DNA of 42,401 nucleotides. Origin: Gemmatimonadota bacterium (GTDB taxonomy: Bacteria > Gemmatimonadota > Gemmatimonadetes > Gemmatimonadales > GWC2-71-9). Shown here piece by piece: positions 1-42,401 of this stretch. Within the stretch, counting starts at the first letter, position 1, and the number at the start of each line of letters is the position of its first letter. The notes beneath the pieces are model-generated. The model had not been told where the DNA came from and searched no databases. It saw only the letters and a list, made by a program, of their open reading frames with translations. Both the position numbers and the translations under genes were made by a program. The DNA lies in the NCBI GenBank assembly GCA_003221005.1, contig QHTZ01000017.1, positions 1-42,401 on the forward strand, read 5' to 3'.

Positions 1-1087
1 ACACTAGCCAGGTTGCAGTCGCCGTACGCAGTCGCCCCTTCGCTCCGACGGTTAGCGCATAGCTGGCTGGCTTCAGGTCCGAGGCGGCGTGGCGAGTCAC
101 CTGAATGTCGTCGAGCATGAACTGACCGAACAACGTCGCGGCGCCATGCCGCTCGATGTCGACGTCCAGGAAGTTGTTGGAGTTCCCACCATAGGCGCGG
201 AAATAGCTGACACTCGCCGGGTTCAGAAACCAGGGCTCGAGCTGCCGCCCGACGTCGGAGATGACGGCCGCGGCCGACAGCGCCAGCGTCCAGCGCCCGT
301 GTGGGTGAAGCCACACTCGGTTCTGCACCATGTACCGGTTCACGGGGGCGCGCGTAGATCCAGTATCCTGGGGAAGGGTGTTCAGCTGAGTGGCTATCGC
401 TTGGAGCTGGATGCCGGACGTTCCAAGCGTAAGGGCCAGGTGATCCATGCTGTACGGGTTGTCGGAGAGCAGGACGCCCTGGACACTGCTCGGGCCCAAG
501 TTGCGATCGAGGATTCCGAAAAACAATTCGCCGAGCTTCCATTGACCGCTGAGGTAGGCTTCAGAGAATCGAGTCGCGTTATCAACCGTGGCGAACCAGT
601 CGGGATCGTACCTGAGCCGAGTGTCCACGGTCGGGTGGGTCACTCCCACGAAGGAGCCGAAGAGGAACTCGCCGTCGAGCCCCACGTTCCCGAAGGCGCG
701 CGGGTCTCGCCTGCGGAGCGGGATCCCCCGATCGACCTCCAACGGGTCTCTCACGGCCTGCGTCGCCGCGGCGGCGCCGACGCTCCCTTCCACGCGATAG
801 TGTGCCCGGTGCTCGACAGTCTCCCACTCCCTGAGCAGCCGGCGGATCGTGGCTCGGAGCCTCGTGTTGACCACGTTCGTGTCCACTGCCGTGAGCGTCC
901 GCACGATGTCGCTCTGCTTCAAGGGCCGGGTCAGCGGCGTCGCGTCGGCGATCACACCGGCCGAGATGAGGTGCTCGACGTAGGGCATGGCCCAGTGGTC
1001 GAGGGGAACGTATGGCGAGGCCTCCTGGGCCGCGAGCGCTAGAGGGAAGTCGGCGGCCGTGAGGCACAGCAGGAGGAATACGCGCAT
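1..1087 (-). CDS. Outer-membrane protein, capsule assembly Wzi-like (partial, runs off window start)
   Basis: Absent from the ORF track because it has no stop in the window. Manual translation from ATG at 1087: MRVFLLLCLTAADFPLALAAQEASPYVPLDHWAMPYVEHLISAGVI...LFGQFMLDDIQV. Signal peptide and Wzi-like motifs. The + ORF 89..1042 is its shadow. Confidence 0.6.
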   Translation of the reverse strand, partial: MRVFLLLCLTAADFPLALAAQEASPYVPLDHWAMPYVEHLISAGVIADATPLTRPLKQSDIVRTLTAVDTNVVNTRLRATIRRLLREWETVEHRAHYRVEGSVGAAAATQAVRDPLEVDRGIPLRRRDPRAFGNVGLDGEFLFGSFVGVTHPTVDTRLRYDPDWFATVDNATRFSEAYLSGQWKLGELFFGILDRNLGPSSVQGVLLSDNPYSMDHLALTLGTSGIQLQAIATQLNTLPQDTGSTRAPVNRYMVQNRVWLHPHGRWTLALSAAAVISDVGRQLEPWFLNPASVSYFRAYGGNSNNFLDVDIERHGAATLFGQFMLDDIQVTRHAASDLKPASYALTVGAKGRLRTATATWLV

Positions 1088-1148
1088 GGAGCGCGCAATT
1101 TGGGGTGGCTGGGGAGGTCTGGCAACGGCAGTTATGTTGTCCCCGCCC

Positions 1149-2021
1149 ATGTCCCCCGTCGTCATTCTGCTCCTTGCCGTCCTCGCCACGACCTACGCGG
1201 GGCCGATCGTCCGGTTCGCGGCTGCGCCAGCCCTCGCCGTTTCGTTCTGGCGCTTAGCGTTGGTGCTCCCCGTGACGCTGGCGCTGTCCCGGCGGGAGTC
1301 GGCAGGGGAGCGAGCGACCGACGGGCGGGCGCGCGCGTTGATGGTGCTCTCGGGACTCATGCTCGCCGCCCACTTCTGGACCTGGATCGCCTCGCTGCGC
1401 TTCACGACTGTCGCGAGCTCGGTGTTGCTCGTCAATCTCCGCCCCGTCTTCGTGTGGGCGATCGCCGCACTGTGGCTGGGCGAGCACCCCGCGAGCCGGG
1501 AGCGGTGGGGGATCGCCCTCGCCGTGCTGGGCGCGACCCTGATCGGACTGGGAGACGTGCGCCTGTCGCCCGGCGCGCTCACGGGCGACCTGCTGGCGCT
1601 GATCGGCGCCGTTGCGGCCGCGGGGTACAGCGTGATCGGGCGGCGGGTGCGCCGCACGGTGGGCGTCTGGAGTTACGTGACGATCGTCTACGGCGCGGCG
1701 GCAGCGGCGCTCGGGCTCGCGGGATTGCTGTCACACACGCCGCTGACCGGGTTCGCGCGCCGCGACTGGGCGGTCTTCGCGGCGCTCGCGGCGGGCCCGA
1801 TGCTCTTGGGTCATACCGGGATCAACTATGCGCTCAAGCATTTTCGCGCAACGACCGTGAACGTCGCGGCGCTGGGGGAGCCGGTGGGTGCGACCCTGAT
1901 CGCGTGGTGGGTGCCGCAAATCCACGAGGTGCCGGGGCCTGCGGCTATCGTGGGCGGACTCCTGGTGTTGAGCGGGATCGCGATGGCGTTGGGCCGCGCG
2001 GATGACCAGCGTGATCGTTGA
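1149..2021 (+). CDS. DMT/EamA family permease
   Basis: About 10 hydrophobic segments in two EamA repeats (HFWTWIASLRFTTVASS; GHTGINYALKH; LGEPVGA). Start inferred at ATG 1149. Confidence 0.9.
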   Translation: MSPVVILLLAVLATTYAGPIVRFAAAPALAVSFWRLALVLPVTLALSRRESAGERATDGRARALMVLSGLMLAAHFWTWIASLRFTTVASSVLLVNLRPVFVWAIAALWLGEHPASRERWGIALAVLGATLIGLGDVRLSPGALTGDLLALIGAVAAAGYSVIGRRVRRTVGVWSYVTIVYGAAAAALGLAGLLSHTPLTGFARRDWAVFAALAAGPMLLGHTGINYALKHFRATTVNVAALGEPVGATLIAWWVPQIHEVPGPAAIVGGLLVLSGIAMALGRADDQRDR

Positions 2022-3060
2022 AGAGCTCCGTGGCGGGCTCGTGGAGACCCGCCACGTCGTGCACGCTGCCGTCGTAGACGCGACGGGCCGGCTGCTGGGA
2101 CACGCCGGCGATCCAGAGCTGGTGACGTTCTGGCGCTCGGGGGCGAAGCCGTTCCAGGCGCTGCCCCTCGTGCAGGACGGCGTGGTCGAGCGCTTCGGCA
2201 TCACCGCGCCCGAGCTCGCGCTCTGCTGCGCCTCCCACTCGAGCGAGCCGCAACAGGTGCGCCTGGTGCGCGACCTGCTCGACAAGATCGGCTGTAGCGA
2301 GCGCGATCTGCTATGCGGGTCGCACCTGCCGCTCTCGGAGCGAGTCGCACAGGACTACGCGACCCGCGGCGTGCGGCTCACCGCCGCCTATTCGAACTGC
2401 TCGGGGAAGCACGCCGGCATGCTGGCGCTGGCGTGCCACCATGGCTGGCCGGTCGCGTTCTACACCCGTCGCGATCACCCCGTGCAGCAGCGCTGCCTGA
2501 CCGAGGTCGCCCGCTGGAGCGAGGTGCCCGCCGAGCGGGTCGGCACTGCGGTGGATGGGTGCGGCGTGGTGTGTTTCGCGATTCCGCTGCGCAACATGGC
2601 GCTGGCGTACGCGCACTTGGCAAATGCGGAATTCGGAATGCGGAATGCGGAATCGCAGGGGGAGTTTCGCGGCGCGAGCGACCTCGCATCGCCATTCCGG
2701 ATTTCGCATTCCGCATTGCGCATTGTGGAAGCCATGCTCCGCCATCCCGAGTTGATCGCCGGCGACGGTCGCCCGTGCACCGACATGATGCGCGCGCACC
2801 CGGGGCGGGTCGTCGCCAAGGTGGGGGCCGCAGGTGTGTACTGCGGCTTGTTGCCGCAGGAGGGATGGGGGATCGCCCTCAAGGTGGCCGACGGCCACGG
2901 ACCTGCGGCGGTGATCGCGATGGCCGGGATCCTCTCCGAGCTGGGCTTGCGACCGCAGCCGGAGCGCCTGGTATCGCAGCTGATCCTGAACACGCGCGGG
3001 GAGGCGGTCGGTGAGATGCGGATAAACGGGGGGCTGGAGCGCGGAAATGATGCGGAATAG
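2002..3060 (+). CDS. L-asparaginase II (Rhizobium AnsA-type) family, with in-frame repeat insertion
   Basis: Motifs RSGAKPFQA, CASHS, NCSGKHAG, DGCG, KVGAAG, KVADG. Confidence 0.85.
   Translation: MTSVIVEELRGGLVETRHVVHAAVVDATGRLLGHAGDPELVTFWRSGAKPFQALPLVQDGVVERFGITAPELALCCASHSSEPQQVRLVRDLLDKIGCSERDLLCGSHLPLSERVAQDYATRGVRLTAAYSNCSGKHAGMLALACHHGWPVAFYTRRDHPVQQRCLTEVARWSEVPAERVGTAVDGCGVVCFAIPLRNMALAYAHLANAEFGMRNAESQGEFRGASDLASPFRISHSALRIVEAMLRHPELIAGDGRPCTDMMRAHPGRVVAKVGAAGVYCGLLPQEGWGIALKVADGHGPAAVIAMAGILSELGLRPQPERLVSQLILNTRGEAVGEMRINGGLERGNDAE
2623..2724. repeat. Inverted heptamer-array hairpin (GGAATGC / GCATTCC), in frame in the asparaginase gene
   Basis: aatgcgg aattcgg aatgcgg aatgcgg aat ... 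cattccg gatttcg cattccg cattgcg catt. Confidence 0.95.
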
Positions 3061-3081
3061 GGAAAGGGGAATAGTAGAATG
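3054..3081. repeat. Solo heptamer array (GGAATAG type) at gene junction
   Basis: ggaatag ggaaagg ggaatag tagaatg; spans the asparaginase stop and the next start. Confidence 0.55.
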
Positions 3082-3750
3082 ACGCCGGACCGCGTAAACC
3101 AACCCCGGGGTCGTGCGCCGGGGTCACCCGGTGGCCCGCCCGGGCTCGACGCGCAGACGCGGGGCCTCGTGCGAGTGGCGATCGCCGTCGCGACGGGCGA
3201 CACTGCCGCCCTCAAGGAGCGGCTGCTCGGCGCGCGCGCGGCCCAGACGCCCGAACGCTGGGTGGACGAGCTGCTGCTGCAGAGCCTGCTCAACGTGGGG
3301 TACGCGCTCGGACTCCAGGCGTTCGCGGTGTGGCGCGACGTGAGCCCCGCCCCGGCGGGGAGCGAGACCCTCTCGCACGAGGCCTGGCGTGACTGGGCGG
3401 AGCGGGGCCCGCGCGTGTGCGGCGCGGTGTACGGCCGCACCTATCACAAGCTGCTTGTGAACCTGCGCGCGCTGCACCCGGCGCTCGAGACACTCGTGGT
3501 TGTGGATGCCTACGGCAAGCTGATCGGACGGGACGGGCTGGATCTCAAGCGCCGCGAGCTCTGCACGCTCGCTGAGATCGCGGTGCTCGACACGCCGCGC
3601 CAGCTGCACGCCCACCTGCGTGGCGCCCTCAACACCGGCTCCGCCCCGGAAGAAGTGGACGAGGCCCTCGCGCTGGTCGAGCAGGACGTGGGAGCGGAGC
3701 GGGCGTTGCGGGCGTGGGAGCTGTGGGCGGATGTGCGGGGGAGGAACCTT

Positions 3751-3780
<30 letters not shown>
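3079..3780 (+). CDS. Carboxymuconolactone decarboxylase / AhpD-like protein
   Basis: GLDLKRRELCTLA...QLHAHLRGALNTG CMD-family pattern. Confidence 0.85.
3101..3131. repeat. Degenerate REP palindrome in the 5' end of the CMD gene
   Basis: aaccccggggtcgtgcgccggggtcacccgg resembles the REP at 6765-6804. Confidence 0.6.
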
Positions 3781-6272
<2,492 letters not shown>

Positions 6273-6274
<2 letters not shown>

Positions 6275-6359
6275 GCCCCGGGCCGTCGGCTTGGGCGGCT
6301 GCCCGCGTGGGCGCGCCTGCCTTGAACCCCGGGCCGTCGGCCCGTGGTTAACCGACCCG
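6273..6359. repeat. Two REP-like palindromes upstream of the Y1 transposase
   Basis: gagccccgggccgtcggcttggg and gaaccccgggccgtcggcccgtggttaaccgacccg; inverted relative to the 6765-6804 copy. Confidence 0.85.
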
Positions 6360-6367
6360 CGCTGGCC

Positions 6368-6775
6368 ATGCGGAAGCGGGGGCCTCACAAGGCTTGTGGC
6401 TTATACGCCCACATTACGTGGCATACGTGGCGCAGGCAGAGGTCGGTGCGCGCGGTCGACGTTGCTGACATCACTGACGCCGTGCGTCAAGCGGCTCACT
6501 GCCGCGGCGTGCACGTGCACGCGCAGGCTGTCCTCTCCGATCACGTGCATGTCATCGTGAGTTACAACCCTGCCGTCGCGCTCGCGCCGTTCATTCGCCA
6601 CGCGAAGTCGGAGTCTGCGCGTCGTCTAAACCTTAGGCGCGGAAGTCCAGGGATCTTTCGGTGGTGCCGCGGCTACTATGCCGGTTCGCTCTCCCGCAGT
6701 CACGTCGGCCTCGCGCGCGGGTACGTGGGCCGGCAGCACTTCCGGCACCCGGACCGGATCCCCGCTTCCGGGTAG
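6368..6775 (+). CDS. tnpA: IS200/IS605-type Y1 HUH transposase (TnpA/RAYT-like)
   Basis: HITWHT, HUH motif DHVH, W..GYY..S, catalytic Y in YVGRQ; 135 aa; no tnpB. Confidence 0.88.
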   Translation: MRKRGPHKACGLYAHITWHTWRRQRSVRAVDVADITDAVRQAAHCRGVHVHAQAVLSDHVHVIVSYNPAVALAPFIRHAKSESARRLNLRRGSPGIFRWCRGYYAGSLSRSHVGLARGYVGRQHFRHPDRIPASG

Positions 6776-6804
6776 GTTGACCCCGGGGCGACGCCCCGGG
6801 GTTC
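6765..6804. repeat. REP palindrome downstream of the transposase
   Basis: cttccggGTAGgttgaccccggggcgacgccccggggttc; GTAG contains the tnpA stop. Confidence 0.92.
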
Positions 6805-6833
6805 GCGGGTCGCCCTCTGAGTATACTTCCGCC

Positions 6834-7970
6834 GTGCACCTCTACCTCCACGTCCCCTTCTGTGCCCGCCGCTGTAGCTACTGCGACTTCTCGATCGCCG
6901 TGCGCCGGCGCATTCCGGTGCGGGGGTACGTGGAGTGCGTGCTGCGCGAGCTGGGGGACCTGATCTCTTCCGGGTGGGTTGACCCCGGGGCGTCGCCCCG
7001 GGGCTCCCTCTACCTCGGCGGGGGGACACCGTCGCTCCTGCCGCCCGAAGCGGTCGCGACTCTTCTCACGCATCTCCTCGACGCCTTTTCCTCGACGCCT
7101 TCCCTTGACGCCCTTGAGGTAACGATTGAAGCGAATCCTGAGGACGTGACGCTCTCGACCGCCTCGTCCTGGCGTCGCTCCGGCATCAACCGCGTGTCGC
7201 TCGGCGCCCAGTCCTTTGACGACAATGTGTTGCAGTGGATGCATCGCTTCCACGACGCCGCGCGCATTGGAGCCGCGGTGCGCACGCTGCGCGCCGCGGG
7301 GCTCGACAACATTTCCCTCGACCTGATCTTCGCACTCCCCCCCGAGCTCAACCGCGACTGGTCCCGCGACCTCGATGAAGCCCTCGCGCTCGCTCCGCCG
7401 CATCTCTCGGTCTACGGCCTCACGGTTGAGGAGCGCACGCCGCTGGCCCGCTGGATTAGCCGTGGCACGAGCTCCGCCCCGGATGACGACCGTTACGCCG
7501 CCGAATACCTGCTGGCGCACGAACGGCTGCGCAACGCGGGCTACCACTTCTACGAGGTGTCGAACGCCGCCCGCGACGGGCACCGCAGCCGCCACAACTC
7601 CGCCTACTGGTCTGGTCGCCCCTACTCGGGCCTCGGTCCGGCGGCGCACTCCTACGACGGCCGCGTGCGCCGCTGGAACCTGGCGCCGTGGGAGGCGTAT
7701 CGTCGCGCCGTGCAGTCGGGGCGCTCTGCCATCGAGTCGCAGGAGATCCTCACTGACGAGCAACGTGAGCTGGAGCGGATCTATCTCGCGCTGCGCACCG
7801 ATGCCGGTCTGCCTGTTTCCGCCCCTTACCGCCTCCTACCGCCCCTTACCGCCTGGGTGGAGAGGGGGTGGGTGGCACTCCGGGGAGGACGGCTCGCGTG
7901 CACCGCCCAGGGCTGGTTGCGCCTCGACTCCCTGGTCCGTGACTTGACCGCGCTCGCTGTGGCTGTCTAA
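6834..7970 (+). CDS. hemW: Radical SAM heme chaperone HemW (HemN-like)
   Basis: LYLHVPFCARRCSYCDF, GGGTPS, EANP, YEVSN, HNSAYW; upstream of hrcA. Confidence 0.93.
   Translation: MHLYLHVPFCARRCSYCDFSIAVRRRIPVRGYVECVLRELGDLISSGWVDPGASPRGSLYLGGGTPSLLPPEAVATLLTHLLDAFSSTPSLDALEVTIEANPEDVTLSTASSWRRSGINRVSLGAQSFDDNVLQWMHRFHDAARIGAAVRTLRAAGLDNISLDLIFALPPELNRDWSRDLDEALALAPPHLSVYGLTVEERTPLARWISRGTSSAPDDDRYAAEYLLAHERLRNAGYHFYEVSNAARDGHRSRHNSAYWSGRPYSGLGPAAHSYDGRVRRWNLAPWEAYRRAVQSGRSAIESQEILTDEQRELERIYLALRTDAGLPVSAPYRLLPPLTAWVERGWVALRGGRLACTAQGWLRLDSLVRDLTALAVAV
6967..7006. repeat. REP copy in frame in hemW
   Basis: 37/40 identical to 6765-6804; encodes SGWVDPGASPRG. Confidence 0.92.
7817..7854. repeat. 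Decamer tandem array (TACCGCCCCT type) in hemW
   Basis: ttccgcccct taccgcctcc taccgcccct taccgcc. Confidence 0.85.
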
Positions 7971-7973
7971 ATT
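7944..7973 (+). promoter_or_regulatory. Putative sigma70 promoter for hrcA-dnaJ
   Basis: TTGACC-N18-TAAATT. Confidence 0.45.
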
Positions 7974-7998
7974 GTTTGCCGCAAACAGGTTGGCTACA

Positions 7999-8985
7999 GT
8001 GGCGACATCCCTCTCCGAACGCGAGCGTCAGGTCCTCGAGGCCGTCATCGAGACCTACGTGCAGACCGCCGAGCCGGCGGGCAGCCGGACCATCGCCAAG
8101 CGGTTCGGGATGGCTGTGTCCGCCGCCACGATTCGAAACACGATGAGCGACCTCGAGGAGAAGGGGTACCTCTACCACCCCCACACCTCCGCGGGCCGCA
8201 TTCCGACCGATCTCGCCTACCGCGTGTACGTGGATTCCCTCATGCGGCTGCAAGACGTCTCGGCCTCCGATTCACACCAGATCCGCGAGGAGCTCGGGGG
8301 CGGGGGCGAGCACAATGCCGTGGACCAGATCCTGGCGCGGGCGGCACAGGTGCTCGGCGTGCTCACCAAGGAGCTCGGCGTCGCTGCGGGGCCCTCCTTG
8401 GATGAGGCGGTGCTCGAACGGCTCGAGCTGCTGCGGGTAACCTCGGAGCGGCTGTTGCTGGTTCTGGCGCTCAAGCACGGTGCGGTGCGCAGCGGGCGCC
8501 TGGCGGGACTCACCTTGCGCGAGATCCGCGCGACGCTGCCGCAGCGGGTGCGGGACGCGGTGTCCGGTCCCGACTCGAGCGAGCTGATCAACATCTTCAT
8601 CCAGGAAGCCGACGAGCTGTTCGACGTGCCCACAGGCGCGAGCGCCGGGGACGCGAGCGGCGTTCTCCTGAGCAGCGCGCAGCTTCTCGCCGAGCAGCCC
8701 GAGTTCCAGACCAAGCAGCAGCTGCAGGGGTTGATGCAGGTGACGGAGCGCCGCGACGTGCTGCGCGAAGCCCTGGTCCGCCGGCTCGGCGGCGGCCTCA
8801 CGATCACGATCGGGAGCGAGCACCAGGATCCCAAGCTCGCCCCCTTCACACTGGTGACCTCGTCGTATCGCGCGGGACCGCTCGCCGGTGTGATCGGCGT
8901 CATGGGTCCCACGCGCATGCCGTACGACAAGATCGTAGCCCTGGTGGATCACACGAGCCGGCTGGTGGGCGAGCTGCTGCAATGA
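7999..8985 (+). CDS. hrcA: Heat-inducible transcription repressor HrcA (possible internal deletion)
   Basis: [39 protein letters not shown]. Confidence 0.95.
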
Positions 8986-10139
8986 GCGCGGGCGACTTCT
9001 ACGCGGTGCTGGGCGTTGCGCGGGAAGCCTCGGAGGCCGACATCAAGAAGGCCTACCGCAAGCTCGCCATGACCTACCACCCCGACCGCAACAACGGTGA
9101 CAAAGCGGCCGAGGAGAAGTTCAAGCAGATCACCGAGGCGTATGAAGTGCTGAGTGATCCCGAAAAGCGCGCCACCTACGACCGCTATGGGGAGGCGGGC
9201 CTGCGGGGCGGGGCCGGCGGGGCGGGGTTTGGGTTCGCTCACTTCGATCTCTCCGAGGCGCTCAACGTCTTCATGCGCGACTTCGGAGGATTGGGCGGAT
9301 TCGACGCCATCTTCGGGGGTGGCGAGCGGACACGGCGGGACCGCAATCGGGGCGAGGACCTGAAGGTCGCCCTGAAGCTGACCCTGGCGGACGTGGCGTC
9401 AGGGACCACCAAGACCGTCAAGCTGCGGACCCTCGACCGGTGCACCACGTGCGGCGGCACGGGGGCACGCACCGGCACAGAGCCCACGAAGTGCACGACC
9501 TGCGGCAGCTCGGGTGAGGTCCGCCGCAGCACGCGCTCCATGTTCGGCCAGTTCCTGGCGGTGTCTCCCTGTCCGACTTGCGGGGGGGAGGGCACCGTCA
9601 TCAAGGACCCGTGCCCCAAGTGCCAGGGGGACGGGCGGGTGCGGGCCGAGAAGACGGTTCAGATCGACGTCCCGGCGGGCGTCGCCGACCATCACTACCT
9701 CACGGTGCGCGGCCAGGGCGTCCCCGGGCGCCGCAACAGCCCCCCGGGGGACCTGATCGCCGTGCTCGAAATCGCCGAGGATCCGCGCTTCGAGCGGCAT
9801 GGCGATGACTTGGTGTACGATCTCCCGGTCGCGTTCGCCCAGGCGGCGCTCGGTGCCGAGCTCAAGGTCCCCACCCCCTACGGCGAGACGGTGCTCAAGA
9901 TCCAGCCGGGCACGCAGACGGGCACGATGTACCGGCTTCGCGGCAAGGGGCTCCCGCGGCTGGGTGAAGGCGGCCGCGGCGAGCTACTGGTGCGCGTGCG
10001 CGTGTGGACGCCAACGCACCTGACGTCGGAGCAAAAGGCGCTGCTCGAGCAGCTCGCCAACGTGGAGAGCGCGCCTCCGAGCGACGCTGGATCGGGCAGG
10101 AAGTTCTGGGAAGAGCTGCGACGTGCATTCGGCGCGTAG
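8982..10139 (+). CDS. dnaJ: Chaperone DnaJ
   Basis: J domain with HPD, G/F region, four CxxCxGxG repeats. Confidence 0.98.
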
Positions 10140-10145
10140 GCGCCC

Positions 10146-10484
10146 ATGACCGGCTGCCTGTTCTGCAAGGTGGCCTCGGGTGAGATCGCCGCCACCGTGG
10201 TGAAGCGAGCCGATGGGCTGCTCGCATTCCAGGACATCAACCCGCAAGCGCCGACGCACCTGCTCGTGATTCCGACGGTGCACATCGCGTCCCTGAAGGA
10301 CGCGACGGACGACACATTGCTGGGCCGGATGCTCGGGTTCGCGCGCGATCTGGCGCGCGAGGTCGGCATCGCGGAGCGCGGGTACCGGATCGTCGTCAAC
10401 ACCAATGCGGACGGTGGACAGACGGTGTTTCACCTCCACCTGCATCTGCTCGGCGGTCGCGCCATGCGATGGCCACCGGGGTGA
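10146..10484 (+). CDS. HIT family nucleotide-binding protein (HinT-like)
   Basis: CLFC, DINPQAPTH, GQTVFHLHLHLLGG. Confidence 0.95.
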   Translation: MTGCLFCKVASGEIAATVVKRADGLLAFQDINPQAPTHLLVIPTVHIASLKDATDDTLLGRMLGFARDLAREVGIAERGYRIVVNTNADGGQTVFHLHLHLLGGRAMRWPPG

Positions 10485-10488
10485 ACCC

Positions 10489-10517
10489 TTGCGGGCCATC
10501 TAGGTGAGGGCTAAGTT
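10489..10517 (+). promoter_or_regulatory. Putative sigma70 promoter for rpsU
   Basis: TTGCGG-N17-TAAGTT. Confidence 0.45.
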
Positions 10518-10547
10518 TTTACCTCCCTCACAGTTAGACGGGATCGG

Positions 10548-10736
10548 ATGCCGGAAGTCATCATTCACGATGACGAGAGCTTTGAGCGCGCCCTCAAGCG
10601 GTTCAAAAAGAAGTGTGAGAAGGCGGGGATTCTCTCCGACTTGCGGAAGCATCGTCACTACGAAAAGCCCAGCGAACGCAAGAAGCGCAAGATGAATGCG
10701 GCGCGCCGCAAGAACCGCCGCATGCGCCCCGTCTAA
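10548..10736 (+). CDS. rpsU: 30S ribosomal protein S21
   Basis: [12 protein letters not shown]...[11 protein letters not shown]. Confidence 0.97.
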
Positions 10737-10738
10737 GC

Positions 10739-11200
10739 GTGGACAGGGCCCCCCTCTCCCTCTCCCTCCCACAGCGGCTCCGCGCCGCGATGAACGAGGC
10801 CCGCAAACGACGCGATCAGGCGCGCACGCTCCTCCTCTCCACGATCCTGGCAGACCTCAAGAACCGCGAACTCGAGCTTCCGCACCCGCCCTCCGATGAC
10901 GAGACGGCCGAGGTGCTGCGACGCGGTATCAAGCGGCGGCGCGAGGCGGCCGAGCAGTATCAGGCGGCCAAACGCCCCGATCTCGCCGACAAGGAGCTGG
11001 CCGAAGTCAAGGCGCTGGAGGACTTTCTGCCGCCGGCGGTGGATCCCGCGGAGATCCGCGAGGCCGTCCGCGCAGCGATCGCCGCCGGCGCTACGGATCT
11101 CGGGAAGCTCATGGCGCAGGTCATGCCACAGTTCAAGGGCCGGGCGGACGGCAAGCTGGTGAATCAGATCGCCCGGGAGGAGCTGGCGGCCACCGTATGA
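10739..11200 (+). CDS. GatB/YqeY domain protein
   Basis: KRRREAAEQY..AKRPDLADKE..E...FLP; GRADGKLVN; follows rpsU. Confidence 0.92.
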   Translation: MDRAPLSLSLPQRLRAAMNEARKRRDQARTLLLSTILADLKNRELELPHPPSDDETAEVLRRGIKRRREAAEQYQAAKRPDLADKELAEVKALEDFLPPAVDPAEIREAVRAAIAAGATDLGKLMAQVMPQFKGRADGKLVNQIAREELAATV

Positions 11201-13476
11201 GCGTGGGGGGAGGGGTCACCCCCTCCGTGCTGGATACACTTGAGTTTCCTGCCGCGCTGGAGCGGGTGGCGGCGCACGCCGTATCCCCGCTCGGAGCGGC
11301 GCGGGTCCGCGCCCGCACCGCCGCTACCGATCCCGCTACGATCCAGGCCGCTCTCGCGCAGGTGGCCGAGCTCGCTGCCCGTATCCTCGTGGATGATGCC
11401 ATCCGCGCGGAGCCGATCCCGGACATCGGCCCAGCTCTGGAGCTGCTCGCGGTGCCCGGAAGCGCCCTCGAAGGCCTGGCCCTCGCTGGGATCGGACGCG
11501 CGCTCGCCGCGGCACGGCTCGTGGCGGCTGAGCTGGGGCGACTGGCGGCGGACGCGCCGCGCACGGCGGCGCTGCGCGTCTCCCTCCCACCGAAGGAGCT
11601 CGAGGCGCGCCTCGCGGAAGCGCTCGACGCGGACGGCACCGTGCGCGAAGGCGCGTCGCGGGACCTGGCACGGGCGCGCCAGGCGGTGCGCGAGACGCGA
11701 CAGCGGCTCGTCGCCAAGCTCGAAGCGATTCTCGCGGGGCTGGACCAGCGGGAGCGAGCTCCCGACGCAGGCGTCACCGTGCGCGGGGGCCGCTACGTGA
11801 TCCCGGTGCGGGGCACCGCGCGCAGCCAGGTTGGCGGCATCGTGCACGACGAATCGGCGACCGGGGCGACGCTGTTCGTCGAGCCACCGGAAGCGATCGC
11901 GTTGGGTAACGAGCTGCGCGCGCACGAGGTCCAGGAGCAGCGCGAGGTATTGCGCGTGTTGCGCGAGCTCACCGAGCGGCTGCGCCCCGCGCGCGCCGCC
12001 ATCGCGGCCGCCTGGGAGATGTGCATCGCGTTCGACGACCTGTGCGCGCGCGCCCGCTACGCGATCGCAGTGAATGGCTGGCCGCCGGCGCTGGGCGACG
12101 GACCCCTCACGATCCGCAATGGGCGTCATCCCCTGCTCGTCCCGGCCTCAGGGGGTGAGGACAAACAGGGGGACACCAGCGATCTAGTCGTCCCGTTCGA
12201 CCTGACGCTCGCTCCCGATGAATTCACTCTGCTCGTGTCCGGCCCCAACACCGGCGGCAAGACGGTGCTGATCAAGGCCGTCGGCCTGATCTGCCTGCTG
12301 GCGCAGAGCGGTGTCATTCCACCCTTGGGTCCCGAGTCCCGGCTCCCGGTGTTCCGCGAGGTCTTTGCCGACATCGGCGACCGCCAGTCGATCGCGGCGA
12401 GCCTGTCGACCTTCTCGGCGCACGTGGCTGCGCTGCGCGACATCCTCGAGCGGGCGCGTGCGGAGTCGCTCGTTCTGCTCGACGAGGTGGGCAGCGGCAC
12501 CGACCCAGCCGAGGGGGCGGCGCTCGCCGCCGCGGTCTTGCGGACGCTCACCCGCCGGCGCGCGGTGACGCTCGCGACCACGCATCTGGGTGCGCTGAAG
12601 CAGTTGGCGACGGAGACCGTGGGGATCGTGAACGCCTCGCTCCAGTTCGACGCGGAGACGCTGACGCCGACGTACCGCCTGCTGAAGGGCGTGCCGGGTC
12701 GCTCCTACGGGCTCGCCATCGCGCGGCGGCTGGGCGTGGACGCCGAGGTGCTGGCCGAAGCCGAGCACGCCCTCCCCGATGCGGCGCGGGCGCTCGACAC
12801 CCTGCTCGCCTCGGTCGAAGCGCGGTCGCGCGAGCTCGAGCTGCGCGCGCAAGAGCTCGATGCGGCGGCGGAAGAGCAGCGCGCGCGCCTGGCCGCGCTC
12901 GAGTCGCGGGGCGCGACGGTCGCGGATCGCGAGCGAGAGGTCGCCGCGCGGGCCCAGGCGCTCGAGCACGACGCGCGGGCGCAGGCACGGGCGTACCTGC
13001 TGGAAGCGCGGCGGCGGGTCGAAGACGCGTTGGGCGCGGCGCGCGCCGCCGTAGACGAGGCGACCGCGAAGGAGGCGCGGCGGCTCGTCGAAAAGGCGAT
13101 CGAAGAGACCGGGGAAGAGGGACGAGGGAAGGGGGAAGGGTGGCTCTCGCTGGAGGAATTGCGGCGTCAGCGGCAGGCGCCCACGCCGTCCGGCCGTCCG
13201 ACCGTCCGAGCGTCCGACCGTGTGGACACCGCCGCCTCCGAGATCTCCCTCCGCGGCCTGCGGCTCGACGAGGCCGAGGCGAAGCTGATCAAGGCGCTCG
13301 ACGACGCCGTGCTCGCGGACCTCCCCTACCTGCGGGTGATTCACGGCAAGGGGACGGGCGCGGTTCGGAAGCTGGTGCACGACGTGCTCGCCGGCGATGC
13401 GCGGGTCAAGCGGTTCGCGTTGGCGCCCGGGAATCAGGGCGGCGCCGGCGTCACCGTGGTGGAATTCCGGGCCTGA
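11197..13476 (+). CDS. mutS2: Endonuclease MutS2
   Basis: SGPNTGGKT, DIGDRQSI, STFSAH, DEVGSGTDP, C-terminal Smr (IHGKGTG). Confidence 0.95.
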   Translation: MSVGGGVTPSVLDTLEFPAALERVAAHAVSPLGAARVRARTAATDPATIQAALAQVAELAARILVDDAIRAEPIPDIGPALELLAVPGSALEGLALAGIGRALAAARLVAAELGRLAADAPRTAALRVSLPPKELEARLAEALDADGTVREGASRDLARARQAVRETRQRLVAKLEAILAGLDQRERAPDAGVTVRGGRYVIPVRGTARSQVGGIVHDESATGATLFVEPPEAIALGNELRAHEVQEQREVLRVLRELTERLRPARAAIAAAWEMCIAFDDLCARARYAIAVNGWPPALGDGPLTIRNGRHPLLVPASGGEDKQGDTSDLVVPFDLTLAPDEFTLLVSGPNTGGKTVLIKAVGLICLLAQSGVIPPLGPESRLPVFREVFADIGDRQSIAASLSTFSAHVAALRDILERARAESLVLLDEVGSGTDPAEGAALAAAVLRTLTRRRAVTLATTHLGALKQLATETVGIVNASLQFDAETLTPTYRLLKGVPGRSYGLAIARRLGVDAEVLAEAEHALPDAARALDTLLASVEARSRELELRAQELDAAAEEQRARLAALESRGATVADREREVAARAQALEHDARAQARAYLLEARRRVEDALGAARAAVDEATAKEARRLVEKAIEETGEEGRGKGEGWLSLEELRRQRQAPTPSGRPTVRASDRVDTAASEISLRGLRLDEAEAKLIKALDDAVLADLPYLRVIHGKGTGAVRKLVHDVLAGDARVKRFALAPGNQGGAGVTVVEFRA
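13112..13221. repeat. Heptamer array (GGGAAGG) plus octamer array (CCGTCCGA) in the mutS2 linker
   Basis: gggaaga gggacga gggaagg gggaagg (13112-13139); ccgtccgg ccgtccga ccgtccga gcgtccga ccgt (13186-13221). Confidence 0.85.
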
Positions 13477-13478
13477 GC

Positions 13479-15257
13479 GTGATCCCCGACGACGTCATCG
13501 AGCAGGTGCGCGACGCCGCGGATCTGGTGGGGATCATCGGCGAGCACGTGGAGCTCAAGCGCACCGGTGCCGACTACCGCGGCCCGTGTCCATTCCATGG
13601 CGGCACGCACCGCAACTTCGCCGTGATCCCGAAGAAGGGGATGTTCTACTGCTTCGTCTGCCATGAGGCGGGGGACGTCTTCACCTTCTTCATGAAGAAG
13701 GGGGGAATGGACTACCCGACGGCGGTACGTGAAGTGGCCCGGCGGGTCGGGGTGACCATCCCGGAGCGCAACGCACCGAGCGGGCCTGATCCGAACGAGC
13801 CGCTGTTCGCTGCCGTTGCCGCCGCTGCCGACTGGTATGCGCGGCAGCTCCGCGACAGCCCTGAAGCCGAGGTTGCTCGTCAGTACCTCCGCTCGCGCCA
13901 CCTCGAGCTCGAGACAGTGCTGCCCCTGGGCCTGGGTTATGCCCCCCCCGCTTCGGCTCCCGGCGCCGGTTTTCAGGACGCGATGAAAAGCTTGGGATTG
14001 CGTGACCCGGTGTTGCTCGAGGCCGGTCTCCTCGTTAAACGCGATGATGGCGCCCTGGTGCCGCGATTTCGGGGGCGGCTGCTGTTCCCGATTCATGACC
14101 TGCGGGCGCGGGTCGTGGGCTTCGGCGGCCGGATCCTGGGTGAGGGCGAGCCCAAGTACTTGAACTCGCCCGACACGCCGATCTTCCACAAGGGGAAGCT
14201 GCTGTACAACCTCCACGTCGCGAAGCAAGCGATCCGCAAGGCCGAGCGCGCGATCATCGTCGAAGGCTACTTCGACGTGTTGCGCCTCGCGCTCGCCGGA
14301 CTCGAGGAGGTCGTGGCTCCCCTCGGCACCGGGCTCACGGCCGAGCAGGCGGAGCTAGTCGCGCGGTACACGTCTCAGGTGTTCCTGCTCTACGACTCCG
14401 ACGATGCCGGCCTCCGGGCCACGTTCCGGGCGGGCGATGAGCTGCTGCGTCACGGGTTGCGCGTCAGCGTAGCCACGCTACCGGATGGCGAGGACCCGGA
14501 CACCATCGTCCAGCGGCGCGGCGGCAGGGCTCTCGCCGAGACGCTCAAGGACGGCGTCGACCTGTTGGAGCGCAAGATCCAGATCCTCGAGCGCAAAGGG
14601 TTCTTCGCCTCGCTCCCCGGCCGGCGGCGGGCGCTCGATCGCCTGCTCCCCACGATCCGCGCGGCGCGGGATCCCATTACGCGGGAGCTCTACCTGTCGC
14701 GGACAGCGGAGGTCGCCGGGGTCCGCAAGGACGTCTTGGAGCGCGAGTCGGGAAGCGGGAAGCGGGATGCGGGAAGCATCCCTACCCCTCCCGCATCTCG
14801 CATCCCGCATCCCGACCTTCCGGCCAGCGCCGAGAAGGCGCTGCTCCTGCTCATGCTGCACAGCCCCGAGTGGGAGTCCCGTGTCGTAGATGCGGTCGAC
14901 GCGGAGAGCTTCAAATTCGTCCCGTATCGCGCGGTATTCGAGTCACTGGTCGAGAAGGCGCCGGAGCGTCTCGACGAAGTGAGCGCCCGGGTGCTCGAGC
15001 AGCTTCACCAGGAGAGGCTGGGCGGGAGCTCGCCCGATGAGATCTTCGAGAGCGCCATCGCCTCGATCGAGGCGGACCGCATCTCAAGGCAGATCGAGCG
15101 CATCAAGGGTGAGCTGGCGCTGGTGTCGGGGGACGAACAACTCCGTCGCATTCAAGAGCTACAGCAGCTGGTGGCTGAACGGAACGCCGAGCGGCCGACC
15201 TGGCAGATCGTCGAAAACGCGAAGAGTGCAAGGAGGCGAGGTGCGTCCGGAACTTGA
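13479..15257 (+). CDS. dnaG: DNA primase
   Basis: CPFH..CFVC zinc finger, PKYLNSPDT, EGYFD, YDSDDAG (TOPRIM). Confidence 0.97.
   Translation: MIPDDVIEQVRDAADLVGIIGEHVELKRTGADYRGPCPFHGGTHRNFAVIPKKGMFYCFVCHEAGDVFTFFMKKGGMDYPTAVREVARRVGVTIPERNAPSGPDPNEPLFAAVAAAADWYARQLRDSPEAEVARQYLRSRHLELETVLPLGLGYAPPASAPGAGFQDAMKSLGLRDPVLLEAGLLVKRDDGALVPRFRGRLLFPIHDLRARVVGFGGRILGEGEPKYLNSPDTPIFHKGKLLYNLHVAKQAIRKAERAIIVEGYFDVLRLALAGLEEVVAPLGTGLTAEQAELVARYTSQVFLLYDSDDAGLRATFRAGDELLRHGLRVSVATLPDGEDPDTIVQRRGGRALAETLKDGVDLLERKIQILERKGFFASLPGRRRALDRLLPTIRAARDPITRELYLSRTAEVAGVRKDVLERESGSGKRDAGSIPTPPASRIPHPDLPASAEKALLLLMLHSPEWESRVVDAVDAESFKFVPYRAVFESLVEKAPERLDEVSARVLEQLHQERLGGSSPDEIFESAIASIEADRISRQIERIKGELALVSGDEQLRRIQELQQLVAERNAERPTWQIVENAKSARRRGASGT
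14747..14816. repeat. Inverted heptamer-array hairpin (GGGAAGC/GGGATGC versus GCATCCC), in frame in dnaG
   Basis: gtc gggaagc gggaagc gggatgc gggaagc ... tcccgca tctcgca tcccgca tcccgac. Confidence 0.92.
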
Positions 15258-15945
15258 AGCGCTGTTAGCGTTGCAGGAGAAGGACCAGGCGGTGATGGGG
15301 GCCGATGCGGCGCTCGCGGCGGTGGAGCCCGAGGTCCGGGTCCTGGACGAGGCGCTGGCTACGGCGGAACAGGCGCTCGCGGCGGCCCGGCGAGAGATCC
15401 AGGCCGCGCTCGACCGCCGCGATGAGCTCGAGGGAAAAATCGCGAGCTATCGCACGATGCAGGAGCAGCGGCGGCAGCGCCTGGAATGGGTGCGCGGGGC
15501 GAAGGAAGCCTCGACCCTCATGGCCGAGCTGGATCTCGCGCGCTCGGTGCTCGCCAAGGAAGAAGCCGAGTTCATGCGGTCAGGCGACGCCGTCACCGAA
15601 GCCGAGCGGCGTGCCGCCGAGGCGGAGAAGGCGCTCCAGGATGTGCGCGCCGCGCAGGCGCCGGCCCGCGAGGGCCTGGCGGGGCGCCGGGAGGAAATCA
15701 TGAGCGGGCGCGAGCGCGCGGTCGCGGACCGTGAAGCGGCGGCCGCGTCCGTCGACTCGGCGCTGCTGACCCGCTACGAGCGGATCCGGCGGGGCAAGGC
15801 GCCGCTCGCCCTGTACCCGCTGCACGGTGACGCGTGCGGCCGCTGCTTCACGGCCGTGCCCACCCAGCGACGTGCCCTGATCCAGCGCGGGGCGTCGATC
15901 GAGAGCTGCGAGGCCTGCGGCGTGCTGCTGTACGCCCCTGAATGA
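15241..15945 (+). CDS. Coiled-coil protein with C4 zinc ribbon (DUF164-type)
   Basis: L.ALQEKD N-terminus, long coiled coil, CGRC...CEACGVLLY. Confidence 0.88.
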   Translation: MRPELEALLALQEKDQAVMGADAALAAVEPEVRVLDEALATAEQALAAARREIQAALDRRDELEGKIASYRTMQEQRRQRLEWVRGAKEASTLMAELDLARSVLAKEEAEFMRSGDAVTEAERRAAEAEKALQDVRAAQAPAREGLAGRREEIMSGRERAVADREAAAASVDSALLTRYERIRRGKAPLALYPLHGDACGRCFTAVPTQRRALIQRGASIESCEACGVLLYAPE

Positions 15946-17642
15946 TCCCGGCCCGCTGGGCCATCGCGGCGCCGCCGGATCCGTCCGTCACGACGGCCCT
16001 CGCCGTCGACCTCTCCATCCCGGAGCCGCTCGCTGCCTTGCTGGTGCAGCGCGGCTTCGCGGTTCCCGAGCTCGCCAAGTCGTTCCTTCGTCCTCACCTC
16101 GACCGCCTGAGTGACCCGAGCGCGTGGGCCGACATGGTCCGCGCGACGGCGCTGGTGGTGGCGGCCGTGCGCGCCGGGACGCCGATCCTCGTGCACGGCG
16201 ACTACGACGTCGACGGCCAATGTGCCGCCGCGCTCCTGACGCGCGTGCTGCGCGCCGCGGGCGGTCAGGCCCACGGGTTCGTCCCCCACCGGTTGCGCGA
16301 CGGGTACGACTTCGGCGCCGCTGGTCTCGCCGAAGCGCGGCGCTTGCGCGCCGGGCTCATTGTCACGTGTGATTGCGGCATCACGGCGGTGGACGCGGTG
16401 CGCGCTGCACGCGAGGCGGGGATGGAGGTGATCGTCACCGATCACCACCTCCCCGGCGACGCGCTCCCGCCCGCCTCCGCCGTGCTCGACCCGCTCCGCG
16501 TCGACTGCGGCTCCGCGGACAAGGCGCTGTGCGGCGCCGGCGTGGCGTTCAAGCTGGCCCAGGCCGTCGTGGCGGCCCTGGGGCTGTCGCCCAACCTGCC
16601 GCTGCATTTCCTCGACTACGTCGCGCTCGCCACGGTCGCCGACGTGGTGCCGCTCGTGGGCGAGAACCGCATCCTGGTGCGTCACGGGCTCAAGACGCTC
16701 GCGGACTCCCGCTGGACCGGGCTGCGGGCGCTGGTGGAAGCGGCTGGCCTCGCCGGGAAGCCGTTGCGGGCCGGGCACGTCGGCTTTATCCTCGCGCCCC
16801 GGCTCAACGCCGTCGGCCGGATCGGCGAGCCGATGGACGGGCTGCGGCTCCTCCTGACCGATTCCCCCGACGAAGCGGCCAGCCTGGCGCGAGACCTGGA
16901 AACGCTCAACGCCCGGCGCCAGGCGCTCGATCAACACATCCTCGACGACGCCGTGGCCCAGGCGGATGCCACCCTCGGGCCGGACGACCGCGCTCTGGTG
17001 CTGGCTTCGGACGAATGGCATCCCGGGGTAATCGGCATCGTGGCGTCGCGGCTCGTGGAGCGCTACGGGCGCCCAACGTTTCTCATCGCCTGGGAAGGCG
17101 AGCTGGGGCGCGGCTCGGGCCGGAGCATCGCCGGGCTCGATCTGCACGCCGTGCTCCACCGGCTCGCCCCCCTGCTCGAGAAGTATGGTGGACACACGAT
17201 GGCCGCGGGCCTCGTTATCCGGCGCGAGCGCTACGAGGCGTTTCGTGTTGCGTTTCTGCAGGCGACGGGCGAGCTTCTTGGCCCCGATGACTTGGTCGCC
17301 GCCCAGCGGGTCGACCTGGAGCTGCCCCTGGGCCTCGTGAGCGAGGAGCTGGAGAAGCTGATCCGCTATCTCGAGCCGTGCGGGCCCGGCAACCCGGCGC
17401 CGGTCTTCGGCGTGCGGGGCGCGCGCGCCGTGAACGCGCGGCGGGTGGGGTCGAACCACCTGCGCTTCCTCCTGGACGACGGGTCGGGCGTGCTCCCCGC
17501 CATCGGGTTTCAGTGGGCGGACGTGATTCCGGACGCCTGGCTCGCCCGGCCGCTCGACGTGGCGTTCCGCCTGGAGCGCGACGAGTGGCAGGGGAGAGCG
17601 ACGCTGCAGGCGCGGGTGGCGGCGATCGCACCAAGTGGCTGA
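15942..17642 (+). CDS. recJ: ssDNA exonuclease RecJ
   Basis: GDYDVDG, TCDCG, TDHH, APRLNAVGR, GSGRS, GGH. Confidence 0.97.
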   Translation: MIPARWAIAAPPDPSVTTALAVDLSIPEPLAALLVQRGFAVPELAKSFLRPHLDRLSDPSAWADMVRATALVVAAVRAGTPILVHGDYDVDGQCAAALLTRVLRAAGGQAHGFVPHRLRDGYDFGAAGLAEARRLRAGLIVTCDCGITAVDAVRAAREAGMEVIVTDHHLPGDALPPASAVLDPLRVDCGSADKALCGAGVAFKLAQAVVAALGLSPNLPLHFLDYVALATVADVVPLVGENRILVRHGLKTLADSRWTGLRALVEAAGLAGKPLRAGHVGFILAPRLNAVGRIGEPMDGLRLLLTDSPDEAASLARDLETLNARRQALDQHILDDAVAQADATLGPDDRALVLASDEWHPGVIGIVASRLVERYGRPTFLIAWEGELGRGSGRSIAGLDLHAVLHRLAPLLEKYGGHTMAAGLVIRRERYEAFRVAFLQATGELLGPDDLVAAQRVDLELPLGLVSEELEKLIRYLEPCGPGNPAPVFGVRGARAVNARRVGSNHLRFLLDDGSGVLPAIGFQWADVIPDAWLARPLDVAFRLERDEWQGRATLQARVAAIAPSG

Positions 17643-17654
17643 ACGGGCTGGGGC

Positions 17655-18173
17655 ATGATTCGCATCATCGCGGGCGAGTTCAAGGGCCGCCGCCTCAAGA
17701 CTCCGGCCACCGACAAAGTGCGGCCGACCGCGGACCGTGTGCGTGAAGCATGGTTCAGCATCATCCAGCGCTCCACGCGCGGTGCGCGCGTGCTCGACCT
17801 GTACGCGGGCTCGGGCGCTCTGGGCCTCGAGGCCCTGTCGCGCGGCGCCACGACCGCGGACTTCGTGGAGGTGCATCGCTTCGCCCTCGCCGCGCTGCGC
17901 GCCAATATCAAAACGCTCAACGTGGGCGACCGCACCGTGATCCACCGGCAGGACGCGCTCAAGTTCGCCGCGCAGCTGCACCCGGGGCAGTACGACGTCG
18001 CGTTCGCCGATCCGCCGTACGCGAGCGAGCAAGCCGCGCTGCTCGTGGCGACCTTCCGGATGACGCCGTTCGCGCGCGTGTTCTCGATCGAGCACCCCGC
18101 CGACCAGCCGATCCCGGGCGACGATACGCGACGCTACGGCGACACCTGCGTCACCTTCATCTACGCGCCGTGA
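17655..18173 (+). CDS. rsmD: 16S rRNA m2G966 methyltransferase
   Basis: [42 protein letters not shown]. Confidence 0.95.
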
Positions 18174-18661
18174 GCCCCTCCTCGACTCGCATCGCCGTCT
18201 ACCCGGGCTCGTTCGACCCGATCACGCGGGGGCACGAGGATCTCGTGCTGCGCTCGCTGCACTTCGCCGATCGCGTCATCGTGGCCGTCGCGGTCAACGC
18301 CACGAAGCAGCCGCTCTTCAGTCTGGAGGAGCGCGTCGCGCTCATCCGGCAGGCTGTGACGCATCCCGCCGTCGAGGTACAGTCGTTCGACGGACTGCTC
18401 GTGGATTTCGCGCGGCGCGTGGGTGCGTCGGTGACCGTGCGGGGCCTGCGCGCCGTCAGCGACTTCGAATACGAGTTCCAGATGGCGCTCATGAACCGCA
18501 ACCTCGCACCCGAGCTCGAAACCGTCTTCCTCGTGCCCGCGTTCGACCTCACCTACCTCAGCTCGAGCCTGGTGCGCGAGGTGGCGCGCTACGGGGGCGA
18601 TGTCTCCCAGCTCGTTCATCCCGCGGTGCACCAGGCGCTCAAACAGAAATTCAGGAAGTGA
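18170..18661 (+). CDS. coaD: Phosphopantetheine adenylyltransferase
   Basis: [31 protein letters not shown]. Confidence 0.97.
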
Positions 18662-19575
18662 GCTTCCGGGATCGCGTCTACCAGCGGGCGCGGCGCGCGG
18701 GTCGGCGCATCGTCCTGCCGGAAGGCGCCGATCCCCGGGTGCAGGAGGCGGCGCGGCGCCTCGTGGCCGAACAGCTCGGCGCCGTGGAAGTGCTGGGGGA
18801 CGTGCGCCGCGACCCGCGCCGCGACGCCTGCGCACGCCTGCTGTGCGAGCGCCGGCCCGATCGCTTCCCGACCGGCGCGGCCGCCGCGAGCGCGCTCGAC
18901 CACCCGCTGACCTTCGGTGCCGCGCTCGTCGCCATCGGGGCCGCGGACGCCATGGTGGGAGGCGTCGTCCACCCCACCGGTGAGACCATTCGCGCGGCGC
19001 TCTGGACCGTGGGCACCGCGCCAGGCGTCGCGACGATCTCGGGCGCGTTCTACATGGTCCGGGACGAGACCGTCCTCACCTTCACCGACTGCGCGGCGGT
19101 CCCGGAGCCGACGCCGGAGCAGCTCGCCGAGATCGCGCTCGCGGCGGCGCGTGAGCGCCGCCGCATCGTGGGCGATGAGCCGGTGATCGCGTTCCTGTCC
19201 TACAGCACCAAGGGGAGCGCCACCGGGCCGCGCGTCGCCCGGGTGCAGCAGGGCGTCGCCGCGCTCGCCCGCCGCCGGCCGGACTTCGCCTTCGACGGCG
19301 AGCTGCAAGGGGACGCGGCGCTCGTGGCCGAGGTCGCGACGCGCAAGGCTCCGGGATCGGCCGCCGCCGGGCGCGCCAACGTGCTGGTGTTTCCCGACCT
19401 TGACAGCGGCAACATCGCCTACAAACTGGTGCAACGCCTCGGCGGCTGGGCCGCGCTCGGGCCCATTCTGCAAGGGCTCGCCCGCCCGATCGCCGACCTG
19501 TCGCGCGGTGCCACGGCCGACGATATTGTGGACACGGCGGCCATCGCCGTCCTTCAAGCCGAGGAGCGCGGATGA
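18658..19575 (+). CDS. pta: Phosphate acetyltransferase
   Basis: [41 protein letters not shown]. Confidence 0.93.
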
Positions 19576-19907
19576 CCTTCAGCGTGCACAAGGACAAGCG
19601 CGGTGTGGTGGTGGTCGGCGTGGACGGGCAGCTGATCGTCGGCAACCGCCAGGAGCTGAAGCAGAGAGTCCTCGACGCGGTCGACGGCGGCTCCCGGAAG
19701 TTCGTAGTGGACTTCACGCGCACCGGCTACATCGATTCCTCGGGGCTCGGCGTCCTGGTGTCGCTCTCCAAGAAGATCCGCGAGCAGGGGGGCGAGCTCC
19801 GGCTGGCGGGCCTGAACGAAGACCTGCAAACGCTGTTCGAGCTGACCAAGCTCGACACCCTCTTCTCGATCACCAAGACCCCCGAAGAGGCGCTCGGCGC
19901 GTTCTAG
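19572..19907 (+). CDS. Anti-sigma factor antagonist (STAS, RsbV-like)
   Basis: [19 protein letters not shown]. Confidence 0.93.
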
Positions 19908-19917
19908 CCTGCCTCCC

Positions 19918-20370
19918 GTGACCACGCCGCTGCGCCTCGACGTCCGCCGTCTGGGAACAGGACCCGAGGTCGAGCTGTCGCTGAACGTGCCGTCCGACCT
20001 GGACTACGTCGGCCCCGCGGTCGAGCTCATCGTCGCCTCCTGCCCGGTCGGCACGCTGTCCCCGCGTCGCCTCCTCTTCAACTTCCGCACCGCCCTCGCT
20101 GAGGCCCTGAGCAACGCCATCGCCTACGGGAACCGCCACGACCCCGCCAAGGTGGTGCGGGTGCGGGTGGAAATCGCGCCCGAGGCAGTCCGCGTGCACG
20201 TCGCGGACGACGGCGACGGCTTCGATCCTGGGACCGTGCCGGACCCAACCCTCCCCGAAAACCTCGAGCGTGAGGTGGGCCGGGGGCTGTTCGTGCTGCG
20301 CCATCTCGTCGATCACGTCTCCTTCAACGCGAAGGGGAACGCCATTTGCCTGACGCTCCGGGCGGGCTGA
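19918..20370 (+). CDS. Anti-sigma factor / Ser kinase (RsbW-like HATPase)
   Basis: EALSNAIAYG, DDGDGFD, GRGLF. Confidence 0.9.
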   Translation: MTTPLRLDVRRLGTGPEVELSLNVPSDLDYVGPAVELIVASCPVGTLSPRRLLFNFRTALAEALSNAIAYGNRHDPAKVVRVRVEIAPEAVRVHVADDGDGFDPGTVPDPTLPENLEREVGRGLFVLRHLVDHVSFNAKGNAICLTLRAG

Positions 20371-21992
20371 GCCGGCTCGACCGCCTGCTTCCGGCGCTGG
20401 AGCTGGTGTGCGGCGCGACATTGCGGGTGTGGCGCCATGACGGGAGGAAGGTGCAGGCGCTCGCGGGTCCCGCGCCGGCGGGCACGCCCGCCTGGACGCC
20501 CCCCATCCCGCTTAACGGCGGGGGACCGGTTGCGACCCCGGACGGTCCGGCGTGGCTCGAGCGGGTACCGGATGCGGACGGCGTGTGGCTTGAAGTTCGG
20601 GACCGGGGAAAAGCAACAGGGGATGAGGGGGGCGCCATGCGGCGGGCGGTCGCGCTGGTGGTCGGGTCCGTGCTCGCCACCGAGCGCGAGGCCACGCAGG
20701 TCGCCGCAGAGCTGTCGGAGCGCTACGAGGAGATCGACCTGATCTACACGATCAGCGAGATCCTCGGCCACACGATCCGCCTGGACGAGGCAGCCCAGCG
20801 CATCATCACCGAGGTCTCTACCGTCGTGCGCGCCCAGCGGGCGACGTTGCTCGTGGCTGACGAGGAGCGCCGGGTGCTGCGGCTGGTCGCGGCACGGGGG
20901 ATCGATCCAGGAGAGTTGGACCCGCGCGACGCCGAGGCGATCGAGCTGGATGACGCCTGCTCGGTCGCCGCGCGCGTGTTTCGAGAGGGACGGATCATCG
21001 CGTACGACCCGACCGATCCCGCGGCCGAGAACCCCGGGTGCGCGGAGGGGCGTCGCTACAAGGGGAAGGCCTTTTTGTCCGTCCCCGTGCTGTACGCCGC
21101 ACCGGGGCAGCCTTCGCGCCCCATCGGCGTCATCAACCTTACGGACCGGTTGGGGGAAGACGCTTTCACGGCGGGGGACCGCAAGCTCGTGGCCGCGATC
21201 GCGAACCAGATCGGTGCGGCGATCGAAAACGCCCGACTCGCGGCGCGTGATCTGAGCCAGCAGCAGATGCGGCGTGAGCTCGAGCTCGCGCGCGATCTGC
21301 AGCTGAAGCTGCTGCCTTCGCCGCTCGTGATCGCGGCACGCGCGGACGTGGCGGCGCGCTGTCGCCAGGCCGAATCGGTGGGCGGCGACTTCTACAACCT
21401 GCTCAGCCTGTCCGGGGACCGGCTGGGCGTGATGATCGGCGACGTGACGAGCCACGGCTTCGGGGCCGCGCTCATCATGGCGCTCGCGATGGCGGCGTCC
21501 GGCATCCACGGCGAAGCGGCCGACTCGCCGAGTGAGGCCATGGAACGGCTGGAGGAGTCGCTCAAGGACGAGCTCGCGCGTACCGAGATGTTTCTCACCC
21601 TGTTCTACGGCGTGCTCGACCCCTCGGTCGGCCGTCTGACGTATGCCAATGCTGGACACGCGCACGCGTTCGTCGTCGAGGGGACGACCGGGGAGTCGAC
21701 CCGTCTCGCGGCCACGCGCCCACCGCTGGGACTCGCCGCTACCCACGGGCGTGACGAGATGCGTCCGTGGCGGCGCAAGCGCGACCTGTTGTGCCTGTTC
21801 ACCGACGGGATCGCCGACGCCCTGAGCGAGCGCGGCGAGCGCTTCGGTGAGGAGCGCCTCCTCGGTCACGCGCGCTCGCTGCGCGAGCGACCGACGCGCG
21901 AGATCCTCGAAGCGATCTACGCCGACCTGGCAGCCTTCACCGGCGGCGCGCCGCCCTCCGACGACCGTACCCTGGTGCTGCTCAAGGTGTGA
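20346..21992 (+). CDS. GAF + PP2C (SpoIIE/RsbU-type) phosphatase
   Basis: GAF domain, VGGDFY, GDVTSHG, YANAGH, FTDG, DDRTL; start uncertain. Confidence 0.92.
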   Translation: MPDAPGGLSRLDRLLPALELVCGATLRVWRHDGRKVQALAGPAPAGTPAWTPPIPLNGGGPVATPDGPAWLERVPDADGVWLEVRDRGKATGDEGGAMRRAVALVVGSVLATEREATQVAAELSERYEEIDLIYTISEILGHTIRLDEAAQRIITEVSTVVRAQRATLLVADEERRVLRLVAARGIDPGELDPRDAEAIELDDACSVAARVFREGRIIAYDPTDPAAENPGCAEGRRYKGKAFLSVPVLYAAPGQPSRPIGVINLTDRLGEDAFTAGDRKLVAAIANQIGAAIENARLAARDLSQQQMRRELELARDLQLKLLPSPLVIAARADVAARCRQAESVGGDFYNLLSLSGDRLGVMIGDVTSHGFGAALIMALAMAASGIHGEAADSPSEAMERLEESLKDELARTEMFLTLFYGVLDPSVGRLTYANAGHAHAFVVEGTTGESTRLAATRPPLGLAATHGRDEMRPWRRKRDLLCLFTDGIADALSERGERFGEERLLGHARSLRERPTREILEAIYADLAAFTGGAPPSDDRTLVLLKV

Positions 21993-22807
21993 CACGACTC
22001 GGCCAGCACTTCCTCGCCGATCCCAACCTCCTCCACAAGATCGCCGCGGCCCTCGACCCCGGGGCCGACGACGTGGTGCTCGAGATCGGGCCGGGGACGG
22101 GGAACCTGACCCGCATCGTTGCGCCCCAGGTCCAGCGGCTCATTGCCATCGAACGGGATCGCCGGCTCGCTTCCGAATGCGGAATGCGGAATGTGGAATG
22201 CGGAATCAAAAATGTGACGGTCGTGCCGGGTGACGCCCTAGAGCTGAATTGGCACGCACTTCTCGACACCGTACCTGACATTCCGCATTCCGCATTCCGC
22301 ATTCCGCATTTCAAGCTCATCGGCAACATCCCCTACTACATCACCTCGCCGCTCATCGCGAAGGCACTGACCCCCCCGCTCCCCGAGCGCATCGTGTTTC
22401 TGGTGCAGCGCGAAGTCGCCGACCGGCTCGCGGCTCGTCCGGGGACGAAGCCGTATGGCGCGCTCTCCGTGGGGGTGCAGGCGACGTGCCGCGTGGAGCA
22501 GCTGCTCGTGGTGCCGGCGGGGGCGTTCCGGCCGCGCCCCAAGGTGGACAGCGCGCTGGTGCGGCTCACGCCGCTCGCCGAGCCGCTCGTCACTCCCGGG
22601 GAGACGGGGGCGTTCCGCACGTTCGTCGCCGCGTGTTTCAGCCGGCGACGCAAGCAGCTGCGGAACGCGGTCATGGCCGCCACCCGAAAGCCCGCAGCGG
22701 CGGTGACGGCGCTGCTGGCCGAGGTGGGGCTCGACCCGGTCAGCCGGCCCGAGAGGGTTGCTCCCGCGGGGTTCGCCCGACTCTTGCGCGCGAGTCAGCA
22801 ATTGTGA
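21989..22807 (+). CDS. rsmA: 16S rRNA dimethyltransferase RsmA/KsgA, with two repeat-encoded segments
   Basis: LGQHFL, EIGPGTG, GDAL, GNIPYYITSP, F.PRPKVDSA. Confidence 0.96.
   Translation: MTRLGQHFLADPNLLHKIAAALDPGADDVVLEIGPGTGNLTRIVAPQVQRLIAIERDRRLASECGMRNVECGIKNVTVVPGDALELNWHALLDTVPDIPHSAFRIPHFKLIGNIPYYITSPLIAKALTPPLPERIVFLVQREVADRLAARPGTKPYGALSVGVQATCRVEQLLVVPAGAFRPRPKVDSALVRLTPLAEPLVTPGETGAFRTFVAACFSRRRKQLRNAVMAATRKPAAAVTALLAEVGLDPVSRPERVAPAGFARLLRASQQL
22175..22310. repeat. Inverted heptamer arrays within rsmA
   Basis: gaatgcg gaatgcg gaatgtg gaatgcg gaat (22175-22206) and cattccg x4 catt (22279-22310). Confidence 0.95.
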
Positions 22808-22819
22808 AATAATTCACAA
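22802..22819. promoter_or_regulatory. Rex operator
   Basis: TTGTGAA-ATAA-TTCACAA matches the Rex consensus TTGTGAAn4TTCACAA; overlaps the rsmA stop and the rex ATG. Confidence 0.92.
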
Positions 22820-23439
22820 TGCGGAAGATCGCCGAAAGCACCGTCCGCCGGCTCTCGCTCTACCTCCGATTCCTCGAGCACTCGCAAGGGCAGGGCCACA
22901 CCACCATCTCCTCCGCCGACCTCGCCCGCCGCGGCGGCACCACCTCCGCCCAGGTGCGCAAGGACCTGTCCTTTTTCGGCTCGTTCGGCAAGCGCGGGTT
23001 GGGCTATCCCGTGGGCGAGCTCGCCGCTCGGCTGCGCGACATCCTCGGCCTGCGCCGCACCTACCGCATCGTGGTCATCGGGGCCGGCCGCATCGGTGGG
23101 GCGCTGGTGCAGTACCCCGGGTTCCGCCAGCGCGGCTTCAACGTGAGCGCGATCTACGACAGCGATCCCAAGAAGGTCGGCTCGCGCTGGAACGGCCTGC
23201 TCGTGCGGGACGTCGGTCACCTGGAGGCGGACCTCAAGCGGGAGCCGGGCGACATCGCGATCGTGGTTACGCCCGCCGACGCCGCCCAGGAAGTCACCGA
23301 CCGACTGGTGCACGCGGGGGTCAAGGCGATCCTCAACTTCGCGCCGATCCAGCTGACGGTGCCGAGCGACGTGGTCGTGAAATCGGTGAACATGGCGCTC
23401 GAGCTCGAGACGCTGAGTTTCGCGCTGGCGAATCGATAG
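22819..23439 (+). CDS. rex: Redox-sensing transcriptional repressor Rex
   Basis: TVRRLSLY, QVRKDLSFFGSFGKRGLGY, GAGRIG, ILNFAP. Confidence 0.97.
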   Translation: MRKIAESTVRRLSLYLRFLEHSQGQGHTTISSADLARRGGTTSAQVRKDLSFFGSFGKRGLGYPVGELAARLRDILGLRRTYRIVVIGAGRIGGALVQYPGFRQRGFNVSAIYDSDPKKVGSRWNGLLVRDVGHLEADLKREPGDIAIVVTPADAAQEVTDRLVHAGVKAILNFAPIQLTVPSDVVVKSVNMALELETLSFALANR

Positions 23440-23444
23440 AAGGC

Positions 23445-23547
23445 AATGCGGAATTCGGAATGTGGAATGCGGAATTGATGTGGGAGGTCGTTCGCCTCCG
23501 CGACACCCACATTTGAATTCCGCATTCCGCATTGCCCATTCCGCATT
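23445..23547. repeat. Intergenic inverted heptamer-array hairpin (rex-arcA)
   Basis: aatgcgg aattcgg aatgtgg aatgcgg aatt / inner stem atgtggg..cccacat / aattccg cattccg cattgcc cattccg catt. Confidence 0.95.
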
Positions 23548-23564
23548 CGTTTACATTCCCGCCC

Positions 23565-24797
23565 ATGCCCCGGGTCCACATCACCTCCGAAATCGGGCCG
23601 CTCCGGGCGGTGCTGGTTCATACTCCCGGGCGCGAGCTCGTCGCGGTCACGCCCGCCAATCGTGAGGCCTACCTCTACGACGACATCATCGACCTGGAGC
23701 TCGCCCAGCGCGAGCACCGGAGCTTCGTCGCCGTGCTGGAGCGGTTCGCGCAGGTGCATGAAGTGCGCGTGCTGCTCACGGAGCTCGCCGGGCAGCCGGA
23801 GGTGCGCGAGTACCTCGTCACGGGAGCGCTGGAGGTCGTGCCATCGGATGCGCTCGCGAAGCAGCTGGCGGAGCTCTCAGCAGCGGATCTCGTCACGCTC
23901 ATGATCGAGGGCGCGCTCGAGGAGGCGGGTCCGATCGCGCGCGCCCTGAACGAGACCCGGTACGCCCTCCCCCCGCTCCCGAATCTCTTCTTCACCCGGG
24001 ACGCCGGCCTCGTGATGGGGGAACACGCGGTTATCGGGTCGATGCGTCACGGCGTGCGGTGGACGGAGGAGCTGCTCGTCAAGGCGCTGTTCCGCTATCA
24101 CCCCTGCCTCGAGAACGCCGGCATTCTGTACGACGGCTCGGAGGAGAAGCGCAGCAACTACACCCTGGAGGGCGGCGACGTGCATCCGTTGCGCCCGGAC
24201 CTGCTGCTACTCGGTTTCAGCGAGCGCTCCAGCCCGGCGGCGCTCGACCACCTCTGTGACCTGGTGTTCGAGCACTGCGGCGTGCAGGACGCGATCGTCG
24301 TGGTGCTGCCGAACGAGCGGACCGCGATCCATTTGGACATGATCTTCACGCAGATCGATCGAGAGGCATGCTGCGTGTATCCGCCGCATTTCGTGGGGCC
24401 GGAACGGCTTGCGGTGCTGCATCGCCGCAAGCGCTCCAAGGGCGTGAAGGAGATGCCTAACTTCTTCGCCGCCCTTCAGGCGGTGGACCAACCGCTCGAG
24501 CCGCTGTTCTGCGGCGGCGCGAGCCGCCCGGTGCAGGAACGGGAGCAATGGTCGAGCGCCTGCAACTTCTTCGCGGTGCGCCCCGGCGTGGTACTGACCT
24601 ATGAGCGCAACGACGCGACGCTTGCCGAGCTGGCGCGCGCCGGCTTCCGGGTGGTGCCGGCGGCGCGCCTGGCGCGCGGGGAGGAATCGCTGGCGGAGGG
24701 GGAGCGGGCGGCGATCGCGATCGAGGGAAGCGAGCTGGTGCGCGGAGCCGGGGGCCCCCGCTGCATGACGCTGCCGCTCCGCCGGGACGACCTCTGA
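23565..24797 (+). CDS. arcA: Arginine deiminase
   Basis: SEIGPLR.VL.H.PG.EL, PNLFFTRD, LEGGD, HLD, ELVRGAGGPRCMT.PL.R. Confidence 0.93.
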   Translation: MPRVHITSEIGPLRAVLVHTPGRELVAVTPANREAYLYDDIIDLELAQREHRSFVAVLERFAQVHEVRVLLTELAGQPEVREYLVTGALEVVPSDALAKQLAELSAADLVTLMIEGALEEAGPIARALNETRYALPPLPNLFFTRDAGLVMGEHAVIGSMRHGVRWTEELLVKALFRYHPCLENAGILYDGSEEKRSNYTLEGGDVHPLRPDLLLLGFSERSSPAALDHLCDLVFEHCGVQDAIVVVLPNERTAIHLDMIFTQIDREACCVYPPHFVGPERLAVLHRRKRSKGVKEMPNFFAALQAVDQPLEPLFCGGASRPVQEREQWSSACNFFAVRPGVVLTYERNDATLAELARAGFRVVPAARLARGEESLAEGERAAIAIEGSELVRGAGGPRCMTLPLRRDDL

Positions 24798-25660
24798 CGA
24801 CCCACACCACCTTCCGCGTCGGCCAGCTCACCTGTCACGCCTTGGAAGGCGGCACCCAGCGCCTCGACGGGGGCGCGATGTTCGGCGTCGTCCCCAAGCC
24901 GCTGTGGGAGCGCCGCATACCGCCCGACGAGCGCAATCGTATCACGCTGGCGCTCCGCTGCCTGCTCGTGGAGCACGATGACGGCCTCGTCCTGATCGAC
25001 ACGGGGTTGGGGAATAAGGAGGACGCCAAGTTCCGGGACATCTACGGCGTGGCGAACGCGGGGACGCGCGGTCCCACCCAGCTCGAGGACGCGCTCGTCG
25101 CCCTGGGTTTTCGGCCCGAAGAGATCCGCTGGGTGATCAACACGCATCTGCACTTCGACCACGCCGGCGGCAACACCTGGCGTGATCCCGCGGGCGCCGT
25201 AGGGCTGAGCTTCCCGCAGGCGCGCTACGTGGTGCAGGCCAAGGAGCTCGACTTCGCGCGCCACACGAACGAGCGCACCGCCGCAAGCTACCTGTCGCAC
25301 AACTTCGAGTCGGTGCCGTTCACCGTCGTGACGGGGGAAGCAAGCGTGCTGCCTGGGATTCGTTGCCTCCCTACGCCGGGCCACGTGCCGTATCACCAGT
25401 CGATCCTGATCGAAAGCGGGGGGGAGCGGGCCTGCTTCGTGGCCGACCTCGTGCCCACGACGGCCCACCTGCCGCTCCCCTGGATCATGGGCTACGACCT
25501 CGAGCCGCTCGTCACGCTCGAGTCGAAGCGGAGCCTGTACCGGCGGGCGGAGGCGGAGCAGTGGCTGCTGTTCTTCGAGCACGATCCCCACGTCGTGGCG
25601 GGTCGGCTCGCGCGGGAGGCGAAGGGATTCGGCCTTGTGGACCAGGTTCAGCGCAGCTAA
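24794..25660 (+). CDS. Metallo-beta-lactamase fold hydrolase (YtnP-like lactonase family)
   Basis: LDGGAMFGVVPKPLW, THLHFDHAGG, GYDL.P, FEHD; start uncertain (CTG 24794 or TTG 24842). Confidence 0.9.
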   Translation: MTTHTTFRVGQLTCHALEGGTQRLDGGAMFGVVPKPLWERRIPPDERNRITLALRCLLVEHDDGLVLIDTGLGNKEDAKFRDIYGVANAGTRGPTQLEDALVALGFRPEEIRWVINTHLHFDHAGGNTWRDPAGAVGLSFPQARYVVQAKELDFARHTNERTAASYLSHNFESVPFTVVTGEASVLPGIRCLPTPGHVPYHQSILIESGGERACFVADLVPTTAHLPLPWIMGYDLEPLVTLESKRSLYRRAEAEQWLLFFEHDPHVVAGRLAREAKGFGLVDQVQRS

Positions 25661-25663
25661 CTT
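25635..25663 (+). promoter_or_regulatory. Putative sigma70 promoter for the infC operon
   Basis: TTGTGG-N17-TAACTT. Confidence 0.45.
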
Positions 25664-25743
25664 GGTGCCCACAATACGGTAAGCGGGCGCCGGCGGCGCC
25701 TCACCCGCATGGCCTCTCCCGCGGGAGAGTGCTCCAGGGTTCT

Positions 25744-25800
25744 GGGACCTCACCCCCTGGCCCCATCTCCGCGATGCGGAGAGGGGGAACGGATGTGAGG
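25744..25800. repeat. CCTCACCCC/CCCTCTCC-type palindromic element, copy 1
   Basis: Aligns with the reverse complement of 41866-41922. Confidence 0.85.
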
Positions 25801-25845
25801 AAAGCGGGTTCCGGGCGGCTGGAGTCCGCTTTTTCGTTTTCTTTC
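25801..25845 (+). terminator. Intrinsic terminator/attenuator in the infC leader
   Basis: aaagcgggttcc-gggcggct-ggagtccgcttt followed by a T-rich tract. Confidence 0.7.
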
Positions 25846-25864
25846 TCTAGGAGGAGACGGACAC

Positions 25865-26392
25865 CTGGCGATCGAAAGCACAAATAAGGCGCCGCGCACC
25901 CGGGTAAATCGGCAGATCCGCATCAGTCCTCTCCGGGTGATCGCTCCCGACGGTGAGCAGCTGGGAGTGATGACTGTCGAGGAAGCGCTCGCGGCGGCGC
26001 AGCAGCGGGGCCTCGACCTGGTCGAGGTGGCACCGTTGGCCCGCCCCCCCGTGGTCAAGATCATGGACTACGGCAAGTTCAAGTTCGAGCAGGCCAAGGC
26101 AGCGCGGGCGGCGAAGAAGAAGCAGCACGTGATTCATCTCAAGGAAGTAAAGTTTCGGCCCGGCATCGACGATCACGACTTCGCGTTCAAGACGCGCCAC
26201 GCCCGGGAATTCTTGCAGGACGGCAACAAGGTGAAGGTGACGATGATGTACCGCGGCCGGCAGATGGCGCACATCGACCTCGGCCGCGAAGTGCTCGACC
26301 GCGTCGCCGGCGAGCTGAAGGACATCGCGAAGATCGAGCAGGAGCCGAAGCTCGAAGGCCGCAACATGTCGATGGTGCTGGGGCCGAAGTAA
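25865..26392 (+). CDS. infC: Translation initiation factor IF-3 (non-canonical start)
   Basis: RVNRQIRISPLRVI..DGEQLG, PPVVKIMDYGKFKFE, KEVKFRP; only CTG (25865) or ATC (25871) follows AGGAGG. Confidence 0.95.
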   Translation: MAIESTNKAPRTRVNRQIRISPLRVIAPDGEQLGVMTVEEALAAAQQRGLDLVEVAPLARPPVVKIMDYGKFKFEQAKAARAAKKKQHVIHLKEVKFRPGIDDHDFAFKTRHAREFLQDGNKVKVTMMYRGRQMAHIDLGREVLDRVAGELKDIAKIEQEPKLEGRNMSMVLGPK

Positions 26393-26424
26393 CCCCGGGG
26401 CGTCGCCCCGGGGCTAACCGCCCG
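26391..26424. repeat. REP copy between infC and rpmI
   Basis: aaccccggggcgtcgccccggggctaaccgcccg. Confidence 0.9.
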
Positions 26425-26450
26425 AGGGAGTGCCCGGACGGAGGAACCAC

Positions 26451-26645
26451 ATGCCGAAGCAGAAGTCCAAGCGCGCACTCCGGAAGCGCGTCAGGCTGAC
26501 GGGGCGTGGACGGCTGCGCCGCCATCGCGCGTACAAGAGCCACATCCTGACCAAGAAGCATCCCAAGCGGAAGCGCCACCTGCGCAAAGCGACGCTGGTG
26601 TCGCACGCCGACGAACGCCGCCTCAAGCGCCTGCTGATGGCGTAG
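26451..26645 (+). CDS. rpmI: 50S ribosomal protein L35
   Basis: MPKQKSKR...SHILTKK..KRKRHLR. Confidence 0.96.
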
Positions 26646-26655
26646 GGAGACCGCG

Positions 26656-27009
26656 ATGCCTCGCGTCAAAAGCAACGTCGCGCGCCTGAAGCGCAAGAAC
26701 AAGATCATGAAGCTCGCCAAGGGCTATTGGGGCGGGCGCAGCAAGCTCTGGAAGGCCGCCAAGGAGACCGTCGAGCGGGCGCAGAAGTACGCCTACCGCG
26801 ACCGCCGCCGCCGCAAGGGCGAGTTCCGGCGGCTCTGGATCACGCGCATCAACGCCGCGGCCCGGCTCCACGCGCTGTCCTACAGCCGCCTCATGAACGG
26901 CCTCAAGCGTGCGGGCGTGGAAATCAACCGGAAGATGCTGGCCGATCTCGCCGTGCGGGACCCCGAAGCGTTTCAGCAGCTGGCGGAGGTCGCGAAGAAG
27001 GCCCTCTGA
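26656..27009 (+). CDS. rplT: 50S ribosomal protein L20
   Basis: [32 protein letters not shown]. Confidence 0.98.
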
Positions 27010-27011
27010 CC

Positions 27012-28043
27012 ATGCGCGACCTCCTGGCAGCAGTCCACGCGCTGCGGGAGCGTCTCGGTGAAATTCCGCAGGCGGACGAACGCCGGCTTCAGGATCTGAA
27101 GACGGAGATCCTGGGACGCAAGGCGGGCGCCCTCACCAAGATTCTCGGAGACCTCCCCAAGCTCCAACCCGCGGACCGCAGATCGGTTGGCGCGGCGGCG
27201 AACGTGCTGAAGCGCGACTTCGAGGCCGCCTTCGCCGCGCGCGAGCGCGACCTCGCACGCGCCTCCCGTGCGACGGTGGGCCTCGATCCCACGATGCCGG
27301 GGCGCCCCTCCTGGCGCGGCGGGCTCCACCTCGTGACGCAGGTGGTCGCGGAGATCTGCGACATCTTCCGCGAGCTCGGATTCACCCGCGCCGTGGGGCC
27401 CGAGGCCGAAACCGAGTGGTACAACTTCGGCGCGCTCAACTTTCCCAAAGACCACCCGGCGATCGACGTGCAGGACTCGTTCTACCTGGCCGACGGGCTG
27501 CTGCTGCGCACTCACACCTCCCCGGTGCAGGTGCGGACGATGGAGCAGTACCGGCCCCCCATCCGCGTCGTGTCGCCCGGACAGTGCTACCGCCGCGACC
27601 CGTTTGATCCTTCCCATGCTCCCGTGTTCGAGCAGGTCGAGGGACTGGTGGTGGACGAGGGCGTGACGTTCGTCGATCTGAAGGCCACCCTCTCGGCGTT
27701 CGCGCGCCAGTTCTTCGGGCCACACACAGCCACACGGTTTTCGCCGTCCTATTTCCCGTTCACCGAGCCGTCAGCCGACATGCAGGTGAGCTGCTCCGTA
27801 TGCCATGGCGCAGGGTGTCCCACGTGCAAGCAGACCGGGTGGATGGAGATCCTCGGCTCGGGGATGGTGCACCCTGCAGTGCTCGAGAACTGTCGCATCG
27901 ACCCGGAGCACTACAGCGGGTTCGCCTTCGGGATGGGCCCGCACCGTATCGCCATGGTGCGGCACGGCATCCCCGACATCCGGCTGTTTTTCGAGGGCGA
28001 CGTGCGCTTCCTGGCGCAGTTCTCCGGTGAGGGCGCGCCGTGA
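27012..28043 (+). CDS. pheS: Phenylalanine-tRNA ligase alpha subunit
   Basis: LLRTHTSPVQVR, F.QVEGL, YFPFTEPS, GFAFGMG. Confidence 0.97.
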   Translation: MRDLLAAVHALRERLGEIPQADERRLQDLKTEILGRKAGALTKILGDLPKLQPADRRSVGAAANVLKRDFEAAFAARERDLARASRATVGLDPTMPGRPSWRGGLHLVTQVVAEICDIFRELGFTRAVGPEAETEWYNFGALNFPKDHPAIDVQDSFYLADGLLLRTHTSPVQVRTMEQYRPPIRVVSPGQCYRRDPFDPSHAPVFEQVEGLVVDEGVTFVDLKATLSAFARQFFGPHTATRFSPSYFPFTEPSADMQVSCSVCHGAGCPTCKQTGWMEILGSGMVHPAVLENCRIDPEHYSGFAFGMGPHRIAMVRHGIPDIRLFFEGDVRFLAQFSGEGAP

Positions 28044-30445
28044 TCGTGTCACGCCGCTGGCTCGAGGCGCTGCTCGGGCGCGCGCTCGACCCGCAGGACC
28101 TGGAGCGGCGCCTGGGCATGCTCGGCGCTCCGGTCGAGGGGATCGTTCCGCTGCACCAGGATCTTGCGGACGTGCGTGTCGCCCGCGTCCTCGAAGTCAA
28201 GCAGCACCCCAACGCCGACCGGCTCACGCTCTGTCTCGTGGACGTCGGCGGATCGGGAGGAGCAGGGCCGGTCGAGGTGGTGTGTGGCGCGCCGAACGTG
28301 CAAGCGGGAAAGAAATATCCCTACGCCGCCGTCGGCGCAGTGCTGCCCGGCGGCGCGAAGCTCGAGCGCAAGAAGATCCGCGGCGTCGAGTCGAACGGCA
28401 TGCTCTGCTCGGCCAAGGAGCTCGGCCTCGGCGAAGACCACGCGGGGATTCTCGAGCTCGACACCGACGCCCCGCCCGGCACGCCCTTCCTCGACGCCTA
28501 CCCGATCGCCGACCATCAGATCGTCATCGAAGTGACCGCGAACCGGCCGGACCTGCTCTGTCACAAGGGCGTGGCGCGGGAGCTGGGAGCGTCGTTGGGA
28601 GCGACCATCAAACTGCCGGAGCTACCGGTCGGACGGTCGGACCGTCGGACGGTCGGACCGAACTACCGTCCGGCTGTCCGACGGCCCGACCGGGGAGCGG
28701 TGGATGGAGTGGAGATCCGCCTCGAGGATGCGGAAGGTTGTCCCCGGTACATGGCCGCGGTCATCCGAGGTGTCCGCGTGGGGCCAAGCCCCGCCTGGCT
28801 CGCCGGCCGGCTGGGGAACATCGGCCAGCGCTCCATCAACAACGTGGTGGACGCGACGAACTACATCCTCTTCGAGCTGAACCAGCCGCTGCACGCGTTC
28901 GATCTCGCGCGCCTGCGCGGGCCCGCGGTCGTGATCCGGCGCGCGCGTGCCGGCGAGCGCATCGTCACGCTGGACGGTGTCGAGCGCACACTCACCGCCG
29001 AGATGACGGCCATCTGCGACGCCGAGCGGCCCACCATCGTGGCGGGCGTGATGGGGAGTGCCGAGTCCGAGGTGACGCCCGCGACCACGGATCTCGTCCT
29101 CGAGTGCGCCTATTTCCAGCCCACGCGCATCCGCCGCACACGGCGCGCGCTCGGCCTCTCGAGCGAGTCGAGCTATCGCTTCGAGCGCGGCATCGACCTG
29201 TTCGGCATGCCGGACGCGCTGCGCCGCGCGATCGAGGCGATCGTCGCGGTCGCGGGCGGCGAGGTGCGCGAGGCGCTCGATCTGTGGCCCCAACCGATTC
29301 ACGAGAAGACGATCTTCCTGCGTCCGGAGCGCGTGGCGCAGCTCCTCGGGATGACGGTCGAACGCCGCGATATCGAGCAGCTGCTTTCCGCCATCGGCTT
29401 CGTCGTAGCGCCCAAGGACAGCCGGCTCGCGGTGCAGGTGCCCGGCTGGCGGCCCGACGTGACGCACGAGGTGGACCTGATCGAGGAAACGGCGCGGCTG
29501 AAAGGCTACGGCGCCTTTCCTGACGAGTTGCGTCCGTACCGCCCGGGGACGGTCCCCGATGCACCAATCGAGCGCGCCAAGGAGCGAGTGCGGCAGGCGA
29601 TCGCGCGCGGCGGCTTCTACGAGGCGCGAACGTTCCCCCTCGGCCCGGCTGATGGACCCGACGCGGTCGAGGTGCTGAACCCGTTGTCCGCAGAGGAGGC
29701 GCACCTTCGCACCCGACTGCTCCCGGGCTTGGTGCGCCGGGTGGAGCACAACTGGGCGGGACGAAACAGGGATATTCGGCTGTTCGAGGTGGGGACGGTG
29801 TTCCGACGGGGCACGAGTGGCGTCGCAGAGCGGACAGCTGTCGCGGGTGTGCTGACCGGAGCACGGCGGCCGCCACACTGGACGGAGGGTGCGAAAGTAC
29901 CTGATATGGACATATGGGACTTGAAGCACCACTTTGAGTTAGCTGTCAGGCTGGCGGCCCCCGCGTGCCACGTGCAACCGGCGCCGGGTGGGGCGCTGGG
30001 TTGGGTGGCGGTGAAACGGGGCGGTGGTGGGGATGATGTGGGTGGGTGGGCGGGGGCGCTCGAGGCCGACGCCCCAGTGTGGGCGGCGCCGCTGTTCGGC
30101 TTTGAGGTGCGGCTCGAGGTTGTCGAGCTTGCGCCCGCGTTGTACCGGGCGCTGCCAGTCACGCCGCCGGTGGAGCGGGATGTGGCGCTGGTGTTGCCGC
30201 CCGACGTGACAGCAGAGGCGGTAGCCGGGGTGCTGCACCGCACCAGTGGCACGCTGCTCGAAGCGCTCGACGTGTTCGACGAATACCGCGGCCCCGGGAT
30301 TCCGGCCGACCACCGGAGCGTGGCCTGGCATCTCTCGTTCCGCGATCCGGGCCGCACGCTGCGCGAGGGCGAGGTGGACAAGATTCTCGCGGCGGCAATG
30401 CGGGCCCTGGAGGACGAGCTTGGCGTACGACGGAGAGCGGGCTGA
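28040..30445 (+). CDS. pheT: Phenylalanine-tRNA ligase beta subunit
   Basis: HPNADRL, VCGAPN, NRPDLL, NNVVDATNY, QPLHAFD, RFERG, FDX-ACB C-terminus. Confidence 0.97.
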   Translation: MIVSRRWLEALLGRALDPQDLERRLGMLGAPVEGIVPLHQDLADVRVARVLEVKQHPNADRLTLCLVDVGGSGGAGPVEVVCGAPNVQAGKKYPYAAVGAVLPGGAKLERKKIRGVESNGMLCSAKELGLGEDHAGILELDTDAPPGTPFLDAYPIADHQIVIEVTANRPDLLCHKGVARELGASLGATIKLPELPVGRSDRRTVGPNYRPAVRRPDRGAVDGVEIRLEDAEGCPRYMAAVIRGVRVGPSPAWLAGRLGNIGQRSINNVVDATNYILFELNQPLHAFDLARLRGPAVVIRRARAGERIVTLDGVERTLTAEMTAICDAERPTIVAGVMGSAESEVTPATTDLVLECAYFQPTRIRRTRRALGLSSESSYRFERGIDLFGMPDALRRAIEAIVAVAGGEVREALDLWPQPIHEKTIFLRPERVAQLLGMTVERRDIEQLLSAIGFVVAPKDSRLAVQVPGWRPDVTHEVDLIEETARLKGYGAFPDELRPYRPGTVPDAPIERAKERVRQAIARGGFYEARTFPLGPADGPDAVEVLNPLSAEEAHLRTRLLPGLVRRVEHNWAGRNRDIRLFEVGTVFRRGTSGVAERTAVAGVLTGARRPPHWTEGAKVPDMDIWDLKHHFELAVRLAAPACHVQPAPGGALGWVAVKRGGGGDDVGGWAGALEADAPVWAAPLFGFEVRLEVVELAPALYRALPVTPPVERDVALVLPPDVTAEAVAGVLHRTSGTLLEALDVFDEYRGPGIPADHRSVAWHLSFRDPGRTLREGEVDKILAAAMRALEDELGVRRRAG
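28625..28693. repeat. Inverted octamer-array hairpin (GGTCGGAC / CCGTCCGA), in frame in pheT
   Basis: cc ggtcggac ggtcggac cgtcggac ggtcggac cg aacta ccgtccgg ctgtccga cggcccga ccgg. Confidence 0.9.
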
Positions 30446-30812
30446 CGCGCGGGCATTGGACCAGCTGGAGACAGTGCTCCGCTACGTGGCCGACGAATTG
30501 TCGGCCTGGCACGCGCGCGCCCTCAAGATCGAGGCTGAGCTGCGGGAGCACCAGGGCGGGGGCCAGCCGCGCAGCGCCACCGCCGTTCGCCTCGACCCCG
30601 AAGTGCGGAACCGCATCGCGGAGCTGGAACAGGAGAATAAGCAGCTGCGGCAGCGCGTCGAGGCGGCGCGCACCCGGGTTGGCGAGCTGCTCGGGCGGCT
30701 CACGTTCCTGGAGGACCAGGCGCGCGAGCCGGGCGGTAGTGGCAACGGTGGCGGGCGTGGGGTCACGAGCGGGAGTGGAGGGGGAGGGGGAGGGGGAGGG
30801 AGCGCCTCGTGA
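30420..30812 (+). CDS. Coiled-coil protein (ZapB-like position), Gly-rich tail
   Basis: Heptad pattern IAELEQENKQLRQRVE; lies between pheT and zapA. Confidence 0.7.
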   Translation: MAYDGERADARALDQLETVLRYVADELSAWHARALKIEAELREHQGGGQPRSATAVRLDPEVRNRIAELEQENKQLRQRVEAARTRVGELLGRLTFLEDQAREPGGSGNGGGRGVTSGSGGGGGGGGSAS

Positions 30813-31117
30813 GTACGAAGAAGCACGCCGTCAAGGTGATGATCGGCGGCGAGGAGTACACCGTTCGCTCCGACCTACCGCCCGAGTACACGCGTGAGGT
30901 GGCGGCGTACGTCGATCAGGCCCTCAAGAAAGTACTGGCCCAGGGGCCGATCGTGGAGATCCACAAGGCGGCGATTCTCGCGGCGCTCGACATCACGAAC
31001 GAGCTGTTCCAGGCGAAGAAGGGTGAGCGCGAGGTGGCGGCGCGGCTGACGGCGCTGGCCGACGATCTGGTGAAGATGCTGCCGCCGGCGAAGCGGAAGC
31101 TGGTGGCGTTGCCGTAG
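30809..31117 (+). CDS. zapA: Cell division protein ZapA
   Basis: VKVMIGGEEYTV, VAAYVD, AILAALDITNELF. Confidence 0.9.
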   Translation: MSTKKHAVKVMIGGEEYTVRSDLPPEYTREVAAYVDQALKKVLAQGPIVEIHKAAILAALDITNELFQAKKGEREVAARLTALADDLVKMLPPAKRKLVALP

Positions 31118-31177
31118 CGACGGAAAATCGTCACGCGCCGAGGCGTTCCGCCGGGCGCGCTGCTGGAGATAGATGCG

Positions 31178-32692
31178 ATGTTCGACTGGATGAGTGTCCT
31201 GGGGGCCCTCGCGGGCGGCGCCGTGGCCGCCGGCGCGGCGTTGTACCTGGTGGGGCGGCGCGTCGAGCGCCGGGCGGCGACCGCGGCGGCGCAGGCGGCG
31301 GCCGTCGCGAGCGAGCGGCTGCTCGAGGAGGCGCGCCAGCGTCTGGTGCTCGCGGCCAAGGAGGACGTGCTCCAGGCGCGCGAAGTGTTCGAGCAGGAGG
31401 CGTCGCGCCGCCGGCGGGAAATGGAGCGGCGCGAGGCGACGCTCGACGAACGCCTCGCCGCGCTGGAAGAGCGGGAAGCGCGGCTCCACCAGCGCGACCG
31501 CGCGCTCGACGCCCGCGAGCAGGCGCTGGCCGCCCAGGAGCTGGAGGCGCGGGCGCAGCTCGAGCGGCTCTGCGGTCTCACGGCGCAGGAAGCGAAGCAA
31601 GAGCTGCTGCACCGCCTGGAGGGCGAGGCGCGCAGCGAGGCCGCGGCGCTGCTGCGCGACCTGCGGGAGCAGGCCCGCAAGAGCGCCCAGCGCGAGGCAC
31701 AGAAGATCGTCGCCGTCGCGATCCAGCGGATGGCGACTGAGCACACGGCCGAATCCACCGTGGCCGCCGTCGCGCTCCCCTCCGACGAGATGAAGGGACG
31801 AATCATCGGGCGCGAGGGGCGGAACATCCGCGCCTTCGAAGCGGCGACCGGGGTCGACGTCATCATCGATGACACTCCTGACACCGTCGTAGTGTCCTGC
31901 TTCGACCCCGAGCGGCGCGAGGTGGGGCGGCTCGCGCTCGAGCGGCTGATCTCGGATGGGCGCATCCATCCGGGGCGCATCGAGGAGATTGTCGCCAAGG
32001 CGCGGGAGGAGGTGGAGGCCGCCGTCGTCGAGGCGGGCGAGCAGGCGGCCTACGAGGTCGGGATCCATGGCCTGCACCCGGAGCTGGTCAAGCTCCTGGG
32101 TCGCATGCGCTACCGCACTTCCTACGGGCAGAACATGCTCCAGCACTCGAAGGAGGTCGCCTGGCTCGCGGGCATCATGGCGGCCGAGCTCAAGCTCGAC
32201 ACCGAGCTCGCCAAGCGGGGAGCCCTGCTCCACGACATCGGGAAAGTGCTGACGCACGAGCACGACGGCACGCACGTGCAGCTCGGGGTCGAGGTGGCCA
32301 CGAAGTACGGCGAGCACCCTGTGGTCGTCAATTGCATCGCCGCGCACCACGACGACGTCGCTCACGAGTCGCCGATCAGCGTCATCGTGCAGGCGGCGGA
32401 CGCCGTGTCCGGGTCGCGCCCCGGCGCCCGGCGCGAGGCGTTCGAGACCTACGTCAAACGGCTCACCCAGCTCGAGCAGATCGCCGCCGAATACCCCGGC
32501 GTCGAGAAGGTATTCGCGATCCAGGCGGGCCGGGAAGTGCGGGTGGTCGTGACGCCCGAGGCGATCGACGACGGCAAGGCGTGCGCGCTGTCGGAGCAGA
32601 TCGCCCGTCGCATCGAGCGCGACCTCCAGTATCCCGGTCAGATCAAGGTGGTGGTCATTCGCGAGACGCGAGCAGTGGACTTTGCCCGCTAG
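31178..32692 (+). CDS. rny: Ribonuclease Y
   Basis: N-terminal TM and coiled coil, KH (MKGRIIGREGRNIR), HD (LLHDIGK), SRPGARRE. Confidence 0.97.
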   Translation: MFDWMSVLGALAGGAVAAGAALYLVGRRVERRAATAAAQAAAVASERLLEEARQRLVLAAKEDVLQAREVFEQEASRRRREMERREATLDERLAALEEREARLHQRDRALDAREQALAAQELEARAQLERLCGLTAQEAKQELLHRLEGEARSEAAALLRDLREQARKSAQREAQKIVAVAIQRMATEHTAESTVAAVALPSDEMKGRIIGREGRNIRAFEAATGVDVIIDDTPDTVVVSCFDPERREVGRLALERLISDGRIHPGRIEEIVAKAREEVEAAVVEAGEQAAYEVGIHGLHPELVKLLGRMRYRTSYGQNMLQHSKEVAWLAGIMAAELKLDTELAKRGALLHDIGKVLTHEHDGTHVQLGVEVATKYGEHPVVVNCIAAHHDDVAHESPISVIVQAADAVSGSRPGARREAFETYVKRLTQLEQIAAEYPGVEKVFAIQAGREVRVVVTPEAIDDGKACALSEQIARRIERDLQYPGQIKVVVIRETRAVDFAR

Positions 32693-33572
32693 GGTAATTG
32701 ATGGCACGGCGGTGGGCGGCGCGATGCGCGCCGAGCTCGCGGGGGAAATCGCAGCGCTGCGCCGCCGGGGCGTGACCCCGGGGCTCGCGGCCGTGCTGGT
32801 GGGCGACAACCCGGCCTCGCACGCGTATGTGCAGATGAAGGGACGGGCGTGCGACGAAGCTGGCCTCTTCCACGAAACCCTCCGGCTCCCCGCGGCGACC
32901 CCGGAAGACGAGCTCGTGGCGCTCGTGGACCGGCTGAACGGCGATCCCCGGATCCACGGCATCCTCGTGCAGCTGCCGCTGCCGCCCCAGGTCGACGCCC
33001 GGCGCGTGCTGCACCGCGTGGATCCCCGCAAGGACGTGGACGGCTTCCATCCGGAAAACGTCGGCAAGGTGGCGATGGGCGATCCCTCGGGGTTCCGTCC
33101 CGCCACGCCCTACGGTGTGCAGCAGCTCCTCATCCGCAGCGGCATCGAGACCAAGGGCCGCCACGCGGTGGTGGTGGGGCGCTCGCTCGTGGTCGGCCGC
33201 CCGATGGCGTCGCTGCTGCTGCAGGACGGCCCCGGGGGCAACGCGACAGTGACCGTGTGCCACTCGCGCACGCGCGACATCGGGTCCGTCACGCGGCTCG
33301 CCGATATCCTTATCGTGGCAATGGGCAAGCCCGAGTTCATCACGGGCGACATGGTCAAGCCCGGGGCCGTAGTGATCGACGTGGGTGTGAACCGCGTGGA
33401 CGACCCGACTCACAAGAAGGGGTATCGCCTCGTCGGTGACGTGAACTTTGCCGAGGCGCGCGCTGTGGCGGAGGCGATCACTCCTGTCCCAGGGGGCGTG
33501 GGGCCGATGACGATCACGATGTTGCTCCATAACACGGTGCAGGCGGCGCGGCAGTGGGTGCCGGCAGCGTAG
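32682..33572 (+). CDS. folD: Bifunctional methylene-THF dehydrogenase/cyclohydrolase
   Basis: HGILVQLPLP, KDVDGFHP, TPVPGGVGPMT. Confidence 0.97.
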   Translation: MPARVIDGTAVGGAMRAELAGEIAALRRRGVTPGLAAVLVGDNPASHAYVQMKGRACDEAGLFHETLRLPAATPEDELVALVDRLNGDPRIHGILVQLPLPPQVDARRVLHRVDPRKDVDGFHPENVGKVAMGDPSGFRPATPYGVQQLLIRSGIETKGRHAVVVGRSLVVGRPMASLLLQDGPGGNATVTVCHSRTRDIGSVTRLADILIVAMGKPEFITGDMVKPGAVVIDVGVNRVDDPTHKKGYRLVGDVNFAEARAVAEAITPVPGGVGPMTITMLLHNTVQAARQWVPAA

Positions 33573-34631
33573 ACCTCTTCGCCGCCGCCTCCGCCGAAGG
33601 GGCCTGGACGGTGGGGGAGGTGACCCGCCGGGCGCGCGCGGTGGTCGAGGCCGGGCTGCCGCCGCTGTGGGTGCGCGGTGAGGTCTCCGGCTTCAAGCGC
33701 TGGCAGAGCGGTCACTGGTACTTCGCCCTGCGCGACCGCACGGCGCAGCTCCGCTGCGTCATGTTCGCGCGCGAGAACCGGCGCCTCCCGGCGGCCCCCG
33801 CGGACGGCATGCAAGTCTTCGCGTTCGGACGGCCCACGGTGTGGGAAGAGAAGGGGGAGCTCCGCCTCACCGTTCTGGAGCTGCTCTCGACGGAAGCCGC
33901 TCCCCGGGTACGCGCAGCGCATCGCCGTCATCACGAGTCCCGACGCGGCCGCGCTCACGGACATCGTGGCCGTGGTCGAGCGCCGCTGGCCGGTCGCCGA
34001 GCTGCTCGTCGTCCCGACGCGCGTGCAGGGCGACGGTGCGGAGGCGGAGATCTGCGCCGCGTTCCGAGCGATCGGGCGCATCGCGGGGCTTGACGTCGTC
34101 ATCGTGGGTCGCGGCGGCGGTTCCAAAGAGGACCTGTGGACGTTCAACAGCGAGCGCGTCGCCCGGGCGGTGGCCGCGGCGCCCGTTCCCGTCATCTCCG
34201 CGGTCGGGCACGAGACGGACGTGACGCTGTGCGACCTCGTGGCCGACTACCGAGCTGCGACGCCGTCCGCGGCCGCCGCCGCGGCGACGCCTGATCGGGC
34301 GGAGGTGCTCGATCACCTGGCGCAGGTCGGCGCGCGGCTGGGACGCGCGGTGGCGGGTCGAGTCGACCTCGCGGGGCAGCGAGTGGAGCGCTCCCTCGAC
34401 CGGCTGGCCGGCACAATGACGCTGCGCGTCGAGCGGCACCGCCACCGGCTTGCCGCGTTGAGCGGCCGGCTCGACGCACTCTCACCGCTCAAGATCCTGG
34501 AACGGGGTTACGCCCTCGCCCGCGATGCTGAGGACCGGCTGCTCACGCGGGTGGCGCAGTTCCCGCCCGGACTTGCCTTCCGGCTCCGGGTGTCGGACGG
34601 CGAGGTGCGGGCGCGCGTCGCCGGCCCATGA
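33554..34631 (+). pseudogene. xseA: Exodeoxyribonuclease VII large subunit, frameshifted near 33895
   Basis: N-terminal OB fold (WVRGEVSG, SGHWYFALRD) in one frame; IAVITS, RGGGSKEDLW, SAVGHETD, ATPSAAA, LSPLKILERGY in another. Confidence 0.85.
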
Positions 34632-34843
34632 GCCCCCCCCCTCCTCCCGCGTCGCCGACGTTCGCTGAACAGCTCGAGCGCTTGGAGGAGATCGTCCGGC
34701 GGCTCGAGTCTCAGGAGCTCGATCTCGACGAATCCCTCAAGCTGTTCGAGGAGGGCATCGAGCGGCTCCGCGCGGTGCGCGAGCGACTCACCGCGGCCGA
34801 AGCGAAGGTCAAGCAGATCCTCGGTGAAGACTTCGACCGTTAG
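34628..34843 (+). CDS. xseB: Exodeoxyribonuclease VII small subunit
   Basis: LEEIVRRLE..ELDLDESLKLFEEG. Confidence 0.95.
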   Translation: MSPPPPPASPTFAEQLERLEEIVRRLESQELDLDESLKLFEEGIERLRAVRERLTAAEAKVKQILGEDFDR

Positions 34844-35738
34844 CCGCGGGCTCGCGGGATATCTGGCCGACGCCCGGGCGCGGGTTGACGCCGTGCTCGC
34901 CCACTGGGGGGAGCACTCGGGCGGCCTGTGGCCGGAGACGGTGGCGGCGGCGATGCGCTACAGCCTGCTGGGTGCGGGGAAGCGGCTCCGGCCAACGCTG
35001 GTGCTGGCCGCGTACGAGGCCGTGGGCGGCACGGCGCCGGCCATCGCGGAACTCGCGGCCGCGATTGAGGTGGTGCACGCGTACTCCCTGGTGCACGACG
35101 ACCTGCCCTGCATGGACGACGACGATCTGCGCCGCGGTCGGGCGACGACGCACCGGGCGTTCGACGTCGCCACGGCGACTCGGGCCGGCTTCCACATGGT
35201 TGCCCTGGCGGCCGCAGTGCTGGCACGCGGGATGGAGGCCCTCGCGCTCGATGCCGACCGCCGGGGCGCGGTGGCGTTAGAGCTGTTCCGCGCCGCGGGG
35301 GCGGGTGGGATGATCGGCGGCCAGGCGCTCGATCTCGCAGCGGAGGGGCAGGCCCTGCCTGTTGAAGGGTTGGAGGAGGTGCACCGGCGCAAGACGGGCG
35401 CGCTCATCGCCGCGTCGTGCGCGATCGGGGGGCTCGCGGCGGGGGCTCCCCCAGCGGCGGCGGAAGCGCTGCGCGGCTACGGCGCGCGGGTGGGGCTTGC
35501 CTTCCAGATCTACGACGACGTCCTCGACGCCACGGCGACCTCCGCAGAGCTCGGCAAGACGGCGGGAAAGGACGCCGCCCGCGCCAAATCCACGTTCGTG
35601 ACGGTGCTCGGCGTCGGCGCTGCGCGCGCGGAAGCCGAGCGGCTCGCGGCGCTGGCCGTAGACCACCTGCGGCAGGCGGGGTTAGTTTCTCCCGTACTCG
35701 TGGAACTTGCCCACTACATCGTGACGCGGCCGAACTAA
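34824..35738 (+). CDS. ispA: Polyprenyl (farnesyl/geranylgeranyl) diphosphate synthase
   Basis: GKRLRP, SLVHDDLPCMDDDDLRRG, GQALD, KTGAL, FQIYDD. Confidence 0.93.
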   Translation: MKTSTVSRGLAGYLADARARVDAVLAHWGEHSGGLWPETVAAAMRYSLLGAGKRLRPTLVLAAYEAVGGTAPAIAELAAAIEVVHAYSLVHDDLPCMDDDDLRRGRATTHRAFDVATATRAGFHMVALAAAVLARGMEALALDADRRGAVALELFRAAGAGGMIGGQALDLAAEGQALPVEGLEEVHRRKTGALIAASCAIGGLAAGAPPAAAEALRGYGARVGLAFQIYDDVLDATATSAELGKTAGKDAARAKSTFVTVLGVGAARAEAERLAALAVDHLRQAGLVSPVLVELAHYIVTRPN

Positions 35739-35744
35739 CTAAAT

Positions 35745-35848
35745 GAATGCGGAATGCGGAATTCGGAATGCGGAATCGAAATGGAGTGTCGTTCGCGGCA
35801 CGACGCTCCACCTGACATTCCGCATTCCGCATTCCACGTTCCGCATTC
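35745..35848. repeat. Intergenic inverted heptamer-array hairpin (ispA-dxs)
   Basis: gaatgcg gaatgcg gaattcg gaatgcg gaat / inner stem tggagtgtcgt..acgacgctcca / cattccg cattccg cattcca cgttccg cattc. Confidence 0.95.
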
Positions 35849-35858
35849 CCGAAGCCTG

Positions 35859-37766
35859 ATGGCGCTCCTCGAATCCATTCGCGGTCCGGAAGACGTCAGG
35901 CGCTTGGAGCGCGCCCAGCTGCAACCGCTCGCGGATGAGGTGCGCACCCGGCTGATCGATGTCGTGTCCCAGACGGGGGGGCACATCGGGGCGGGACTGG
36001 GCGTCGTGGAGCTCACGGTCGCCTTGTGCTACTGCTTCGACTCGCCGCGCGACAAGATCGTCTGGGACGTGGGGCACCAGGGCTATCCATGGAAGATTCT
36101 CACCGGCCGAAACGATCGCCTTCCGACGCTGCGGCAGATGGGTGGGCTCTCGGGTTTCTTGCGGCGCGGCGAGAGTCCCCACGACCAGTTCGGCGCAGGC
36201 CACGCGGGGACCGGGCTGTCCGCCGCGTACGGGATCGCGGCCGCGCGCGACCTGCGGGGCGAGCAGTTCAAGGTCGTGGCGGTCGTGGGCGACGGCGCCC
36301 TGACGTGCGGCCTTCCCTACGAGGCGATGAACAACGCGGGTCACTCCGGCCGCGACATTATCATGGTGCTGAACGACAACGGCATGTCGATCGCACCCAA
36401 CGTCGGGGCCATCAACAAGTACCTCGGCTCGATCATCGCCAGCCCCATCACGGTCCGGGTGCGCGAGCTCGTGAAGGCCGTGATCGAGCGGGCGTCGCAT
36501 GTCGTCGGTGGGCCCCGCCTCGTCGAGTTCGCGAAGAACGTCGAGGAGAGCATCAAGAACCTCTGGTCCCCGGGCATGCTGTTCGAGGAGCTCGGGTTCC
36601 GCTACTTCGGGCCGATCGACGGGCACAACCTCGAGCAGATGGTGCACACCTTCGAGCTCGTGAAGACCCTGAAAGGCCCCCGGGTCGTCCACGTCCTCAC
36701 CGAAAAGGGGAAGGGGTTCCCCCTCCCCGAGCCGGACCTCGAGAAGTACCACGCCCGCGCGCCCTATGATCCGCTCACGGGACGGCTGAAGCCCGCCAAT
36801 CCCGGCCCGCCGCAATGGACGCGGGTCTTCGGCGAAGCGCTCACCCAGCTCGCGGCGGAGCACGGTGATCTCGTGACGATCACCGCGGCGATGCCGTCGG
36901 GGACCGGGACCAATGTCTTCCAGAAGAAGTGGCCCGAGCGGTTCTTCGACGTGGGGATCGCCGAGGCGCACGCCGTCACGTTCGCCGCCGGGCTGGCGAC
37001 TCAGGGGATGCGCCCAGTGGTCGCCATCTACTCGACCTTCTTGCAGCGCGCTTACGACAGTGTCATCCACGACGTCGCCATCCAGAAGCTGCCGGTCATC
37101 TTCTGTCTCGATCGCGCCGGGATGGTGGGCGAGGACGGGCCGACGCACCAGGGCCTGTATGACATCCCGTACCTGCTCGCGGTGCCCCACATGACGGTCA
37201 CCGCCCCGCGCGACGGCGCCGAGCTGATCGGGCTGCTGCGGTGCGCCCTGGCGCGCGGCGACGGACCCTTCTCGCTGCGCTATCCGCGCGACAAGGCACC
37301 GGCCGAGGCGCCTCCCGCCGCCGAAGTGGCGGCGATCCCGTACGGGACGTGGGAAGTGCTGCGCAAGGGGAAGGATTGCGCTATCCTCGCCGTCGGGGTG
37401 ATGTGCGGGCCCGCGCTCGAAGCAGCCGATCTCCTCGCCGCCGACGGGTGGAATGTCACCGTCGTGAACTGCCGCTTCTTGAAGCCGCTGGACCGCGAGA
37501 TGCTCGACGCGCTGGCGCACGAGCACCGTCTGCTGGTGACGGTCGAGGACGGGACGGTCGTGAACGGCTTCGGCGCGTACGTCGCCGCCGTCGTGCAGAC
37601 CACCGCTCCGCCCCTCGAGGTCCGGGTGGTGCCGCTCGGCGTCCCCGACCGCATCCACGAGCATGCGCCGCGAGCCCACCAGCTCGCCGATGTCGGCCTC
37701 ACCGGCGCCGGGATCGCTGGCCGGGTCCGCGCGCTCGCCGCCCTGGAGTCGCTCGCGCCGTCATGA
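35859..37766 (+). CDS. dxs: 1-deoxy-D-xylulose-5-phosphate synthase
   Basis: GGH..AGLGVVELT, WDVGHQ, GDGA, YSTFLQRAYD, DRAG.VGEDGPTH. Confidence 0.97.
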   Translation: MALLESIRGPEDVRRLERAQLQPLADEVRTRLIDVVSQTGGHIGAGLGVVELTVALCYCFDSPRDKIVWDVGHQGYPWKILTGRNDRLPTLRQMGGLSGFLRRGESPHDQFGAGHAGTGLSAAYGIAAARDLRGEQFKVVAVVGDGALTCGLPYEAMNNAGHSGRDIIMVLNDNGMSIAPNVGAINKYLGSIIASPITVRVRELVKAVIERASHVVGGPRLVEFAKNVEESIKNLWSPGMLFEELGFRYFGPIDGHNLEQMVHTFELVKTLKGPRVVHVLTEKGKGFPLPEPDLEKYHARAPYDPLTGRLKPANPGPPQWTRVFGEALTQLAAEHGDLVTITAAMPSGTGTNVFQKKWPERFFDVGIAEAHAVTFAAGLATQGMRPVVAIYSTFLQRAYDSVIHDVAIQKLPVIFCLDRAGMVGEDGPTHQGLYDIPYLLAVPHMTVTAPRDGAELIGLLRCALARGDGPFSLRYPRDKAPAEAPPAAEVAAIPYGTWEVLRKGKDCAILAVGVMCGPALEAADLLAADGWNVTVVNCRFLKPLDREMLDALAHEHRLLVTVEDGTVVNGFGAYVAAVVQTTAPPLEVRVVPLGVPDRIHEHAPRAHQLADVGLTGAGIAGRVRALAALESLAPS

Positions 37767-38635
37767 ACATCGGGGTCGTAGGGAACCCGCGGTACCCCGA
37801 CCTCAAGGATCTGCTGGCGCAGGTGGCACGGGTGGCTCCCCGCCTCGGGCTGACGCTCTTCACCGAGCAGGGCCTCGCGTCGCACTGGCCTGGGCCCGCG
37901 CCCGCCGCCTTCGACGGCTCCCGCCAGCTCGACTGCGTCATGACGTTGGGCGGCGACGGGACGCTGCTGCGGGCGGCGCGGAGCCTGAACGGCGCCAACA
38001 CGCCGATCCTCGGCGTGAACCTCGGCCGCGTCGGGTTCCTCACGACCGCCACGTCCCACACCCTCGCGTGGGCCCTCGAGGCCCTCGTCCGCAAGGCGTA
38101 TGTCACCGAGCGGCGGCTTGCGCTCCTCCCCGAAATCGTGGACCGCGAAGGCGGGAGCCGCGCCGAGCCGCTCGTCCTGAACGACGTCGTGGTTCACAAG
38201 GGCGGGGTGGCTCGAGTGGTGCACATGCGACTCGCGGTCGATGGCGAGGAAGTCGGCCAGTACTCGGCCGATGGCATCATCGTGGCGACCCCGACCGGCT
38301 CGACGGCCTACTCCCTTTCGGCCGGCGGACCGATCGTGCTCCCGACGGTGGATGGCATCATCGTCACGGCGATCTGTCCCCACACGATGGCCGTCCGCCC
38401 GATTGTGGTTCCCTCGAGCGCGGTCGTGTCGGTCGAGCCGATTCCGCCGTGGACGGAGGAGGTGCTGGTCTCGTTCGACGGTCAAGTGGGCACCACGATC
38501 CAGCCGGGCGAGCGGCTCCTCACGAAGCGGGCCGAGCGGCCGGTGCTGTTGATCCGGCTCGGCGCCGAAGGCTTCTTCGCGCGCATGCGGAAGAAGCTCC
38601 AGTGGGGCGACCTCTCCGATCGCGAGCGCAAGTAG
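37763..38635 (+). CDS. nadK: NAD kinase
   Basis: LGGDGTLL, GVNLGRVGFL, LND, DGIIVATPTGSTAYSLSAGGP. Confidence 0.96.
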   Translation: MNIGVVGNPRYPDLKDLLAQVARVAPRLGLTLFTEQGLASHWPGPAPAAFDGSRQLDCVMTLGGDGTLLRAARSLNGANTPILGVNLGRVGFLTTATSHTLAWALEALVRKAYVTERRLALLPEIVDREGGSRAEPLVLNDVVVHKGGVARVVHMRLAVDGEEVGQYSADGIIVATPTGSTAYSLSAGGPIVLPTVDGIIVTAICPHTMAVRPIVVPSSAVVSVEPIPPWTEEVLVSFDGQVGTTIQPGERLLTKRAERPVLLIRLGAEGFFARMRKKLQWGDLSDRERK

Positions 38636-40350
38636 TGCTCGCGGAGCTGCGCGTCCGCGACCTCGCCGTCATCGCCGACGTCACGCTCCCCCTGAAGTCC
38701 GGCTTGAACGTCCTCACCGGAGAGACCGGGGCGGGGAAATCCATGCTCGTGGACGCCCTCGCCCTGCTGCTCGGCGAACGAGCGTCCGTGGACGTCGTAC
38801 GCCCGGGAGCGCGGAAGACGGTCATCGAAGGCGCCTTTGAATTCTCCTCGTCCGCCCTCGCTCGCCTCGTACCGCCCCTTACCGCCCTGGGGGTGGAGGC
38901 GGAGGAGGGGATGCTCGTCCTGAAGCGCGAAATCGTCGCGGAAGGGCGGTCCCGTGCCTGGGTAAACGGCAGCGCCACGACCGTCGGGGTCCTGGCTCAG
39001 CTGGGCGCGCTGCTCGTCGACTTGCACGGGCAGCACGAGACGCAGTCGCTGCTGCGGTCGGACGTGCAGCGCGACATCCTGGATGCCTATGGCGGGGCGG
39101 AGCTGGAGTGCGGCGCCGTCCGCAACGCGCACGAGCGCTGGAAAGCGCTCGAGCAGCGCGATGGCGAGCTACGGGCACAGCAGGACGAGGTACTCCGCAA
39201 AGCCGACTATCTGCGCCACGTCGTAGGCGAGATCGGGGCGGCCGCCCCCCGCGTGGGCGAAGACGAAGCGCTGGCAGCCCAGGCGCGGCGCCTTGCGCAC
39301 GCCGAGGAGCTGGGCCGGCTGGCCCGCGAGCTGGAACAGGCACTCGACACGGCAGGGCTCGCGCGTGCCGGGAAGCTCGTCGCCGCGCTGCAGCGCGTCG
39401 ATCCGGCGGTGGGAGCGTGGCAGGAGCTGCTCGACACCGCGTTCGCCAGCGTGGAAGAGCTGGCGCGGGCGGCCCGCACTTACTCCGCGGGGATCGACGC
39501 CGATCCGACCGCGCTGACGGCGATCGAGCAGCGGCGCGACGTGCTGTTTCGGCTCACCCAGAAGTACGGCCCGACCCTCGCGGACGTGCTGGCGACGGGC
39601 GACCTGGCGGCACGCGAGCTCGAGCTCCTCGATACGGCGGACTTGGACCTCCGCAAGCTTGCGGAGGAACGGGACCAAGCGCGGGCAGACATCGCGCGCG
39701 CGTGCGCCGCCCTCACCGCAAAGCGCACCGCCGGCGCGGCACGCCTCGCCGACGCGGTGAACGCGCTACTCCCGGCGCTCGGTATGCCGGGTGGGAAGCT
39801 CTCGGTCTGCCTGCTCGCGCGCCCGACGCCCACCGCGTACGGTGCTGAGGACGTGACGTTCGAGGTCCAGCTCAACGTCGGCCTCGATCCTCGCCCGCTC
39901 GCTCGCGTCGCTTCCGGCGGTGAGTTGTCGCGCCTCATGCTCGCCCTCAAGGTAGTGCTCGCGAGCCACGACGCCGTGCCAACGCTCGCGTTTGATGAGG
40001 TGGATCAGGGGATCGGGGGCGAGGCCGGCGCGCGGGTTGGAGAGGCGCTCGCGGCGGTGGCCAGCGGGAGCGACAGGCAGGTGCTCGTGATCACCCATCT
40101 CCCGCAGATCGCCGCGTACGCCGATCATCACCTCGTGGTGGCCAAGGGTGACCGGGGCGGGGTCGCCACGAGCGACGTGCAGGTGGTGAGCGGAGATCCG
40201 CGTCGCCGTGAGCTCGCGCGCATGTTAGGGGACCCCGACATGGTGAGCGCGCTGCGCCACGCCGAGGAGCTGCTCAAAAGAGCTTCCGAGAGATCCGCAG
40301 CACCAGCCGGTACACCGTCGCGGCCGCCACCTGTCCCCCGGCGCCGCTGA
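38635..40350 (+). CDS. recN: DNA repair protein RecN
   Basis: TGETGAGKS, HGQH, ASGGELSRLMLALK, FDEVD.GIGG, ITHLPQIA. Confidence 0.97.
   Translation: MLAELRVRDLAVIADVTLPLKSGLNVLTGETGAGKSMLVDALALLLGERASVDVVRPGARKTVIEGAFEFSSSALARLVPPLTALGVEAEEGMLVLKREIVAEGRSRAWVNGSATTVGVLAQLGALLVDLHGQHETQSLLRSDVQRDILDAYGGAELECGAVRNAHERWKALEQRDGELRAQQDEVLRKADYLRHVVGEIGAAAPRVGEDEALAAQARRLAHAEELGRLARELEQALDTAGLARAGKLVAALQRVDPAVGAWQELLDTAFASVEELARAARTYSAGIDADPTALTAIEQRRDVLFRLTQKYGPTLADVLATGDLAARELELLDTADLDLRKLAEERDQARADIARACAALTAKRTAGAARLADAVNALLPALGMPGGKLSVCLLARPTPTAYGAEDVTFEVQLNVGLDPRPLARVASGGELSRLMLALKVVLASHDAVPTLAFDEVDQGIGGEAGARVGEALAAVASGSDRQVLVITHLPQIAAYADHHLVVAKGDRGGVATSDVQVVSGDPRRRELARMLGDPDMVSALRHAEELLKRASERSAAPAGTPSRPPPVPRRR
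38850..38887. repeat. Decamer array remnant (TACCGCCCCT type) in recN
   Basis: Shares the 17-mer TACCGCCCCTTACCGCC with hemW 7837-7853. Confidence 0.75.
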
Positions 40351-41842
40351 CGGTTCGTTCAACGGTGAACCCGCTCTCGACCGCCGGTCCCGTGTAGGTG
40401 AATGCGACCCCCAGGCGCAGCCAGCGCGCCGACGTGCCCTGGTCGAGCACGTTCGCGGGCGTGGGCGCGCCCAGGGCCGTTGCGATCGCGAGCGAGTCCT
40501 GCGCGGTGCGGTAACCGTATTGATCGGCGCGCTTGCTCCAATACCCGATCGTCACGCCCGCCGCGAACTGCGGCAGGAAGCGGTACAGCGGAGCGAAATC
40601 GATCGCCGCGTAGTCGCCCGGGTCCCAGTTCAACACCGTGGTCGCCTGGAAGGGGACTAGGAAAGCATCGAGCGGTGAGACGCGGCGCGCCCGGGTGCCT
40701 GGACGCTGGGTGCCGCCCCGGACGGACAGATTGAGCCACAGCCGGTGGGCAAGAGTCAGCTCTTGGGTGACCCGGCCCTCGAGGTCGAGCTGGTGGTCCG
40801 CAACGGCCGCGTCGAGCACCTCGAGCGTGGAATCGCGTGTTCCCGTCGGTAAGCGTGCCAGGACGCCGAGCGCCGCGGCGTACGTCCCACCAGCGACGAG
40901 CCGGTACTTTGCCGCGAGCTCGACGTCTCCCAGCCCCAACCGCCAGGCGTAGCGGAACGGATTGTACCCCCACCCGAAGACCGCGCCGTTCGCGCCCACC
41001 ACGCCCGGCAGGTATGCGTCGAAAGTATAGGGCGCGCTGAGCGTGTCAGCGGCCAGGAGGAAGCTGGCCGTGAAGCCCGGCACGTGAAACGTCGTCTGCA
41101 GCTGCTGCTGGACCTGTGCAACGCCGCTTGCGATCGCGATCCCTGCGCTCGAGCTGATGAGGGGCACGAACGGTGACGCCACGCCTCCGACGCCGTAGAT
41201 CATGCGCTGCAGTGCGTCGTGCAGCGTGTCTCCGCGGGTCAGCAGGGCTTGCGCCTGGGCGCACTCGGGGCTCAGCGGGCAGCCGTAATGCCCGGTCGCG
41301 ACGCTGTCGCGGAGCTGAGCCAGGGCGGTGCTGAACTGCCCGAAGAAACTCGTGTACTGCTGATCGGCGCCGCTCAGCGTCGCGCGCGGGTTCGAACCCA
41401 GGTTGGCGTTCGCTTGTGAGAGCTGCAAGGCAGCGCGCGTGGCAGTGCGGACGACCGGTACCGTTACGGCGAGCGAGAGACGACTGGTCACTCCCAATTC
41501 GACGTTCAGCGGGGTGACGCGTCGTTCCTGGTACACGGCGAGCAGGCCGTGGCCGAGCGTCGCGACGAAATCCGGGATACCGCTCGCCGTGCGCACGTCC
41601 TGCTGCAGCCGCGCGACGAGCGGGATGTGCGGGGCGCCGACTGTGTCGCCCGTGAGCGGGGCGCCGAGCGATGCGAGGCCGTTGCCGGTATAGACCCGGT
41701 CCCACGTCAGGATGCGCGGATCGAAGGTGACCCGGAGCACGCCCTGTTTCGGCGTATCGGTGCGCTCGACCGTTTGGGCCGCGACTCGGTCGAGACGGGC
41801 GAGTGCGAGCGCCGGGGCGAGCATCAGGAGCGCGGATCGCAT
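40274..41842 (-). CDS. Hypothetical outer-membrane protein (probable beta-barrel)
   Basis: Signal peptide MRSALLMLAPALALA..., LGDVELAAKYRL / RLPTG motif, alternating strands, C-terminal Phe. Confidence 0.7.
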   Translation of the reverse strand: MRSALLMLAPALALARLDRVAAQTVERTDTPKQGVLRVTFDPRILTWDRVYTGNGLASLGAPLTGDTVGAPHIPLVARLQQDVRTASGIPDFVATLGHGLLAVYQERRVTPLNVELGVTSRLSLAVTVPVVRTATRAALQLSQANANLGSNPRATLSGADQQYTSFFGQFSTALAQLRDSVATGHYGCPLSPECAQAQALLTRGDTLHDALQRMIYGVGGVASPFVPLISSSAGIAIASGVAQVQQQLQTTFHVPGFTASFLLAADTLSAPYTFDAYLPGVVGANGAVFGWGYNPFRYAWRLGLGDVELAAKYRLVAGGTYAAALGVLARLPTGTRDSTLEVLDAAVADHQLDLEGRVTQELTLAHRLWLNLSVRGGTQRPGTRARRVSPLDAFLVPFQATTVLNWDPGDYAAIDFAPLYRFLPQFAAGVTIGYWSKRADQYGYRTAQDSLAIATALGAPTPANVLDQGTSARWLRLGVAFTYTGPAVESGFTVERTVSGAGGQVAAATVYRLVLRISRKLF

Positions 41843-41865
41843 TAGCAAAACGGCACCCGCAACGC

Positions 41866-41922
41866 GGGACCTCACCCCCGTTCCCCCGCTCCGCAATGCG
41901 GAGAGGGGGTCAGGGGGAGAGG
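41866..41922. repeat. CCTCACCCC/CCCTCTCC-type palindromic element, copy 2
   Basis: gggacctcacccccgttcccccgctccgcaatgcggagagggggtcagggggagagg. Confidence 0.85.
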
Positions 41923-41949
41923 GCGCGGTTCACCGCCGGAGGTTCGCGC

Positions 41950-42401
41950 TCAGGGCACGGCGGGAATGTTCGAACCGTACTTGGCGTTGATCACCTGGAC
42001 GATGGTTTGGGCGATCAGGCGATGGGTAGCGCTGCTCGGGTGGATGCCGTCGCAGGAAAACGCCAGGCCGAACGGGCTGCCGCTCGCAGTGCCGTTACAG
42101 CTCGTGGCCGCCGTGTTGGGAAAGATCGCCACCTGATTCGGATCGGCGCGCAGCGCCGCGAGTGCGACGTTGGGATCGAGGTACGCCCAGCCCCGAGTCG
42201 TAGCGCGACTGCTGATCATCGCGTTGTAGCCCGCTACGGCCGCGTGGAGGCCGGCAAGTTCGGCGGGTTCGACGTTGTGGTTGTCCATGCAGTCCAGGGT
42301 AGCCGGGAACCCCGCCTTCGCTTGCCCGATCAGGGCGAACCCGTATGGGAAGGGGACCAGCACCGTGTCTCCGATGCCACCAGGTACCGGCGGCGGCGCG
42401 C
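41950..42401 (-). CDS. SGNH/GDSL hydrolase, C-terminal part (5' end outside window)
   Basis: YNAMI, FSCDGIHPS (block V DxxHP). Confidence 0.75.
   Translation of the reverse strand, partial: APPPVPGGIGDTVLVPFPYGFALIGQAKAGFPATLDCMDNHNVEPAELAGLHAAVAGYNAMISSRATTRGWAYLDPNVALAALRADPNQVAIFPNTAATSCNGTASGSPFGLAFSCDGIHPSSATHRLIAQTIVQVINAKYGSNIPAVP

Follow-up and report, generated by a model that had tools for sequence, protein, structure and literature searches.

What places two complementary arrays of a seven-base repeat on either side of the catalytic sequence of an rRNA methyltransferase gene: a mobile hairpin that inserted as one piece, or arms laid separately around sequence that belongs to the gene? 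The question is raised by rsmA (ksgA) in the window, by which we mean the whole 42,401-nt stretch of Gemmatimonadota DNA analysed here (contig QHTZ01000017.1). Its open reading frame contains RRLASECGMRNVECGIKNVTVVPGDALELNWHALLDTVPDIPHSAFRIPHFKLIGNIPY. The usual explanation for dispersed repeats in bacteria is a mobile unit that inserts as a whole; in rsmA, only the stems are repeat DNA.

The encoded protein matches Pfam RrnaAD (E 8.5e-53; 179.6 bits, cut-off 24) as well as solved KsgA/RsmA structures (6ifs_A, E 3.1e-37), and the gene is the only strong RsmA match in the genome. The motifs GxGxG, IExD, GDAL and GNIPY are intact, and the invariant columns of a 28-row alignment are all present, including E32, G34, G36, G38, E55, D57, D82, L84, G112, N113, P115 and Y116. 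From the sequence, A1518 and A1519 of 16S rRNA are the predicted targets of dimethylation. Both arms are in frame, and the peptides that the initial annotation had assigned to them, ECGMRNVECGI and IPHSAFRIPH, appear exactly in the translation. An inverted-repeat search placed the arms at 22176–22206 and 22280–22310, 97% complementary over 31 nt and 73 nt apart. With up to two mismatches allowed, GGAATGCGGAATG occurs 34 times in the window versus 0.81 expected, and the largest count in 100 shuffles was 5. The hairpin folds with a predicted energy of −87.2 kcal/mol (z −8.4) when treated as RNA and −52.1 kcal/mol (z −7.8) when treated as DNA, with none of 200 shuffles as good in either case. The minus strand is open across the whole hairpin (ORF 21982–22329).

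The two junctions between arms and loop, at 22177–22240 and 22242–22303, are each bridged with 0–1 differences by short contigs from one public soil run, which is possibly not independent of the assembly. Public-run contigs end inside the rsmA arms, whose words are ∼2,000 times deeper than the flanks, and many 'skips' in these contigs are other hairpins of the same word with different loops. Among the joints listed from public-run contigs, which drop rare variants, none changed strand at the rsmA hairpin.

Table 1. Positions of rsmA, its arms and loop, and the other hairpins of the window
Feature	Position	Strand	Evidence
rsmA (ksgA), 16S rRNA adenine dimethyltransferase, 272 aa, intact	21989..22807	+	Open reading frame, Pfam, solved structures, invariant columns
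Left arm, 4.6 copies of GAATGCG, read (S)ECGMRNVECGI	22175..22206	+	Tandem Repeats Finder, period 7
Loop, 72 nt, native RsmA KNVTVVPGDALELNWHALLDTVPD, beta strand and GDAL motif	22207..22278	+	Aligns with 28 other orthologues
Right arm, 4.6 copies of CATTCCG, read IPHSAFRIPH	22279..22310	+	Tandem Repeats Finder, period 7, 100% matches
GGAATGC hairpin immediately after rex, inner module of 41 nt of its own	23445..23548		One piece versus empty sites of relatives
GGAATGC hairpin, inner module GGAGTGTCGTTCGC..CGACGCTCC	35745..35849		
GGAATGC hairpin with inner module	2623..2725		
GGAACGC / CGTTCCG arms round a whole four-helix-bundle gene (Pfam 23S_rRNA_IVP)	3751..4178		
Hairpin, left arm mostly GGGAAGC, right arm the complement of GGGATGC/GAGATGC	14749..14814		

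In an alignment of the window RsmA with 28 orthologues from relatives (29 rows), the segment NVxVVxGDALxLDW between the arms aligned in all 29 rows, armed or armless, as expected from the earlier view of it as the ordinary KsgA strand with its GDAL motif. The extra length lies at two separate places, with no single insertion point. From DRxL to NV, the window protein has 14 residues versus 8–11 in the unarmed rows, four more than G004, an unarmed member of the same genus. From LDW to GNIPY it has 23 residues versus 12–13 in unarmed rows, a net gain of 10. At the DNA level, the region from IExD to GNIPY measures 192 nt in the window gene; it spans 132–210 nt, mostly 132–159 nt, in 21 full-length alleles without a repeat longer than 13 nt. 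Although the arms total 64 nt, the net gain over G004 is only 42 nt, which means that ∼20 nt of native sequence are gone, nearly all at the left site. Arms of 48 nt in G003 and of 58 nt in G016 come with net gains of 21 and 24 nt.

AlphaFold, given the 28-row alignment, modelled the window RsmA with a mean pLDDT of 91.9. The left-arm peptide falls within helix 58–70, after the IExD strand (block pLDDT 93–95), and the right-arm peptide in the loop before GNIPY, which has low confidence (block pLDDT 66–69). An alignment with Bacillus KsgA structures has gaps at the same two spots. The left arm had been described as replacing a helix, which agrees with its place in the modelled helix and with the net gain of only four residues for a 32-nt arm; the right arm had been described as lengthening the loop before GNIPY, which both the alignment and the model bear out. 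Two outcomes had been named beforehand as refuting this interpretation, a loop that does not align with native KsgA and a clean single insertion point in relatives, and neither was found; the claim that this is not a simple one-piece insertion thus stood. The further suggestion that the loop had been converted to host sequence gained no support, as the loop does not resemble the inner module found in the one-piece GGAATGC elements, and nhmmer comparison of the two in this genome gave no match up to E 100. We also rejected the idea that the loop mimics the inner module, with the arms laid round a recognition site, as a profile of seven modules did not recover the loop at E 100 or below.

Arms at the same two rsmA sites are present in related soil bacteria. 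Inverted repeats of 24–34 nt were found in 8 of 30 alleles of a first set, and the other 22 had at most 13 nt. In a second, order-wide set (40 alleles fetched, one without a clean frame, leaving 39), repeats of at least 15 nt were found in 12. The rsmA genes of three named Gemmatimonadota/Gemmatimonadales metagenome-assembled genomes are armed too. The arms are spelled in words that we sorted under 11 labels (GGAAYGC, CAGGTGT, GGGATTS, GGGAAGN, GGGRCTC, GYGGCGY, GGGCGTG, GGCGCAC, GCGGTGC, GGGAAAA and GGGAAAC), and their exact borders vary between words. Across 23 alleles, with the arms taken from the repeat search itself, pairing is kept in 323 of 345 stem cells even though the left arms are only 32% alike, and both arms switch word together.

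Of 70 rows in a Gemmatimonadales RsmA tree, calculated with the variable region excluded and containing many unresolved forks, 24 are armed, and 19 of these fall in one 25-row clade (SH-aLRT 98). The six unarmed rows of this clade comprise G004, which sits on a long branch, and five genus-g30 alleles below the baseline length. At a minimum, the tree calls for 17 changes of word and 9 of presence, and the two sites have been occupied for a long time in this one clade. Within the group of five GGAAYGC species, the arms share 82–83% identity, the flanks 75–80% and the loop 63%; as the arms are barely more conserved than the flanks, vertical descent explains much of this group. DNA alignments of the sister pairs G016/G084, G066/G069 and G041/G081 were too diverged for dating a re-spelling. 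The two alleles of G001, both frameshifted in the assembly, are nearly identical over ∼250 upstream columns, yet carry different words, and their likeness falls over ∼300 columns round the arms. Four close relatives (G103, L049, L050 and L051) have related G+C-rich words, an observation that fits slow change in place without a pool.

Arms are also incomplete or lost. G006 retains the left arm only, with 21 nt (seven residues) of the right arm missing relative to its sister G005; the left array of G014 lacks a complementary partner, and in G017 rsmA is split over two contigs within the right arm. Arms are absent in G004 and the five g30 alleles and seem eroded in several others, and the genes stay open. 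Four unarmed alleles (G063, G162, G158 and G101) have extra residues at both sites without complementarity, which may be eroded arms. Such relatives, with additional residues at the same sites and no remaining complementarity, suggest that arms of this kind may seed lasting length changes in conserved proteins.

We then compared the word in the rsmA arms with the words that are common elsewhere in the same genome. Six words were counted in 14 genomes as three units with up to two mismatches on both strands, with the words of G098 and G103 left out; kin are not independent in these counts, and a few of the matches in each genome come from its rsmA locus itself. GGAATGC reached 96 matches in G148, 70 in G069, 60 in G110, 53 in G054 and 42 in G000, the window genome, and at most 10 in the other nine; these top five are exactly the genomes with GGAAYGC arms in rsmA. 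CAGGTGT was most frequent in its two carriers, G041 (18) and G003 (14). The maxima of GGGACTC (16) and GGGAAAA (87) were in G066 and G072, that of GGGATTC was in G016 (43; 16 in its sister G084) and that of GGGAAGC in G084 (91; 18 in G016). Overall, the rsmA word was the commonest of the six tested words in 11 of 11 armed genomes, in agreement with earlier counts from five genomes, and this points to a genome-wide process. G009 is an exception at the level of word variants, its exact matches being mostly GGATTGC and its rsmA arms GGAATGC/GGAGTGC. The unarmed congener G004, a 100% complete genome, gave no match to any of seven array patterns, including the degenerate GGGANSN, and a search for a four-helix-bundle gene found none in it. 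An armless rsmA in a genome that matched none of these array patterns likewise suggests a process acting genome-wide.

If the arms copied each other, their unit variants might be expected in mirrored order. Genome-wide, we counted 168 mismatches in 1,505 paired positions, versus 159.6 ± 5.1 with the unit order shuffled, and in only 29 of 54 hairpins did an arm resemble its own partner more closely than it did those of family mates. Mirroring of unit order between arms was thus not detectable across the genome, where old hairpins may have lost it, and the arms behave as independent draws. In G002 and G015, a rare unit variant recurs in both arms with the register shifted, a partial mirroring.

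The rsmA hairpin belongs to a populous class. The 2.79-Mb window genome contains 276 non-redundant period-7 arrays, and adjacent arrays form 57 inverted versus 2 direct pairs; period 8 contributes 19 more inverted pairs, giving ∼76 heptamer or octamer hairpins. The median arm is 30 nt long, and 73 of 116 arms fall in the four-copy class. AATGCGG occurs in 11 pairs, alongside several GGGACGR, GCGRGAT and GGGAAAC families. Polarity is near-absolute, with the G-rich arm first (111 to 1): all 53 G/A-rich arrays with a complementary partner have it on their 3′ side, and 58 of the 59 C/T-rich ones have it on their 5′ side. Counted as pairs, 57 of 58 are convergent, with the G-rich array first on either strand. 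A further 118 G/A-rich or C/T-rich arrays have no partner, and the G-rich strand of such solo arrays is modestly biased to the G-skewed strand (54 versus 29). The polarity means that the G-rich strands have their 3′ ends toward the loop, which would fit synthesis primed from 3′ ends; under the Chi rule, it would also fit Chi-like protection against breaks in the loop. A reverse transcriptase was rejected as the writer, because the 94%-complete window genome has no match to RVT_1.

By a crude test of open frame and GC3, 23 of the 76 hairpins lie inside genes. It follows from the sequence that a 7-nt unit, read in triplets, encodes an identical seven-residue peptide whatever the frame, and that the heptamer words are stop-free on both strands. 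Loops of different loci are unrelated and span 1–372 nt. They can hold little, a shared inner hairpin module, a whole four-helix-bundle gene or host coding sequence, the last in rsmA, in an RsmB-like gene and in the E2 subunit-binding domain with its linkers. Five of the six four-helix-bundle genes of the genome lie between inverted periodic arrays. These genes track the arrays loosely: G014 has arrays (40 matches) but no such gene. Within the window, three of the four GGAATGC hairpins share the inner hairpin module. One of these, the hairpin after rex, is present in the window genome and decayed in G002, and G005, G006 and G003 have short empty sites; comparison with these relatives revealed no target duplication at this site.

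We tentatively read the rsmA hairpin as an 'arms-only' member of this class, whose stems are inverted arrays of ∼4.5 tandem heptamers. The native strand-plus-GDAL segment would have a separate array on each side, each arm being at one of two surface positions that RsmA would tolerate, with part of a helix replaced at one and a loop extended at the other. That relatives have arms at the same two sites, in the word of their own genome, argues for arms laid separately on each side and not as one piece. The arms would be repeatedly re-spelled in the heptamer that is currently dominant in the host genome, and such re-spelling implies that they are written or converted from a pool, not maintained solely by copying from arm to arm. 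Separate writing or conversion of each arm from a genome-wide pool is quite possible, although we stop short of calling it probable. We infer the writing or conversion step, as well as its enzyme and its template, from these patterns; the pool might act through a trans-acting writer or through ectopic copying between arrays. Some evidence counts against a pool: neither the RVT_1 search nor the flanks of the Y1_Tnp genes yielded a writer, and four-helix-bundle genes follow the arrays only loosely. The arms would later change by slippage, three units (21 nt) at a time, by the loss of an arm and by allele exchange through homologous recombination.

The main rival is a local origin, in which slippage would make one array, intrastrand template switching across the native segment would make the other arm, and this second arm would still be corrected from the first. 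Template switching is a published route to stems round unchanged sequence with overwriting of the target, as set out in the available part of PMC8794818, and the rsmA hairpin resembles its products in having an inverted copy across unchanged sequence and an overwritten target. A single such event can yield a perfect stem, and bulges in one half can be copied to its counterpart; the model also sits well with the joint change of word in both arms of the 23 alleles and with the shared rare variants of G002 and G015. The related words of G103, L049, L050 and L051 suggest change in place, and the 21-nt loss in G006 fits slippage. However, template switching predicts unit-for-unit mirroring and independence from other loci, neither of which was observed across the genome, where own arms are no closer to each other than to arms elsewhere; the 11-of-11 word tracking and the 111-to-1 polarity are also left unexplained. 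We therefore regard a local origin as unlikely, if still a serious contender. Far more improbable is a one-piece mobile hairpin, similar to a MITE or an RPE, that inserted into rsmA and to which the gene adapted later. Same-word elements with a common inner module do act as one-piece inserts, as at the post-rex site. In rsmA, the loop aligned in 29 of 29 orthologues and is unlike that module, the extra length is at two sites and the 136-nt span is not a multiple of three; nor was a target duplication seen at the rex site. The one-piece model is thus already contradicted by the sequence alignment.

A different kind of explanation concerns what the hairpin does and is compatible with any origin: it might be kept for a function, either in the mRNA, through RNase III-type cleavage or translation control, or as an invertible off-switch. 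Pairing is kept through many word changes in 23 alleles and the predicted stem is very stable. The minus-strand reading frame spans the hairpin, so that an inverted form would stay in frame. Yet similar hairpins occur between genes, within E2 linkers and round four-helix-bundle genes, which leaves nothing specific to rsmA, and the arms are missing in G004 and the five g30 alleles and look eroded in several others with open genes. Retention for a function is accordingly improbable to our minds.

RPEs are reportedly selfish palindromes translated inside Rickettsia genes (attributed to Ogata and colleagues in 2000), and each is said to be one conserved element of ∼100–150 bp inserted at one point. 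The rsmA hairpin is like them in being hairpin-forming repeat DNA that is in frame in a housekeeping gene and tolerated at surface positions. Unlike in an RPE, the repeat DNA is confined to the two arms, and the intervening 72 nt belong to the gene itself; unlike an RPE or MITE inserted as one piece, it has two indel sites and no shared internal sequence. As in REP/REPIN systems with a RAYT (Y1), short hairpin-forming inverted repeats are dispersed in the window genome, which has two Y1_Tnp genes. However, the palindromes that flank both Y1_Tnp genes are other sequences, not heptamer arrays, and a RAYT was therefore rejected as the mobiliser; the heptamer families are also many and differ between close relatives, unlike REP/REPIN. 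Four-helix-bundle cassettes (23S_rRNA_IVP, PF05635; genes of rRNA intervening sequences) have the same kind of arm with the same polarity, bracketing several hundred bases, whereas the segment within the rsmA arms is host coding sequence.

Simple-sequence repeats with G-rich heptameric units have been described in Xanthomonas (GGGAATC) and in Nostoc (Rehm et al. 2015, PMC4692102). According to the available part of that report, heptamers of the Xanthomonas type show a preference for ∼4 copies and form 70–75 convergent pairs per genome, one on each strand; they are mostly intergenic, under-represented in coding regions and read as quadruplex formers. The rsmA arms share with them, as far as that part describes, the 7-nt tandem unit, the copy number (4.6 per arm) and the convergent polarity, and depart from their G-tract criterion, because GGAATGC has only GG and no GGG tract. 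Arms round native coding sequence, recurrence at the same site in differing words and word tracking are not described in the available part of PMC4692102. In the literature searched, we met no description of repeat arms on both sides of native catalytic sequence and none of word tracking; the Xanthomonas supplementary tables may list intragenic pairs. The repeat class is thus already in print in the form of the Xanthomonas heptamers; what seems to be new is that arms bracket native catalytic sequence and that their word tracks the genome.

A long-unexplained class, the heptamers of Xanthomonas and cyanobacteria, whose arms resemble those round some rRNA intervening-sequence genes, thereby becomes testable at a single-copy, alignable and universal gene. 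At rsmA one can look for the agent that writes the arms, for the reason that the G-rich arm always precedes and for the way in which a protein accommodates peptides encoded by repeats. In its widest form, the proposal would be that Gemmatimonadales, and probably many other bacteria, have an undescribed DNA-writing or biased-conversion system that lays genome-specific 7-base arrays on both strands, 3′ ends inward, round arbitrary DNA including the catalytic cores of essential genes, and that re-spells old sites when the word changes. This is a speculative extension that we think doubtful. Such a writing system may be linked to the four-helix-bundle genes (rRNA IVS-protein genes), which are often inside such hairpins. 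If true, it would act as a molecular drive in the manner of uptake sequences or Chi sites, with the difference that its products are hairpins.

Some further observations concern individual loci. In the armless rsmA allele of G004, the left site holds one copy each of CAGGTGC and GAACGTG, and the right site holds CCGTTC. We considered these as native 'seed' words and set them aside, as matches so short are expected by chance and the arms of G004 were possibly lost secondarily. In the window, the two arms of the hairpin with the GGGAAGC-type left arm are in different word variants. Elsewhere in the window genome, arms at C141:42741-43009 flank 216 nt of native-looking sequence in the RsmB-like gene, for which a match at E 1e-40 or better was found in only one of five relatives. 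In its E2 acyltransferase gene, the arms flank a linker, the subunit-binding domain and a second linker, these linkers being too variable for a statement at the codon level. The E2 linker hairpins lie at a different spot in each genome.

Inverted arrays in the genome that contains the window (G000) had a marked polarity, with 111 partners lying 3' of the G/A-rich array and 1 lying on the opposite side. Across the whole genome, 118 purine-rich or pyrimidine-rich arrays, roughly half of all such arrays, were partnerless; among partnerless arrays, the strand with local G skew was the G-rich one in 54 cases versus 29. This strand bias is an orientation bias like that of Chi, for which gene orientation could be another source. 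Period-8 arrays formed 19–20 inverted pairs in the genome and had the same build as the heptamer hairpins. Inverted periodic arrays also flanked five of the six four-helix-bundle genes of this genome, with a unit that differed gene by gene and in two instances was not a heptamer. For the RsmB-like methyltransferase gene with arms (L036), the E 1e-40 cut-off was reached only by a relative from another genus (G009; 67% identity) and by 0 of 4 congeners.

Periodic arrays, the genes between or around them, and the transposase locus
Feature	Location	Details
Four-helix-bundle gene, complete	window 3751-4178	between GGAACGC / CGTTCCG arms; Pfam 23S_rRNA_IVP, E 4.2e-15
REP-like palindromes	window 6324-6359 and 6769-6804	36 nt, 86% complementary, inverted
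Y1 (IS200/RAYT-like) transposase gene	window 6398-6736	flanked by inverted REP-like palindromes
Octamer array CCGTCCGA	window 13186-13221	
Octamer array CGGTCGGA	window 28626-28660	
GATGCGA-type arms	G000 C141:42741-43009 (L036)	around 216 nt of RsmB-like methyltransferase gene

In four public soil metagenomes, the arm words of rsmA were ∼100 to 2,000 times deeper than the flanking gene (window 22151-22314), and numerous other loops were found between identical arms, several of them with the inner module common to one-piece GGAATGC hairpins. Together, the depth of the arm words and the many alternative loops indicate that the GGAATGC family is very abundant in these soil communities.

A single metagenome-assembled genome with 4% contamination (G001) contained two alleles of rsmA whose arm words differ (L011 on contig C12 and L031 on C23). 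As assembled, the reading frame shifts within both alleles, in L031 close to its beginning and at both arms. Assembly error at the repeats could explain this, as could the presence of two strains in which the gene is broken. In a 100% complete genome of the same genus (G004), seven heptamer-array patterns gave zero matches, no PF05635 gene was found, and neither rsmA nor the E2 linkers had arms; its rsmA branch was long (0.62–0.65). Five alleles of genus g30 (L142, L143, L144, L146 and L150) encode an RsmA of 237–239 residues that falls below the baseline length at both arm sites, and their congener G041 carries CAGGTGT arms. The short g30 proteins may have arisen by loss of the arms followed by over-deletion.

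The REP-like palindromes around the Y1 gene are a repeat family distinct from the heptamer arrays. An extra palindrome copy (window 6971-7003), with 22 nt at 100% complementarity to 6781-6802, apparently lies in frame within the gene next to the transposase gene.
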